Source of the DNA: Bacteriovoracaceae bacterium
Lineage (GTDB): Bacteria > Bdellovibrionota > Bacteriovoracia > Bacteriovoracales > Bacteriovoracaceae
DNA length: 64,000 nt
Assembly: GCA_048270185.1 (NCBI GenBank)
Contig: JBLWTJ010000001.1
Location: 1,248,001-1,312,000, forward strand
Direction of reading: 5' to 3'
Part shown: piece by piece, positions 1-64,000 of the stretch
How the letters are laid out: every line of letters begins with the position of its first letter
Numbering within the stretch: the first letter of the stretch is position 1
The notes under the pieces: generated by a model
What the model saw: the letters and a program-made list of their open reading frames with translations, nothing else
Told to the model about the DNA's origin: nothing
The model's database searches: none
Translations under genes and position numbers: made by a program

Positions 1-131
1 TTTTCATTTGCCGCTTGCGCCATACAGAGGTTTGAATATTGCTTTCCATTTGCGCATACTGGGCGATATTCTTTAGTACATATAAAAGCAAAACTACTTA
101 GAGTGATTAAACATACAATAATAACTTTCAT
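1..131 (-). CDS. Small secreted Kazal-type protease inhibitor domain protein (runs off window edge; not in ORF track)
   Basis: Manual translation from ATG at 131: MKVIIVCLITLSSFA-FICTKEYRPVCANGKQYSNLCMAQAANE...; signal peptide followed by Kazal-like C-x3-Y-x-P-V-C...Y-S-N-x-C. Confidence 0.75.
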   Translation of the reverse strand, partial: MKVIIVCLITLSSFAFICTKEYRPVCANGKQYSNLCMAQAANE

Positions 132-136
132 ACGAC

Positions 137-1015
137 CTACTTTTTACGAAGCTTACACATATAGAGAGGACCAATCCCATCACGGTCCGGTAAGAATATT
201 GTACCATACTCAGTTTTCTCACCAAAACCAAAAGTATTGAGATCTTGAACAAGCTCAACTTGATCGCCACGCTTCTTTAAAAGTTTAGTAATAACCTCAT
301 CATTTTCAAGACTTGAGATTGAGCAAGTCGAATAGAGAACCTCTCCTGCGCTCTTTAAAGTAAGAATGGCCGAGCATAGAAGTGAGTGTTGCAGGGCCGC
401 AAGATTCTTTGTTCTCTTCTTGGACCACATATTAAGGTACTTTGGATTATTGATTGTATGACGCTCACCTGAGCAAGGGGCATCAAGCAGAACAAAGTCA
501 AATTCATCTTTTAAGTTAAGGCCATATTTGTTGCCATCAAAGCCACGGATATCAATATTCTCTCGCTTATCTTCGGGAACATACTCCGAAACCACTCTTC
601 TTAGTCGTTCTTTGCGATTACGTGATAGTTCATTTAAAACTAATTGCCCTTCCCCTTTCATCTCTTCAAAGAGAATGAGGCTCTTTCCACCGGGGGCCGC
701 ACACATATCTAAAACTTTTGATCCAGGAGTTGGCCTTAGATTACGGGCCACGATAACACTTGCAGCATCCATATAGTAGTGTGACTTAATACCTGCAACT
801 TCTGATAAATTGGCCTGCTTGAAAACACCTTCAATTATTTCATCACAATGATCGACTTCACCTTGAAACCAGATATTATGGCGAAAGGCCTTCTCTTCTT
901 CGGCCGTAAATGATTCTTTTAGAGTGATCCAACGATCCCCCCACATATCAGAGTAAAAATTTTCAAAGCCTTGTGGCCCTTTTGTCGATGCACCTTGGTT
1001 TTTCATACGCGTCAT
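137..1015 (-). CDS. RsmB/RsmF (NOL1/NOP2/Sun) RNA m5C methyltransferase
   Basis: VLDMCAAPGGKS, LLDAPCSG and YSTCS motifs. Confidence 0.9.
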   Translation of the reverse strand: MTRMKNQGASTKGPQGFENFYSDMWGDRWITLKESFTAEEEKAFRHNIWFQGEVDHCDEIIEGVFKQANLSEVAGIKSHYYMDAASVIVARNLRPTPGSKVLDMCAAPGGKSLILFEEMKGEGQLVLNELSRNRKERLRRVVSEYVPEDKRENIDIRGFDGNKYGLNLKDEFDFVLLDAPCSGERHTINNPKYLNMWSKKRTKNLAALQHSLLCSAILTLKSAGEVLYSTCSISSLENDEVITKLLKKRGDQVELVQDLNTFGFGEKTEYGTIFLPDRDGIGPLYMCKLRKK

Positions 1016-1055
1016 GTTACTAAATGTGCCTAAGAAAATCGAGAAAAAGGATAGG

Positions 1056-1418
1056 ATGATGGAAGAATTTATTGATCAAATTATCAAAAACTTAAGTGCT
1101 AATGGATTCCCACAAAAGAAGGTCTCACTTCCAACTGAGAAGATGTATGAAGTAGCTGACGCCAAGGGGTTAAGTCTCAATAAAGTTCTTGATGAACTTC
1201 GTGACAAGAAGATGATTGGTAGTGAAATTGGCCCTGATAAGATTATCTTTTCAATGGAAAAATTTGAGTCACAGGACGATATGTATGCCAAGGCCCAAGA
1301 GATGATGTCTCAGATGTCACCAGAAGAGCTACAGAAAATGCAAGAGATGGTCCAAAATATGTCTCCAGAGCAAAGAGAACAGATGATGGAGCAAGCAAAG
1401 AAAATGGGGATGATCTAA
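1056..1418 (+). CDS. Hypothetical protein with Met/Gln-rich helical C-terminus
   Basis: ORF track (1014..1418); ATG at 1056/1059 follows AAGGATAGG; repeated MSPEE/MSPEQ units; stop overlaps next gene. Confidence 0.6.
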   Translation: MMEEFIDQIIKNLSANGFPQKKVSLPTEKMYEVADAKGLSLNKVLDELRDKKMIGSEIGPDKIIFSMEKFESQDDMYAKAQEMMSQMSPEELQKMQEMVQNMSPEQREQMMEQAKKMGMI

Positions 1419-2479
1419 TAAAGAGTATTTTCTCAACTACATTCTCTGAATTAGAAGACTTTGTCTTAGAGCATGGATTTGCAAAGATTCATGCTCACAC
1501 AATCTTCACACAGCTCTATAAGTATCAAGTTAAAAGCTTTGAAGAAATTCCAACTCTGCCAAAAGAATTGTATAAGAAACTCCAAGAGTCATTTAATTTT
1601 GATCAATTAGAGATTGCAACTATTCAAGAATCGATTGATGACAAGACCATCAAGCTTCTCTTTAAGCTTGCAGATGGTAAAACCGTTGAGACAGTTTGTG
1701 TTCCATTTGAAAAGAAGTATACACTCTGCCTTTCTTCACAAGTTGGCTGCGCCATGAAGTGCTCTTTTTGCTTTACTGGAACGCAAGGTTTAACAAGATC
1801 ACTATCAAGTGAAGAAATTATTCTCCAATATGTTCAAGCTTATCGTTTCATTAAAGAGAAATTTGATGGACATCAAGCGGTCCCTAATATCGTCTTTATG
1901 GGACAAGGAGAGCCTCTCCACAATATCGACAATGTCGCCCACGCTATTGATATATTAAAGACAAACGAAGGAATGGGACTAGGGCCCAGACAGATTACTC
2001 TTTCAACGGCCGGCTACCTTCCAGGACTTAAGAGATTTAAAGAGCTAGGAAATATTAACTTTGCCCTAAGCTTCCACTCTCCCTTTGATAGTGAGAGAAA
2101 CCAGTTAATTCCACTTAATAAGGCCTACCCATTAAAAGATCTAATTAAAGAATTAAAAGAGCTTAAACTCTTAAAACGACAATACCTAACATTTGAGTAC
2201 TTAGTAATTCGCGACTTTAATCATAGTCCGGCACACCTAGAAGAAATTGGAAAGTTATTAAAGGACATGCCTGTTATCTTTAATCTTATTCCTTTTAATG
2301 AGTTTCCTGGTGCAATCTATAAGCGTCCTGAACTTTCTGACGTCATTGAATTCAAGCAAGGTCTAATTAATCTAGGCTTTCATACAAAGATTCGCACAAC
2401 TAAAGGCGATGATATTTTGGCGGCCTGTGGCCAACTGACTTCTAAAACTACTTCAGAAAACGAGAGGCCATCTCTTTAG
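1418..2479 (+). CDS. rlmN: RlmN-family radical SAM RNA methyltransferase (copy 1), probable ATA start
   Basis: CLSSQVGCAMKCSFC, MGQGEP, AACGQL; frame open upstream of track start 1568 to ATA at 1418, adding an RlmN-like N-terminal segment. Confidence 0.9.
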   Translation: MKSIFSTTFSELEDFVLEHGFAKIHAHTIFTQLYKYQVKSFEEIPTLPKELYKKLQESFNFDQLEIATIQESIDDKTIKLLFKLADGKTVETVCVPFEKKYTLCLSSQVGCAMKCSFCFTGTQGLTRSLSSEEIILQYVQAYRFIKEKFDGHQAVPNIVFMGQGEPLHNIDNVAHAIDILKTNEGMGLGPRQITLSTAGYLPGLKRFKELGNINFALSFHSPFDSERNQLIPLNKAYPLKDLIKELKELKLLKRQYLTFEYLVIRDFNHSPAHLEEIGKLLKDMPVIFNLIPFNEFPGAIYKRPELSDVIEFKQGLINLGFHTKIRTTKGDDILAACGQLTSKTTSENERPSL

Positions 2480-2837
2480 AAGGCAGAGGACAAGTCTCTA
2501 GCTCCTTGCCTATTCGATAACGATTCTTAGAAACAACTGAATAAAGCCCATCTCGAATGAACTTTGGAATAATTTTAAAGACCTTAAAGAATCCGTATCC
2601 CATACAATCCATCACCTCGATGACAGCATCAGACTTAGTTGAAATTTGACCACTGCGATAGAAAACTACAGTTGAGAGATTCTTAACAAAATCTTGTTGG
2701 AGATAATTTAGGGCCTTATCATCCTGTAGATGACAGAAATAAACGCGCTTCTTACGATCAATTCGATAAATGGTGTTGACGAGGCCATTACAAATCAAGC
2801 ACTTACCGTCTAAGAAGATGATATTCATACTCTCCAT
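2448..2837 (-). CDS. DCC1-like thiol-disulfide oxidoreductase (DUF393)
   Basis: N-terminal DGKCLIC (DxxCxxC) and C-terminal RDGLYSVVSKNRYR; start may be ATG 2828. Confidence 0.85.
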   Translation of the reverse strand: MESMNIIFLDGKCLICNGLVNTIYRIDRKKRVYFCHLQDDKALNYLQQDFVKNLSTVVFYRSGQISTKSDAVIEVMDCMGYGFFKVFKIIPKFIRDGLYSVVSKNRYRIGKELETCPLPSKEMASRFLK

Positions 2838-2943
2838 TCTACACCAAATTTTGACTTGTAAATATTATATTGGGATACATAGTTCATATTTATTATGTTA
2901 GATTTGGCCAACTTATAATGAGATTTTTTGAGAGAGCAATTTT

Positions 2944-4191
2944 ATGAAGAACCTTCTATTCCTTGGACTTTTATCAACATCCTTACTAACTATCACATCA
3001 TGTGGAGACCGTTCGAAACTATATGAAAATATGGGACCAACAGTTAATACACAGGGGCTTTCAGCATCTGACATCGGAAAAAAACTAGCAAATACAAATT
3101 ATGTATGTGATCGCTTTTCTAAAGATGGATGTATGAACGAAGTACTTCTTATGGGAAAACTTAATAAAGGCAAGCTTCAAACTTGTGCTGCTTTCTTTGT
3201 TGGTGACAATACAATTGCAACAGCTTCAAAGTGTTTACCAAGAAAAGGAAATGATGAAACAAATGAACAGTGGCTTGAAAATTCTTGTGCTGCTATTGCT
3301 TTTAAAGATTTAAAAGGTTTCACATATACTTGTAACGAAATCAGTATCCAGTCTCACTCAAATATCGCTCTTATCACTTCTAGACAATCATCTAAAGTTG
3401 GATTCCTTGAAGTTTCAACAGAAGGTGTAACATTTGGCTCTAAGAATAAAACGATTGAACTTAGCTCTTTTAGAAAGGGTGATGTAACAAATTACACTCA
3501 AATTGAAGGACGCTATACGAAAGAGAAGAAATTTTGTGATGGTCTAAAAGATTCACTTATCACAACTCTTAGTGAGAGTGCAGGCTCAAAGAACTTCTTC
3601 TTTAAAAACTGTGCCAATAGCTGGAACTCAACAGGTTCTCCAGTAATCAATAACGGAAAGGTAGCTGCCCTACTTTTTACAGGAGTTGATGGAAACTCTG
3701 ACTTTGGTTCTGAAATTAGTGATCGCTCAGGTGTTTCAATTGCAGAAAACTTAGCATGTCAAACAGCGCTAAACTCTTCAACTCCTACTGATTGTGATCT
3801 TCACCACAATGGTCACAAGAGAGCACAACTAGCGAATAAAGTTGCTACAATTGTATCTTCTACTCTTAAAGCGGATCATAATATAACGATCTTTAGAAAA
3901 GACTCAAAGCTACTTCTTCTTGAAACACCAGCTCTTAAGTCTTGCTATACTGAAGGTGAAGTTGGATCAATGGATGTATGTAAGGTTTCTTACTCAATAA
4001 AAGACAAGTATACTGGTACTTATGATACAACAAAGTTTGAAATCAAATGTGAAGATACTGATAAAGTAAAAGTAAATTGGAAATTTGTTAAAACTGACTC
4101 AAAGAATATTCTAGTTCAAACACTGGATGACTACACTCTAAGTGGTTACCACACTGATTCAGAATTCTCTGAAGTTTCAGAATGCTTATAA
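2944..4191 (+). CDS. Lipoprotein with degenerate trypsin-like serine protease domain
   Basis: Lipobox ITS-C; CAAFFVGDNTIATASKC, NIALI and STGSPV resemble trypsin-like motifs with triad substitutions. Confidence 0.6.
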   Translation: MKNLLFLGLLSTSLLTITSCGDRSKLYENMGPTVNTQGLSASDIGKKLANTNYVCDRFSKDGCMNEVLLMGKLNKGKLQTCAAFFVGDNTIATASKCLPRKGNDETNEQWLENSCAAIAFKDLKGFTYTCNEISIQSHSNIALITSRQSSKVGFLEVSTEGVTFGSKNKTIELSSFRKGDVTNYTQIEGRYTKEKKFCDGLKDSLITTLSESAGSKNFFFKNCANSWNSTGSPVINNGKVAALLFTGVDGNSDFGSEISDRSGVSIAENLACQTALNSSTPTDCDLHHNGHKRAQLANKVATIVSSTLKADHNITIFRKDSKLLLLETPALKSCYTEGEVGSMDVCKVSYSIKDKYTGTYDTTKFEIKCEDTDKVKVNWKFVKTDSKNILVQTLDDYTLSGYHTDSEFSEVSECL

Positions 4192-4220
4192 GAAAAGATT
4201 TATATTTATAAGATAAGAAG

Positions 4221-4247
4221 AAGGCCACAATAATAGTGGCCTTTTTT
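4221..4247 (+). terminator. Rho-independent terminator between convergent genes
   Basis: AAGGCCAC-aataata-GTGGCCTT followed by T-run. Confidence 0.8.
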
Positions 4248-4252
4248 ATTTA

Positions 4253-5035
4253 CTAGTATTCACCAAGAGTCTTTTGAAAAAATACTCTCATTAACTCCCA
4301 AGACTGCTTATCGGCTTTTTCATTATAGGCCAGTGGAAGATTAAATTTCTTCCCCTTCTGTGTTGCTTCAGGGTTTGTGAAAGCATGAGTTGCCCCCGGA
4401 AGATTAACAAACTCCATTGAGAGTTTTGAGCGGCGAATCGCTGTTTTGAAACTTGTGATATCGGCCTTTGTCACTAATGGATCATCGGCACCATTAATAA
4501 CAAGAAGCTTTGCCTTTGAATCTTTTGTTACAGACTTGATGCCAGAGAGTGATCCGTGAAAAGAAACGACACCTTTTAAGTCTGCTCCTTGAGTTGCATT
4601 AAAGAGAACCACGGCCCCACCAAAGCAATACCCTATGGCCGCAATGCGATTTGGATCAACACTTGGCTGTGCTTTTAAAATCTCAACCGCTTTATTAAAT
4701 TTTTCTTTTAAAAGTTTTGGATTGCTAAAAGCTTCTTTTGAAAACATCATGGCATCTTTTGGGTGCTCAGCTTGTTTTCCGTCCCCATACATATCAAGAG
4801 CGATGGCATTGTAACCAAGATCAGCAAGTTGCTTTGCTCGATTTCTTGCGTAATCATTATGCCCCCACCATTCGTGGACAACTACGATCCCAGGGCGTTT
4901 ATCGTCTTCTGAGCCGTTTAGTGCAAGGTAGCCCTTAAACTCCTGTTCACCAACTTTATAGTCAATCTTCTTGGTTGAGACAGATGAACAACTAACAAAG
5001 AATCCAGCAAGTAAAATTGATAGAAATATACGCAT
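4253..5035 (-). CDS. Dienelactone hydrolase family lipoprotein
   Basis: HEWWG, GYCFGG nucleophile elbow, HAFTN; ATG 5035 after AGGAGG; lipobox FVSC. Confidence 0.9.
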   Translation of the reverse strand: MRIFLSILLAGFFVSCSSVSTKKIDYKVGEQEFKGYLALNGSEDDKRPGIVVVHEWWGHNDYARNRAKQLADLGYNAIALDMYGDGKQAEHPKDAMMFSKEAFSNPKLLKEKFNKAVEILKAQPSVDPNRIAAIGYCFGGAVVLFNATQGADLKGVVSFHGSLSGIKSVTKDSKAKLLVINGADDPLVTKADITSFKTAIRRSKLSMEFVNLPGATHAFTNPEATQKGKKFNLPLAYNEKADKQSWELMRVFFQKTLGEY

Positions 5036-5085
5036 TTTTCCTCCTAAATATTGACGTGCCCCATGCATTCCGATAATTATGCATT

Positions 5086-6129
5086 ATGACAAAACAGAGC
5101 CTATATAATTTAACTTTAGAAAGTTTCCCACAAGATGAAGCAAAAATCATTGGTAAATGGGTCTATAAAAAGTTAAATCTTGATCCCGATACATGGGAAC
5201 ATGCGCCAAGAGTTATTCGAGAGGCGATCAAAGGCTATGATCTCGATCTTCAAAAAGTTCTTTGGCAAGGTCTTTCAAAAGATGGGACTCGAAAATTCCT
5301 ATTAGGGCTTCACGATAAGAACTCGATTGAATCTGTTCTTATTGAAAGTGAAAATGATAAGAGGCTGCGTTCGACTCTGTGTATCTCGTCACAAGTTGGT
5401 TGTGCCATCGGTTGTACTTTCTGCCACACGGCCACACAGGGCCTAACAAGACACCTCACAACAGCAGAAATTGTCGGCCAGTACCTAACTGTCACAAAGT
5501 GGATGCGTGAGAATGTAAATCCAAATTATCAAATTTCAAATATTGTCTTTATGGGACAGGGAGAACCTCTTCACAACTTTGAAAATGTTAAGAAGGCCTG
5601 CTATCTTCTAACGGATCCCCTTGGGATTGCTCTAAGCAAACATAAAGTCACAATTTCGACCTCAGGACTTGTGCCAAAGATTAAGCAATGGGAAGAGCTG
5701 CCAGATGTGAATGTTGCCATCTCTCTTCACGCTATAAGAAATAATCTAAGATCTGAACTTATGCCAATTAATAAGCGCTACCAAGTTGATGATCTACTTG
5801 AGGCCTTGCGCTCAATTCCCGTTAAAAATTCACGTCGTATCATGTATGAGTACCTGCTCATTAAGGACTTGAATGATACTCAAGAAGATATCGATGGATT
5901 AATTGAAAACCTTCCAAAGAAGGAATCAAAGATCAATATCATTCCGTTTAATGAATATCCTGAGAGTAAATTCAAAAGACCAACAGATGAACATATTGAG
6001 TGGTTTCAAAGATCTCTACAAGCAGCAGGATTGACTTGTACAGTGAGAGAGACAAAGGGTGATGATATCCTAGCGGCATGTGGCCAGCTAAAAACTCAGT
6101 ACGAGAAATTAAATCTTCCAACAAATTAG
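5086..6129 (+). CDS. rlmN: RlmN-family radical SAM RNA methyltransferase (copy 2)
   Basis: CISSQVGCAIGCTFC, MGQGEP, SLHA, AACGQL. Confidence 0.9.
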   Translation: MTKQSLYNLTLESFPQDEAKIIGKWVYKKLNLDPDTWEHAPRVIREAIKGYDLDLQKVLWQGLSKDGTRKFLLGLHDKNSIESVLIESENDKRLRSTLCISSQVGCAIGCTFCHTATQGLTRHLTTAEIVGQYLTVTKWMRENVNPNYQISNIVFMGQGEPLHNFENVKKACYLLTDPLGIALSKHKVTISTSGLVPKIKQWEELPDVNVAISLHAIRNNLRSELMPINKRYQVDDLLEALRSIPVKNSRRIMYEYLLIKDLNDTQEDIDGLIENLPKKESKINIIPFNEYPESKFKRPTDEHIEWFQRSLQAAGLTCTVRETKGDDILAACGQLKTQYEKLNLPTN

Positions 6130-6166
6130 AATCTTGTACTTTTTATCATTCCTGAAGATAAGTTAT

Positions 6167-7168
6167 CTACTTAATTAATTCAGCAATCAATTGCTTATAC
6201 TTTAGGCCAGCAAGACTTGCGGCCATGGCAAATTCATCTTTTGTGGCAATATTAGGGTTAGGGTTGGCCTCGATAATATGGGGCATACCTTCTTCATCAA
6301 CCCTTAGGTCAATGCGAGCATAGCCTGATAACTCTAACGTCTTATAAGCTCTCTTACAGATTTTAATAATACGATCACTGAGATCCTTATCTAATTTTGC
6401 TTTTTCAGTTTCGATGCCTTTATTCTCACGAAACTTCTTACTCCACTTTGCTTTCTCACTATAGAGTTTTGCTTCTGGATTCTTAATATTATTAAATTTA
6501 AGCTCTAGTGCAGGCAATACTTTAAGTCTTTTTTGACCTAGGACACCGACAAAGAACTCTCGTCCTTCCACAAACTCTTCCACAATAACATCTTCATTGT
6601 ATTTATCCATCAAGTACTGGATGCGTTCTATGGCCTTCTCTTCAGTTTTAACAACAGAAGCTCCACTTATTCCAAGGGAAGCATCTTGATAGAGACACTT
6701 TACAATAAGGGGATACTTTAATTTCTTCGAAATCTTAGTCTTTGAGCGCGATTTAAAGACTTGGAAGCCAGGAGTCCTAATACGGTGGTAACTCATAAGC
6801 TTTTTAGCTAAGGCCTTATCTCTGGCCAGCATTAATCCTCGAGGATTACAGCCTGTATATTTAACCTTTAAAAGCTCTAGGTAAGAGACGACATTTTGAT
6901 CAAGTAAGACCTTGCCATCAAACTCTTCAAGGAGGTTAAAAATAATATGCGGCTTAAACTCATCAATGGCAGAGCGCAGAACCATTAGATCCGAATAGAC
7001 ACCAACAACTCTTACCTCATGCCCGAGGTCTTTTAGTGCTTCGATAACATTATATTCTGTAATCCAAGGCCGATACTCAAATTCTTCTGAATTAATTTCT
7101 TCTTTAGTTAAATTATCTGGTGGGATTAAATCGATATGAACAAGAACTAAAACTCTTTTTTTGGTCAC
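6167..7168 (-). CDS. D-Ala-D-Ala ligase-like ATP-grasp enzyme
   Basis: DKALAK, PLIVK..DASLGI, EEFVEGREF, GYARIDLR, IEANPNP; N-terminus differs from canonical Ddl. Confidence 0.85.
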   Translation of the reverse strand: MTKKRVLVLVHIDLIPPDNLTKEEINSEEFEYRPWITEYNVIEALKDLGHEVRVVGVYSDLMVLRSAIDEFKPHIIFNLLEEFDGKVLLDQNVVSYLELLKVKYTGCNPRGLMLARDKALAKKLMSYHRIRTPGFQVFKSRSKTKISKKLKYPLIVKCLYQDASLGISGASVVKTEEKAIERIQYLMDKYNEDVIVEEFVEGREFFVGVLGQKRLKVLPALELKFNNIKNPEAKLYSEKAKWSKKFRENKGIETEKAKLDKDLSDRIIKICKRAYKTLELSGYARIDLRVDEEGMPHIIEANPNPNIATKDEFAMAASLAGLKYKQLIAELIK

Positions 7169-8172
7169 ATTACTATCCTGTCTCTTCCTTCTTGAAAATA
7201 ACGATTGGTATGAGACAGGAGAATCTTGCGTAAATTACTTGGAGAACATTTATTAGAAACAAATAACTTTCTCTCAGTCGATAGACTTTCTAAATCTCTT
7301 ACAACAGATTCTATTTTATATTGATATTCATTTGTCTTCAAGGCAATATCTCTTACAAGTTCTCGCCTATCTTGGCGTAGAATGTCCTTTAAAGCCACTC
7401 CGGTTGTTGGATTTACCTCCAAGAAGTTTTCGATATGCTTTAAGCTTCTCTTCTTTAAATTTGCCTTCTTAAACTTTTTTCTTTTTAGAGTAAGATACTC
7501 TTTAACAGTTAAATCACTCTCACTGATTGGATCGACTTCTTTATAACAAATCACATTTGGCTTCTCGCCTTTTATCGAATTCATCTTACGTTGAATATAT
7601 TTTAGCTTATTGAGAGCTGGCCAATCTTTATAGATCTTTCTCCAATTTGATCGTGGAGTAAGCCATGTTGCAAAAGTTTCTGCAAAGTCTTCTTCAGGGT
7701 GGGCCTGAGCATAATTATCTTCAAGATGATAGACGAAGTTTCGTGAAAATTTTCTTGGTAAATAATTTGAGGGATACTTCATATCGTGATCACCAAAAGT
7801 ACTCTTGCGATCAGGACAATCTTTTAGAAAGTAGGCATTATCCATAACATGTCCACACTCGTGGCGCATAAGCTTCATAAACCAATCAAGGCTTTCACCT
7901 TCAACAACACCTAAGTATTGTTTTTCAAGTTCAATGAGCTTTTGATGAAAGAGAGTAAAGGGAATAGCGATTCCAGAGATCCCATCGGGACAGAACCATT
8001 CATCACTGGCCCAAACTTTTGGACGCACAAGAAGTCCGCGACTACTAAGTTCACTATTTAGCTTATCAAGGCAATGAGCATAGGAGCTCGTCTCAAAGCT
8101 AATGCCAAGCTGTGCTAATTCACAATTTAAAATGTCAGATCGACAGGCCCGATCAAGATTTAGTAGTGTCAT
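7165..8172 (-). CDS. Putative zinc-binding metallopeptidase (Peptidase_Mx-like)
   Basis: RHECGH (HExxH) and YAQAHPEEDFAETFA; 4-bp overlap with ATP-grasp gene. Confidence 0.8.
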   Translation of the reverse strand: MTLLNLDRACRSDILNCELAQLGISFETSSYAHCLDKLNSELSSRGLLVRPKVWASDEWFCPDGISGIAIPFTLFHQKLIELEKQYLGVVEGESLDWFMKLMRHECGHVMDNAYFLKDCPDRKSTFGDHDMKYPSNYLPRKFSRNFVYHLEDNYAQAHPEEDFAETFATWLTPRSNWRKIYKDWPALNKLKYIQRKMNSIKGEKPNVICYKEVDPISESDLTVKEYLTLKRKKFKKANLKKRSLKHIENFLEVNPTTGVALKDILRQDRRELVRDIALKTNEYQYKIESVVRDLESLSTERKLFVSNKCSPSNLRKILLSHTNRYFQEGRDRIVM

Positions 8173-8256
8173 TCATTTCTTCCAATAAGGGCAGATTATA
8201 GCCCCAACTGGAAGAAATTAAAGACATTTTCTATAGTAGTGAATTAATTATCAACT

Positions 8257-8568
8257 CTAGAGATCATTTAGACAGATCTGGCCATTGCGGTTGATCTTGA
8301 TCTTAAAGTCCACACCAGCAATTTTAGAGCGGATATGAGATAAATGAGTATTTATCGTCTTATTGGTGACTACAGCTTGTCCCCAAGCACATGAGATGAC
8401 CTCTTCAATAGTATAGATCCTCTTTTCATGCTGAATTAAGCAACAAAGTAGCTTAAATTCCGTTTTTGTTAATTTTACTTCTTTCTCCCCGACGAAAACC
8501 TGTCTGGTCTTCTTGTTGATGCGTAAGCTACGAAAAGCTAGCCAATCAGATTCAATAACAAATGTCAT
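8257..8568 (-). CDS. Stand-alone OmpR/PhoB-type winged-helix DNA-binding domain
   Basis: LTKTEFKLL...KTINTHLSHIRSKI; no receiver domain; SD GGGGAGGAG. Confidence 0.85.
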   Translation of the reverse strand: MTFVIESDWLAFRSLRINKKTRQVFVGEKEVKLTKTEFKLLCCLIQHEKRIYTIEEVISCAWGQAVVTNKTINTHLSHIRSKIAGVDFKIKINRNGQICLNDL

Positions 8569-8708
8569 ACTTTCATTCTCCTCCCCCTTAAATAATAACC
8601 TTAAAAGGAAGACAGAAAATTAACAACATACAATTTCGCTAAGGTACAAAAATTATCTCTACTAACAGTAATTTATATAATTTTTAGCTGTAATTTCGAA
8701 TGTTTAGC

Positions 8709-9020
8709 CTATAAGTCGTGAAGACAGATTTGATTGTTGCGATTGACACGGATACGAAATTCAACACCCTTTGTTTTGTTTCTGAGATGAGTCAGGTGAG
8801 TATTCACAGTTTTATTTGCGACATCAACATCACCCCAAATATAGCGAACTAAATCTTCTCTTGGATAGACTCTCTTTCCTCCATCTAAGAGAAAGTATAG
8901 GATTTTAAACTCTGTCTTAGTTAGCTCAACTTTTTTCTCTCCCACAAAGGCCACATGTTCTGCTTCATCAAGAGTTAAGTTACGAAATGAAAGCTGGTGT
9001 GAATTCTTTAATGCGTGCAT
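8709..9020 (-). CDS. Stand-alone OmpR/PhoB-type winged-helix DNA-binding domain (paralog)
   Basis: LTKTEFKIL...KTVNTHLTHLRNK; same length (103 aa) as neighbour. Confidence 0.85.
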   Translation of the reverse strand: MHALKNSHQLSFRNLTLDEAEHVAFVGEKKVELTKTEFKILYFLLDGGKRVYPREDLVRYIWGDVDVANKTVNTHLTHLRNKTKGVEFRIRVNRNNQICLHDL

Positions 9021-9142
9021 ATTAGTTCTCCTACAGAAGCTTAGTTGAGAATGATTTTATTCCATTGAACATGTACATGTTTTTAAGGTAAGAATGGTCC
9101 TATAAGAAATATGTATTTATTAAATAAATTTAAGAGTAATTC

Positions 9143-9721
9143 ATGAAAAATAAGAGTGTTATCTTCTGGGATGGGGGCCTAACGGCGCTTGAAACCCTTA
9201 AAATTATTCAATCTTCAACGCCTAAAGAAGATATTATTCTCGTGAGCCTACTCAACTCCAACGGTAATGAAGTAGGACTGACAGGAATTCCTGAAGAAAT
9301 TATTAGTCTTCAAGCAAGATTTCTTGGAATTAAACTTGTTCGTCTTTACCAAGATGAGCTCTGTCTTAAAGTTTTATCAAAATTTCAAAATCAAGGTTAC
9401 AAATTCTATAGTGGTTCTCGCTCTTCAAAGTTAAATTACGAATGTGTTAGAGAAATTAAAATTCACTACCCACTAGCGGGAAAGAGCTACCAAGAACTGA
9501 GAGAACAATCTCAGGCCCGATGTATTCTAACGTCTGTTAACAGCGAGGAAATGCAACGATACTTAGGAAAAGAAATTAGCGATATTGATCTAGAACTTGA
9601 CACTTATAACGTTGATACATTTGCCATCTATGACCCACTCTTTCGCATAAGAATTCCATTTTCTAAAAATATCGTCGTCCAACAGGGTGATACTTTTATT
9701 TGTAAAATTCGAAGTGTTTAA
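9143..9721 (+). CDS. Degenerate Dph6/DUF71 (COG2102)-like PP-loop protein
   Basis: SVIFWDGG (cf. WSGGKDS), GIPEEIISLQARFLGI, YLGKEI, TFAIYDPLF. Confidence 0.55.
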   Translation: MKNKSVIFWDGGLTALETLKIIQSSTPKEDIILVSLLNSNGNEVGLTGIPEEIISLQARFLGIKLVRLYQDELCLKVLSKFQNQGYKFYSGSRSSKLNYECVREIKIHYPLAGKSYQELREQSQARCILTSVNSEEMQRYLGKEISDIDLELDTYNVDTFAIYDPLFRIRIPFSKNIVVQQGDTFICKIRSV

Positions 9722-9796
9722 AATCTTTTAACATTACCTCCATACTTGCTTGCCCCTTAGTCCATATAATAGCAAGTGATCACATTTGGAGGTAAT

Positions 9797-10303
9797 ATGA
9801 AAACAAATCGTAAATTTCTCTTTGTTGGTGCTCGAGTCGTCATGGGCACTGTGCTCTTGCTAGGAGGAGTTACTCCCGGTCTTGGACTTCTGACAGAGTC
9901 ACAATACACACCTGAGGCACTGTCTTTTATTAATTCACTACAAGAAACAGGTTATCTCTACTATATGATTAAAATTCTTGAATTAGTTTTAGGTACAATG
10001 TTCTTATTAAATCTATTTATCCCATTAGCGGCAGTTATCGCAGCGCCACTGGTTATTAATATTCTCTTCTTTGAACTCTTCTTATGTAATTCCTTCTTAA
10101 TTGCACCAATTCTATTAATCCTTTGTGAAGTCATGGTTTACCGTGAACATCGAAAGATCTTTAATTGGTTATTTAAGTACCAAGTTCATACTCATACAAA
10201 TGACTTGGATGCTCCAGATATGATTATTTTGTCTGATTTAAAAGAGAAGGATCCACAGACATACAAAGATGTCGTCAATTCTCAGTATTATCATAATATT
10301 TAA
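9797..10303 (+). CDS. DoxX-family membrane protein
   Basis: Four hydrophobic segments; TGYL..IKILELVLG..LL..LFIPLA...P...NI pattern; ATG after GGAGG. Confidence 0.7.
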   Translation: MKTNRKFLFVGARVVMGTVLLLGGVTPGLGLLTESQYTPEALSFINSLQETGYLYYMIKILELVLGTMFLLNLFIPLAAVIAAPLVINILFFELFLCNSFLIAPILLILCEVMVYREHRKIFNWLFKYQVHTHTNDLDAPDMIILSDLKEKDPQTYKDVVNSQYYHNI

Positions 10304-10332
10304 ATTTCTATTAAACTCATGGCGTCTGTTGA

Positions 10333-10361
10333 TTGACAGACGCTGGCCTTCCTGCCACTAT
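10333..10361 (+). promoter_or_regulatory. Sigma70-like promoter for the riboswitch-btuB transcript
   Basis: TTGACA-17 nt-CACTAT; -35 overlaps hairpin GCGTCTGT/ACAGACGC. Confidence 0.55.
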
Positions 10362-10374
10362 TTTCCAATTGTAT

Positions 10375-10466
10375 ATAAGGTGAACTCTGTGAAATTCAGA
10401 GACTGTCCCGCAACGGTTAGAGTCCGAGCCCTTCTTTATTAATTTATATCTCGGAGGAAGATTATA
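10375..10466 (+). ncRNA. Cobalamin riboswitch, compact class II / AdoCbl-variant type
   Basis: AGGTGAA, P4 CTCTG-TGAAATT-CAGAG, P5 ACTG-TCCCGCAA-CGGT, AGTCCG; downstream hairpin ATCT-CGGAGGA-AGAT holds the SD; directly upstream of a TonB-dependent receptor. Confidence 0.9.
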
Positions 10467-12203
10467 AAAACGCCATTCTTATTACCCCTAGTTTTATTAT
10501 TATCAACAAGCACACAGGCTCAAATCACAATTAAGGCCACTAAGCTCGACACGACAGTAGAGAGAGTGACAAGCGATGTAAAAGTCATTACGAGTGAAGA
10601 AATTGAGAATTCTGATGCGCTCACACTACAAGAACTCTTACAGTCAAAGGCCGGTATTTTTATTGGACAAGCTGGACAAACTGGAGCTGCTTCTAGCTTA
10701 CGATTAAGAGGTCTTCCAACAGGCTTTTCTAAGATAATCTTAGATAATGTTGAACTTACAGATCCAACTGATATCAACAATTCTTATCAAATCAATAATC
10801 TGACTCTTGATAATATTGAATCCATTGAAATCTTAAAAGGTAGTCAGTCTATTATCTACGGCTCAAGCGCTATTGGTGGTGTTCTTAAGATTAATACCAA
10901 GAAAGGATTTGATAGCACTCAAATGCGTGCAGAGTATGGTTCACAAAACACAAAGAAAGTTGCTCTTAGTAAAAGTGGAAATACGAAGCAATTAAATTAT
11001 GGAATCAACTTAAGCTATCTTGATACAGATGGATATTCTGCCTACAACGAGGATCGAATAACTAATGCGGAAGATGACTCTTATGAAAGTCTTAATGCAA
11101 ACCTAAACCTAAGTTACTTCTTAGGAAACAACCTTGAAGTTAGTTTTCAATCTGGCTACATTAAGTCCGATCTTGAAAAAGACGACTTCATGGCCGACAA
11201 GATCGATAACGACGACGAACAATATGAACATTTTAATAATTATCTTAGTCTTAAGTACTTCTCTGATGATGATAAGTTCACGCTAACACCTAGTGTACGT
11301 CTTTCACAAATTGAGAGAGTTGATGAATTTGGCTTTACTCCCCTTTTTAAAGGAAAGGAATTAGATACACGAATTGATAGTACTTATGAATTATCTCAGT
11401 CGGCTAAACTCTTTATAGGAACTCAGTATCTAAAACAAGAAGATACAATAAATAAAGACTACAGTGAGCTCTTTTCCATCTATGGAACTACCAATTTAAG
11501 TTATGGTGATTTGTTTGCAGATGTAGGTATGCGCCTAGATCAATTTACTTCATTTGATCTTAATACAATTGGAAGCCTAGGTATTGGATATAACCTAACA
11601 AATACATGGACTCTTAAAGGTCACTTCTCACAAGGTTTTAAATTACCAACACTCTATCAATTGGCCAATCAGCTATCAGATCTTGATCCAACGGATAGTG
11701 TTAATACAGAGCTGACACTTCTTTACAAAGAAGTAACATATCAATTTGAAGCGACGGCCTTTAACTATGAGCTTCGAAATCAAATTGATTACGACACGGC
11801 AACAAGTAAGTACTTTAATATTTCACGTTCACGTATTCAGGGGATGGAGTTTAGCTACACTCAAGAATTTCGTTTTGATCTAACTGTTACATCTTCTCTA
11901 ACTCTACAAAGAGCCAAGAATCTTAAGACAAATGGAGAACTTGGAAGAACACCTCACTCTCTAGCAAGTATCGATTTCACTTATAAAATCAATAAGAATC
12001 AAAGCCTAACAAATTGGTGGCAATATGTTGGAAAGCGCCAAGATTCAGGAGAGATGCCTTCTTACGTAGTAGGAAACCTAAATTATCAATACAAAGACTT
12101 CAACTTTAAGATTATGAATATTCTTGATAAGGATTATGAGAATGTTCGCTACTACGGAACACTCCCTCGTAGTTTCTATGTTGGTTATAAACTTAACCTC
12201 TAA
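10464..12203 (+). CDS. btuB: TonB-dependent cobalamin receptor (BtuB-like), probable ATA start
   Basis: Plug motifs LRG and IESIEILKGSQSIIYGSSAIGGV; barrel ending NILDKDY..RSFYVGYKLNL; signal peptide only present if start is upstream of track start 10566. Confidence 0.85.
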   Translation: MKTPFLLPLVLLLSTSTQAQITIKATKLDTTVERVTSDVKVITSEEIENSDALTLQELLQSKAGIFIGQAGQTGAASSLRLRGLPTGFSKIILDNVELTDPTDINNSYQINNLTLDNIESIEILKGSQSIIYGSSAIGGVLKINTKKGFDSTQMRAEYGSQNTKKVALSKSGNTKQLNYGINLSYLDTDGYSAYNEDRITNAEDDSYESLNANLNLSYFLGNNLEVSFQSGYIKSDLEKDDFMADKIDNDDEQYEHFNNYLSLKYFSDDDKFTLTPSVRLSQIERVDEFGFTPLFKGKELDTRIDSTYELSQSAKLFIGTQYLKQEDTINKDYSELFSIYGTTNLSYGDLFADVGMRLDQFTSFDLNTIGSLGIGYNLTNTWTLKGHFSQGFKLPTLYQLANQLSDLDPTDSVNTELTLLYKEVTYQFEATAFNYELRNQIDYDTATSKYFNISRSRIQGMEFSYTQEFRFDLTVTSSLTLQRAKNLKTNGELGRTPHSLASIDFTYKINKNQSLTNWWQYVGKRQDSGEMPSYVVGNLNYQYKDFNFKIMNILDKDYENVRYYGTLPRSFYVGYKLNL

Positions 12204-13341
12204 GGTGATAGCGCTTTATTAAAATAATCGCAACACCAAAGCATAGGATGGAACCTATGTTTAAAACATAGAATAATTGAAAAGCACTTCCGGGGCCTAA
12301 GCGATCAGCGATGGCCCCGAATACAAAGTGCATCACAGAGATTCCAACACCAATATAGCTCATCGTTGAAGCAAGAACGATATGATTCTTTTTTGGAAAA
12401 TTATTTGAAATCCAATCCACAATGACAGGGAAGCAAAAAGACATGAAAAGTGCCGTCATGGGATAAAAGATGGCGTGAACTTTCCCTAAACTAAAGCAAA
12501 TAAGGCTTGAGAAAAGAGAAAGAATAATTAACCTCTTTGACTCCATCTTAATATCTAAGAAAGCAAATCCAATCCTCCCAATCATAAGAAAGAGAAAGAA
12601 GTATGATAGGTAGTTATTAGCAACTAAGTCACTAAATGAATGAGACTCTACAAGGTAGTACTTAAGACGAGTTGATATCATGATCTCTGAAGCGACATAA
12701 CTTCCAGCAAAGAGACCAATCATTAGATTCATCAAGAATGCTCCACTCATGCCTTCATGGTTTTCTTTAATCTCCTCATGATGAGAGTCATGAGTCATGA
12801 ATGAATAAGCAAAGACAGCGGCACAAGGAATAAGTAAGTACTTAAAGAAATGAATCCAATCAGAGTTTAAGTAGTGAAAGAGATTGAGAAGCTGAGGAGC
12901 GGCCAAGGATGCTAGTCCGTAGACACCATGAAGTCCCGAAAGATAGCGTCTCTTGTGTTGCGAAGGTGCTCCTGTATCAACCATAAGATTCATGGTGATA
13001 CCTGTAATCCCAAAACCAAAGCCTGCAATAGCACCAAATATTAAGCTTATCTTGAAATTGTGGTAATCTCCACCAAGCCCAATACCGTAAGTCCCTACTC
13101 CCATAAGAATCATGGCAACTCTAGTGGCCACAACCGCTCCTAAGCGAGGCAGCCAAATCGATGTTGTTAAATACGAGAAGAGTGATGTAATCGACATCAC
13201 AGAAAATATCAGTGAGCCTTCATCTGGTCGAATTTGAAAGTAATTTAAAAGTTCTGGATAGACACTACCACGGCCATTATCAATAAAGCTTAAAGCGATG
13301 AGGGCCATATAACCTAGAATAACATATCCAAAATTTTTCAA
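12193..13341 (-). CDS. MFS transporter
   Basis: About 12 hydrophobic segments with MFS-like loops. Confidence 0.8.
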   Translation of the reverse strand: MKNFGYVILGYMALIALSFIDNGRGSVYPELLNYFQIRPDEGSLIFSVMSITSLFSYLTTSIWLPRLGAVVATRVAMILMGVGTYGIGLGGDYHNFKISLIFGAIAGFGFGITGITMNLMVDTGAPSQHKRRYLSGLHGVYGLASLAAPQLLNLFHYLNSDWIHFFKYLLIPCAAVFAYSFMTHDSHHEEIKENHEGMSGAFLMNLMIGLFAGSYVASEIMISTRLKYYLVESHSFSDLVANNYLSYFFLFLMIGRIGFAFLDIKMESKRLIILSLFSSLICFSLGKVHAIFYPMTALFMSFCFPVIVDWISNNFPKKNHIVLASTMSYIGVGISVMHFVFGAIADRLGPGSAFQLFYVLNIGSILCFGVAIILIKRYHLRG

Positions 13342-13349
13342 ATCAAATC

Positions 13350-15503
13350 CTATGCAATAAGCGATTTATCTTTATAAAGAATCCATAATTGATGAATTGC
13401 TCTAGTGGCCGCTAAGTGTAGTCGCTTTCTTGCAGTAGCATCAATTGGGTAGAACTGCTTATCACAATCAGGAATAATAACGTAGTCAAACTCAAGACCA
13501 CGGATTTGCTCAACAGTTGTCACATCAATTCCAGGTCTTAGAGAGAAATTCTCATCAAGTACAAGTCTGACACTTCCAACCTCTTCAATTTCCTGATAGA
13601 GGTTCTTTGCGATATCTTCTTTTGAGCAAATCACGGCAATCGATGCCTTTGGTTCTCTATTAATCAACTCCACTAGTGCACTACTTATAATCATGGAGGC
13701 GTGCTCTATATGTTGAACTTGTGTTTCAATAATTGGTCCCCCCTCTCTCTTAGAATCAGGAAGCTGTGCCGGAGCAAGAGGTCCTAATACCTTGTGAGCA
13801 AAGGCGACGATCTCTTTTGGAGAACGATAAGAAACATTAAGTTCTTCCACTTGCATATCATCAACATCAAGCTCCAGAGTGTGGCAGACATCATGCCATG
13901 AAGTGAACTCAAATGTGCGATCAATTTGTTGAACGCTATCACCTGCAATTGTGAAATTTCCATCTTGATGCTTAACTTGTCCAAGCATGACAAGCTCACT
14001 CTTAGAAAGCTCTTGAGCTTCATCAAGGAAGATATGACGGTAGTATTTAAACTCTCGTCCAAAATACTTGAGGTGCCCAAATTGCTTTACAATGAGGTAG
14101 TTAAATAAAGGGAGATCATACTTATCAACAAATCCACTTACTTCCCCATCGCTATGGGCGTAGTCTGAATCACTATCAAGACCTTGAATCTGCTTTGATG
14201 TATAAAACTTAAGATCATTTAACATGTGAGTCGTTACCTGACGATTTGTCATCTCAGGTAAGCGAGACATCAAGACATTATCAGAGAAGATATTAAGAAG
14301 TTCTTCTCTAACATTTCTAAAGCCCTTTAATACTTTTTTAATTTCAACTTTTAAAATACTGTCGCGTGTATTCTCATACAGATTCTTAACTCTTACATAA
14401 AGTGGACGTGTGCGATCTTTAGTAAAAAATTCGAGATCGAGTCCTTTAAGCTTCTTTTCTATATCTGCTTCTTTCTTTGCAAGGTATTCATCAATTAGTG
14501 TTAAAAGTTGTGGATTTCTCTTAATTGTCACAATTGAATCAAGAGGGTTATCTTCAATCTTCTTAGGTATTGATTTTATATTTTGAAAGACAATCTTTTT
14601 TATCAGCTCATCTAAAGTTGAAACTCTTACTTTCTCCAGATTAGATTCTTGAAGAAGTTTCTTTGAAAGCTTTACTAGACCTTGATTTGGAACAAGGACC
14701 ATAACGTCTTCTTGGCGAATGCCGTCTTCACGACAAAGCTTAGCAATTCGGTAGAGTGCAACTGTTGTCTTACCACTACCGGCACCACCAGTAATTAGAA
14801 GTGGTTTGCTTGCACTTTGGTTTACGAGATCGTACTGGGTCTTATCAAGCATTGAAATAACTTCAGGGCCATCAAAACCTGTGCGCCCACTACCAAGACT
14901 CTGATTAGCGCTTCCTTCTCCACCTGCAAGTTTCTGTGCTGACTCTGAAAGAGAGATCCATTCCCCATCACGCCAAACATTAGTCATTCCTTCACGATCA
15001 ACTCGCATAAGCTTTGATTCACGAACTGTAAGGATTGATTTTTCTAAGATACGGCCTTCGATAACTCGATCATCCAAATCAAAGTCAAAATCATCACCTT
15101 CACCATATTGGTAGAAGATTCTTGCCATTGGCGACTTCTTCCAGTCGATAATTTTGAATTTTAATTCTTTATGAGAAAATGGAATATGCCCAATAAGAAA
15201 ATCCTTAAGCTTGCCATTTTGTTCAATTTTAAAGTGTCCAAAAAATGGTGAGTCTGTACTTGGAAGACTCTGATGTTCTTCATAACGATTGGCCAGTTGA
15301 TTTAGTAAGTTCATCTGCTGGATAATTCCAGGTAAGTCATCTTCCTTTGCACTTAAGGACTCATCGCGTAACGCCCTAATATTAGCAGCAATATCGGCCA
15401 ATGCCGCTGCATTTAGGTCTGGAAGCTTCTTTATTAATTCAACAGCTTGGCCAAGAAAGCCATCAATTTTTTGGATATATTCTAGTTTCACTAACTCACT
15501 CAT
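13350..15503 (-). CDS. HelD-like SF1 (UvrD-related) ATPase
   Basis: GGAGSGKTT, DEAQE, GDSVQQI, SYRS, RGLEFD, ATRA; N-terminal PFFGH..IGH..IIDWKKSP..IFY resembles HelD. Confidence 0.75.
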   Translation of the reverse strand: MSELVKLEYIQKIDGFLGQAVELIKKLPDLNAAALADIAANIRALRDESLSAKEDDLPGIIQQMNLLNQLANRYEEHQSLPSTDSPFFGHFKIEQNGKLKDFLIGHIPFSHKELKFKIIDWKKSPMARIFYQYGEGDDFDFDLDDRVIEGRILEKSILTVRESKLMRVDREGMTNVWRDGEWISLSESAQKLAGGEGSANQSLGSGRTGFDGPEVISMLDKTQYDLVNQSASKPLLITGGAGSGKTTVALYRIAKLCREDGIRQEDVMVLVPNQGLVKLSKKLLQESNLEKVRVSTLDELIKKIVFQNIKSIPKKIEDNPLDSIVTIKRNPQLLTLIDEYLAKKEADIEKKLKGLDLEFFTKDRTRPLYVRVKNLYENTRDSILKVEIKKVLKGFRNVREELLNIFSDNVLMSRLPEMTNRQVTTHMLNDLKFYTSKQIQGLDSDSDYAHSDGEVSGFVDKYDLPLFNYLIVKQFGHLKYFGREFKYYRHIFLDEAQELSKSELVMLGQVKHQDGNFTIAGDSVQQIDRTFEFTSWHDVCHTLELDVDDMQVEELNVSYRSPKEIVAFAHKVLGPLAPAQLPDSKREGGPIIETQVQHIEHASMIISSALVELINREPKASIAVICSKEDIAKNLYQEIEEVGSVRLVLDENFSLRPGIDVTTVEQIRGLEFDYVIIPDCDKQFYPIDATARKRLHLAATRAIHQLWILYKDKSLIA

Positions 15504-15574
15504 ACTTTATTTGCCTAATATCAATTAGATTGCTAGTGTTGCAGTCAATTATTAACTACAACGAGGGCCATATT

Positions 15575-16045
15575 ATGCCAAAAGTTATCGGATTTAACTA
15601 CACATTAACGAATACTAATAACGAAGTTTTAGACTCATCGACTGAACACGGACCACTTCTTTTCCTAGAAGGTGTTGGACAAATTATCCCAGGTCTAGAA
15701 GAAAAGATCGTGAGCATGAATATTGGTGAAAAGGCTAAAGTTGAAGTAGCAGCCGCTGACGCATACGGTAATAAAAATGATGAACTAGTTATCACTGTTC
15801 AACGCTCACAATTCCCACCAGATGCACAACTTAATGTTGGAGATGTTTTCCAAGTAAACCAAGACCAAGGAATGCCTCCATTTGCAATTATCGCAATCAA
15901 CGGTGAAGAGATTACTCTTGACGGTAATCACCCTCTAGCTGGTGAAGACCTAATCTTTGATATTGAAATTACAGAAGTTAGAGAAGCGTCAGAAGAAGAG
16001 GTGGCACATGGTCACGCTCATGGCGTAGGTGGACACCAACACTAA
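15575..16045 (+). CDS. slyD: FKBP-type peptidyl-prolyl isomerase SlyD
   Basis: GQIIPGLE, AYG, DGNHPLAG and His-rich tail; ATG 15575 after GAGG. Confidence 0.92.
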   Translation: MPKVIGFNYTLTNTNNEVLDSSTEHGPLLFLEGVGQIIPGLEEKIVSMNIGEKAKVEVAAADAYGNKNDELVITVQRSQFPPDAQLNVGDVFQVNQDQGMPPFAIIAINGEEITLDGNHPLAGEDLIFDIEITEVREASEEEVAHGHAHGVGGHQH

Positions 16046-16120
16046 TTAATATTTACCTTTCTTAACTTAAATAACTGTATAGAACCTTACTAAAATTAAT
16101 TTAGATTTTGTGAGGATTCT

Positions 16121-17215
16121 ATGCAGTTTAATAAGTTTCAACTTGGACTTTGTTTAGGTTCAATTCTTCTAACTAATTTCATACACGCAAAAGAACTTGC
16201 AGATGGTTTCGATCTTTATGGAAAGATTTCCATGGCATTTGTCGGACAAGATGGAACACAGTCATTAAATAATAACTCCTCTCGCTTTGGTTTTAAGTAT
16301 AAGAGAGATGACTTAATCGAGGGGTTCACCACTGGTCTTCGTGCTGAGTTTGGAATCAATACCAGCAATACGAGCCAGGAAATTCAGGGTTCAAGCGACC
16401 CTACTAATACGGGTCGCTTTGAAGTCGATAATACTAGCGACAAGCCACTCTCCTCGCGACTTTCTTATCTTTGGTTAACCAAGGGGGATTTTGAAGCGAC
16501 AATCGGAAAGAACTGGTCTATTTGGTATGATGTGACAGGGCTTACTGATATATTCATGATCACTGGTGCCTATACTTCCTCAACATATACTGCCAATAGC
16601 GAGATCATAGGAACTTCTCGTGCCGTTGATGTCTTAGAACTACGCTATAAACTTGGTGATATTTACTTTGGTGCGCAATATAAATTCACTGATGATATTT
16701 CTACTGATTACGACTCAAATGGAGATGGAACAAATGATGCCACACTCGTTCTTGAAAATTCATTTGCGGCCTCGATTCGTTATATGAGAGAGAATTTTAT
16801 CTTTGGCATTAGTGCTATTAACTTAGAATCAAATAATAACGGATCAAAAGTAGATAAACTCTCAGTAACAGCTGGCACTAAATTCATCCACAAAAATTTC
16901 TTTATGGCAGTCATTTATGGTGACACTAAAGATCTTGAACTCATTGATGGACAATTTGTGAGAACAGATAATATCGAAGCCTTAGTTGGCTGGAAGCTAG
17001 ATAGTAATAACCAATTTATGCTTGGGTATAATTGGCAGACTTCAGATGAAATTGGCTATGAGGACTATGAAGTTGGTAAGTACATTGCTTCATATATCTA
17101 CTCTTACAGGGTCATGGAGTTTGGTATAGAAGTTGTTTATGACGATTCGACGGCCGTTAACGACAAAAAGCGAGAGGACCATCAGGTCCTCATTGGTGCA
17201 ACTCTCTATTTCTAA
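16121..17215 (+). CDS. Gram-negative porin
   Basis: Signal peptide, LYG, SSRFG, C-terminal Phe (GATLYF). Confidence 0.85.
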   Translation: MQFNKFQLGLCLGSILLTNFIHAKELADGFDLYGKISMAFVGQDGTQSLNNNSSRFGFKYKRDDLIEGFTTGLRAEFGINTSNTSQEIQGSSDPTNTGRFEVDNTSDKPLSSRLSYLWLTKGDFEATIGKNWSIWYDVTGLTDIFMITGAYTSSTYTANSEIIGTSRAVDVLELRYKLGDIYFGAQYKFTDDISTDYDSNGDGTNDATLVLENSFAASIRYMRENFIFGISAINLESNNNGSKVDKLSVTAGTKFIHKNFFMAVIYGDTKDLELIDGQFVRTDNIEALVGWKLDSNNQFMLGYNWQTSDEIGYEDYEVGKYIASYIYSYRVMEFGIEVVYDDSTAVNDKKREDHQVLIGATLYF

Positions 17216-18354
17216 TAATGTTCAGGTGGAACTTTTTTGAAAATGAAAGCAGGGATAACACTTGAGACAAGTGTGTAAATCACAAGTCCCGAAACAATTT
17301 CCAATGGAATATCGAATCGCTCTCTTGAAATCTGTGCCATAACTAGACCGAAAATAAGTGTCGGTAGAAGTGATACCGTGATTTCTTTACGATCAGGCCA
17401 GAAGTCTTGCATAAAAAATTTCATATTCGAGTATGTATTGAAAATTCTTAGTGGAATGAAAACTGCTAAGAAGATAACTCCAATAATAAGTCCCTTTTGA
17501 CTAAATAAATCTTCAGTAAATCCTATCCCCGCTTTGAAGAAATAAAATGGAATAAAGAATGAGAAGAACATTTGAAGGTTCTTTAGAATCTCTTCTGACT
17601 TTTCAGATTTTCCAAAATGCTTAAACTCCGATGCAATAAACCCGACAAGGAATGCACCAACAAGATAGTAAGTACCAATTTTCTTTGTAATAACACCGCA
17701 TACAAGTGCCGTAAGAATTAGAAATCCTACTTCAGAGTCTTTAGCGTATGGGGCGATATATTTGAAAAAGAATTTATATGAGAGAGGAAGTAGGACACTT
17801 AAAGCAATTAAAACGAATGTAGAACTTCCAAGGCTTGCTACACTCTCTGATTGCAGTGTGATAAATAACAGTAAGATTGCAGAGATCTCCTTTGCAATGG
17901 CCTTTGAACGAATCCAATACTCTTGTCCTTCTGAGAATCCATAATTCTTTAAAGAATTTAAAATGAAGCCTGTAGAAGGAGTCATAATCCCGAGTGCAAT
18001 TAATGTTGCAGGTCTAAATCCAATATTAAAAAACTGTGAAATTGCAAAAGCAACAACAAGAGTTATCGCCGCATTTTGAAGAACCCCAGACATGAGCTCC
18101 TTCCAGTTTTGCTTGAGTTCTTCAAATTCAACTTCAAAACCAGCAAAGAGAAATAATGATGTTATCCCAAGGCGTGATAACATAAGAAGTAGGTCATCTC
18201 CCTGAAACCATCCGAGTCCGAGTCCTGCCCCAATCCCTAAGAAGATGGAAGAGATTCCTATTGGAATCTGAAATCTTAAAAGTAGTTTTGGAAGAATTAG
18301 AAGTATAGTGAATAGAAGTAAGTATTGTATTTCACTATTAGCAAGATTTATCAT
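17212..18354 (-). CDS. Cation:proton antiporter (CPA2-like)
   Basis: LFLFAGFEV, LVGAFLVG, FIPFYFFKAG; multi-TM. Confidence 0.8.
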   Translation of the reverse strand: MINLANSEIQYLLLFTILLILPKLLLRFQIPIGISSIFLGIGAGLGLGWFQGDDLLLMLSRLGITSLFLFAGFEVEFEELKQNWKELMSGVLQNAAITLVVAFAISQFFNIGFRPATLIALGIMTPSTGFILNSLKNYGFSEGQEYWIRSKAIAKEISAILLLFITLQSESVASLGSSTFVLIALSVLLPLSYKFFFKYIAPYAKDSEVGFLILTALVCGVITKKIGTYYLVGAFLVGFIASEFKHFGKSEKSEEILKNLQMFFSFFIPFYFFKAGIGFTEDLFSQKGLIIGVIFLAVFIPLRIFNTYSNMKFFMQDFWPDRKEITVSLLPTLIFGLVMAQISRERFDIPLEIVSGLVIYTLVSSVIPAFIFKKVPPEHY

Positions 18355-19970
18355 TAAAGTCTCTCCATGTACTCATTATAATTTCCAGGAAAGATTCTAA
18401 CCTCTCCCTTATCAACTTCATAAACAGTCTGCGCTAATTCACTTAAGAAGTGACGATCGTGGGATACGAACATAACAGTTCCTTCATATCTCTTAAGAGC
18501 GTCGAGAAGAACTTCACGAGACTTAATATCGAGGTGGTTAGTTGGCTCATCCAGAATAAGAAAATTATTATTTTGTGATAATAGGACGGCCATTACTAGA
18601 CGAGACTTCTCCCCTCCAGAGAGGTACTTCACCTTCTTATCAACTTCTTGACCTCTAAACAAGAAGGCCGCAAGAAGGTTTCTAATATATCCATCACTTG
18701 CCGTTGGCAGATCCTTTCTCACTTCATCAAAAACTGAAGCTTCTGGATTTAAAACCTCTAGTGAATATTGAGAGAAGTAGCCAACTTTAATACTTGGACC
18801 GATGGCCACACTTCCTTTAGTTACATCAGTGTGTCCAGTGATACATTTTAAAAGTGTCGACTTACCAGCACCATTTACTCCAACGACAGCAATCTTATCT
18901 GTTCTCTTTACCGTAACAGAAAGCCCGTCAAATACATCATGACTTGAACCATCAGACAGAGGCCATGACTTTGCTAGATCTTTTATAATGACGACATCAT
19001 CGCCACCTCTTGGAGGAGTTGGAAATTGAAAGTTAATTGTTTCTTCTTCTGTCGGAACTTCAATGCGATCAATCTTATCGAGTTTCTTTACACGTGATTG
19101 AACTTGAGCGGCATGAGATGCACGGGCCTTAAACTTGGCAATAAATTCTTCTTCCTTTGCTAGCATATCGGCTTGACGAGAAGCTTGTGCAATTAATTGC
19201 TCACGACGAATATCTCTTTCTTTCTCATAGAAGTCATAATTTCCAGAATAAGTCGTAATTCTTTTATGAGCGATTTCAATAATCTTATTACATACATTAT
19301 TCATAAAATCGCGGTCGTGGGTTGTCATAAAGATCCCACCTTTGAAGTTCTTAAGCCAATCTTCCAGCCAAAGGATCGATTCCATATCAAGGTAGTTTGT
19401 CGGCTCATCCATTATGATAAGCTCAGGATTGATTACGAGTACTCTGGCCAGAGCAATACGCATCTTCCATCCACCAGAGAAGTCTTCAATCATCTTTCCA
19501 TGATCAACTGGCATAATCCCAAGACCAGTTAGAACTTCTTCAGCACGTGTTTCAAGGTCATAGCCACCACGTTTTTCAAACTCAGACTGAACATCCCCCA
19601 TTTTCATTAGGACATCATTCATCTCGTCATCTGACATATTTGCACAGTCAGCAAGCTTGTCTTCAAATTCTTTTAGTTTTACACCAAGTTCAGTAATTTT
19701 CTCGTCCCCTGACATAACAACTTCACGAGCTGTTTGCCCGGCCATCTCACCAACTTTTTGCGAGAAATAGGCCCAACGTAATTTATCGGGAAAAGAGACT
19801 TGTCCCTCATCAGGCTTCTCTTCTCCAATAATCATGCGAAACAGAGTTGTTTTCCCGGCACCATTTGGTCCAACAAGTCCTACTTTCTCCCCTGGGTTAA
19901 TTTGGAAACTTCCACCAGAGTAGAGAGTCTCACTACTTTGGATTTTAGATATATTTGAAACATTTAACAT
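18354..19970 (-). CDS. ABC-F family ATPase
   Basis: Two ABC domains (GPNGAGKT, FSGGW, DEPTN; GVNGAGKS, LSGGE, DEPTNHLD), no TM segments. Confidence 0.92.
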   Translation of the reverse strand: MLNVSNISKIQSSETLYSGGSFQINPGEKVGLVGPNGAGKTTLFRMIIGEEKPDEGQVSFPDKLRWAYFSQKVGEMAGQTAREVVMSGDEKITELGVKLKEFEDKLADCANMSDDEMNDVLMKMGDVQSEFEKRGGYDLETRAEEVLTGLGIMPVDHGKMIEDFSGGWKMRIALARVLVINPELIIMDEPTNYLDMESILWLEDWLKNFKGGIFMTTHDRDFMNNVCNKIIEIAHKRITTYSGNYDFYEKERDIRREQLIAQASRQADMLAKEEEFIAKFKARASHAAQVQSRVKKLDKIDRIEVPTEEETINFQFPTPPRGGDDVVIIKDLAKSWPLSDGSSHDVFDGLSVTVKRTDKIAVVGVNGAGKSTLLKCITGHTDVTKGSVAIGPSIKVGYFSQYSLEVLNPEASVFDEVRKDLPTASDGYIRNLLAAFLFRGQEVDKKVKYLSGGEKSRLVMAVLLSQNNNFLILDEPTNHLDIKSREVLLDALKRYEGTVMFVSHDRHFLSELAQTVYEVDKGEVRIFPGNYNEYMERL

Positions 19971-20124
19971 TGATTTAAATCTCGCTCTCAGTACTGAAGT
20001 AATTTTATCTATTTTAAAATTCTACATGATGAGGCCAAAATTGTCTTTAAGATTTAGCCTATAGCGCAACATATCAATCCAATAAATCATTTTTTAAATT
20101 GCGATTTGAACGTATAATCAAGCC

Positions 20125-20955
20125 ATGCAATTAGAAAATATCTTTGTCGATTCTCAAGGTGATATAAAAAAGTCTGTTTATGTCTTATTTATTATCATTC
20201 TCTTCTACCTAGTAAACCACATCGTTTCTTTTACTTTAAAGAAAACTCATTCTGTGACAACAGAGGCCAAACGCCGCTATGTTGTTAATACAAATATTGG
20301 GCTGACCTTATTCTTCGTTATTATTGTCCTCTATATTTATTCAACAGAACTTAAGAATTTAGCTTTTTCACTAGCGGCCCTAATGGTTGCTATAGTTCTT
20401 ATAACAAAAGAAGTTTCACTCAATATCATGGGTGGTATTTATAAAACTTTCTCTGGTGGATTTATTATTGGAGATGCAATTGAAATTGACGGTAAGCGTG
20501 GTAGTGTAATTGACCGTGATCTTTTCACAACAACTCTATTAGAATTTGGTCCCAATAAGAACTCACACAACTATACTGGTAAATCAATTATCATTCCGAA
20601 CTCTGCTTTTTTAACAAGCAAAGTAACAAATGAAACATTTTTAAAATCTTTCGTTCTCCACACTTTTAGTATTTCACTTGCTCCAACAGATGACTGGGAG
20701 AGAGCTGAGACGATACTATTGGAGCGATCAGAATTCTATTGTTCGGAATACTTTGAAGTGGCCCAAAGAGCCTTAAATAAGCTATTTACAAAGTCTCACT
20801 TAGAGACACCTATTCTTAAGCCACGTGTTCAAATCAATTTCGTCTCACGTGAGGAGATTGAGCTCAATGTTCGTATCACAGCGCCTTCGAGAACAAAGGG
20901 CTCTGTCGAGCAACGTATTATCAAAGATTTTATGCGCGAATTTTATCAAAAATAA
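20125..20955 (+). CDS. Mechanosensitive channel, MscS family
   Basis: N-terminal TMs, FIIGDAIEI..G.V, IPNS. Confidence 0.85.
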   Translation: MQLENIFVDSQGDIKKSVYVLFIIILFYLVNHIVSFTLKKTHSVTTEAKRRYVVNTNIGLTLFFVIIVLYIYSTELKNLAFSLAALMVAIVLITKEVSLNIMGGIYKTFSGGFIIGDAIEIDGKRGSVIDRDLFTTTLLEFGPNKNSHNYTGKSIIIPNSAFLTSKVTNETFLKSFVLHTFSISLAPTDDWERAETILLERSEFYCSEYFEVAQRALNKLFTKSHLETPILKPRVQINFVSREEIELNVRITAPSRTKGSVEQRIIKDFMREFYQK

Positions 20956-20982
20956 AAAAGCCTTCCACACGGAAGGCTTTTT
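20955..20982. terminator. Bidirectional rho-independent terminator
   Basis: AAAAAGCCTTCC-acac-GGAAGGCTTTTT between convergent genes. Confidence 0.85.
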
Positions 20983-21010
20983 CATTATTTTCTATTGTTA
21001 ATTTTAAATA

Positions 21011-21376
21011 CTAAGAGGCCATATCATCATAGTCCATCCATGCATCGTTCGGATCAAGGATTTCCATATCTTTGTGTGGCATTTTCTTTTTATTTAGCAT
21101 TTTCTCTTTCTTCTTTTGAACTTGCTTTTCAATCTTAGCAACAACAAGGTCAATGGTCTTATAAAGACTGTCAGAGTGCGCTTTAGCGTGGTAGTCAAAC
21201 TTCGGACCAAGAACTTCCACTTCTGCGTAATGCTCGCGACCATCCTTAACTTCACAGCTCCACTTTAGATGAAGATTTCCATCAAGGTACTTTGCAATTT
21301 TCTCGGATTTCTCTTGGATTCTCTCATCAAGTGCTGGCGTATGATCAAGGTGTCTAAAACTTACTGTTACTTTCAT
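21011..21376 (-). CDS. hpf: Ribosome hibernation promoting factor (HPF/RaiA)
   Basis: RHLDHTPAL, LYKTIDLVVAKIEKQ; downstream of rpoN. Confidence 0.9.
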   Translation of the reverse strand: MKVTVSFRHLDHTPALDERIQEKSEKIAKYLDGNLHLKWSCEVKDGREHYAEVEVLGPKFDYHAKAHSDSLYKTIDLVVAKIEKQVQKKKEKMLNKKKMPHKDMEILDPNDAWMDYDDMAS

Positions 21377-21446
21377 AAAATACGTTCTCCTCTATAGTAT
21401 GGTATCTTAGGACTGACCTATCGGAAGGTTTTCCCAAAATATCGAG

Positions 21447-22898
21447 CTATTTTACTTTTCTTTTTGATGACGACAAAATCCCAAGCATTTCTCTATACTT
21501 AGCGACCGTACGTCTAGCAACTTGCACATCCTCCTGACTCAAAAGGTCGGCAATCTTCTGATCTGATAACGGCTTCTTTGCATTTTCATTATCGATAAGT
21601 TCTTTGATTTTTAGCTTCAGAACTTCACCGGCAACATCGATTCCACCTTTATCTCCACCAATTCCGGCATTGAAAAAATACTTTAATTCAAATAAACCGA
21701 TTGGTGTGTGCATATACTTATTAGAAGTAGCACGTGATACTGTCGACTCATGTACTCCTAATTCATTAGCAACATCTTTTAGTACCATCGGCTTTAAATG
21801 CTTCGGCCCCTTCTTAAAGAATTGTTGCTGTTTTTTTACAATTGATTTTGCGACAAGATCAATTGTACGTTGTCTCTTATTTATAGACTTAATTAGCCAT
21901 AAAGCCGACTTAAGTTTTTCTTCTACGAAATCTTTAGCTTCTTTATTCTTTAACGATTCAGCTTGATTAAGCATATCCTGATACATTTTAGAAATTCTTA
22001 ATCTTGGTACACCATCGTCATTTACCTGAACAACGAACTCTCCACCAATTTCAACAACAAAAACGTCAGGTGTTACATAGTGAGTGTCCCCACCACCAAC
22101 AAGACGTCCTGGCTTAGGATGAAAGTTATGAAGTAACTTTGCTGTTTCAATAATCTGCTCTTCACTTACTCCAGTGTCCGCAGTAATTTTCTTATAATCT
22201 CTATTTTTTAAATTAGTTAAATGAAAGCGAATAATTTTTTCGAGAAGTGGTGAACGCTCTTCTGCAATTCTTGCTTGGGCAAGTAGACAGTCCACAAGAT
22301 CTTGGGCCCCACAGCCAACAGGATCAAGTCTCTGAACAATTTCTAAAATATGAAGAGAATGTTCACGATCGAGATTCCCTCTTTCAATAAGTTCATCAAA
22401 TGCACATGAAAGATAACCGTCATCGTTGATATTTCCAATGATCTCAAGAGCAAAATTGATTTCTTGATCATCAAGGTTTTCCATACGAAGTTGCCATTCA
22501 AGATGTTCAGCAAGAGACTCACTCTTGGAAACCATATTCTCGTAATTAGGCATATCATCGGGACTTAGAGATGGTGCGGCCATATTTGGTTCATATGTTG
22601 TTGAGTTATAACTATCAACATATTTCTGCCAATCAATATCGTCGCCATTGCTCATCATGGCCTGTTCTTTAAAATCGTCTGAATTTGCTTCTTTTGCTTG
22701 TGCCTCTAACTTATCTAATTTGTAATCACCTTCACCTGGAGAAAACTCTTCAAGCATCGGGTTCTCAACCATTTCCTTTGCAATAACATCAGTCATTTCA
22801 AGGTGGCTTAATGTTAGTAACTTAATCGCCTGCTGAAGCTGCGGCGTCATCACGAGCTGTTGAGATTGACTTAGATTTTGTGAAAGTTTAGTGGCCAT
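21447..22898 (-). CDS. rpoN: RNA polymerase sigma-54
   Basis: MTPQLQQAIKLL, HESTVSR, RpoN box ARRTVAKYRE. Confidence 0.97.
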   Translation of the reverse strand: MATKLSQNLSQSQQLVMTPQLQQAIKLLTLSHLEMTDVIAKEMVENPMLEEFSPGEGDYKLDKLEAQAKEANSDDFKEQAMMSNGDDIDWQKYVDSYNSTTYEPNMAAPSLSPDDMPNYENMVSKSESLAEHLEWQLRMENLDDQEINFALEIIGNINDDGYLSCAFDELIERGNLDREHSLHILEIVQRLDPVGCGAQDLVDCLLAQARIAEERSPLLEKIIRFHLTNLKNRDYKKITADTGVSEEQIIETAKLLHNFHPKPGRLVGGGDTHYVTPDVFVVEIGGEFVVQVNDDGVPRLRISKMYQDMLNQAESLKNKEAKDFVEEKLKSALWLIKSINKRQRTIDLVAKSIVKKQQQFFKKGPKHLKPMVLKDVANELGVHESTVSRATSNKYMHTPIGLFELKYFFNAGIGGDKGGIDVAGEVLKLKIKELIDNENAKKPLSDQKIADLLSQEDVQVARRTVAKYREMLGILSSSKRKVK

Positions 22899-22944
22899 TT
22901 TGGTTCCTTATTTTCATAACCAGGCCTATCTTTTACTAGCCTAG

Positions 22945-23679
22945 CTACATTTTAAATTCTTCACCAAGATAGAACTTCCTTGCCCTCTCGTTGTTTACAA
23001 TATCTTCCGGTGTCCCACTTACAAGTAATTCTCCACTACTCATAATAAACGCACGATCAACGACTCCTAATGTTTCTCTCACGTTGTGGTCGGTGATTAG
23101 TACACCGATATTTCTTCTCTTCAAGCTGTTAATAACATTTTGAATATCATTAACTGCTAACGGATCAACTCCAGCGAAGGGTTCATCAAGTAGTACGAAT
23201 TTAGGCTCTAATGCCAGTGTTCGCGCTATCTCAACTCTCCTTCTTTCCCCACCGGAAAGAGCTGAACCTAGAGATTTTCTTATATGTCCAAGTCCAAAGT
23301 CTGCTATCAAGTTATCAAGAAGGGTTTTCTTCTTGGCCCTTGGTAGATCTCGGTTTTCAAGTACCGAGTAGATATTGGCCTCAACCGTTAAATCTCTAAA
23401 GATGCTGGCCTCTTGTGGAAGATAACCAACGCCTTTTAAGGCCCTAATGTGAATTGGCTCCTGAGTTAAGTCCTCTCCTGAAAGATCAATTGTTCCTTCA
23501 TCGGCTTTAACTAGGCCTACCATCATATAGAACGATGTTGTCTTACCAGCACCGTTTGGGCCGAGTAATCCTACAACTTCACCTTGCTTAACATCGATGG
23601 AAACGCCTTTAACGACTTCTCTTCCGCCGTAGACTTTCTTTAAACCATGAGCTGATAATTGAGCGACTTCTTCTGTCAT
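22945..23679 (-). CDS. lptB: LPS export ABC ATPase
   Basis: GLLGPNGAGKTT, LSGGERRR, LDEPFAGVDP, TDHNVRET, YLGEEF. Confidence 0.95.
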   Translation of the reverse strand: MTEEVAQLSAHGLKKVYGGREVVKGVSIDVKQGEVVGLLGPNGAGKTTSFYMMVGLVKADEGTIDLSGEDLTQEPIHIRALKGVGYLPQEASIFRDLTVEANIYSVLENRDLPRAKKKTLLDNLIADFGLGHIRKSLGSALSGGERRRVEIARTLALEPKFVLLDEPFAGVDPLAVNDIQNVINSLKRRNIGVLITDHNVRETLGVVDRAFIMSSGELLVSGTPEDIVNNERARKFYLGEEFKM

Positions 23680-23683
23680 GCTA

Positions 23684-24670
23684 TTACCTTATTTTAAAAT
23701 TCGTATTAGCATCATCAACTTCAATGGTCTCGATGTCACGCCTAAGAACAATGGTATTTCCTTTTAAAACGTCCTTCTTTTGATAAACCCTCGGAAGACC
23801 TAGCAGAATAACTTTATCCTCTGCCATGAATCCCTCAAGTCTCTCACTAAAGGCCTTTCTTTTAAAAGGCGGTTGTTCCTTAGGTGAAACAGTTTCCTCA
23901 ATGACCACATCGTCATAAAGTGCATAATACTTGAGTTTTTTATTATAATTATCTAGATAGATTTCGCCATTTCGGGCACTTGCAACTAGTTGAGATTTCT
24001 TGAATTTTACGTTTCCACTCAAGTTGGCATTGCGATTGCTCTTATCAACAATAATTGAATTGGCCTCAAACTTGACTGAGTCTTCATAGGCCCTCGCTCT
24101 TTGTACCTTCCCCTCAACATTTCCATCATAAGTAACAACTTCAGATCTAAGGTTGTAGCTAAGCTCGTCGGCCTTCACTTCAATCTCATAAGAACTATCA
24201 AAGCCATTTGATTTCGAATGGGTTTTTCCACGAAATGTGACGACTTGCGAGTTATCTGAATAAGACATACTCTCTGATTGAATACTTAACTCACGATCTC
24301 TTAAAGTTACCTTTCCTCTTAATGACATATTCTTATCAACAGAATTAATAACTCCCGTCAAGGCGTCATAGTACATTGGTTGGGCCTTATAGCTATTGAT
24401 TAAAACACCATTTGGATCAGTGAGAATGAGAACATTTGTCGATAAGTTTTGTGATACCTCGGCCGCATCAAGGTGGTAGCGAGCATCCTTTTGTGTCATC
24501 TTAAAGTACTTAACATTCTTAAAATAAGAGTAGATATCCTGTTCGAGAAGCTTGCTCATACTCTGGTCCAATTCAGTCGTGTCATACTTCATGAACATAC
24601 CAATATATGTCGAAGTCACGGCCGCAACCAAAAATAACCAAATAGAGAGATGTTGAGCAACGCTAAGCAA
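23684..24670 (-). CDS. LptC/LptA-like beta-jellyroll protein (possible fusion)
   Basis: N-terminal TM then beta-rich OstA-like repeats; directly upstream of lptB. Confidence 0.65.
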   Translation of the reverse strand: MLSVAQHLSIWLFLVAAVTSTYIGMFMKYDTTELDQSMSKLLEQDIYSYFKNVKYFKMTQKDARYHLDAAEVSQNLSTNVLILTDPNGVLINSYKAQPMYYDALTGVINSVDKNMSLRGKVTLRDRELSIQSESMSYSDNSQVVTFRGKTHSKSNGFDSSYEIEVKADELSYNLRSEVVTYDGNVEGKVQRARAYEDSVKFEANSIIVDKSNRNANLSGNVKFKKSQLVASARNGEIYLDNYNKKLKYYALYDDVVIEETVSPKEQPPFKRKAFSERLEGFMAEDKVILLGLPRVYQKKDVLKGNTIVLRRDIETIEVDDANTNFKIR

Positions 24671-24836
24671 AAAAACATTCCTTCAAGTAGTGTAAATAAT
24701 CAACTATTTACGTCCTTATATAATACTGCAAAAGCCTGCGTCATGCCAATTGTAAGTATTGAAGTCTTTTCCATTGGTGGCGATTTTGGTAGAGTTATTC
24801 ACTCAAGAATACACGCACAATTAAGGAAACAACAAG

Positions 24837-27482
24837 ATGACTTTAGAGATCGAGAAAATCGTAGCCGAAGGCGTAAAGTTAACTCCAATGATGGCCCAAT
24901 ACCATGAGATCAAGGTTCAATATCGCGATCACATGCTCATGTTTCGCATGGGAGATTTTTATGAGGTCTTTTTTGAAGATGCCATCAATGCTTCAAAGAT
25001 TTTAAATATCGCTCTTACTCACAGAGGTAAACTTGGCGAACACAAAATCCCAATGGCCGGTATTCCTCATCACGCTGCGGCCACTTATATCGATCGCTTC
25101 TCAAGTGAGGGATTAAAAGTTGCAATTTGCGAGCAAGTAGAAAACCCAAAAGAGGCCAAAGGAATCGTAAAAAGAGCTGTCACACAAGTTGTTTCACCAG
25201 GAATGCCATACGATCTTGATAAGACCGATTCAAAAGAAGACCAATTCATTGTTGCGTGTAATGAAGTAGCTGGTCGCTTTGAAATTGTGGCCATTGATTT
25301 TACAACTGGTTTCTTTAAAGGCTTTATCCTTGATAGCTTTGAAGATTTTATCGAAAAGATTCGCGTTCTTCATCCAAAGGAATTTATCACATACCTTGGA
25401 CAGTGGGATAAGTATGAGAGTGTTGCGACTTTAAATGAGCACAACGGAACACTTGTAACTCACCTATCACAAGAATATTTTAAAGAAGAATACTCTTCAG
25501 TTTATATTGAAAGACTTATTCCAACTTATAAGCGCGATCAATTGCTTAAAGAAAACGAAACAGTACTAAGTCCAATTGGCGCTCTTTCATACTATATTTG
25601 TTCTACTCAGAGTCACGACGAGTTCACTCACCTTCATGCTTTCAGCCTATCTGATCGCACAGGTTCGATGAAGGTCACTATCCCAACTCTAACTGGACTT
25701 GAAATCCTTCCAAAGTCACGTGAAACATATAAAGATTCACTCTTAGGCTTTATGGATAAAACGAAAACTTCAATGGGTTCAAGAAAACTAAAAACTGTTT
25801 TCACTTCCCCTCTGACAAATAGAAAAGAAATTGCCAATCGTCTTGATACGATTGAATACTTCTTATCAAATGATGATCTCTTACAAGATACACGTGAAGC
25901 GCTAAATAATGTTCGCGACCTTGAAAGAATTCTAGCGAAGGCCGCAACAAATCGCGCCAATGCAGGAGATCTCCTTAATATTTCAGCGGCAATTGATGTT
26001 TATGAAGAATTAACAAACTCTCTAAAGAAACTTCCAACAAAAGTTTTTGGAGACCTGACAAAAGAAGCTAAGGATCAACTCTTTGCTCTTCGTAACGAAA
26101 TCAAGGTGACAATTAACGATGAGATTGGAGCAAACCTCGATAAGGGAAATCTTATTAGAGAAGGTGCAAATGAGACTCGTGACCGCCTTGCAAAGATTTC
26201 GCAAAATACGGCCCAAGCTCTTGTAGAACTTGAAAATCGTTACCGTGAAGAGACTGGAATTCAAAAACTAAGAATTAAATCAAATAATGTTGCCGGCTAC
26301 TTTATTGAGGTTTCAAAGACTCACTCAGATAAAGTTCCAGCAAATTTTGTTCGCAGACAAACTCTTGTGAATTCCGAAAGATATTCAACAGAAGAATTAA
26401 CTGAGTTTGAAAAAGAAGTTGTTGTTGCTCGCGAAAAACTAGAAAAGTTAGAGAGAGAAATTTTCAAAAACTTAATAAAGCAAATTACAACTCTAAGTCA
26501 TGCCATTCAAATTCTTGCCAATATCCTTTCAACGACTGATACCCTTCAGTCTCTTGCTTGGATTGCACGTAATGAAGAATTTAGTAGACCTCAAATATCT
26601 GACAAATCTCGTGATATGGATATTCATGGAGCCTGGCATCCACTTATTAAAGCGGCCATTAAGGATCAATTTATTCCACATGATCTTAAGCTTGATGAGA
26701 AAACATACTTTGGTCTAATCACAGGTCCCAACATGGCCGGTAAGACAACTGTTATGCGTGAGATTGCAATCATTCAACTTCTAACTCAAATTGGTTCTTA
26801 CGTTCCAGCTGAAAATGCTAAGGTTAGTATCTGTGACTTCCTCTTTAGCCGCCTTGGAGCAAGTGATGATATTTTAAAAGGTCAATCAACTTTCATGGTA
26901 GAGATGGCCGAAACCGCAGAGATCTTAAGACATGCTACCGAGAACTCACTGATCATTCTCGACGAAGTAGGACGTGGAACTTCAACATATGATGGTCTTT
27001 CAATTGCATGGGCCCTTGTAGAGCATTTCATTGAAAATACAAAAGCGCTTTGTCTCTTTGCAACTCACTACCACGAGCTAATCGATCTTGCTGATCGCTA
27101 CCCAGAAGCCAAGAATTTAACAGTCGAAACTCAAAATCATAAAGGGAATGTAAAATTTCTCTATCGCCTTATTGAGCAAGCGGCTTCTCAATCATTTGGT
27201 ATCTATGTTGCGAAACTTGCAGGACTTCCTCCAACAGTACTAAAGAGATCACAGTCGATTCTTAAAAGCATGGAAAAAGAATCAAGTGTCTCTCAAGCTC
27301 TTCTTGGCAGTGATCATAGTGAGCAATTAGATTTCTTCAGTATGGCAGCAGCTCCAGCTGAAATACCTGAGTATTTAAAACAGGTTGAAGAACACCTAAC
27401 GACAGTCGATATCAATAACTTAACACCAATTCAGGCCTTAAATAAGCTCAATGAGTTAGTGGATCAAATTACTCTCAACTAA
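24837..27482 (+). CDS. mutS: DNA mismatch repair protein MutS
   Basis: TPMMAQY, GDFYEVF, TGPNMAGKT, STFMVEM, DEVGRGTS. Confidence 0.97.
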   Translation: MTLEIEKIVAEGVKLTPMMAQYHEIKVQYRDHMLMFRMGDFYEVFFEDAINASKILNIALTHRGKLGEHKIPMAGIPHHAAATYIDRFSSEGLKVAICEQVENPKEAKGIVKRAVTQVVSPGMPYDLDKTDSKEDQFIVACNEVAGRFEIVAIDFTTGFFKGFILDSFEDFIEKIRVLHPKEFITYLGQWDKYESVATLNEHNGTLVTHLSQEYFKEEYSSVYIERLIPTYKRDQLLKENETVLSPIGALSYYICSTQSHDEFTHLHAFSLSDRTGSMKVTIPTLTGLEILPKSRETYKDSLLGFMDKTKTSMGSRKLKTVFTSPLTNRKEIANRLDTIEYFLSNDDLLQDTREALNNVRDLERILAKAATNRANAGDLLNISAAIDVYEELTNSLKKLPTKVFGDLTKEAKDQLFALRNEIKVTINDEIGANLDKGNLIREGANETRDRLAKISQNTAQALVELENRYREETGIQKLRIKSNNVAGYFIEVSKTHSDKVPANFVRRQTLVNSERYSTEELTEFEKEVVVAREKLEKLEREIFKNLIKQITTLSHAIQILANILSTTDTLQSLAWIARNEEFSRPQISDKSRDMDIHGAWHPLIKAAIKDQFIPHDLKLDEKTYFGLITGPNMAGKTTVMREIAIIQLLTQIGSYVPAENAKVSICDFLFSRLGASDDILKGQSTFMVEMAETAEILRHATENSLIILDEVGRGTSTYDGLSIAWALVEHFIENTKALCLFATHYHELIDLADRYPEAKNLTVETQNHKGNVKFLYRLIEQAASQSFGIYVAKLAGLPPTVLKRSQSILKSMEKESSVSQALLGSDHSEQLDFFSMAAAPAEIPEYLKQVEEHLTTVDINNLTPIQALNKLNELVDQITLN

Positions 27483-27500
27483 GTACTAGAAAATATTTCC

Positions 27501-27523
27501 ATGGGCATGTTCATCATGCCCAT
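27501..27523 (+). terminator. Hairpin after mutS, possible terminator
   Basis: ATGGGCATG-ttcat-CATGCCCAT then TCTTT. Confidence 0.55.
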
Positions 27524-27562
27524 TCTTTAAGGCTTGTGCACGCTTTTGACGAAAAGTTAGGC

Positions 27563-28156
27563 ATGAGTAATACAAAGCTAACTGAAATTTACGAATACTA
27601 CCAAGAAAACAAAGAAGCTAAGAAAGTGAGAAGAAAGCACTTAAGTAAGCGCACCTATGCTTTCATTATCGATCTCTACGCCATTGTCTTTGCTAACAAG
27701 GCTTTATCTTTTATATGGTTATCATTTGTGAATCATTTCATTTCAAATGTCTCTGTATCAAATAGCTTTTCAACTTACACGCTACAAGCAAATACAACAA
27801 AGCTTTCGCTTCCAATTATGTTCTTTAGTTACTTCTTCTTTTCATACTTTCTAGGCCATGGGCAAACACTTGGAAAGGCCATTATGAAATTAAAAGTTGT
27901 GAATACTGATAATATGACAGAACACCTAACTCTAAGTGAATGCTTCATGCGCTCAATTGGTTACATTGGTGCAAGCTTTCTATTCTACCTACCATTTGCC
28001 TTTAACTACCTTCGCCGCGATCAAAAAGGTATGCAAGACTTCATGTCTGGTACAGAAGTCATCAGTATCGACGACTTTGCCTTTGCTCTAGCACAAGCTG
28101 AAGCGATTCCAGTGGAATCGGCAGAGCAAATTAGCTTATTTGAGGATGTTGCTTAA
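27563..28156 (+). CDS. RDD family membrane protein
   Basis: KRTYAFIID, GQTLGKAIMKLKVV, QDFMSGTEV. Confidence 0.85.
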   Translation: MSNTKLTEIYEYYQENKEAKKVRRKHLSKRTYAFIIDLYAIVFANKALSFIWLSFVNHFISNVSVSNSFSTYTLQANTTKLSLPIMFFSYFFFSYFLGHGQTLGKAIMKLKVVNTDNMTEHLTLSECFMRSIGYIGASFLFYLPFAFNYLRRDQKGMQDFMSGTEVISIDDFAFALAQAEAIPVESAEQISLFEDVA

Positions 28157-28169
28157 TTTAGCTAGAAAT

Positions 28170-28532
28170 CTAAAAATCCAGATTCGAAAAAATCTCACTA
28201 GCTCGTCCACCGACGCGAGACTTTAATTTCTCATCGGCACTCTCTTTCTTTGAAAGACCTGCTGTTGGTTCATACGGTTTCATGACGGCTTTTTGAGCGA
28301 CCTTGGCCTTGTTGTAGTCACCATCTTTAACGAAGAGATCACGTTGCTTGCTATCTTCGCTATCCCATGGGCGCTTTACATTTTGCTTCTGACTTCCCTT
28401 TTGGGTTTTCTTAGAGCGTTCTTCTTTATGGTCGAGAATAATCTCAAGAAGAGAATCATCTGAATTCTCGATACGATTTTTGATCTTACACTTAGTCTTA
28501 TTTGATGTAGTCTTTTCTAAACTTAGGGCCAT
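28170..28532 (-). CDS. Hypothetical charged protein
   Basis: ORF track; TTGCAC-17-TAAAAT promoter upstream. Confidence 0.55.
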   Translation of the reverse strand: MALSLEKTTSNKTKCKIKNRIENSDDSLLEIILDHKEERSKKTQKGSQKQNVKRPWDSEDSKQRDLFVKDGDYNKAKVAQKAVMKPYEPTAGLSKKESADEKLKSRVGGRASEIFSNLDF

Positions 28533-28577
28533 AATATTCTATTTTATCTGCCCCTATGATTTCGTGCAACAAAGGAT

Positions 28578-30062
28578 TTAACGATCTCCGTAAAGCTCTT
28601 TAATACTGGCCTTAAGCTCGTCCATACTCTTTGTTTTTAGGATTACTTCCTCACTATTGAGTAAAACTTCGACTTCACGATCAATTGTTTGACCATTTTC
28701 TCGAACGATGCGATCAAGTACTGAAATACTACAACCTTCTCCTCTTCCCTCAATATACATATGCTTAACATCTGAGTTGTTTTTACGACTAGACAATCTC
28801 TCATTGCGACGAGTTTCTCGCTCCAAAATATAAGCAACACTTGCAGCATCACACAGCTGAGCGAGATCAAGCCTTGAAACACTTTGAAAACAATCCCTTT
28901 CCACTAAACCTAGGTTCTCTAGCTCTTCTTGACTTAGGTGTGCGAGTAAACCTTCGTCCATAGCGATCTTTAAATAATCAATTGGCTTTCGGCCATCACC
29001 ACAAGTCGTATCGAGATTCCCACCAAGGCCTTGGAAGATTTCAACATTTTTAACATTATTGACAACCGCAGCTTTCTTAATCTGTTCAATCATTTGCTTT
29101 TGTTCGTAGTCCATACTCTCGTAAGAGTTACCCATTTCAGGAAATAGGCTTCTCGATTCTTTCTTAAAGTGATCAGTATTAATATAGACACCTTTAGCAA
29201 ATTCACAGGCGAGGTTATCTCCAAAACTGTTACGGTAATTATCTGCAACATCCATATGCTTCTTTATTAAGTCAGCAAGTGGAGTCCCCTCTCCACCAAG
29301 AGAGCGACCAACAATCTCTTGGCGTATCAGTTGAAGAACCTTATCATCAGACAACTCTCCTTGAGTCAGTGCGAGTTTAAGGAATTTAAAATACCCATCA
29401 GAGATATTACCACTCTCATCAGATCCGTAGTGACTTGCATAAGAATATGCAAAATCAGCTAACTCTTGCCCCTTGAAGTTTGCTTTAAGATAATTAAGCA
29501 TTCCATCAGCATCTCCTTTGTAAGCAAGATACATCTGAGCAAGTTCAAGATGTTTATATGAACTACTATCGACTTCATAACCAGTTGCTAAGCTTGATTG
29601 GATAAGATTTTGCATGGCCGGATTTACAGCGTAGCCTCCACTTTGACTCTTTGGGTCCCATTTATAAAAAGGCTTGGAAGAGTTCTTAATAGCTTCTGTC
29701 ACAATAGACTGACGAGTTGCGAGATCCAGTTCGTTCTTTGGGTCTACTCTATTAAAATATTCATTTAAATCGAATGCACCCTTAGATTCATTGGCCGCAT
29801 GATACTGTAATTGATTAAGGGCAAATTGTTTCGCGATTTCCTTCTTATCAACAGGAGCTCCATTCATGCCTAGACCGTAGCCACCAAAGCCCCCCATCAT
29901 ACCGCCGGCACCACCAGGAAATCCACCTTGAATTTTTGCATCTGATTCCATCAGTACGCATTCAACACATTCACTAATTTGTTCAAGTTCTTCGAACATA
30001 CTATCGAATGCATGAGTCGTTAAAATAATAAAAGTACAAATAAAAGCCTTAAGTATCTTCAT
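28578..30062 (-). CDS. Secreted hypothetical protein with Gly-rich segment
   Basis: Signal peptide ending THA; CVEC; GGFPGGAGGMMGGFGGYG. Confidence 0.7.
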   Translation of the reverse strand: MKILKAFICTFIILTTHAFDSMFEELEQISECVECVLMESDAKIQGGFPGGAGGMMGGFGGYGLGMNGAPVDKKEIAKQFALNQLQYHAANESKGAFDLNEYFNRVDPKNELDLATRQSIVTEAIKNSSKPFYKWDPKSQSGGYAVNPAMQNLIQSSLATGYEVDSSSYKHLELAQMYLAYKGDADGMLNYLKANFKGQELADFAYSYASHYGSDESGNISDGYFKFLKLALTQGELSDDKVLQLIRQEIVGRSLGGEGTPLADLIKKHMDVADNYRNSFGDNLACEFAKGVYINTDHFKKESRSLFPEMGNSYESMDYEQKQMIEQIKKAAVVNNVKNVEIFQGLGGNLDTTCGDGRKPIDYLKIAMDEGLLAHLSQEELENLGLVERDCFQSVSRLDLAQLCDAASVAYILERETRRNERLSSRKNNSDVKHMYIEGRGEGCSISVLDRIVRENGQTIDREVEVLLNSEEVILKTKSMDELKASIKELYGDR

Positions 30063-30069
30063 ACTTAAC

Positions 30070-30096
30070 TAATCGGTAATTTAAGAGTGATATTGA
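30070..30096 (-). promoter_or_regulatory. Putative sigma28 (FliA)-type promoter
   Basis: TCAAT-14 nt-ACCGATTA, 7 nt before ATG 30062. Confidence 0.45.
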
Positions 30097-30102
30097 TACT
30101 TA

Positions 30103-31563
30103 TTATGAAATAAAGACAATAATACTGAGAATGATGAAGGCCACGATATTGAGGATAAAGCCAAAACTTATCATACGATTCATAGGAACTAGTCCTGTTC
30201 CGAAAACAATAGCATTAGGAGGAGTTGCAACAGGTAGCATAAAGGCCATATTACAGCTAAAGGCCACAACAAAGGCCGCTGTTATACTTGAGAATTTTGC
30301 TTGGGTCGCAGCTGCTATTAGAATTGGCACAAGAACATTGGCCGTGGCCGTATTACTGACTAATTCAGTCAGAAGAATTGAGATGGCAATAACTAGAATT
30401 AATAAACTCGCAAAACTCCAATCGCTAAATACACTGATGAGATTATTTGCAACAAAGTCAGCAATTCCCGTTTTAAATAGAGTTGAACCGAGTGAAAGGC
30501 CAGATGCAAAGAGTAAAAGTGTTCCCCAATCAATACTCTTAATATCATCTTGATCTAGTAATTTTGTGCGACTGTAAATTGGCGTAATAAAAAGCGCACA
30601 AGCAGCAATAATGGCCACCATACCCGAAGTAAACGTCTTTCTGAAAAATATTGAAATTTCATGAGTCTTACCAAGGATTAAAGAAAATAAACTCGGTGCA
30701 AACCAAAAGAAAATTGTTACTCCAAAAATAATCATTAAACGAATTTCGTTATTGGTAATTTTATTCTTCTTTCCAAGACTTTTAATTAAGTCTTCCTTAT
30801 CAACTCTTTGAACTTCTTCATCGATTTTAAACTTTGCATAGAAGTATAAGATCACCATAAAAATGGCCGTCAGTGGAAAACCATACTTACACCAATCCCA
30901 AAACGTTAGTACTTTTTCAGAATGTTGCTCTAAGAGACCCATTGTAATAAGATTTGGTGGAGAGCCGATAGGTGTTGCCATTCCCCCGACTGAAGCAGCA
31001 TAGGCAATAATTAAAAGAAAGTATTCTTTCGTAACCGCTTCCTTCACTTTGAAAGATTTCAATAAACCAAAACCAATAGGTAGCATCATGGCCGCCGTGG
31101 CAGAATTCGAAACCCACATAGAGAAGAAGCTTGTCATACCAATGACAACTGCTAGAGTTTTATTAAAACTTCCATTGATAAATTTAGAACTCAAGATTGT
31201 AATTGAGAGCTTGCGATCAAGGCCAAGTTTCTCCATGGCACGAGCTAATAAGAAGCCTCCCATAAAGAGAAAGATGATTGGCGAGCTAAAGCTACTGAAT
31301 GCCTCTTCAAATGGAACAACTCCAAGAAAGACTGTTAATGCGACCCCCATCATTCCTGAAATAAATAAAGGAGTACTTGATAGCAGCCATTGAATAACAA
31401 CATAGGCAAAGATCGCTAGAAATTTCTTTGCATTAATATCTAAATTTAAATTTGAAGTATAAATGAAGAAGAAAGCGATGATTCCAAGAAATTGAAAAAT
31501 CACAGTTAGTGTCGAACTATGTTTCCATTCACGTAAAAAGTCACGAAATAAACTCTTAAACAT
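30103..31563 (-). CDS. SLC13/DASS sodium-coupled anion symporter
   Basis: SMWVSNSATAAMM, GGMATPIGSPPN, ELVSNTAT, FMLPVATPPNA. Confidence 0.92.
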   Translation of the reverse strand: MFKSLFRDFLREWKHSSTLTVIFQFLGIIAFFFIYTSNLNLDINAKKFLAIFAYVVIQWLLSSTPLFISGMMGVALTVFLGVVPFEEAFSSFSSPIIFLFMGGFLLARAMEKLGLDRKLSITILSSKFINGSFNKTLAVVIGMTSFFSMWVSNSATAAMMLPIGFGLLKSFKVKEAVTKEYFLLIIAYAASVGGMATPIGSPPNLITMGLLEQHSEKVLTFWDWCKYGFPLTAIFMVILYFYAKFKIDEEVQRVDKEDLIKSLGKKNKITNNEIRLMIIFGVTIFFWFAPSLFSLILGKTHEISIFFRKTFTSGMVAIIAACALFITPIYSRTKLLDQDDIKSIDWGTLLLFASGLSLGSTLFKTGIADFVANNLISVFSDWSFASLLILVIAISILLTELVSNTATANVLVPILIAAATQAKFSSITAAFVVAFSCNMAFMLPVATPPNAIVFGTGLVPMNRMISFGFILNIVAFIILSIIVFIS

Positions 31564-31587
31564 CGACCATCATTCCAATCTTCAAAG

Positions 31588-31613
31588 AAAAAAGGCCCGC
31601 TTTAAGCAGGCCT
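31588..31613 (-). terminator. Rho-independent terminator of aspS
   Basis: Minus strand AGGCCTGC-ttaaa-GCGGGCCT followed by T-run. Confidence 0.75.
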
Positions 31614-31620
31614 ATATCAT

Positions 31621-33411
31621 TTACTTTAAGAAACTAAAGTGTAATTCATCAGTTTGTGCTTTTGCTGGCACAGACGGAGCATTAGACATCATATCACTTG
31701 CTGTCGTTGTCTTAGGGAAAGCAATAACGTCTCTGATATTATCTGTTCCGGCTTTTACCATTGTAATACGGTCAAGGCCTAGAGCAATCCCACCATGTGG
31801 AGGTGTTCCGTATTTAAGAGCGTTTACAAAGAAACCAAATTGATTTGCAACTTCTTCCTCACTCATCCCAAGAACTTTAAACATTCTCTCTTGAACAGCA
31901 CCATTGTGAATTCTGATCGATCCTCCACCAAGTTCATAACCATTACAAACAAGATCGTAGGCTTGCGCCGGAAGGTCACGTAGAGTTTTATTATTTACGT
32001 TAATCTCTTCATTCATGAATTTATCCATTTCACTAATCTTAGGGGAAGTGAAAGGGTGATGTTTTGCGTAGAATCTTTCTTCATCAGTTTCAAAACATGG
32101 GAAGTCATTAACCCATAGGAATGCAAAACCATCTTTAATAAGATTAAGTTCACGTCCAAGGTGGCGACGTAGAGCATCGGCACTATCGTGTACTATCTCT
32201 TCCTTATCAGCAAAGAATAGCCAAGTTCCATTAGCTGCATCACCATCTAAGTCTGAAAGACTAGAAAGAGAAGCTAGAACTTCGTCAGTTATAAACTTCG
32301 AGATACCACCTGAAACAGCTCCATTTTCAACTTTAAAGAAGGCAACACCTTTTCCGCCGTGAGGCTTTACCACATCAACAAATCCATCGAGGATCTTACG
32401 TGAGAATGTTCCCATTGAAGCAGGTACGAACATCGTCTTAACCATGCCACCACTTTCAATTGCTGATTTGAAAACACCAAACTCAGTATCTTTGAAAATA
32501 TCTGAAACAACATGTTGCTTTAGACCAAAGCGAACATCTGGTTTATCTGAACCATAATCTCTCATGGCATCGTTATAGTGCATAACAGGAATTTCAAAGC
32601 TAGCATCTAATTCAAAAATATTCTTCATTAGATCTGTTGCAAGATTCTTCATATACTCTTCAGTAGCAAAAGAAACCTCGATATCGATTTGAGTAAACTC
32701 AGGTTGACGGTCAGCTCGAAGATCTTCGTCACGGAAGCACTTACAAATTTGGAAGTACTTATCAGTTCCACCAATCATAAGAAGCTGCTTCAGAGTTTGC
32801 GGTGACTGTGGAAGAGCGTAAACATGACCAGGGTGAACACGAGATGGAACAACGTAGTCACGAGCTCCTTCTGGTGTCGACTTATAGAGAATTGGCGTCT
32901 CAACTTCGATGAAGTCATGAGCGCTCATTGTATTTCTTACGTCTAAAGTAATTTTAGAACGAAGCTTTAGAATATCTTGTAGCTTTTTAGTTCTTAGATC
33001 GAGGTAGCGATACTTAAGTTTATTATCTTCAGTTGCCTCAGTTGCCCCATATGGAAGAAATGGAATATTATTAATATCACACTCAGATAGTACTTCTAGC
33101 TCCTCGACAGAAACTTCAACTTCACCTGTTGGCATATTCTTATTAAGGGCCTCAGCTGGACGAGCAGCAACTTCACCTTTGATCATAATAACTGATTCAA
33201 GATGACATTTTTTAAGAAGATCAAGGTCACCTTTGAAATTTGTGAAGTTAAGTTGCGTAACACCAAACTTGTCTCTTAAATCGATGAAAGTTAGACCACC
33301 AAGATCTCGGTTCTTATTTACCCAACCGCATAGTGTTACTTTACTCCCGATGTGACTCGCTCTTAATTCTCCAAGATTGTGACTTCTCATCAATCCTTTA
33401 ATTTGTGACAT
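31621..33411 (-). CDS. aspS: Aspartate-tRNA ligase
   Basis: STPEGARDY, LPQSPQ, FRDEDLRADRQPEFTQID, PPHGGIALGLDR. Confidence 0.97.
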   Translation of the reverse strand: MSQIKGLMRSHNLGELRASHIGSKVTLCGWVNKNRDLGGLTFIDLRDKFGVTQLNFTNFKGDLDLLKKCHLESVIMIKGEVAARPAEALNKNMPTGEVEVSVEELEVLSECDINNIPFLPYGATEATEDNKLKYRYLDLRTKKLQDILKLRSKITLDVRNTMSAHDFIEVETPILYKSTPEGARDYVVPSRVHPGHVYALPQSPQTLKQLLMIGGTDKYFQICKCFRDEDLRADRQPEFTQIDIEVSFATEEYMKNLATDLMKNIFELDASFEIPVMHYNDAMRDYGSDKPDVRFGLKQHVVSDIFKDTEFGVFKSAIESGGMVKTMFVPASMGTFSRKILDGFVDVVKPHGGKGVAFFKVENGAVSGGISKFITDEVLASLSSLSDLDGDAANGTWLFFADKEEIVHDSADALRRHLGRELNLIKDGFAFLWVNDFPCFETDEERFYAKHHPFTSPKISEMDKFMNEEINVNNKTLRDLPAQAYDLVCNGYELGGGSIRIHNGAVQERMFKVLGMSEEEVANQFGFFVNALKYGTPPHGGIALGLDRITMVKAGTDNIRDVIAFPKTTTASDMMSNAPSVPAKAQTDELHFSFLK

Positions 33412-33441
33412 GTTAATCCTCTTGATATATTGTTTTTAAGT

Positions 33442-33966
33442 ATGAAATTTATAACAAATAATGCACATATTCTCAGTACATTTTTTGCATTTCTAGCGAT
33501 AACGCTAAGCACATCATCTTATGGTCAATTTATAAATAAGAAATGGCCAAGTAAAATCATGCTAGTCCCGTCAAATCAAGAAATCGAGATCTCTTGGGCG
33601 GTTTCAGATCGTGAGAAAGAGAAGGGATTAAGCTTGCTAAAGCCTGAGCGTATGCCAAAGACTTCGGGGCTAATTTTTGTTTATCAAAAGACAAAGCCTC
33701 TAAGATTTTGGATGCCTGAGACACTCTTTGACCTGGATATTATTTTTCTCGATAAAGACTTTAAAGTCATTGCTATTGAAACGCTTCCACACTATCCAAA
33801 AAGAGATGATTTAAGAAAAATTCCAATGACCAAGACCTATACTGGTCAATTTGTTTTAGAATTACATGCTGGAATGGCCAAGAAATTTAAAATTGTGAAG
33901 GGTTCCCAACTTAAATGGAAGAAACCCCTCTCGCAGTCGTTTCTGAATTCTCTGGGAATAAAATAA
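33442..33966 (+). CDS. DUF192 family protein
   Basis: EKGL, GLIFVY, FWMPET.FDLDIIF, FVLELHAG. Confidence 0.85.
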   Translation: MKFITNNAHILSTFFAFLAITLSTSSYGQFINKKWPSKIMLVPSNQEIEISWAVSDREKEKGLSLLKPERMPKTSGLIFVYQKTKPLRFWMPETLFDLDIIFLDKDFKVIAIETLPHYPKRDDLRKIPMTKTYTGQFVLELHAGMAKKFKIVKGSQLKWKKPLSQSFLNSLGIK

Positions 33967-34777
33967 GATACTCATCACGAGCAATATATCCCAGGTGATC
34001 GCGTACAAGCTTCTTCTTATAGCGATTATTGTGACGAATTAATTCTAGCTCTTTCATTAAAGATGCATTTTCTTCTGTTAGAAGCTTCACTTCATGATAG
34101 GCCTGATCCAGAGTACTCTTTTTATCAAAGTATTCAATCACTCCACCTTGCGAGAAAATTAATCTTCCAAGAAGGAAAAGACAAAATCCCCAACAAAGCT
34201 TAACTCCCCAACTTGTCACTTCCCCAGTCTTTTTCGACTTTGCACGTACCTTTCTCTTTGCCGTTACACTTGGCTTTGATTTCGCTAGAGCTTTTACTGG
34301 AGATTGTTCTGCATAATTTACATCAGGAGAAGAAGATCTTCTTCTTGCAGGAGAAGACATTTCAATTTTCTCTGCTTCTGTTACTAATTTTCTTGTTGGT
34401 GCTGAAGCTTGTGTAGGTGTCGGTCTTGAAGCAGCGGACGCAGACATTCCACTTGGCCTTGCACTTGAAGTACTTGCAGCACCTCTTGCTTCTCTTTGAG
34501 CGCGAAGCTTTGCAAGAACTGAAGAACCCGAATTTTCACTTGGTGCTTTCATTCCAGTATCTTGTGGCACTCCTCTATTAATTCCAGGTCTTGGACCTGC
34601 ACCAGGCATTGGCGGAGGTGTTGATTGCGAAGTGGCCTGTCGTTTTGCCATCTTTTGACGATTACGTTCGATAGCTCTCTGCATCGCATCACTTTTAGCG
34701 GCACTTTGAGTTGAATTATTACTTGCTGATGTCGACCCTGAAGAAGGTCCACGATTTCTTCCTAGTGAAAACTGCAA
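33911..34777 (-). CDS. FtsB/DivIC septum initiator with long low-complexity N-terminus
   Basis: C-terminal TM, coiled coil and VRDHLGYIARDE; first ~185 aa rich in S/A/P/R. Confidence 0.7.
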   Translation of the reverse strand: MQFSLGRNRGPSSGSTSASNNSTQSAAKSDAMQRAIERNRQKMAKRQATSQSTPPPMPGAGPRPGINRGVPQDTGMKAPSENSGSSVLAKLRAQREARGAASTSSARPSGMSASAASRPTPTQASAPTRKLVTEAEKIEMSSPARRRSSSPDVNYAEQSPVKALAKSKPSVTAKRKVRAKSKKTGEVTSWGVKLCWGFCLFLLGRLIFSQGGVIEYFDKKSTLDQAYHEVKLLTEENASLMKELELIRHNNRYKKKLVRDHLGYIARDEYLILFPENSETTARGVSSI

Positions 34778-34916
34778 ACTTACATCCTGTTTTTTGCTAA
34801 GCGTTCCTCATGAACACTTTTTTTCCCAATATCAATATTTTAATGCGTTTCAAAATTTCACACAAGTGATTTTCTCAAGGAAAACTTCTCTTGACGCCTG
34901 TTGTTATTAGCTTTTT

Positions 34917-35756
34917 TTAAGAAAGTAATACTTGAGTTTTTGAATCATCAAATGAAGTATTGAGTGATTCAATTTGCAGCCAAAACTTTCTAATGGCCGC
35001 AAGCTCATTTAAGTAGAGTTTTAAAGTATCATCAAGGCCTCTAAGAATTTGAGCTTCACTTGCAAGCTCACCTTCTTCAAAGATTAATGATAATTCTTCA
35101 AAAATTGTGTGAAATTTATCTTTTGGTTTTATGATGAAATGTTTTTCAGAAATACTAAATTCATGAAGTTGCATTCTTTCTTCAAGGGCCTTCTCTAAAC
35201 GAGTAAAGAGAATACTTGCAATACACACATCACCGATTGGACCAAGTTTTAAACGTTGTCCACTCCCTTCTAGCTTATGACTTTTAAAATTAATTCGAAT
35301 AGCTTCATCACTTCTTTGATACCACCAGCTAAAGCCAGGATCAGAAATATTACAAATGAGATCTTCTTCTAATGGAAAGCGTTTATTAAAAATTTGGTCA
35401 TAAATAACTTGAGCAATATCATGACTTTCTAATTCATAAAATAGTGTCGTTTCAACTTCGTCGGCCTCAATACGCAAGGCCTTAAGCATCTGCTTGTCAC
35501 CAGCATGGGCCAACTCAAAAGTGTCGCTGATATTTTCAGAAATGACGCCTCTGATACTAAATGTTGAGCTATTCTTTACGATATTAAAAACTAGACCTGG
35601 AGTTTGTGGGTATTCGACAGCACACTTATCGATTGATTCTGAAGACAAAGAATTACCAAAAAGAAATTCATTCTTAAAGTCGTCGTCTGCTAAATAAGTC
35701 TCTTGCGTGTTTAAATTAAAAGTCTCTTGTGTAAGAAAATCAAACTCGTTGTGCAC
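34917..35756 (-). CDS. Hypothetical protein, possible degenerate GIY-YIG/UvrC-like domain
   Basis: ORF with SD GGAGGGG; YPQTPG and ES..AQVI...F..RFP are faintly UvrC-N-like. Confidence 0.5.
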   Translation of the reverse strand: MHNEFDFLTQETFNLNTQETYLADDDFKNEFLFGNSLSSESIDKCAVEYPQTPGLVFNIVKNSSTFSIRGVISENISDTFELAHAGDKQMLKALRIEADEVETTLFYELESHDIAQVIYDQIFNKRFPLEEDLICNISDPGFSWWYQRSDEAIRINFKSHKLEGSGQRLKLGPIGDVCIASILFTRLEKALEERMQLHEFSISEKHFIIKPKDKFHTIFEELSLIFEEGELASEAQILRGLDDTLKLYLNELAAIRKFWLQIESLNTSFDDSKTQVLLS

Positions 35757-35838
35757 TCACCCCTCCATAGGTAATACATATATATTAAGTTTAATAACTT
35801 TTGATACGCATTGGCAAGAATTTGAAATTACTAAGTTT

Positions 35839-36063
35839 TTAAAAGATAGCGACAAAAATCTTTAGAACAAGAATAACGATCATTGGTGAGATATCAAATG
35901 GTATATCCATCTCAGGCATCATGCGACGAATAGGTCCACAAGTGTAATCTGAAAGTTGCTTAATTCTAATAGCAACAGGATGATGTTTATACTGTGGGAT
36001 ATAAGAAATAATGACATCGATGATGAGAATAAAAATATAAATATCTATTAGCGTGCGAATCAA
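35839..36063 (-). CDS. YggT family protein
   Basis: IISYIP, PIRRMMP, DISPMI. Confidence 0.88.
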   Translation of the reverse strand: MIRTLIDIYIFILIIDVIISYIPQYKHHPVAIRIKQLSDYTCGPIRRMMPEMDIPFDISPMIVILVLKIFVAIF

Positions 36064-36144
36064 AATTGAACCCCTTTAATTGCTCAATAGAATATAGAAA
36101 ATCCGTAAAAAGTTCAAGGAAGTAGCACCAATTATATTCTGACA

Positions 36145-36438
36145 CTATTTAACAATAGGACCGGCCTTAGCTGCATGAAGCTTTGTACAGGCTATTTCGT
36201 ACTTATTCTGACAAGAAAGCTCAAGATATTTGCGAGATTTGGCACTCTCTCCGTCCTCTTCATAGATGCCAGATAAGACAAAGCACGCTGGCGCATTCTT
36301 TTCCTGCTCACAGGTGTAGAGATAAAAGTCTCTCTTAAAAAAGAGATAAATGATTGTAAGGCCCGCAACAACACCACCAATAAAGAGCCAATTCTTTTTA
36401 TAATCTCTCTTATATGGCTTCGCTTCGCTTTCAATCAT
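36145..36438 (-). CDS. Small membrane-anchored Sel1-like repeat protein
   Basis: TM then ACFVLSGIYEE..SRKYLELSC..EIAC; ATGA overlap with polB. Confidence 0.65.
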   Translation of the reverse strand: MIESEAKPYKRDYKKNWLFIGGVVAGLTIIYLFFKRDFYLYTCEQEKNAPACFVLSGIYEEDGESAKSRKYLELSCQNKYEIACTKLHAAKAGPIVK

Positions 36439-38771
36439 TCGAATAAACTCATCTGTGCACCCATGACAATATCGTCAAAGGAGATATTAATAAATTTTAA
36501 CACATCTGTTGCAACAGGAGATAGTTGTTTATCAATATAATGTTGATAATCAATATCACGAGGAGCTAACTCCACAGGTACGGGTCCATGCAGAGTCATT
36601 AAATAATCCACTTTTCTGATATTCTTATCAGGCTCCTTTTCTTGTAAAAGCTTTGCGGCCTTTACATGAGGAGGTGTTGATTTTGTGTATTCACTTATAT
36701 CTTTTGAAAGCCTCTTTGAATAAATAAGGCCATCATCAAAGAGTCCATTCTTTAGATCAGCAACATATTCTTTTATGTATTGATCAAGTGGTTCCCCGCT
36801 AAAGAATCGCTTATAAATTTGAAATTGAAAATTCTTTGCGGCCTTTGTCCAATCAGAGCGAACAAACTCCATACCAGAAAAGTATAATTCACCATCGGCA
36901 CTATCATTTATGACACCCGCGTACCTCTTCTTCGCACCCATCTCAGAGCTTCTCGACTCAGGGATGAATAGCTTTGAAAAACACTTTTCATATTCCATTT
37001 CTAAGAAAGATTCTAAATCGAATTCTCTTTTAATCTTTTCACTTAAGTGATTTGTGATTTTTCGGGCAAGCTCATTTGCTGCCTTATCTTTATTTGCAGT
37101 ATCTAAGAATTTAAGTTTAATAAAGACAGAATCAGTATCTCCGTAAACTACCTCGTATCCATTGTTTCGAGCATAGTTCATGGACTCATTTAAAAGCCAT
37201 TGCCCTGTTGAAGTTATTGAAGTCGCAAGATCGGCATGATAGAAGCGACATCCTCCAGACCCCATCACGCCATAGAATGAATTCATGAGAATTTTTACGG
37301 CCTGTGATAAGTTCTTATCTTGGCGATGTTTTGCAATCTCTCTTTGCCCTAATAGAAAATCAATTTGTTCCGGAAGAATATGTTCAGTCTTCGAAAATGA
37401 AACACCATTCTTAAGCATAGTAGGATTCACATCACCTTTTAAACGAGATAATGGATCAATTTTAAAAGTTTTAATAATTGTTGGATAGAGAGACTTGAAG
37501 TCTAACACTACAACATTCTCATGAATCCCTTTCGTTCCTTCGATAACAAGTCCACCAAGTGATGAGCTTTCTTTATCAATATCAAGCGTATTTCCTGCCA
37601 CAAAACCTTTGCGGTGAAGTCTTGGAAGGTAGAGGTGATCAAATGAACGAGTCGAACTCGACAAACGATCCATAAGCATTCCACTTAATTGCACACGACG
37701 ATATAAGTGATCGACAATTTCAAGTTTCTTATAAATATCTAAAACAAGAGTACAGTCGAGAATATTATACTTAGCTAGGCCATGTTTATCTTCTAGAAAT
37801 CTTCTTGTGATCTCTTCGACTTTATCCATACCTGTTGCTGTAATATCTTTATTTGCGCCTAGAACTTCAGTGGCAACAGTATCAAGCTTAAAATTTTCAA
37901 ACTGATAAAATGCTGATCTGAGGGTTGGTGGTCCATCAATAATTTGACGGCCGACAATACTTCCAAACCAACCAGCTCCCTTGCGCTCACGTATACGAAC
38001 TTGAGAACCATCTCTTCCAAGTGTTAACTTAAGGCCTAGTCTTAAGCATTTATTTTCTAAGAACTTAAAATCAAAACCAATAATATGCCAACCAACAATA
38101 AAGTCTGGATCAAATTCATGAAATTCATTAATGAAGGTTGAAAGTAGTGCTTTCTCAGATGGAAAGAAAGTTGTGAGTTCATCATTTTGGTATTCACCAC
38201 TTGAATCAACCATATAGACTTTCTTATACTCACGCTCTCCCACTTGATGAATGGCAATTGAATAAAGATCATCTCCCATACTCGTTTCAATATCGAGAGA
38301 CATCACATTAAAATTTGGTAATTGATCCTGTCTTGGACGTGCTTTAATTTGTGGATTGTGAAAAACACGAGTCTTACCAATCGTTTGAAAGGCTCCTTGA
38401 ACTTCCACTTCACCATTGATGAATCTCTCCATTAAGAAGCGCTCATTCGGTCTCACATCACTTTCATAAGTACGAATTCCATTCTTATGAAAATGTTCCT
38501 TCGTATCCATTAAATCCTTATAGCGATTAAAGTAAACACCATCCATACGACGGCCATTAAAAGCACTTAGATCAAGCTTCTTTCTTTCACCTTGAAAGCT
38601 CATTTTTATTTCACAATCACTTTCAATAAAGAACAATGGCCTTTCATTAGAGAAGATAACTTTGATCACATCATCGGCCGTCTTCACCCAGAAAACGAGA
38701 TCCATATGATTGCTCTGATCAAGCACTTGATCGTGAATAATAAAGCCAGCTGTGGACGTGATATTGGTCAT
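36435..38771 (-). CDS. polB: DNA polymerase II (family B)
   Basis: SLDIET exonuclease, DFKSLYPTII, KILMNSFYG, YGDTDS, KKRYAG. Confidence 0.95.
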   Translation of the reverse strand: MTNITSTAGFIIHDQVLDQSNHMDLVFWVKTADDVIKVIFSNERPLFFIESDCEIKMSFQGERKKLDLSAFNGRRMDGVYFNRYKDLMDTKEHFHKNGIRTYESDVRPNERFLMERFINGEVEVQGAFQTIGKTRVFHNPQIKARPRQDQLPNFNVMSLDIETSMGDDLYSIAIHQVGEREYKKVYMVDSSGEYQNDELTTFFPSEKALLSTFINEFHEFDPDFIVGWHIIGFDFKFLENKCLRLGLKLTLGRDGSQVRIRERKGAGWFGSIVGRQIIDGPPTLRSAFYQFENFKLDTVATEVLGANKDITATGMDKVEEITRRFLEDKHGLAKYNILDCTLVLDIYKKLEIVDHLYRRVQLSGMLMDRLSSSTRSFDHLYLPRLHRKGFVAGNTLDIDKESSSLGGLVIEGTKGIHENVVVLDFKSLYPTIIKTFKIDPLSRLKGDVNPTMLKNGVSFSKTEHILPEQIDFLLGQREIAKHRQDKNLSQAVKILMNSFYGVMGSGGCRFYHADLATSITSTGQWLLNESMNYARNNGYEVVYGDTDSVFIKLKFLDTANKDKAANELARKITNHLSEKIKREFDLESFLEMEYEKCFSKLFIPESRSSEMGAKKRYAGVINDSADGELYFSGMEFVRSDWTKAAKNFQFQIYKRFFSGEPLDQYIKEYVADLKNGLFDDGLIYSKRLSKDISEYTKSTPPHVKAAKLLQEKEPDKNIRKVDYLMTLHGPVPVELAPRDIDYQHYIDKQLSPVATDVLKFINISFDDIVMGAQMSLFE

Positions 38772-38825
38772 GGACTAACACTAGCCTATTAAATATGATT
38801 TGTCTTTTTTTATACTTTTCTTAAG

Positions 38826-38852
38826 TCAAGGCATTGGTTTTGCCCCCGATAG
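38826..38852 (+). promoter_or_regulatory. Putative sigma28 (FliA)-type promoter overlapping a sigma54-like motif
   Basis: TCAAG-14 nt-CCCGATAG, 7 nt before ATG 38860; AGGCATTGGTTTTGC inside it. Confidence 0.5.
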
Positions 38853-38859
38853 GCAGGGC

Positions 38860-39348
38860 ATGACAATAACAATCGTATACACACTGTTTAATTTAGTATT
38901 CCTGGTCGACTTCTTTTCTGAAAAAGATGATAAAGGCAAAACTTATCGCTTACTTAGCTATATGAGTTTTGGCATCTTATCTCTACTTTCAATTCAAGTC
39001 TTCCAAAACCCTGCGATGAAGGTCGTATTTGTGGTATTGGCCATTGTTTCCCTTGCCTTTGCCCTTATTAACGAGTTCTTAAATGCGCCCAAAAATTCCA
39101 AAGAGCGCGTTTATAACGGACTAGTTAATATGCTACTTCCTGTCGCCATCTATTTTATCGCCCTTCGTTGGTTTCCTGCGGGATCTGACTTTTCAGGGCT
39201 AGAAGGAGGTCAAGATATTAATCGTAATATCTTCATTATTCAGACCCTATTGGTCTTAGGAGTTGCATTTAAATTTGCCCCAAAACTCGTCTTCACAAAA
39301 CGTGCAACTAAAGAAATTAATGAAGATATAAAAACCCTAAAATTATAG
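38860..39348 (+). CDS. Hypothetical multi-pass membrane protein
   Basis: About 5 hydrophobic segments; ATG 38860 in frame with track ORF. Confidence 0.65.
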   Translation: MTITIVYTLFNLVFLVDFFSEKDDKGKTYRLLSYMSFGILSLLSIQVFQNPAMKVVFVVLAIVSLAFALINEFLNAPKNSKERVYNGLVNMLLPVAIYFIALRWFPAGSDFSGLEGGQDINRNIFIIQTLLVLGVAFKFAPKLVFTKRATKEINEDIKTLKL

Positions 39349-39423
39349 CCTCTCCCCAAGGCTTCAAAGTGGCCATCATTACTTCCGATATGCTATTGTA
39401 ATGGCACTTAAATGGAGATAATT

Positions 39424-39861
39424 ATGGCCACTTTTAAATCAACAAAGCATTTCTACGGATTCCCATGTACACACCGTCAATGGAAAGCAGACTCTCACTG
39501 TAAATATGTTCACGGATACTCTCGTTCATTCCATTTTGAGTTTGAATGCTCAGAGCTAACTAAAGAAATGTGGGTTATGGACTTTGGTGATCTAAAAGAT
39601 GTAAAAGCTTGGCTTGATGATATGTTTGACCACACTTTCCTGGCCTCACAAGATGATCCTTTTATGGAAGAATTCAAGAAACTTGACGAAGCTGGAGTTG
39701 TCCAACTACGAGTCCTTCCAAATGCGGGAATGGAAGGTACGGCAGAATTTGTTTACGAAAAGATGTCAGAGCTTATCAAGAAGAAGACTGAAGGAAGAGT
39801 TTGGATCTCAAGACTCGAAGTCAAAGAGAACGAGAAAAACTCAGCAGTTTACATTCCATAA
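39424..39861 (+). CDS. queD: 6-carboxy/6-pyruvoyl-tetrahydropterin synthase family (QueD-like)
   Basis: HR..SHC..VHGY, VMDFG, FDHTFL, E.EKNSA; ATG after GGAG. Confidence 0.8.
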   Translation: MATFKSTKHFYGFPCTHRQWKADSHCKYVHGYSRSFHFEFECSELTKEMWVMDFGDLKDVKAWLDDMFDHTFLASQDDPFMEEFKKLDEAGVVQLRVLPNAGMEGTAEFVYEKMSELIKKKTEGRVWISRLEVKENEKNSAVYIP

Positions 39862-39873
39862 TTCTTAACTCGA

Positions 39874-39903
39874 CAGGGCGCAAATACTTAAAACTGCGCC
39901 CTG
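39874..39903. terminator. GC-rich hairpin after queD
   Basis: CAGGGCGCA-12 nt-TGCGCCCTG; no clear U-tract. Confidence 0.45.
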
Positions 39904-40065
39904 AGCAAATAATTCCATTTACTCCAATTAAATACTGAATAAATTAAGAAAATTTAAGGTTTTTTCGAAGAGTTTGGGACCCTCAAACACTTGTATTATA
40001 CCGCTATGAGTAATATATACTTGAGTAGAAGAGTTTTCTAACGAAGCAAACAGAAAGGAAATGAC

Positions 40066-41157
40066 ATGAAAATTGCGCCACTAAATTCTTGGATTAAAGT
40101 TGATGAAAAGCCACTCGTTATTGCAGGACCTTGTTCCGCAGAAAGCGAAGAGCAAGTTTATCAAATCGCCAAGCAATTAGTGGAAAATGGCCGCGTCCAT
40201 GCTTTCCGTGCAGGGATTTGGAAACCGAGAACACGCCCAAATACATTTGAAGGTGTTGGCCTTGTGGGACTTCCTTGGATGGAGCAAGTAAAGAAAGATT
40301 TTAATATTCCTATCACAACTGAAGTTGCCAATGCTTCACACGTTGAACTTGCCCTAAAGCATAATGTCGATATTCTTTGGATCGGAGCACGTACAACAGT
40401 TTCTCCATTTGCCGTTCAAGAAATAGCCGATGCTCTAAGAGGTGTTGATATTCCAGTTATGGTAAAGAACCCAATCAACCTTGATCTTGCTCTCTGGATG
40501 GGTGCCATCGAAAGATTTTCGGCCGTAGGTCTTGATAAACTTGCAGCAATCCACAGAGGGTTCTCAAGCGCAGAAAAAACAAAGTACAGAAATAAACCAT
40601 ACTGGGCCATCCCTATTGAACTTAAGAGACTAATGCCGGATCTACCAATTATTTGTGACCCTTCACATATTGCAGGTAACCGCAATCTTATTGGTGAAGT
40701 TTGCCAGAAGGCAATGGATATGAACTTTGATGGTGTTATGGTTGAAACTCATATCACACCAGAGAAGGCACTAAGTGATGCTGCTCAACAGGTTACACCA
40801 GAGATGCTTCACAATATTATCACTCACCTATCAGTGAGAGATGCAATCGGACACAATGATGGTTTCGAAGATGAGCTAAATAAACTTAGAAATAAAATCG
40901 ACCAAGTTGATAATGATATTCTTGAAATGATGCATATGAGAATGAATATTGTTAAACAAATTGGAAAACTTAAAAACGATAATAATGTCACTCCACTTCA
41001 AGTAGGAAGAATGGATGCACTTATGAAATCTCGTATTGAAAAAGGTGAAAAATTCTCACTTGATAAGAGATTTGTTGAAGAACTTTATCATGCAATTCAC
41101 ACGGAATCTGTTAGAGAACAGACTCGTATGATGAACGATTTTAAAAAAGATTCTTAA
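40066..41157 (+). CDS. DAHP synthase (type I-beta) with C-terminal chorismate mutase domain
   Basis: IAGPCSAES, WKPRTRP, IGART, DPSH; C-terminal LRNKIDQVDNDI..R..IGKLK AroQ domain. Confidence 0.9.
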   Translation: MKIAPLNSWIKVDEKPLVIAGPCSAESEEQVYQIAKQLVENGRVHAFRAGIWKPRTRPNTFEGVGLVGLPWMEQVKKDFNIPITTEVANASHVELALKHNVDILWIGARTTVSPFAVQEIADALRGVDIPVMVKNPINLDLALWMGAIERFSAVGLDKLAAIHRGFSSAEKTKYRNKPYWAIPIELKRLMPDLPIICDPSHIAGNRNLIGEVCQKAMDMNFDGVMVETHITPEKALSDAAQQVTPEMLHNIITHLSVRDAIGHNDGFEDELNKLRNKIDQVDNDILEMMHMRMNIVKQIGKLKNDNNVTPLQVGRMDALMKSRIEKGEKFSLDKRFVEELYHAIHTESVREQTRMMNDFKKDS

Positions 41158-41190
41158 AACACGTACCAAGAAAGGTGTTATAATTTTCAT

Positions 41191-42348
41191 ATGAAAGTAT
41201 CTGAACGAGTCGAAGGAATTGCTCCGTCTGGTAGTATCCAGATTGCAGCGCAAATTACTAATCTTAGAAATGAGGGCAAGGATATAATTGGCCTCAATAT
41301 TGGTGAACCTGACTTCTCCCCTAAAGAGAGTATTATTGAAGCTATTTATGAAGCTTTAAAAAAAGGAAAAACAAAGTATTCCTTTGTCCGAGGTGAACCA
41401 GAGCTAAGATCGGCCATCGCTGGCTACTTCAATCACCGCTGTGGAACTGAAATTCACGCTGAAAATATTCTCGTAGGAAATGGCTCTAAGCAAATTATCT
41501 ATAATACCTTCCAAGCAATTTTAAACCCAGGTGATGAAGTAATTATTCCCATTCCATATTGGGTAACGATTCCAGAAAGTATTAAGCTTGCTGGTGGCGA
41601 AAGTGTTTATGTTAATTCTCTGCCAGACTTTCACCTTGATCTTGCGGCCATTGAGAAGGCCATTACAAGTAAAACAAAAGCCATCTATATCAACACGCCA
41701 AATAATCCTTCCGGAGCAGTTTATAACCGTGAAGAATTAACTAAGCTAGGTGAACTTGCAGTTAAGCATAATCTTATTATCGTAAGTGATGAAGCCTATG
41801 AGTCCCTTACTTATAATTGTGAGTTTATCTCTCCACTTATGCTCGGAGAAGAAATCGCCAATCGCTCAATATCAATTCAAAGTTTTTCAAAATCCTTTTG
41901 TATGACTGGCTTTCGAGTTGGTTATATGATTGCCAAAGAAGAATTTATTAAGAAGGTTGACTCATTCCAAGGACATCTTTGCGGAAATATTCCGCCATTC
42001 ACTCAACTTGGAGCAGTTAATGCAATCGAGAATCAAGATGAGATCATTGGAGATATGTTAAGTGTTATGACAAAACGACGTGATACAGCTTATCGCCTCT
42101 TCTCAACTCTCTTTGAAGTTAGTGAGCCACAAGGTGCCTTCTATCTCTTCTTGAATATCAAACCTTTCATCGAAAAAGGTATTGTAAAGGACTCTGTTGA
42201 GATGGTGCAAAAGCTAATCGCAGAAGCAGGTGTCGCTCTTGTTCCAGGTAAGTTCTTTGGAGAAGATAATTATATACGCCTTGCTTTCACCGATAGTGTT
42301 GAAAGAATTGAGCAAGCATTTGAAAATATAAAAAAGGTTCTCGGTTAA
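41191..42348 (+). CDS. Class I/II PLP aminotransferase (aspartate/prephenate type)
   Basis: GEPDF, PNNPSG, SDEAY, SFSKSFCMTGFRVG. Confidence 0.9.
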   Translation: MKVSERVEGIAPSGSIQIAAQITNLRNEGKDIIGLNIGEPDFSPKESIIEAIYEALKKGKTKYSFVRGEPELRSAIAGYFNHRCGTEIHAENILVGNGSKQIIYNTFQAILNPGDEVIIPIPYWVTIPESIKLAGGESVYVNSLPDFHLDLAAIEKAITSKTKAIYINTPNNPSGAVYNREELTKLGELAVKHNLIIVSDEAYESLTYNCEFISPLMLGEEIANRSISIQSFSKSFCMTGFRVGYMIAKEEFIKKVDSFQGHLCGNIPPFTQLGAVNAIENQDEIIGDMLSVMTKRRDTAYRLFSTLFEVSEPQGAFYLFLNIKPFIEKGIVKDSVEMVQKLIAEAGVALVPGKFFGEDNYIRLAFTDSVERIEQAFENIKKVLG

Positions 42349-43079
42349 TGAAAGTTGGAATCATCGGTTTTGGACGTCTAGGAAAACTCATCACAAAGTA
42401 TCTTGAAGAAGATTTCACAGTTGAAGTTTATGATATAAATGAAAGTGTGAAGAATGAAGTTGAGGCACTTGGGGCCCGTTTTAAAACTCTTGAAGAAGTT
42501 TGTAAGAATCCAATCGTTATTCCATTTGTTCCAATGAATAAATTTGAATCCGTTATCAAAGAGATTGCCCCTCTTCTAACTCCTGATGCACTCGTTGTTG
42601 ATGTTTGTTCTGTCAAAGAGATGCCGGTTGAGGTTATGAAGAAACACTTACCTGAAAGCGTAAGCATTCTTGCCACTCACCCAATGTTTGGTCCAGACTC
42701 GGCAGGAGAGACTTTGTTTGGCACAAAAATCGCCGTCTGCCCTGTTCGCATTGAAGATAAGTACTATCAAAAGATTTGTGCCTTCATGCGCTTTCATGGC
42801 ATCAAAGTTGTGGAAACAACAGCAAGCGAACACGACAAGCAAATTTCTCACTCCCTTCTTCTGACACATATGATTGGAAGAACTCTTATGGATATGGATG
42901 CCAAGAAACTCTCAATTGATACTAAAGGTTACCGCAGACTGCTTAAAATTCTAAAAACAGTCGAGAATGATTCTTGGGAGTTATTCGCCGATATGAATGA
43001 GCATAATCAATATGCAAAGCAAACTCGCGATGAATTCCTCGCTTCATTTAATAAAGTAATTAAAAGGCTCGAAGATTGA
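42348..43079 (+). CDS. tyrA: Prephenate/arogenate dehydrogenase
   Basis: GIIGFGRLG, DVCSVK, THPMFGP, EHD. Confidence 0.88.
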   Translation: MKVGIIGFGRLGKLITKYLEEDFTVEVYDINESVKNEVEALGARFKTLEEVCKNPIVIPFVPMNKFESVIKEIAPLLTPDALVVDVCSVKEMPVEVMKKHLPESVSILATHPMFGPDSAGETLFGTKIAVCPVRIEDKYYQKICAFMRFHGIKVVETTASEHDKQISHSLLLTHMIGRTLMDMDAKKLSIDTKGYRRLLKILKTVENDSWELFADMNEHNQYAKQTRDEFLASFNKVIKRLED

Positions 43080-43912
43080 TTAAAAAAGATATGAAGGTAG
43101 CATTTCAAGGAACAAAGGGTTCTTACTCTGAAGAGGCTCTCTATAAGTATTTCGGAAAAGATGTCGAAGCAGTAGGTATCGCCCTGAGTGAAGATGTGTG
43201 CAGCGCTCTTGAAAATAAAGAAGTCGCTTGTGCTATTCTACCAATCGAAAATAGCATCGTCGGAAACGTCGATATCAATATGGATTTAATTTTTAAACAC
43301 GACTTCTTTGCCATTGGCGAACTCTACTTAGAAATTAATCACTGCCTCATGGCAAATCCGGGTGTGGATATTAAAGATGTAAAAGCTGTTTACTCCCACC
43401 CGATTGCCCTGGCCCAGTGCCATGGCTTCTTTAAAAAGAACGAGTTAAAACCTGTTGCTGAATTTGATACAGCAGGTTCAGCTAAGATCATCTCTGAATC
43501 AAAATCTAATAATGAAGCCTGTGTCGGTTCCAAGCTTTGCGCTGAATACTATGGTCTCAATATCATTCAAGAAAAGATTCAAGATGAAGCCGACAATTAC
43601 ACACGCTTTCTCATCTTTGTTCGTGAAGAAAATATTCCAACAGGAATTGGAAAAGAGAAAACCAGCATCGCCTTTACAACGAAGCACCACCCAGGAGCTT
43701 TACTTGGATGCCTACAAGTCTTTGCCAGTTACGATATCAACTTAACAAAGCTTGAGTCGCGCCCTATTCCACACGAACCATTTAAGTATATCTTCTATGT
43801 TGATTTCATGGGTGCTCTTCACGATCCTAAAGTCCAAAATTGTCTTAAGGAATTAAAGCGTGATGCCAATGGAATTAAGATTCTTGGAAGTTATCCTGCT
43901 GGAAAATTTTAG
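43076..43912 (+). CDS. pheA: Prephenate dehydratase with ACT domain
   Basis: FQGTKGSYSE, PIENS, NYTRF, LTKLESRP, ILGSYP. Confidence 0.92.
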   Translation: MIKKDMKVAFQGTKGSYSEEALYKYFGKDVEAVGIALSEDVCSALENKEVACAILPIENSIVGNVDINMDLIFKHDFFAIGELYLEINHCLMANPGVDIKDVKAVYSHPIALAQCHGFFKKNELKPVAEFDTAGSAKIISESKSNNEACVGSKLCAEYYGLNIIQEKIQDEADNYTRFLIFVREENIPTGIGKEKTSIAFTTKHHPGALLGCLQVFASYDINLTKLESRPIPHEPFKYIFYVDFMGALHDPKVQNCLKELKRDANGIKILGSYPAGKF

Positions 43913-43913
43913 A

Positions 43914-44687
43914 CTAGGCCTTAATCTTTCTGATTGCGATAAATGAAATATCATCATACTTAAGCCAAGTCTCATCTGTTTGATTTTTACAGAACTCCAC
44001 AAGGTTTTCAAAAGACTTGTCGAAATTCCCCTGGCCAATTAGTTCAGTAAGTGAATCGTGAGGTATATTATCAAAGAGCCCATCACTTCCTATTAAGATA
44101 GTATGTCCTTTTTTGATTGAGGCCCCTGAAGTCGATTCAATTTTAATAACCTCATCACCCATAAGATTATTCACATAATTTCTTTCCGGATGCGATAGTG
44201 ACTCTTCTTGGCCTAAGACACCGGCCTTAACCATATGCCCAACACCAGAGTGCGGAGTGGAAGTATAAACTTCATTTCCATGAGCATTCCAATAGAGTAT
44301 TTCAGAATCACCGACATGGTAGAAGCGAGCGATATCGTCTTTAATATGAGCACAAGCAAGAGTTGATCTTGCACCGGCCTTCAAGGCCGAAACACCTTCA
44401 TTTGCTTTTTCAATGAGATCGATACAATTATCACCGTCTTTATATGCGGCCAAGGCTTCACTAATTGTAACAGAGGCATCTCGACCGCGCGGATGCCCTC
44501 CTGCACCATCGGAGACCCCGAGGACGAAGGACTTTTCATCTCCACTAATGAAGAGTGAGTCTTCATTGAGATCATTTGCTTCTTTTAGTTTATGACGGGC
44601 CAGAAAATAGCCAATACGATAGTCACCGAAGTCAAAGAGTTCATGTTCGCAATCGAGAATGTCGCTAACAATTTTCTTAAATAGCAT
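43914..44687 (-). CDS. PP2C-family Ser/Thr phosphatase
   Basis: NEDS, VSDGAGGH, HVGDS, GSDGLFD, DDIS. Confidence 0.9.
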   Translation of the reverse strand: MLFKKIVSDILDCEHELFDFGDYRIGYFLARHKLKEANDLNEDSLFISGDEKSFVLGVSDGAGGHPRGRDASVTISEALAAYKDGDNCIDLIEKANEGVSALKAGARSTLACAHIKDDIARFYHVGDSEILYWNAHGNEVYTSTPHSGVGHMVKAGVLGQEESLSHPERNYVNNLMGDEVIKIESTSGASIKKGHTILIGSDGLFDNIPHDSLTELIGQGNFDKSFENLVEFCKNQTDETWLKYDDISFIAIRKIKA

Positions 44688-45423
44688 CCGACCAATCCAT
44701 TACTTCTAAGTGGTAACGTAGCATACTAATATTTTTAAATCGATTTAAGATCATCCCGCGCTTAAGCCCACAAATAATGTACTTAATTGAAGGTGATAAC
44801 TTCTTATAATGCTTCTGTCCTCCTAGGATATCATAGAAAATGCGAATGATTTTAATAATATCTTCATCGCGATTATCTTTCTTTGAATCTCCCCAGTGAT
44901 GTAGATCGATTATTTTTAAATCGAACTCAAGACCAAAGCGGCGGATTATAATATTTTCAGTGTGAAGATCACCATGATACTCACCCTCAAGATGAATGGA
45001 CTCAACTCCAACAACAATTGAATAAAGTAAGTGGATAGCAGAGAAAATCTCTAGCCTCTTACCCTTTTGCTTATTGATAAATTCCGCAAGCATTTCTCCT
45101 TCAATAAATTCGGAAGCAATACAAGCGACTTTATGTCCCTTAAGAGTGATAATCTCGTGTGAAAGACAGTCCATCACGATAGGACTTGATTTTAACTTCT
45201 CAAGTTTTAAGGAGTATCGAGTACTGACCTTAAACTTCTTATTTCTTTGTGGAAAATATATTTTGATAGCTCGAATGGTATTCGTATGCTTTTCCTTAAC
45301 GCGGTAGACCTCACCTTCAAAACCAGCACCAAGCTTTTCGAGAATGATATAGCGACCAGCAATCACACGTCCCGGAATGAGATCGAAAGCTTCAATTTCT
45401 ACACTATCTTTGACCTTACTCAA
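44677..45423 (-). CDS. Minimal Hanks-type protein kinase
   Basis: LGAGFEGEVY, RAIK, HGDLHTENII, IIDL; no recognisable APE segment. Confidence 0.8.
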   Translation of the reverse strand: MSKVKDSVEIEAFDLIPGRVIAGRYIILEKLGAGFEGEVYRVKEKHTNTIRAIKIYFPQRNKKFKVSTRYSLKLEKLKSSPIVMDCLSHEIITLKGHKVACIASEFIEGEMLAEFINKQKGKRLEIFSAIHLLYSIVVGVESIHLEGEYHGDLHTENIIIRRFGLEFDLKIIDLHHWGDSKKDNRDEDIIKIIRIFYDILGGQKHYKKLSPSIKYIICGLKRGMILNRFKNISMLRYHLEVMDWSDAI

Positions 45424-46027
45424 GCGGTCCTCCTATATCATGATAATTCATATCGGAACGCGCCTGAATTTGCTCAAGCATAATCTTCTTAAATTCACGT
45501 CTAATATTAACTATTTCAAAAACTAAGAAAATTGCAAAGACGATATAAAAGCCTATCGACTTAAAGAACGCCCAAGTAGAAGTTGACTCATAGATCGCCA
45601 AGTACCCCATAAAGAATCCATTAATTAAAAGGAAGAAGGCCAAGTGGTACTCAAGCTTAAGCATAATGGCTTCTGGAACCATAACTTTCTTCTCCAAATC
45701 ATTCATCATCGTAAGCATTAAGCTCTTACCACGACGTAAATTAAAAATGAGAAAGCTACTCAAGAAGAGTCCAGTAAAGAATGGTTGTAATTTAAACCAA
45801 ACACCATCGTGCCCAATCAATGAGATCGGGCCAAGAATTAAAATAATAATAAAATTTAATTTTGAAATAGAGTGAATATGCTTAAAGAAAACTTTCTCAA
45901 AAATAATCTCTAAAATTGCCAGAGAAAGTCCACCAATAATAGCGATCTCGACAGATTGAGTTTCTTCTAAATACCAGTACAAAAGAGCTGGTAAGAAGGA
46001 GATGAGAAATAAGTTATTCTTTTTCAT
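45416..46027 (-). CDS. IspZ/YciB-like septation membrane protein
   Basis: SFLPALLY, WFKLQP, WAFFK; about 5 TMs. Confidence 0.75.
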   Translation of the reverse strand: MKKNNLFLISFLPALLYWYLEETQSVEIAIIGGLSLAILEIIFEKVFFKHIHSISKLNFIIILILGPISLIGHDGVWFKLQPFFTGLFLSSFLIFNLRRGKSLMLTMMNDLEKKVMVPEAIMLKLEYHLAFFLLINGFFMGYLAIYESTSTWAFFKSIGFYIVFAIFLVFEIVNIRREFKKIMLEQIQARSDMNYHDIGGPLE

Positions 46028-46036
46028 ACCTGCGCA

Positions 46037-46822
46037 TTATGCTGCATTTTTACGTTTTTGGCAAAAGTCCTCAAACTCTTCTTTTATACAAGATGGTTCA
46101 AGAATCTCAATATGATCGCGCATAGAGTATAGCCAATCAAATAAGTAGAGCGACTTTTCAACAGAAGCGGCCCATATAATTTCACCATATTGATTGGTTG
46201 TCGAATAAGGATGACCTAGGAAAATTAGATTACTAATTGGTTGTAACTCATGGCCATAGGCAAGCTTTATAATTAAGCGTTGATCGCTGCCATCAATATG
46301 CCTTAGAGCATTGATATATTCTTCAATTTCAAATCGAGAGTACATAGACTGATAATCAAAGCTTTGGAATTCAATATCCTCTACTTCATTCATATCAATC
46401 GTAATTAGTTTCTTAGTTAAAATATCTTCAGTAATAATCTTGTAAACATTTTGAGAAAGGACTACTCTCCATGGCCTTACACGAATCGAAGATTGATCCA
46501 GAAAAGTAAACTCACAAACGCGTCCATCTTTTGAAGCTGCTTGAACATCTTTTATAAGTTCTCGATGACTGTTACTTGCAAGAAGTACATCTCCATAGTC
46601 ACGTCGCCAAGAAAGTGGCATTAATAAGAATTCAGTATCCTTAGGTCTCAGATCAACAGATAAACCATAGAAGTGAGATTTTTCGTAGAATAGGTAGAAG
46701 TCATCACGATTAATTTCATATTTCTTTAAAAATGATACTAAGTTTATTGGCTTTCTAATTTCTTCTAAGTGAAATAAAATATTCCAAAAATTTTGATCTT
46801 CCATAGACGAAAATGACGTCAT
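46037..46822 (-). CDS. Divergent WYL-domain protein with WCX-like C-terminus
   Basis: RVRPWRVV..YKI..IDMNEVEDIE and LFDWLYSMRDHIEILEPSCIKEEF. Confidence 0.65.
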   Translation of the reverse strand: MTSFSSMEDQNFWNILFHLEEIRKPINLVSFLKKYEINRDDFYLFYEKSHFYGLSVDLRPKDTEFLLMPLSWRRDYGDVLLASNSHRELIKDVQAASKDGRVCEFTFLDQSSIRVRPWRVVLSQNVYKIITEDILTKKLITIDMNEVEDIEFQSFDYQSMYSRFEIEEYINALRHIDGSDQRLIIKLAYGHELQPISNLIFLGHPYSTTNQYGEIIWAASVEKSLYLFDWLYSMRDHIEILEPSCIKEEFEDFCQKRKNAA

Positions 46823-46849
46823 TACAGCTCCTTAAATAACCTACTTATT

Positions 46850-46877
46850 TTATCGGATAAAGCAGTCTATTCCTTTA
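46850..46877 (-). promoter_or_regulatory. Putative sigma28 (FliA) promoter
   Basis: TAAAG-15 nt-TCCGATAA upstream of SD AAGGAG. Confidence 0.6.
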
Positions 46878-46912
46878 GTGATTTTTAGATAATTTAATGA
46901 GATAATATTCGT

Positions 46913-47413
46913 ATGGTACTGAAATCACTACTTAAGAATCCTGTACTGGCATTCGGAATATTAATATTTATTATCTTTCTCCTGCAGCTTAGAGATAACG
47001 GTGCTTTTGATAAAAGGGCCTCGAGTATGATGGCCACTTCATGTCGCTCAGTTAAGGTACGTCTTGATAAGTATCTCCACCCTTCTTGGAAGATTGAATG
47101 TAATAAAAATAACTTAGAAGTGACGATTCCAGCTGACACGAAAGTGATCCCAGAGAATATGGAAGATAAGCAAATTCTCAAGCAAGAAATGTACAAGGCC
47201 TTGGCCAATTCATATATCTCAATCTCTCGCTATGCTATGGAAGAAAGTCTTGAGCGTACGATGATGATTGTCGTGAAATTGATTCACCCACAAATGATTC
47301 TTTCTTCAATTTCTGAGGGAAAGTACGTGGTAAAACTTAAGACGCTAAAGAATAAGAATAATCTAGCTCGCCACATCCACCAAACTATTCAGGTCCAAGA
47401 GGTCACAAAATAA
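46913..47413 (+). CDS. Hypothetical membrane-anchored periplasmic protein
   Basis: N-terminal TM, two Cys; ORF track. Confidence 0.6.
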   Translation: MVLKSLLKNPVLAFGILIFIIFLLQLRDNGAFDKRASSMMATSCRSVKVRLDKYLHPSWKIECNKNNLEVTIPADTKVIPENMEDKQILKQEMYKALANSYISISRYAMEESLERTMMIVVKLIHPQMILSSISEGKYVVKLKTLKNKNNLARHIHQTIQVQEVTK

Positions 47414-48289
47414 TTCGGCTCTTTCAGCTTTAAAGCACGTTGTGTGTCCATTCACTTCAAGACAGTATTGATAGGCATGAAGAAATAACCTTTTATCATC
47501 TTCACTATAGTTCTCATTATAGATAGGATCACCCACAATCGGAAAACCTGCATGAGATAATTGCACGCGTATCTGATGACGGTGGCCCTCTTTAAGACGA
47601 ATTCTAACGAGGCTCAAATTCTTCTCACGATTAAAGTGAAGTGGTTCAACATCAAGTTGTGCCTCCACACCAATATCGCTAATAATCATCTTCTCACCTT
47701 TTAGCCCACTTGAAACAAGTCGATCAACAAGATGTAATGATTCACTAACTTCACCATTTACTATAGCAAGGTAGGTCTTTTCTTTGGCGATTTGAGAAAA
47801 ACTATTGCGGAGATTTTCATGTATTAATTCATCTTTAATATAAATAAGAACACCACTTGTTAACTTATCAAGGCGATAAAGCAGACCCTTTTCATAATCA
47901 GACCGAGGATTACTTAAGCTTGGTAAGCAGAAATGTGAGCGCATGAAATTAAGTACAGTCTTCGTCTCACTATACTCCATGGGATGGCCATGAATACCTT
48001 GAGGTTTGTTAAGGACGATAAAAATATCATCTTCATGAATAACTTCGATACTTGGGCCAGTATAAATCGGATTCACATGGAAGCGATTAATGAGATCCAT
48101 CGGTAAATAGATTTCACTCTTTGCGATAACTTGTGACTGGAGTGCCATCTTTGAAATAAAAGAAGTTTTGATGGCCTTATTAGACAAATGGAGCTCCTCT
48201 TTGAGGAACTCCTTTAACGTATTTTTATCATTGAGATTACAGAAATTTTTATTGTGCTTCAACTTTGTGTCCATTACTTTCAAGATCAC
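47363..48289 (-). CDS. RluA-family pseudouridine synthase
   Basis: LNKPQG, YRLDKLTSG, KTYLA, GHRHQIRV, PIVGDPIY, LFLHA; start uncertain. Confidence 0.9.
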   Translation of the reverse strand: MILKVMDTKLKHNKNFCNLNDKNTLKEFLKEELHLSNKAIKTSFISKMALQSQVIAKSEIYLPMDLINRFHVNPIYTGPSIEVIHEDDIFIVLNKPQGIHGHPMEYSETKTVLNFMRSHFCLPSLSNPRSDYEKGLLYRLDKLTSGVLIYIKDELIHENLRNSFSQIAKEKTYLAIVNGEVSESLHLVDRLVSSGLKGEKMIISDIGVEAQLDVEPLHFNREKNLSLVRIRLKEGHRHQIRVQLSHAGFPIVGDPIYNENYSEDDKRLFLHAYQYCLEVNGHTTCFKAERAELFCDLLDLNSLVDVAS

Positions 48290-49094
48290 GTTTTCTAATC
48301 ATAAATTCAACCTTACGGTTTTCATTATCAATTTCCATCTGACTTCTGCCAGGTAGATCAGTTAAACGAGTATCCCCATAAAAGACAGTTGTGATTTTTT
48401 CAGGTGCAACACCACGGCGAATAATTGATTTCGTTACAGCTGTTGCTCTAGCTGAAGATAACTCAAGGGCATCACTTTTACCATCATTTGATACTTCGCC
48501 ACGGGCAGCGTGACCAATAACAAATAACTTCCAATTTCGCTCTTGTAGTAAATTAATTAGACGTTGATAAGAAGAAACTGCAATTTTTGATTCATCAATA
48601 GCAATTGAGCCACGCTTAAAGTAGATATTATCTTTAAGGCGAACAACAATTCCTTCCGCTTGTTCATAAACAGTTACATTTTCGTTTAGCTTAAATTCTT
48701 TTAAGTCATAACGCATATTTTTAAGTGTTTCTTCAGATCCACGATTAATTTCATGCTTATCAAGAATCCCTTCCATAGTTAAGAATTCAATTGGAAAAGG
48801 TTTAATTGGAGTTTGTGACTCCATCATTGTAGGAAAGTTATCTGGTGACTTACCTTTTTGGATAACTTCACCTTGCTGAAGAACGTTACCGCCAAAGGCA
48901 TTACGAATTGAACCAAGGGCCGCTTCATACTTTGCTGTTTCTGTTTTAGCGAAAGAAAGAAGAAGAACGAAGAATGTTAGAAGTAATGTTACGAGATCGG
49001 AGAATGTCGCCATCCAACCTGGTAAACCAGGGGCACATGGAGGACATTTAGCTTTCCCATCATCAATTGTACCTGCGCTACTATCGTCGGCCAT
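48249..49094 (-). CDS. motB: Flagellar stator B subunit (PomB/MotB)
   Basis: WMATFSDLVTLLLTFFVLL; OmpA-like LSSARA..NRKVEF. Confidence 0.92.
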   Translation of the reverse strand: MADDSSAGTIDDGKAKCPPCAPGLPGWMATFSDLVTLLLTFFVLLLSFAKTETAKYEAALGSIRNAFGGNVLQQGEVIQKGKSPDNFPTMMESQTPIKPFPIEFLTMEGILDKHEINRGSEETLKNMRYDLKEFKLNENVTVYEQAEGIVVRLKDNIYFKRGSIAIDESKIAVSSYQRLINLLQERNWKLFVIGHAARGEVSNDGKSDALELSSARATAVTKSIIRRGVAPEKITTVFYGDTRLTDLPGRSQMEIDNENRKVEFMIRKRDLESNGHKVEAQ

Positions 49095-49152
49095 TTCTTA
49101 CTCCTTGAAGTTTCTTAGTATTTATTCCTTAAATACGCCTTAAATATTTTTA

Positions 49153-49923
49153 TTACTCTTCCCCACCATCATCTTCAGATGATCTTTCACTTGGAGGTAG
49201 GAATGAATTAAGTTTCTCAATAATCATACGTGGGTTCTCACCAGCAACAATTCCTAATGTCCCCGCGATCACGATACTCATGGACATAAGCTCCATTGAA
49301 GATCGATACTCAATTTTATTTTTAAGAGGGTTGGCAAAAACGTTGGCAACAACCGCACCATAGAAAGTCGTAAGAAGGGCAACGGCCATGGCCGGACCAA
49401 TTGCTGACGGATCTGAAAGGTTCTGAAGCATCTGAACTAGACCGATTAGGGTCCCGATCATCCCCATAGCAGGTCCATCGGCAGCAACACCATCAAAAAC
49501 GTCTGCACCAGTTTTGTGACGAGACTCCATTGAATCAATATCCATTTGTAGAATTGCAGCAATAACTTCTGGTGGCCTATTATCTGCAGCAAGTGTCATT
49601 GCTTTCTTCATAAAAGGATCATCAATTTCTGCTTTCTCAAGGGCAAAGACCGACTCACGTCTAGCTAGTTCTGCTAATTCTTTAATCTTATTAATTTTGT
49701 CTTTAGGATCGACTGCTGTGAAGAAAATTGACTTCATGGCAATTGAGACAAGTCCTTTAATAACTTCCATTGGCCAGCGGTATAAGGTAACCCCTACAAG
49801 ACCGAGACCAACGACGAGAACTGAAGGTACATCGATAAAGATCGAAATCGATCCCCCCGACATAATAGAACCTAAGATCCCACCGACTGCTAATACTAAA
49901 CCTATGACTGATGCTATATCCAT
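49153..49923 (-). CDS. motA: Flagellar stator A subunit (PomA/MotA)
   Basis: PAMGMIGTLIGLV, AMAVALLTTFYG, GENP. Confidence 0.93.
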   Translation of the reverse strand: MDIASVIGLVLAVGGILGSIMSGGSISIFIDVPSVLVVGLGLVGVTLYRWPMEVIKGLVSIAMKSIFFTAVDPKDKINKIKELAELARRESVFALEKAEIDDPFMKKAMTLAADNRPPEVIAAILQMDIDSMESRHKTGADVFDGVAADGPAMGMIGTLIGLVQMLQNLSDPSAIGPAMAVALLTTFYGAVVANVFANPLKNKIEYRSSMELMSMSIVIAGTLGIVAGENPRMIIEKLNSFLPPSERSSEDDGGEE

Positions 49924-49960
49924 ACAACATTCCTATTAGAATTTTTTCATTTCATTCTAA

Positions 49961-49988
49961 GTATCGGAAATAAGAATAATGAACTTAA
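49961..49988 (-). promoter_or_regulatory. Sigma28 (FliA) promoter of motAB
   Basis: TTAAG-15 nt-TCCGATAC upstream of a gene class typically driven by FliA. Confidence 0.7.
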
Positions 49989-50078
49989 TAAAAAATTTAG
50001 TAAGTTCTTTAAATTGCATGTTTAGGAAAAAACTACCCTTGAGAACTAAGGAGATAAAAAAATGAACTTAGATATATA

Positions 50079-50110
50079 AATGCCCTTCTAACGGAGTTAA
50101 AAGGGCAAAA
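50079..50110. terminator. Hairpin / probable terminator
   Basis: TGCCCTT(C)TAAC-gga-GTTA(A)AAGGGCA flanked by A-runs. Confidence 0.55.
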
Positions 50111-50157
50111 AGGAGATTATTGAGAAACAAGTCCTATGTTTCCAAATTTTTAACTGA

Positions 50158-50391
50158 CTAATTTACTTTAGAAATTTCGACGCCATTTTCTTCAAAAGTT
50201 GCATCGAGGAACTTAAGCATTTTTGATCTCAATTCATCCATTGAAACGGCCTCATCTACCATCAATTCTTTCTTAATGAAATCTGTTGGTACACCTGAGA
50301 TTTCAACTAAATCATTTAATTGCACCATAACATCCTTGTTGTGAGTATCTTGTTGTTGTGTTGTTGTGTCTGTTGTCTTTGTCATTTCCAT
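50158..50391 (-). CDS. Small hypothetical protein
   Basis: ATG 50391 after AGGAGAGGG; Thr/Gln-rich N-terminus. Confidence 0.55.
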   Translation of the reverse strand: MEMTKTTDTTTQQQDTHNKDVMVQLNDLVEISGVPTDFIKKELMVDEAVSMDELRSKMLKFLDATFEENGVEISKVN

Positions 50392-50522
50392 TGACTTCCC
50401 TCTCCTGTAACAAATTTCAACGATCCATGTCGGAGCAATCCTTTGCTTCACTTTGTCACAAAAAAATCATATCTAGCGCGTTAAATGAATGTCAAAAGTA
50501 ACAAAACAGATGTAAGAATTTA

Positions 50523-51668
50523 TTAGATTTTAACATCCTTAAAGATAACCTTAAGGAAACTGTTAGCTTTATCTAATAATTCAAGATATTCGCTATGCGC
50601 CTCACTGAGTAAAGTGATTCCTCCTCCTGCCCCATATAGAGCTTCCTTAGAAGATTTTGACACACTAAGCGTACGGATATTTATAGACGAGGTCTTCATA
50701 TTTTGAAAATTTAAAACTGTTGAACCAGTGTAAATTCCTCGGGAATTATTCTCAATATTTTTTATAAGTTTTAGTACTCTCTTCTTTGGAGCACCAGTGA
50801 TACTGCCTCCAGGGAAGATGGCCTTGAGAATTTTTGCACTATCGTACTCGTCCATGGCCACACTAATTTGTGAATATTGATGAATCAGGCCCGGTACTCG
50901 AAAGAACTCTCTTTTAGCGTCCACTTGCGAAAAAGAGTCTCCAATTCTTGAAAGATCATTTCTAAGAAGATCGGTAATAATATTTAGCTCACTCTCATTC
51001 TTCTCATCTCCAGTAAAGCTCTCAATACCCTGTTCTTCTCTGACTGTTCCTTTGATAGGTCTTGATATCACACGGCCATTTTTAAAGCAGTACAGACACT
51101 CTGGTGAGTTACTGATAATGAGCTCATCATTTACTTCTAAATTTATGAGATGGGCAAACTCACTGAGGTTTGAAAAAGTCTCTTGGCACAAGAAAGTTTT
51201 CTCAAGTTTATCAAGATCATCGACTTCAAACTTCAAAAGAGAAGTGAGATTTAATTGGTAGCAATTACCATCGAGGAGATTTTCATAAGTCTTTTTAAAT
51301 TTCTCTTCATATTCTTTAAAAGAAATAATACTTAAAGGCTTCGCAGTTGTTTGATCAACATCTTTTAGTGGCTTTATTTCACATGACTCGCTAAAGTCGA
51401 TAAATGTAGCAAGCTCGACTTCCACTTCTTCACTAACTTCTCCCCATTCAAAGAGCATTCCTAATTCATAGTAGAGAACTTGTACTTGCCAGGTATCACT
51501 TAAAATTTCATGAAAGGATTCTTTTGAAAAAGGAAGTGTTATTCCTTTTAGGTAATCATGGATAAATAGATTTGTGACTCGAATATATCGAGAAGGCTTA
51601 CTTAAAGATAAGAAGCCTTCTTCTTTTTTAAAGAAAGCGTATGACTTAATGGCCAGGTCTTGCATCAT
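50523..51668 (-). CDS. pabB: Chorismate-binding enzyme, PabB/TrpE family
   Basis: YQLNL, SPE, RPIKGT, DLLRNDL, FPGGSITGAPK, SINIRT; start uncertain (overlaps dnaB end). Confidence 0.8.
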   Translation of the reverse strand: MMQDLAIKSYAFFKKEEGFLSLSKPSRYIRVTNLFIHDYLKGITLPFSKESFHEILSDTWQVQVLYYELGMLFEWGEVSEEVEVELATFIDFSESCEIKPLKDVDQTTAKPLSIISFKEYEEKFKKTYENLLDGNCYQLNLTSLLKFEVDDLDKLEKTFLCQETFSNLSEFAHLINLEVNDELIISNSPECLYCFKNGRVISRPIKGTVREEQGIESFTGDEKNESELNIITDLLRNDLSRIGDSFSQVDAKREFFRVPGLIHQYSQISVAMDEYDSAKILKAIFPGGSITGAPKKRVLKLIKNIENNSRGIYTGSTVLNFQNMKTSSINIRTLSVSKSSKEALYGAGGGITLLSEAHSEYLELLDKANSFLKVIFKDVKI

Positions 51669-53037
51669 CTTGTGCATAGGCCACATTTTCAAAGCTTGTG
51701 TGAGCACCAACGAAAGTTAATTTTGCTGTACCAACTTCACCACCACGGTTCTTACCTAGAATGATTTCTGCTAGACCTTGATCTTTAGTATCTGGGTTGT
51801 AGTACTCATCACGATAAACGAACATAATAATATCCGCATCCTGCTCGATCGATCCCGATTCACGAAGATCGGAAATCATTGGTCTCTTATTCGGACGAGA
51901 TTCAACGGAACGGTTAAGCTGTGAAAGTGCAATTACAGGACACTCAAGCTCTTTGGCCATATTCTTTAGACCCCTTGAGATTTCAGAAATCTGCTGTTCA
52001 CGAGAAAGGGTCTTATTGTGTGAACTCATAAGCTGAAGGTAATCGATTACAACTAATCCAAGACCTTCTGAAGCCTTAATCTTACGACAAGCCGATTGAA
52101 TATCAAGTAAGCTTGTTCCTGCATTATCGTTAATATAAATTGGTAGGTCTGCTAATTGCTGGATTCCTTGACCAATCTTTCTTAGATCTGTTTCTAAGAA
52201 CTCTTTTGTTCTAATTCTCTTTGAGTCAATCTTCGCTCTTTGGGTAAGAAGACGCATTGAAAGCTCTTTTGCCATCATCTCCAGAGAGAAGAGAGCAACA
52301 GGCATTTTAGTCATCTCACAAACGTTTTGAGCAAAGTTAAGAGCAAGTGCCGTCTTCCCCATGGCAGGACGAGCAGCAAGAATAATAAGTTGACCTGGTT
52401 GCATTCCAAGAACAAGCTTATCAACGGCGCCATATCCAGTAGGTATACCTTGAACTTGACCGGCCTTACGAGATGTATCTTCGATCTCTTTAATATTTTC
52501 TTTTAGACATTCATTTAGTTTAATCATACTTCCTTGTTTGGCTTCATTTGTAAGCCCAAAGAAAGTTGCTTCTACTTCTTGAATAAAGTCTTGAGCATTT
52601 CCTGAAAAAGTTGCACCTTTATCTGCTACTTTACGAGCTTGGCGAACAAGCTCTCTTAGAGAAGCTTTGTCTTTAACAGTCTTTGCATAATGTCTTAAGT
52701 TGGCACTTGATACTTGGTCTTCCGTAATATCAAGAATGAATGATTGACCACCAATTCCCTCAAGTCTATTGTGATCTTGGAGGTGGGAACAAATTGTTAC
52801 GTAGTCGACTGGATTATTAGAATAAACCATGTCTTTAATAGCATCATAAACAATCCCATATTTAGGATCGTAAAAGTCTTTTCCTTCTAACTTTAAGTCA
52901 GAGATTTCATCAAAAGATAAACTATCTAGTAATAGACATGACAGAAGTGATTTTTCTGAAAGAGTATCATTTGGAAGTGCTCGCGCACCTGGATTCATAC
53001 TTTGTTGTTGCTGTTGTTCCATCATATTCGGCCCCAT
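51646..53037 (-). CDS. dnaB: Replicative DNA helicase
   Basis: AARPAMGKT, SLEM, IDYLQL, LSQLNR, DLRESGSIEQDAD. Confidence 0.97.
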   Translation of the reverse strand: MGPNMMEQQQQQSMNPGARALPNDTLSEKSLLSCLLLDSLSFDEISDLKLEGKDFYDPKYGIVYDAIKDMVYSNNPVDYVTICSHLQDHNRLEGIGGQSFILDITEDQVSSANLRHYAKTVKDKASLRELVRQARKVADKGATFSGNAQDFIQEVEATFFGLTNEAKQGSMIKLNECLKENIKEIEDTSRKAGQVQGIPTGYGAVDKLVLGMQPGQLIILAARPAMGKTALALNFAQNVCEMTKMPVALFSLEMMAKELSMRLLTQRAKIDSKRIRTKEFLETDLRKIGQGIQQLADLPIYINDNAGTSLLDIQSACRKIKASEGLGLVVIDYLQLMSSHNKTLSREQQISEISRGLKNMAKELECPVIALSQLNRSVESRPNKRPMISDLRESGSIEQDADIIMFVYRDEYYNPDTKDQGLAEIILGKNRGGEVGTAKLTFVGAHTSFENVAYAQDDARPGH

Positions 53038-53050
53038 AATATGATTTAAT

Positions 53051-53080
53051 AAAAAGAAGAAGGGCCAAATTAATGGCCCC
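53051..53080 (-). terminator. Terminator-like hairpin between rplI and dnaB
   Basis: Minus strand GGGCCA-ttaatt-TGGCCC followed by TTCTTCTTTTT. Confidence 0.65.
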
Positions 53081-53103
53081 TCAATATTTAAGACTTTTAA
53101 GAA

Positions 53104-53715
53104 TTAGCTTCTTAGAATTCTATTGGCTTCCATCTTAAGCTTTTCTTCTTCAGAAAGCTCAGTGTTTTCACCATTTGCAGCAGCTTCTTCTTGTTCTTTT
53201 GCAAGAGCTTCTTTAGCAGCTTTTGCAGCAGCAAGTTCTTCTGCTTTTTTCTTGTTTTCTTCTTCTTGAGCTGGATCCATTTTTACAGATACAGTAAAAG
53301 CAGCTTCAATTCCTGCGAAGATTTTAGCTTTAACAGTGTAGCTACCAACTGAACGAATTGGATCTTCTAGAAGAAGGTGTCTTCTTTCTACATCGTGACC
53401 TAGCTTAGCTAGTTCTTGAGAAAGTTCGTGAGTTGTAACAGAACCAAAAAGTTTACCGTTAGTACCAACTCTTTTGATTAGTTCAAGGTTAACACCATTG
53501 ATTGCTTTAGCAACAGTTTCAGCATCAGCTTTATCACCAGCTACTTTCTTAGCAAGTAGTTTTTCGTAGTGCTTAACTTGAGCTGTATTAGACTCATCTG
53601 CAAGAACAGCTGAACCATTTGGGATTAGGAAGTTTCTTGCATAACCAGCAGAAACATTAACAATTTCCCCTACGTTTCCAAGAGACTTTACAGTTTCTTT
53701 AAGAATAACTTTCAT
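53104..53715 (-). CDS. rplI: 50S ribosomal protein bL9 with charged C-terminal extension
   Basis: MKVIL..LG..G..V.VSAGYARNFLIP; KLFGSVT. Confidence 0.96.
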   Translation of the reverse strand: MKVILKETVKSLGNVGEIVNVSAGYARNFLIPNGSAVLADESNTAQVKHYEKLLAKKVAGDKADAETVAKAINGVNLELIKRVGTNGKLFGSVTTHELSQELAKLGHDVERRHLLLEDPIRSVGSYTVKAKIFAGIEAAFTVSVKMDPAQEEENKKKAEELAAAKAAKEALAKEQEEAAANGENTELSEEEKLKMEANRILRS

Positions 53716-53716
53716 T

Positions 53717-54727
53717 TTATATCTCCTTATTATTTTTAAAAAATCTTCTAAAGTTGACCCAATAATCTAGAAGGCCAACAATCGCAATAAAGCGATGAGC
53801 AAAGAAAATAGTCATAATTGCAAGAATTGAGCGGATAAATCCTGTTACCTTGATGTACTTTAAAAAGTCCAGGTAAACACCCATTCCTTGAAAGAAGTAA
53901 AAAACACCTAAGCAAAGTAGAATATTAAGACCAATGATTTCATAAGTCTCACCACCGATATACTCTCCTCCTAAGAAGAGACCAAGACCGACGATAACAA
54001 TAAATGCAAAGTACTCTGGCACTTGAAAGCGAACAAAGTTCTTTAGTCCATACTTGTAACCGTGGAGCATTTTCCACATTGTTGCATTTCTAAGAAGCAT
54101 AAAAACCGTAAGCCAAAGAATGAAGAATGTTCCAACGAAAATTACAGAGAATCCCCATTGATAAACTTTCGTAATAACCTCTTCTGGTTTATCAAAAATT
54201 TGTTGATAAAGGGCGGCCATTTCACCACCACGAGAGATTAATTCTTTGTACTCAGGTGTACTTTTAAGTTGCGTAAAAGATGATGTTACTAGTTCCGTAA
54301 TCGAGTTTGAGATCGCTGAAGGGAAAATCACTTCAATCGTTCCCATGATTCCGAAAATAACTACGAGTAAATAGAAACCTCTTTTTAGAAGTCCTTTAAC
54401 CGGATCTTCATTCTTCAAAATAGTTGAAGCACTTAAGAATCCAATAATCACGGCATAGAATAAGAATGCCGCAGAATTACCAAGGATTAAGAAAGCTTCA
54501 CCGTACTGAGAACCTAAAAAGGCCAATATAATAATCGTTCCAAAGGCAACAAAAGTTTTTAAGTTTCCGTAAAGCAAGAATGCGAAAGCAGCCGGTAGTG
54601 GTGAAAAAACACCAAGTGGATATGCTACGCTTAGAACCAAACAAATTACACACAGAAAGATTAGCTTCCCAATAGTGAAGTTATCTTTCGAAATTGGTGA
54701 AAATGTATTTGGCTTTTTTTCGTTCAT
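53717..54727 (-). CDS. DUF2232/YybS-family membrane protein
   Basis: Multi-TM; YFFQG and GLLDYWVNFR; position between rpsR and rplI. Confidence 0.8.
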   Translation of the reverse strand: MNEKKPNTFSPISKDNFTIGKLIFLCVICLVLSVAYPLGVFSPLPAAFAFLLYGNLKTFVAFGTIIILAFLGSQYGEAFLILGNSAAFLFYAVIIGFLSASTILKNEDPVKGLLKRGFYLLVVIFGIMGTIEVIFPSAISNSITELVTSSFTQLKSTPEYKELISRGGEMAALYQQIFDKPEEVITKVYQWGFSVIFVGTFFILWLTVFMLLRNATMWKMLHGYKYGLKNFVRFQVPEYFAFIVIVGLGLFLGGEYIGGETYEIIGLNILLCLGVFYFFQGMGVYLDFLKYIKVTGFIRSILAIMTIFFAHRFIAIVGLLDYWVNFRRFFKNNKEI

Positions 54728-54761
54728 TACTTTTACTATTTCCTAAAATTTCATTCACTTC

Positions 54762-55370
54762 TTAGTGAGCGAAATCACCTCTAACATGAGAAACTAGACC
54801 AATATTTCTTGCTCTCTTGATAGCTGTTTGTGCCCATCTGTGGTGCTTAGTCGATACACCAGTTACTCTTGATGGTTGAATCTTACCAAATTCGTTGATT
54901 AGCCAGTTGTAAGTCTTTGGATCTTTCCAATCAGCAGTGATGCTGTTTGCTTTAAACCAACAGTTCTTTCTCTTAGCGAATCTTCTCTTGTCTTTTTCAG
55001 CACCTTTTTCAAGTTCATCAGTTTGTGAACCAGCGTGAGCTTTAGAGAATGGAGTCTTGTAGTTTTTAACAGCAGTTTCAGCGTCAGTATCAAGTTTAAC
55101 GATTAGGTACTTGTGTACGTTTTCGTTAATTTTGAAACGTCTTTGAAGTTCTGTGTTTAGGTCTTTGTTTCCTGAAACGATGAAATAGATGTAGTTACCT
55201 GTTCTAGAACCGTTCTTGGCAGTTTGAGCAAATGTTCTCATTCCCCAATCATCAGTTAGGTGAACTTCACCTTCGTAATTTTTTGCAACTTCAGCTACTA
55301 GGTTTTTAAGGCTAGTTTGTTGCTCTTCAGTTGCGCCCGCGTGAGCTACTAATGCTAACTCATAAATCAT
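54762..55370 (-). CDS. rpsF-rpsR: Fused ribosomal proteins bS6-bS18
   Basis: N-half YEL..DWGMRTFA..GNY..ELQRRFKINENV (bS6); C-half DWKDP..FGKIQPSRVTG..HHR..AIKRARNIGL (bS18); one uninterrupted frame. Confidence 0.9.
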   Translation of the reverse strand: MIYELALVAHAGATEEQQTSLKNLVAEVAKNYEGEVHLTDDWGMRTFAQTAKNGSRTGNYIYFIVSGNKDLNTELQRRFKINENVHKYLIVKLDTDAETAVKNYKTPFSKAHAGSQTDELEKGAEKDKRRFAKRKNCWFKANSITADWKDPKTYNWLINEFGKIQPSRVTGVSTKHHRWAQTAIKRARNIGLVSHVRGDFAH

Positions 55371-55425
55371 ACTTTATCTCCTGGACAATAGTTATTATTG
55401 GCTTCCCCACCATAGGGAAGCGAGT
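55371..55425 (-). promoter_or_regulatory. S6:S18-type ribosomal leader RNA (putative)
   Basis: Minus strand CTC-GCTTCCC..GGGAAGC-CAATA..TATTG-T-CCA-GGAG: hairpins, then CCR just before the SD, which can pair with the 5' CTC. Confidence 0.55.
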
Positions 55426-55484
55426 AAATTAACGGTCAATGTGCGCCTAATCTACCAGTCTTGTGGCTTTGTGTAAAGCCATGG

Positions 55485-55690
55485 AAGGTGCACGCAACTT
55501 TTTCGTGAAATCAATAACTTAAAATGAAACAGGTAAAGAGATATACGTCTTTTCAATAAGTTAAAAAATACTCACGAAGTCTTTGCTCACCCGAAGGACC
55601 AAAATAAGCATAAATAGTGGTAAATATTTACAAATACGCACTCAAGGTCAAGATAAACACCTGAAATCTTGAAAAGGTTGCGTGCACCTT
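55485..55690. repeat. 206-bp element bounded by 20-bp inverted repeats (MITE/REP-like)
   Basis: AAGGTGCACGCAACTTTTTC (55485-55504) and GAAAAGGTTGCGTGCACCTT (55671-55690), 19/20 reverse-complement match. Confidence 0.75.
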
Positions 55691-56291
55691 AGTCGAGCCA
55701 TTCCAGAAGAATATCGATCTTCATATTGATATCGTCGATTTCAAGGATGCCCTGCTTTAAATCAGGAGAAGTTACGACAAATTCAGTGATGGCCCCAATG
55801 AGAACTATGGGATCAGTAGTGGCCTCTATCAGAGCATCATACTCGGCCGGGTTTTTAAAGAATGACTTGGCCCAATGACGAAATACTAATGAAAGTTTTT
55901 GCAGAGAAATCATATGCTCTGGCATAACACTTAAGAATTCAGGAATAGTTTCAATCTCCACCGTATTAAAAGGGCCACCTTCGTTGTAGACACTAACGAT
56001 CTCCCCTTTAGCGATTGGCTCAAGAACAACGAGCATGGTTCCATCTTTTGATTTTTGAAGAATCTCAACTCGACCGAACCCTGTGATACGGCGAACACTC
56101 TTATACTTGTCGTGTTCAATGGCTATCGACTCTTCATTCTCATCAAGATTTGCGTAGGAAAGCGCGACAGGTACGCCAAGCTTTTCTGCTTCATGAATCA
56201 TTTGAATATAGCGTGGCTCGAAAATATTGAGAGGTTTCTTAAGGATTGCTTGGTAGGAAACTTTATGTAATGGAAATAAGAATGCTCTCAT
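55689..56291 (-). CDS. LON peptidase N-terminal (substrate-binding) domain protein
   Basis: LFPL, PLNIFEPRYIQMI, KQGILE. Confidence 0.85.
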   Translation of the reverse strand: MRAFLFPLHKVSYQAILKKPLNIFEPRYIQMIHEAEKLGVPVALSYANLDENEESIAIEHDKYKSVRRITGFGRVEILQKSKDGTMLVVLEPIAKGEIVSVYNEGGPFNTVEIETIPEFLSVMPEHMISLQKLSLVFRHWAKSFFKNPAEYDALIEATTDPIVLIGAITEFVVTSPDLKQGILEIDDINMKIDILLEWLD

Positions 56292-56304
56292 AAGTTTTCC
56301 TCAT

Positions 56305-56323
56305 AAAGGTTCCTGGAACCTTT
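56305..56323. repeat. Perfect palindrome of the AAGGT-N7-ACCTT type
   Basis: AAAGGTTCC-T-GGAACCTTT, abutting a second hairpin TTCGGG..TGCA/TGCA..CCCGAA. Confidence 0.7.
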
Positions 56324-56349
56324 TCGGGATGCATTGCACCCCGAATGGG

Positions 56350-57921
56350 CTAGAATATTTCGTATTGTTCAACGTGGTAAGAGTTCTCTGAACGAATCTG
56401 AAGATTCACACCAAAGACTTCTTCCATCGTTTCGATAATATCAATCTCTTCACTACACAGAGATGCTGTCACCTCAGGGTGAGCGTAAATTGATACTTTC
56501 TTTGACTTTGGATTATTGCGAATTTTTTTTCCAAGTTCGCGTACAATTTCAAAACAAACAGTGCTTACCGTCTTAACAATGCCATTTCCATCACAGTACT
56601 GGCATGGCTCACACATAATTCGTGTAAGAGTGTCACGAGTTCTCTTACGAGTCATCTCAACTAAACCTAGCTCTGAAATCGGTAGGACTTTAGTTTTTGA
56701 GCGATCTTTCTTAAGCGCTTCTACTAAAGTGTTATAAACAGCTTCACGGTTTTCTTCTTTTTCCATATCGATAAAATCGATAATAATAATCCCACCGCAA
56801 TTTCTAAGTCTTAGCTGATATGCTATCTCTTTTACTGCTTCTAAATTTGTTCTAAGAATTGTTTCTTCGAGAGTCTTTCGCCCGACAAATTTTCCCGTGT
56901 TAACATCAATTGAAACAAGGGCCTCTGTTTGGTCAATATTTAATGATCCACCAGAGCGCAGGTAAACCTTATTACTAAGTCCTCTTTCGATTTCAATATC
57001 AACACCGTATTTTTCAAAAATAGGATTCGTTTCATCAAAGTATTTCGCCTTGCCTTTAATTTGTGGAAGGTACTTTGCTGCGAATTTCTCAACTTCTTTC
57101 ACACCATCTTTATCATCGATAATAATATTTTCCACATCTTCATCAGTGATGTCGCGAAGAACTCGTTGAATGAAAGTTAGGTCTTCATAGCAAAGGGCCG
57201 GAGCCTTTTCCTTTTCAGACTTCTTTTGAACTTCCTTCCAGATTTTAGTCAGCATATCGTAGTCAGTTTTAAGAGTCTTGTATGAACTCCCCTCTGCTAC
57301 AGTTCTGGCAATTACACCCTTACCTTCTGGGCGAATTGTTTCAAGCATTTCTTTTAAACGATCGCGTTCATCATCATTTTCAATACGGCGAGAAACACCA
57401 GTGTGTTCGATGAATGGCATATAGACAACGTAGCGGCCAGGAATCGTCACGTGACGTGTTACTCTTGGGCCCTTTGTTGAGATAGGCTCTTTTGCAACCT
57501 GAACAATAATCTCATCCCCTTCTTTAAGGAACGATTCAATAGTGGCAGAAGCTGGTCGCATTTTCATATCAACCGCTTCAGATAGAGTTGCCAACTCATC
57601 AGGAATCACAAGCCCTGAGTCTTGCTTTTCTTTTCTAATTTCTTCGGCCTTCTTTGCCATTTCTCTTTGTTCATCAATTGTTGGAAGATAGGCATCATCA
57701 ACATATAAGAAAGCAGCCTTCTCGTACCCAATATCAACAAAAGCTGATTGCATACCAGGCAGTACTCTTAATACTTTTCCGCGATAAATATTTCCAAGTC
57801 TTGGGTGTGGTGACGTTGTTGGTTTCGTTCTCTCCATAAGGAAGTCGAGAATTTCACCGTTCTCCATCAAAACAGCACGCCACTCGTTAACTGTTTTGTT
57901 AATAATCAAATCTTTAGACAT
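56350..57921 (-). CDS. rng: RNase E/G family ribonuclease (RNase G size)
   Basis: GNIYRGKV..LPGMQSAFVDIG, SIDVNTG, IIDFIDM, GLVEMTRKR, CQYCDG. Confidence 0.95.
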   Translation of the reverse strand: MSKDLIINKTVNEWRAVLMENGEILDFLMERTKPTTSPHPRLGNIYRGKVLRVLPGMQSAFVDIGYEKAAFLYVDDAYLPTIDEQREMAKKAEEIRKEKQDSGLVIPDELATLSEAVDMKMRPASATIESFLKEGDEIIVQVAKEPISTKGPRVTRHVTIPGRYVVYMPFIEHTGVSRRIENDDERDRLKEMLETIRPEGKGVIARTVAEGSSYKTLKTDYDMLTKIWKEVQKKSEKEKAPALCYEDLTFIQRVLRDITDEDVENIIIDDKDGVKEVEKFAAKYLPQIKGKAKYFDETNPIFEKYGVDIEIERGLSNKVYLRSGGSLNIDQTEALVSIDVNTGKFVGRKTLEETILRTNLEAVKEIAYQLRLRNCGGIIIIDFIDMEKEENREAVYNTLVEALKKDRSKTKVLPISELGLVEMTRKRTRDTLTRIMCEPCQYCDGNGIVKTVSTVCFEIVRELGKKIRNNPKSKKVSIYAHPEVTASLCSEEIDIIETMEEVFGVNLQIRSENSYHVEQYEIF

Positions 57922-57959
57922 ATATATTCCTTTTAAACTTTATCTCTTTAAATCAAATA

Positions 57960-58087
57960 TAGGAGTAAACCTCGGCGAGCGTCGCTCAAGCCAAAGAGTT
58001 TAACCTACTAATAATTGTACGACTGAGCAAGGTTTTACGCTAGAAGATATAATATTCCGCGTTAACCTACTCAGTTATTACAATTGT
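57960..58087. other. Two long imperfect hairpins upstream of rng (candidate structured UTR or sRNA)
   Basis: TAGG..TAAAC.TC.GGC.GAGC/GCTC.GCC.GAGTTTA.CCTA and AATTGTA.GACTGAG.AGGTT.ACGC/GCGT.AACCT.CTCAGTT.TACAATT. Confidence 0.55.
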
Positions 58088-58102
58088 AAATAATTTTAGA
58101 AT

Positions 58103-59317
58103 TTAGATAAAGATTCCAGCAACAGCTGCCGTCATGAAACAGGCCAAAGTCCCCGCTATAAGTGACTTTATACCAAGACGAGCAAGGTCTTGCTTGCGGT
58201 TTTCAGCAATCCCACCGATTCCACCAATTTGAATTCCAATTGATGAGAAATTAGCAAAACCACAAAGTGCATAAGTTGAAATAATAACCGAGCGCTCTGA
58301 TATATTACTCATATTAGCTCGAAGGTCGAGATAAGCGACAAACTCATTAAGTACGAGTTTCTTACCAAGTAGCGTTCCAACTACTTGCGCATCTTTCCAT
58401 TCAACACCTAGAAGCCATGCAAATGGAGCAAATAATTTCCCCATAATTAGCTCAAGAGTAATTCCTTCAAATCCAAACCAACCTGTGACAAGAGCAAGTC
58501 CACCATTTAACATGGCAACAAGTGCGATAATTGCAACAAGCATGGCACCAACATTAATAGCAAGCTTAACACCTTCACTTGCACCATTGGCCGCAGCATC
58601 GATTAAGTTAACACTACTATCTTTTAATTCTAATTTTAGATCACCTTTTGTTAATGACTCTTCTGTTTCAGGAATCATTAATTTTGCACAAACAAGTGCA
58701 GCTGGCGCCGACATAACTGAAGCTGAAAGTAAGTGAGCTGCATCAATTCCGAAACCAACATATGAAGCAAGAACTCCACCAGCAACTGTTGCCATCCCAC
58801 CAGTCATGAGGGCCATAAGCTCAGACTTTGTCATTTTGGAAATTAGTGGCTTAACAACAAGAGGTGCTTCCGTTTGACCTGCAAAGATATTTGCTGCCGC
58901 TGCAAGTGACTCAGCTCCTGAAGTCCCCATTACAAATGACATTACTTTAGCGAAAGCACGAATGATTACTTGCATAACACCTAAGTGGTAAAGAACACTC
59001 ATTAAAGACGACATGAAGATAATTGTTGGAAGTACCATAACAAAGAAGATAAACCCTGTTTTAGGTACATTTGTTAGAGGCCCAAAAAGAAATTCCGAAC
59101 CTTCATTTGTATAATTTAGAATTGATGTAAAGAAGCCGCGTGCTCCCTCAAAGAATCCCTGTCCTACTTGAGTTTTAAGAATAATTAGTCCAAATCCAAC
59201 TTGGAGTAGAACCCCAGAAATAACAAGTCGCCAATTAATTTTTTTACGATCAGTTGAAAGTGCAAATGCAATTCCAATCATTACTACTAAACCAAGTGCC
59301 GAAATGAATCTTTCCAT
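58103..59317 (-). CDS. nupC: Concentrative nucleoside transporter (NupC/CNT)
   Basis: GQTEAP, GMATVAG, NEFVAY, LCGFANFSSIG. Confidence 0.93.
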   Translation of the reverse strand: MERFISALGLVVMIGIAFALSTDRKKINWRLVISGVLLQVGFGLIILKTQVGQGFFEGARGFFTSILNYTNEGSEFLFGPLTNVPKTGFIFFVMVLPTIIFMSSLMSVLYHLGVMQVIIRAFAKVMSFVMGTSGAESLAAAANIFAGQTEAPLVVKPLISKMTKSELMALMTGGMATVAGGVLASYVGFGIDAAHLLSASVMSAPAALVCAKLMIPETEESLTKGDLKLELKDSSVNLIDAAANGASEGVKLAINVGAMLVAIIALVAMLNGGLALVTGWFGFEGITLELIMGKLFAPFAWLLGVEWKDAQVVGTLLGKKLVLNEFVAYLDLRANMSNISERSVIISTYALCGFANFSSIGIQIGGIGGIAENRKQDLARLGIKSLIAGTLACFMTAAVAGIFI

Positions 59318-59407
59318 TGTAATCCTTTAAATCTCAACTAAATTATTAGATAACCTTAGAATAAAGGTTGAGTAAGAGATGGACAATAGAAAATAGGAAT
59401 GAGTCTA

Positions 59408-59803
59408 CTAAAAGTTAAATGACCAGCCAACTTTAGGGTTTTGAGCATTGAATTTCTTGATATCAGTCGCTGTATTTTGAGCATGCCAGCTTAAACGACT
59501 AGTTGTATCAAATGACTTTGTATTACTTGCACCACGAATTGTCGCTTGTGACTTAGATGCCTGATTATAGGCAACAACACCAACACCGATAACAATACCA
59601 ACAGCACCACCAATTAAAATATTCTTTAAGTGATCACTAGGCTCTTCAACAAATGAAAGAGTTGATAAACCAAGAACTGCACCACCAAGCCCTAGTCCAG
59701 CAACAGTTGTTAAGTCACGAATTCCCTCTTCTTTAAAGCTAGTTTGAGCTGAAGCTTGGAATGAAAATGCTAGTAGTAAACATAATGTGATTAATTTTTT
59801 CAT
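59408..59803 (-). CDS. Secreted protein with glycine-zipper-like segments
   Basis: Signal peptide ending ASA; GLGLGGAVLG, GGAVGIVIGVG; C-terminal WSFNF. Confidence 0.65.
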   Translation of the reverse strand: MKKLITLCLLLAFSFQASAQTSFKEEGIRDLTTVAGLGLGGAVLGLSTLSFVEEPSDHLKNILIGGAVGIVIGVGVVAYNQASKSQATIRGASNTKSFDTTSRLSWHAQNTATDIKKFNAQNPKVGWSFNF

Positions 59804-59956
59804 GCTGATTAAGTCCTAATAGTTTATATGCTTTGCGCAAAGTTTCATCATTGCCACCTGTGATGGCCGTGTCTATAATGATCCTTTTCTTATTCTATAC
59901 GCTTTAGTAAATTGATGCAATAAATTGCACTCGAAGAAATAATTACAAGGGATACT

Positions 59957-61276
59957 ATGTCACAAAATTTTAGCGCATATCAAATCATCTCAAAAAAGAG
60001 AGATGGAAAGAAACTTAATGATGAAGAGATTAAGTGGTTCATTAATGGATTAACAAGTGGTGACGTCGCTGATTACCAGATGTCGGCCCTTCTGATGGCC
60101 ATTTATCTAAATGGAATGAGCGTTAAGGAAACTGCAGCACTGACAGATGCCATGCTCTACTCTGGAAAAACATTAAAGTTTAAAGGCTTGAACGTGATCG
60201 ACAAGCACTCAACAGGTGGTGTTGGTGATAAGGCATCGTTCATCTTAGGTCCAATTGCGGCGGCATGTGGAGTGAAGGTTCCAATGATGGCCGGACGTGG
60301 TCTTGGTCACACTGGTGGAACTGTTGATAAAGTTGAATCGATTAAAGGTTTTAAAACTGATATCACTCTTGATCAATTCAAAAAACAACTTAATAAAGAA
60401 AAGATCGTTCTTATTGGACAAACAAAAGATATCGCTCCTGCAGATAAGATCATCTACGGCCTAAGAGATGTAACTGGAACTGTTGAATCAATCCCTCTTA
60501 TCACTGCTTCAATCATGAGTAAGAAACTTGCTGAAGGCGCTAATGGTATTGTGATGGATATCAAAACTGGTGACGGTGCATTTATGAGTAATATCAAAGA
60601 TGCCAAAGCACTTGCAAAGAGTCTTCGTGATACAGCAAAGCGTTTTGATAAGCGTATGATCACAATGATTACAGATATGAACCAACCACTTGGACAATAT
60701 ATTGGTAATTCACTTGAAATTATCGAATCAATTGAAACTCTAAAAGGTAATGGCCCTAAAGATCTAACAGATATCAGTGTTAAGCTTGCCGGTGCTATGA
60801 TCTACATCGGAGGAAAAGCTGATTCACTAAAAGAAGGTGAAAAGAAAGCACAAGCTGTTATCGATAATGGAAAAGCACTTAAAGTTTTTAAAAACCTTAT
60901 TAAGGTGCAAGGTGGCGATGAGAAGGTTTGTGATGACTATTCTCGCCTACCATTGGCAAAAGAGAAGACTATTTTCACAGCCTCTAAGACTGGATATGTT
61001 TCGGCCATCGCCTGTAAGAATATGGGACTTCATTGCGTAAGCCTTGGTGGTGGACGAGCAAAAGCTAGTGACAAAATCGACTTTGGTGTTGGCTTTATTC
61101 TAAATAAGAAAATTGGCGACAAGGTTTCTAAAGGTGAAGCCCTTGTTGAAATCTATCATAATAAAAACCAGAAGAAGCAAGTTGATTCAATCCTTGCTGA
61201 ACTTAAAAAAGATATTAAGCTTACAACAACTAAGCCTAAGGCAAGTAAGTTAGTATTCGAGGTTAAGGAAATCTAA
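59957..61276 (+). CDS. deoA: Thymidine/pyrimidine-nucleoside phosphorylase
   Basis: DKHSTGGVGDK, GRGLGHTGGT, SIMSKK. Confidence 0.93.
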   Translation: MSQNFSAYQIISKKRDGKKLNDEEIKWFINGLTSGDVADYQMSALLMAIYLNGMSVKETAALTDAMLYSGKTLKFKGLNVIDKHSTGGVGDKASFILGPIAAACGVKVPMMAGRGLGHTGGTVDKVESIKGFKTDITLDQFKKQLNKEKIVLIGQTKDIAPADKIIYGLRDVTGTVESIPLITASIMSKKLAEGANGIVMDIKTGDGAFMSNIKDAKALAKSLRDTAKRFDKRMITMITDMNQPLGQYIGNSLEIIESIETLKGNGPKDLTDISVKLAGAMIYIGGKADSLKEGEKKAQAVIDNGKALKVFKNLIKVQGGDEKVCDDYSRLPLAKEKTIFTASKTGYVSAIACKNMGLHCVSLGGGRAKASDKIDFGVGFILNKKIGDKVSKGEALVEIYHNKNQKKQVDSILAELKKDIKLTTTKPKASKLVFEVKEI

Positions 61277-62097
61277 TGCACGCAATATTTAAAAGATTAG
61301 AAGAATCAAAAAGCTTTATTCAAAGTAAATACGACAAGTCACCAGAAGTTGGTGTTATCCTTGGTTCAGGCCTTGGTGAATTTGCAAACCTACTAGAGAA
61401 TAAAGTTGAAATTAGCTACGAAGATATTCCAGGTTTTAAAAAGACAAAAGTAAAAGGGCACAAAGGACAACTTGTTCTAGGTGAGCTTGGTGGAAAAGTT
61501 GTTGCAGTTATGCAAGGGCGTATTCACCGCTACGAAGGACACTCTCTTGATGAGGTGGTCTTTCCTGTTCGTGTTTTAAAGTCACTTGGAATTAATAATC
61601 TCATTATCACAAATGCTGCTGGTGGAATTAACACTTCTTATCGTTCTGGTTCATTAGTACTTATTACTGATCACCTAAACCTGACAGGAGAAAATTGTCT
61701 TGTTGGTGAAAATATTGAAGAGCTTGGAACTCGCTTCCCAGACATGACATATGCTTGGTCTCCTAAGCTTAGAAAAGTTGCTCATCAATCAGCTCAAAAT
61801 ATTTCATATGACCTCAAAGAAGGTGTCTATGTTGGTGTTCTTGGACCAACTTACGAAACTCCAGCAGAAATACGTATGTACCGTAACTTCGGTGGAGACC
61901 TAGTAGGTATGAGCACTGTACAAGAGTGTATTGCGGCCAACCACATGGGACTTGATGTACTTGGTATTTCTTGTGTTACTAATATGGCCGCAGGAATTGA
62001 GAATACTAAACTAAATCACGATGATATTAAGCACGAAGCTGCTCGTGTCATGAAAAAGTTCCTAGAATTACTACAAGAAGTCGTAAGTAATATTTAA
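61276..62097 (+). CDS. punA: Purine-nucleoside phosphorylase (trimeric type)
   Basis: ILGSGLG, GRIH.YEG, TNAAGG, GPTYETPAE, VGMST. Confidence 0.93.
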   Translation: MHAIFKRLEESKSFIQSKYDKSPEVGVILGSGLGEFANLLENKVEISYEDIPGFKKTKVKGHKGQLVLGELGGKVVAVMQGRIHRYEGHSLDEVVFPVRVLKSLGINNLIITNAAGGINTSYRSGSLVLITDHLNLTGENCLVGENIEELGTRFPDMTYAWSPKLRKVAHQSAQNISYDLKEGVYVGVLGPTYETPAEIRMYRNFGGDLVGMSTVQECIAANHMGLDVLGISCVTNMAAGIENTKLNHDDIKHEAARVMKKFLELLQEVVSNI

Positions 62098-62099
62098 TT

Positions 62100-62127
62100 A
62101 TTTCTCTCTACCTTGGTAGAGAGAAAT
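62100..62127. terminator. Perfect hairpin after punA
   Basis: TTTCTCTCTACC-tt-GGTAGAGAGAAA. Confidence 0.6.
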
Positions 62128-62185
62128 TTGTTATAATCTAAACAAATCGACCCCGAGTGAATACTCGGCTTTCTTTGGATTATAG

Positions 62186-63514
62186 ATGGAACAAAATTCT
62201 TCTCATAAGATGCTGGCAGACATGAGCTTTTGCGTCTTCGACCTTGAAACAACTGGTGGAAACCAGAAAAAAGATAAAATCATTGAAATTGGACTAGTAC
62301 AAATCGACAATTTAACTGTTGGTGCTAAGAAAAGTTTTCTTATCAATCCAGAAAGAAAGATTCCTGACTTCATTCAAAAACTAACGTCAATTACACAAGA
62401 AGAAGTAGAAGATGCACCAATTATTGATGATGTAATTGATGAGGTACTTGAGTTCCTAGGTGATCGCGTTCTAATCGCTCACAACTCTTCTTTTGATATT
62501 CCATTTCTAAATTCTGTTTTAAAAAGGCTTGGAAGAAAAGAATTAGAGAATAAAGGTCTTTGTACAAATCTAATGACAAAGTATTTGATTCCAACTCTCA
62601 TGAACTCAAATCTTAATTATATGTCGCGTGTTTTTAATATCTCTCACCAAAAAGCACACCGTGCCCTTGATGATGCAATAGCAACAGCACAATTATTTCT
62701 AATTTACTTAAATATCTTCATGGCAAAAGGGATTAAGAAAATTAATCACCTATACTACCCAAAGAATCGTTATGAATTAGACCTATGTAATTTTAAGAAG
62801 CAAAGTACTGATTTAGAAAAAATAAAAGAAAAAATGGAGTCAGTCTTCGCCCCATTTGTGATCACTGTTAAAGGTGAGAATGGAATCATTCTCTTCTCAT
62901 TCCCTTGCACAAATAAGGCCAATGAAATTGAATTCATTTGTGAGCGTATTAAGGATCTCGACTGGAAGACAATTTCGCTAAAATTAAGTGGCCCGATCTT
63001 AGAGTCTCTTATTCGCTTTAATCACTCTTTTAATAAAATGACAGAAGATGACCAACAAAAATCACTAAAACTTCTACGTCAAAATCTTATTGGAGATGGA
63101 ACTAAGGAAGAACTTCATCAACTTTACAAAGAACAAATCCAAAAAGTTAAACAAGCTGACTTCGTACTAATGAATCACCTTGTACCAGAGCAATATACTA
63201 TCTACCCTCTTGGTTCTCTAGGTATACGCCAAGGACTTATCTTTCGATATCCTGGTCATGACAAGAAACTAATTCAATATATCAATTCAAAGATCAATCG
63301 CAAGAAGTCAGGGAAGCTTAAAGAGATTCATGTCTCTAGCGACTTAAATGATCTTGTAAATCTCTATATGGCCAAATGCCTAAAGGAAGAAAAGGAATTG
63401 ATGATCTTTAAAGATTCATTTGCTCTTAAGAATAAGGAATTCTTCTTTATTGAATTGGATAAATTCTTAAAAGCCAATCCAAATAAGTACAACTATCCTA
63501 ACTCTTTTATTTAA
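62186..63514 (+). CDS. DEDDh 3'-5' exonuclease (DnaQ/PolC-like) with C-terminal extension
   Basis: FDLETTG, AHNSSFD, HRALDDA. Confidence 0.88.
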   Translation: MEQNSSHKMLADMSFCVFDLETTGGNQKKDKIIEIGLVQIDNLTVGAKKSFLINPERKIPDFIQKLTSITQEEVEDAPIIDDVIDEVLEFLGDRVLIAHNSSFDIPFLNSVLKRLGRKELENKGLCTNLMTKYLIPTLMNSNLNYMSRVFNISHQKAHRALDDAIATAQLFLIYLNIFMAKGIKKINHLYYPKNRYELDLCNFKKQSTDLEKIKEKMESVFAPFVITVKGENGIILFSFPCTNKANEIEFICERIKDLDWKTISLKLSGPILESLIRFNHSFNKMTEDDQQKSLKLLRQNLIGDGTKEELHQLYKEQIQKVKQADFVLMNHLVPEQYTIYPLGSLGIRQGLIFRYPGHDKKLIQYINSKINRKKSGKLKEIHVSSDLNDLVNLYMAKCLKEEKELMIFKDSFALKNKEFFFIELDKFLKANPNKYNYPNSFI

Positions 63515-63519
63515 AGTAT

Positions 63520-64000
63520 TTAGAGAAGGTTTTGAATAATAATATCCTGAGCAGATATTTGTACTTTAGAATTTTCCAGACCTAGTAAGTGAGTAATAAG
63601 ACGATTTAAGATCTTATTCTTCTGTCCTTCAATAGAAAGGTTTTTAACATTTAAGATGATATCGTGATCGATCTTAGAAAAAGAACATTCGATATTATTA
63701 GTTGAATCACCAATTAAAAGCTCATGATTTTTAAGAGTCATCATTTCACTTAGAATGAGATAAAGAATTATAGGAAGACTTGCTCCACTCACCTTTGTCT
63801 CTTCTAACTCACGAGAAACTTTTGTATCGATTGAAATACCAGATTCTATTTTTCGATTACTCAAAAGAGAAATTGATTGTTGAAGTATTTCTGAGAAATT
63901 TTGTTTTTGATTAAGTTGATCTTTAACACGAGCAAAGCCTAGAAATGTATGAATAAGATTCTTACAGCGATTGGCCGAAGCCTTCATCTCTTTTAGAATT
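63520..64000 (-). CDS. C-terminal part of a histidine-kinase-like protein with degenerate HATPase (start outside window)
   Basis: EMKASANRCKNLIHTFLGFAR resembles the end of HisKA; frame open to window edge; N/G boxes not evident. Confidence 0.5.
   Translation of the reverse strand, partial: ILKEMKASANRCKNLIHTFLGFARVKDQLNQKQNFSEILQQSISLLSNRKIESGISIDTKVSRELEETKVSGASLPIILYLILSEMMTLKNHELLIGDSTNNIECSFSKIDHDIILNVKNLSIEGQKNKILNRLITHLLGLENSKVQISAQDIIIQNLL

Follow-up and report, generated by a model that had tools for sequence, protein, structure and literature searches.

Ribosomal proteins bS6 and bS18 are encoded as one fused chain across nearly the whole order Bacteriovoracales

We describe a gene that encodes ribosomal proteins bS6 and bS18 as a single polypeptide of 202 amino acids, in a 64,000-nucleotide stretch of a Bacteriovoracaceae genome (hereafter the window). 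The host is a marine predatory bacterium. The gene is preceded by a promoter-like site and an mRNA leader and is followed by three genes with which it likely forms an operon. The features, all on the reverse strand, are:

54762..55370 (-): fused rpsF-rpsR gene, 202 aa (translation; Pfam and NCBIfam matches)
55095..55370 (-): bS6 domain, aa 1-92 (PF01250 at 3-92; fold match; alignment)
54981..55094 (-): linker, aa 93-130, in which a conserved K-x-Y-K-T-P-F-S is followed by an acidic part that varies and by the basic beginning of S18; without a start codon
54762..54980 (-): bS18 domain, aa 131-202, with C137 as the sole remnant of the zinc ribbon and with K185 and R188 of IKRAR retained
55371..55426 (-): mRNA leader of the S6:S18-binding-motif type (alignment of relatives; motif described in PMC3854524)
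55424-55422 (-): CUC of the leader, which can pair with GAG of the Shine-Dalgarno sequence GGAG at 55381-55378
55421-55401 (-): 9-bp hairpin of the leader
55384-55382 (-): CCA that ends the 19-nt bulge of the leader
55449..55477 (-): promoter-like site of the sigma-70 type, TTTACA-17-TAGATT, in which TG precedes the -10 (a match to consensus only; two found against a shuffle mean of 1.0)
53717..54727 (-): gene for a DUF2232 membrane protein, which follows the fusion in the likely operon (Pfam)
53104..53715 (-): rplI, ribosomal protein bL9, 203 aa, with a charged C-terminal tail (Pfam, NCBIfam)
51646..53037 (-): dnaB, replicative helicase, likely the last gene of the operon (Pfam)

Both halves of the chain are recognized by family profiles. 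PF01250 (Ribosomal_S6) matches aa 3-92 at 60.7 bits against a cut-off of 27 and PF01084 (Ribosomal_S18) matches aa 144-192 at 58.9 against 21; among the NCBIfam models, TIGR00165 (S18) matches aa 131-196 at 54.1 against 38.75 and TIGR00166 (S6) matches aa 1-94 with a narrow pass, 43.8 against 42.9. A first-pass annotation of this DNA had described one 202-aa open reading frame with bS6 followed by bS18 and no internal stop, and had proposed a profile scan for the two families on that one frame; the translation and the above-threshold matches bear the description out. It had also noted the lack of a Met ahead of the bS18 part and of ssb between the halves, and here too the sequence agrees: the protein has just two Met residues, M1 and M44, and a single Cys, C137; no in-frame ATG, GTG or TTG occurs beyond codon 44 of the gene; and both ssb genes of the genome sit on other contigs. 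The whole genome (assembly 95.9% complete) yields one S6 and one S18 match, both in the fused ORF. The two-chain encoding of the canonical S6:S18 heterodimer is absent here: there is one ORF and no internal start. Four public runs aligned to the window, all as contigs, and no indels or joints are listed in any of them over the window. Contig X3, from a DNA run of another study, covers 54910-55312 and with it the entire linker, with zero differences or gaps, and contig X4, from an RNA-seq library, covers 54400-55154 with no difference and no gap, although DNA is possible in such a library and transcription is therefore not implied. The first-pass annotation had recommended a look at raw reads for a stop or indel in the linker; at the level of contigs, those of two other studies cross it unchanged.

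The linker had been described as a charged stretch of about 35 residues. Charged it is, with 8 K/R and 8 D/E in the 38 residues of aa 93-130, but it is not a mere tether, for aa 102-118 are both conserved and predicted to be ordered. Across 186 distinct fused proteins its first half retains K102 (98%), Y104 (83%), K105 (85%), P107 (99%) and S109 (82%), and residue 93 is separated from the first S18 Cys by 35-58 aa, with a median of 47. An AlphaFold2 model built on an 89-sequence alignment has a pLDDT of 78.9 and a pTM of 0.73, the latter a measure of the whole chain and not of the S6:S18 interface; its block means are 79-86 over aa 91-120 and its sole run below 50 is aa 125-135 (a model built without an alignment reached a pLDDT of 40 and was discarded). 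The pTM suggests that the two domains would pack together. The S6 half of the model takes the S6 alpha/beta fold and matches solved bS6 chains with a target-normalized TM of up to 0.91 and an rmsd of 1.4-1.5 Å, 1G1X and 7P7Q being among the fold matches, and we found no PDB chain that covers both the S6 and the S18 halves. A K-x-(Y/F)-(K/R)-x-P segment like that of the linker is also present at the S6 end of relatives in which the two genes are split, and the linker is therefore best read as an S6 tail followed by an S18 N-terminal tail.

The S18 half has lost most of its zinc ribbon. The ligand set of zinc-ribbon (C-plus) S18, CxxC plus C..H, is reduced in the window protein to C137, and among the fused proteins the first Cys is present in 186 of 186 and a second or third Cys in none of them, which agrees with the earlier suggestion that this S18, with one Cys, is Zn-independent. 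The full zinc set occurs in six of the eight split relatives in the order and in 24 of 30 outgroup S18s; the association between zinc loss and fusion is a pattern and not a test, because kin are not independent. Zinc-free bS18 variants were reportedly labelled the C-minus class by Makarova in 2001. The fused S18 shares with that class the broken CxxC...C..H ligand set but differs in being the sole S18, with no zinc-binding paralogue, and in that within the order the loss tracks fusion. The rRNA-binding motif IKRAR is kept, with K185 in 99% and R188 in 100% of the 186 fused proteins. Aligned to solved S18 chains, these residues would correspond to K60 and R63 of E. coli S18, which contact C719/C720 and the leader (PMC4647458). 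A pattern search of the assembly for the 16S helix-23 site gave no match.

Compared with the canonical bS6:bS18 heterodimer, then, the fusion has the same domains, complete and in the same gene order, with IKRAR kept, an S6 rmsd of about 1.5 Å and rplI downstream in the operon; it differs in being one chain, with neither ssb nor priB between the halves and with a linker of about 38 aa whose first half is conserved and predicted to be ordered. Two further differences from the canonical pair are order-wide and shared by fused and split members alike: S6 has FAQP in place of a LAYP-like motif (the alignment gives FAQ(P/T) in the order, the phylum outgroups being mostly LAYP-like there), and S18 has DWK in place of DYK.

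The gene is preceded by a leader with a layout common to relatives (CUC-GCU, a variable hairpin, GGC, an A/U-rich loop and CCA-GGAG). In an alignment of 43 of the 70 distinct leaders, base pairing is kept in 97.3% of 301 cells, a value that none of 500 shuffles reaches, with slid controls at 26-65%. The putative CUC/GAG basal stem pairs in 98.4% of cells, with no double-sided change, and is absent from the minimum-energy fold of the window leader; double-sided changes occur in only one of the seven leader pairs. CCR stands directly before an SD-like site in 59 of the 70 leaders, and a strict pattern, itself derived from these leaders, matches 54 of the 70 against 15 of 20,000 random genome 90-mers. 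An Rfam scan over gene and leader gave no meaningful match (three chance matches, E 5-9). With the S6S18CBM/rpsF_leader motif, as set out in PMC3854524 and PMC4647458, the leader shares a hairpin and bulge with CCR, a Shine-Dalgarno sequence that may pair in a basal stem and a position directly before rpsF, and the 9-bp hairpin and 19-nt bulge of the window fit the described hairpin plus 8-23-nt bulge with CCR before the Shine-Dalgarno. It departs from that motif in that CCA abuts GGAG here, whereas 2-3 nt lie between them in PMC3854524, in that the putative basal stem is only 3 bp, and in that the putative effector is a single polypeptide, not a heterodimer. In E. coli, binding of S6:S18 to the motif represses rpsF translation (PMC4647458), and leader binding and repression by S6:S18 are known for both E. 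coli and B. subtilis (PMC3854524, PMC4647458). Given the conserved leader of this type before the gene, repression of the operon by the single chain that it encodes is likely. A mode of control by anti-Shine-Dalgarno sequestration, as in Bacteroidia (PMC9976891, PMC7797042), was set aside because an SD-like site is present in 65 of the 70 leaders examined for this gene.

Just upstream of the promoter-like site lies an inverted pair of ~21-bp repeats (window 55485-55513 and 55662-55690). The repeat motif has eight copies in the genome, making up three inverted pairs and two singles, with sites elsewhere at G000:C1:563168-564089 (L236) and G000:C2:139052-139266 (L237). Between the repeats of one pair lies a frame of 225 aa that carries a Y1_Tnp (IS200-like) domain, and the repeats and this frame look like a REP/REPIN-type element with its REP-associated transposase. 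Downstream of the fused gene, the bL9 of the window (53104-53715) carries a charged C-terminal tail of about 55 aa past its Pfam domain, and similar tails are found in two genomes of the order described below (G014 and G025).

The fusion extends across the order. The closest named relatives, from a search for related loci that returned two, are Halobacteriovorax at 92% identity, and further matches carry the names Bacteriovoracaceae and Halobacteriovoraceae. Among 238 genomes of the order, 217 are fused (three of these are cut by a contig end yet in frame across the junction), eight are truly split, one has a lone stop, two are cut off and ten, all less than 90% complete, have no match. The frame is kept down to 37% identity. 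In the same genus as the window genome, 11 of 12 genomes are fused, one is without a match and none is split, so the look at related genomes that had been advised reveals fusion across nearly the whole order and no split relative within the genus. The truly split genomes (G014, G135-G138, G144, G158 and G159) belong to five genera and have a stop after S6, followed by a Shine-Dalgarno-like site and an S18 with its own Met. The first-pass annotation had proposed that the dimer is covalently fixed in this lineage. At the level of the gene this holds for the 217 fused among 228 order genomes with a match, but it does not hold for the eight split genomes, nor is the fusion unique to the order, because it is also found in many proteins outside the order's clade.

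Several individual genomes deserve comment. G025 (L036:3616-4206), the single genome of the second family in the order, is fused; its genome of 0.9 Mb is 96% complete and long-branched, has a linker of the shortest type and lacks a DUF2232 gene between the fusion and rplI, and it is possibly that of a reduced symbiont. G151 (L078, G151:C61), which has a close fused relative (P0128), carries one TAA in a linker that is in frame apart from it, and no Met precedes the S18 core; the TAA probably reflects a sequence error or a nonsense change of recent date, read-through being another explanation. G153 (L076, G153:C102) encodes, beside the fusion, another S6 that stands alone and whose long tail is like those of other families of the phylum; this extra S6 is probably bin contamination. 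Four genomes (G136, G137, G138 and the outgroup G030) had appeared from open-frame length to be long-linker or outgroup fusions, and their translated loci proved to be separate genes.

Within the wider phylum we sampled 165 genomes, of which 158 had an S6 match, and translated the loci of 55 outgroup genomes, among which are most of the genomes whose S6 frames are longest; a fused rpsF-rpsR was found in none of these 55. In several outgroups rpsF and rpsR are directly adjacent, some of them in frame with a single stop. At the opposite extreme to fusion, several other families of the phylum do not have rpsF and rpsR as neighbours, as seen in L037-L040, L133, L135, L137 and other phylum outgroups, where loci contain S6 only or S18 only.

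Fusions of S6 to S18 also occur elsewhere. A mixed S6/S18 profile run against 1.84 billion representatives gave 67 two-domain proteins among 151 examined: 11 of the Bacteriovoracales type, ten that appeared chimeric or frameshifted and were dropped by eye, and 46 fusions that look clean, most of them single metagenomic records. In the gene tree the 46 fall outside the order's clade (SH-aLRT 99), in several groups. All 24 of the 46 that were scanned with Pfam pass both cut-offs, and in four of these unrelated fusions the Pfam gap between the domains is only 6-10 residues. Two further S6+S18 clusters in the ESM Atlas, each with a score below 0.9, are treated as leads; their commonest taxa are Ca. 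Absconditibacteriota (cluster of 55 members) and Pseudomonadota (cluster of 61). These other natural fusions have the same domain order on one chain, but they lie outside the order's clade and have different linkers, and are therefore likely separate events. Zinc-free S18 is common in some phyla in any case, so that the absence of the full zinc motif from 45 of these 46 fusions in a pattern test is weak support for any link between fusion and zinc loss. We found no description of an S6-S18 fusion in the openly accessible literature searched, and the words 'fusion' and 'fused' do not occur in the main texts of PMC3526173, PMC9297842, PMC3854524 and PMC3353972; JGI labels some members 'ribosomal protein S18/ribosomal protein S6'.

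How the fused and split states are related within the order was addressed with trees. In an RpoB tree of 36 rows picked from 69 (RpoB was not found for the split G014, G137 and G158), the split, zinc-free G159 groups with the fused G018 and G197 (SH-aLRT 95), and the leader of G158/G159 is, by eye, closely like those of the fused G018/G197 genera; together these indicate a later fission, and the G158/G159 genus was probably re-split after fusion. The zinc-bearing split genomes in that tree, G144 and G136 with G138, fall in an open basal fork with G161 and the long-branched G025. In AU tests neither a single fused clade including G159 (p-AU 0.207) nor a clade of the fused genomes alone (p-AU 0.080) is rejected. 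In a gene tree of S6 and S18, from a short alignment, G025 branches as sister to all others (85), and the zinc-bearing split genomes fall among fused genomes within a weakly supported group (90), a placement that would favour several fissions. Most likely, the fusion arose once or twice in the order from a split, zinc-binding state that is still present in four genera; one ancestral fusion followed by several fissions is a live alternative, and we prefer one or two fusions. We note that the S18s of the split, zinc-bearing G136, G135, G137, G138 and G014 (L057, L058, L060, L061 and L034) have acidic N-terminal extensions of 50-67 aa, and that, by eye, the canonical S6:S18 leader is lost in the split G014 and G135-G138 and kept in the split G144, G158 and G159.

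We consider it very probable that the fused chain folds as a normal S6:S18 pair, takes its place in the 30S platform without being cut and binds the leader of its own mRNA. On this account rpsF and rpsR would have become neighbours after ssb left the operon, and, with the stop and restart lost, the C-terminal tail of S6 would then have run on into the N-terminal tail of S18. The resulting chain would fold as a tethered S6:S18 pair, enter the 30S platform uncleaved and repress its own operon via the conserved leader in front. Such a join is likely to be tolerated because the S6 C-terminus is near the 'DYK' interface strand of S18, and the unrelated fusions appear to bridge the S6 C-terminus to S18 with as few as 6-10 residues. 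The benefit may lie in supplying the two proteins at a fixed 1:1 ratio and in supporting the small, irregular S18 domain from within the same chain, or the fusion may have been fixed neutrally, without benefit.

One rival explanation is that the product is a polyprotein, from which cleavage within the acidic portion of the linker releases ordinary S6 and S18. Bacterial ribosomal proteins can be proteolytically trimmed, as in the cleavage of bL27 by Prp, the stretch at aa 125-135 is predicted to be disordered, and the split relatives break at about the same point and work as separate chains. However, neither the sequence nor the length of the acidic stretch is constant (residue 93 and the first Cys lie 35-58 aa apart), its variable part contains no invariant motif, and the 6-10-residue joins of unrelated fusions leave little room for a cut site, so we regard cleavage as improbable. 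We give still less credence to the idea that an internal start in the linker also yields a separate S18, the fusion being one of two products. Although a linker-region Met is found in 58 of the 186 fused proteins, and ATG, GTG or TTG occurs in 22 of 77 fused loci somewhere from aa 96 to a point ten codons ahead of the Cys, the other 128 proteins have no linker-region Met and the window gene offers no candidate codon past codon 44. Moreover, most of the first 40 Met sites listed are 7 residues before the Cys, within the basic segment of S18, and the same Met occurs in split S18s, well downstream of the true start.

That the fusion is an artefact of assembly or sequencing, with a stop codon lost, is hardly credible. 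Ten of the 67 two-domain matches in the representative search do look chimeric or frameshifted by eye, and the lone linker TAA of G151, with no Met after it, could be taken the same way; against this, the linker of the window is crossed without difference by contigs of two other studies, and the frame is kept in 217 genomes and at identities as low as 37%, a conservation that refutes the artefact reading.

A bolder proposal is that fusion is a recurrent structural stand-in for zinc. The ordered first half of the linker would pack on S18 and replace the zinc ribbon, giving a one-chain, zinc-free platform protein and repressor of its own mRNA across the order, with the unrelated fusions as convergent cases. 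We regard this proposal as speculative and rather unlikely.

The fusion is real, order-wide and recurrent elsewhere, though as a system it is not of a new kind. A natural fusion of two core ribosomal proteins is unusual, and here it is fixed in nearly a whole order. NCBI labels the fusions only as '30S ribosomal protein S18' and JGI sometimes as S6 only, and name-based gene counts therefore wrongly score one of the two proteins as missing. The fused or split state is a usable character for the tree of the order, and since the order has named isolates the fusion is open to direct study. Through it one can ask, in a natural setting, why S18 needs S6, whether for folding support or for 1:1 supply, and whether a tether replaces the zinc site. 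By analogy with the known systems, a feedback loop that depends on a heterodimer would have become, in these bacteria, a loop run by a single protein.
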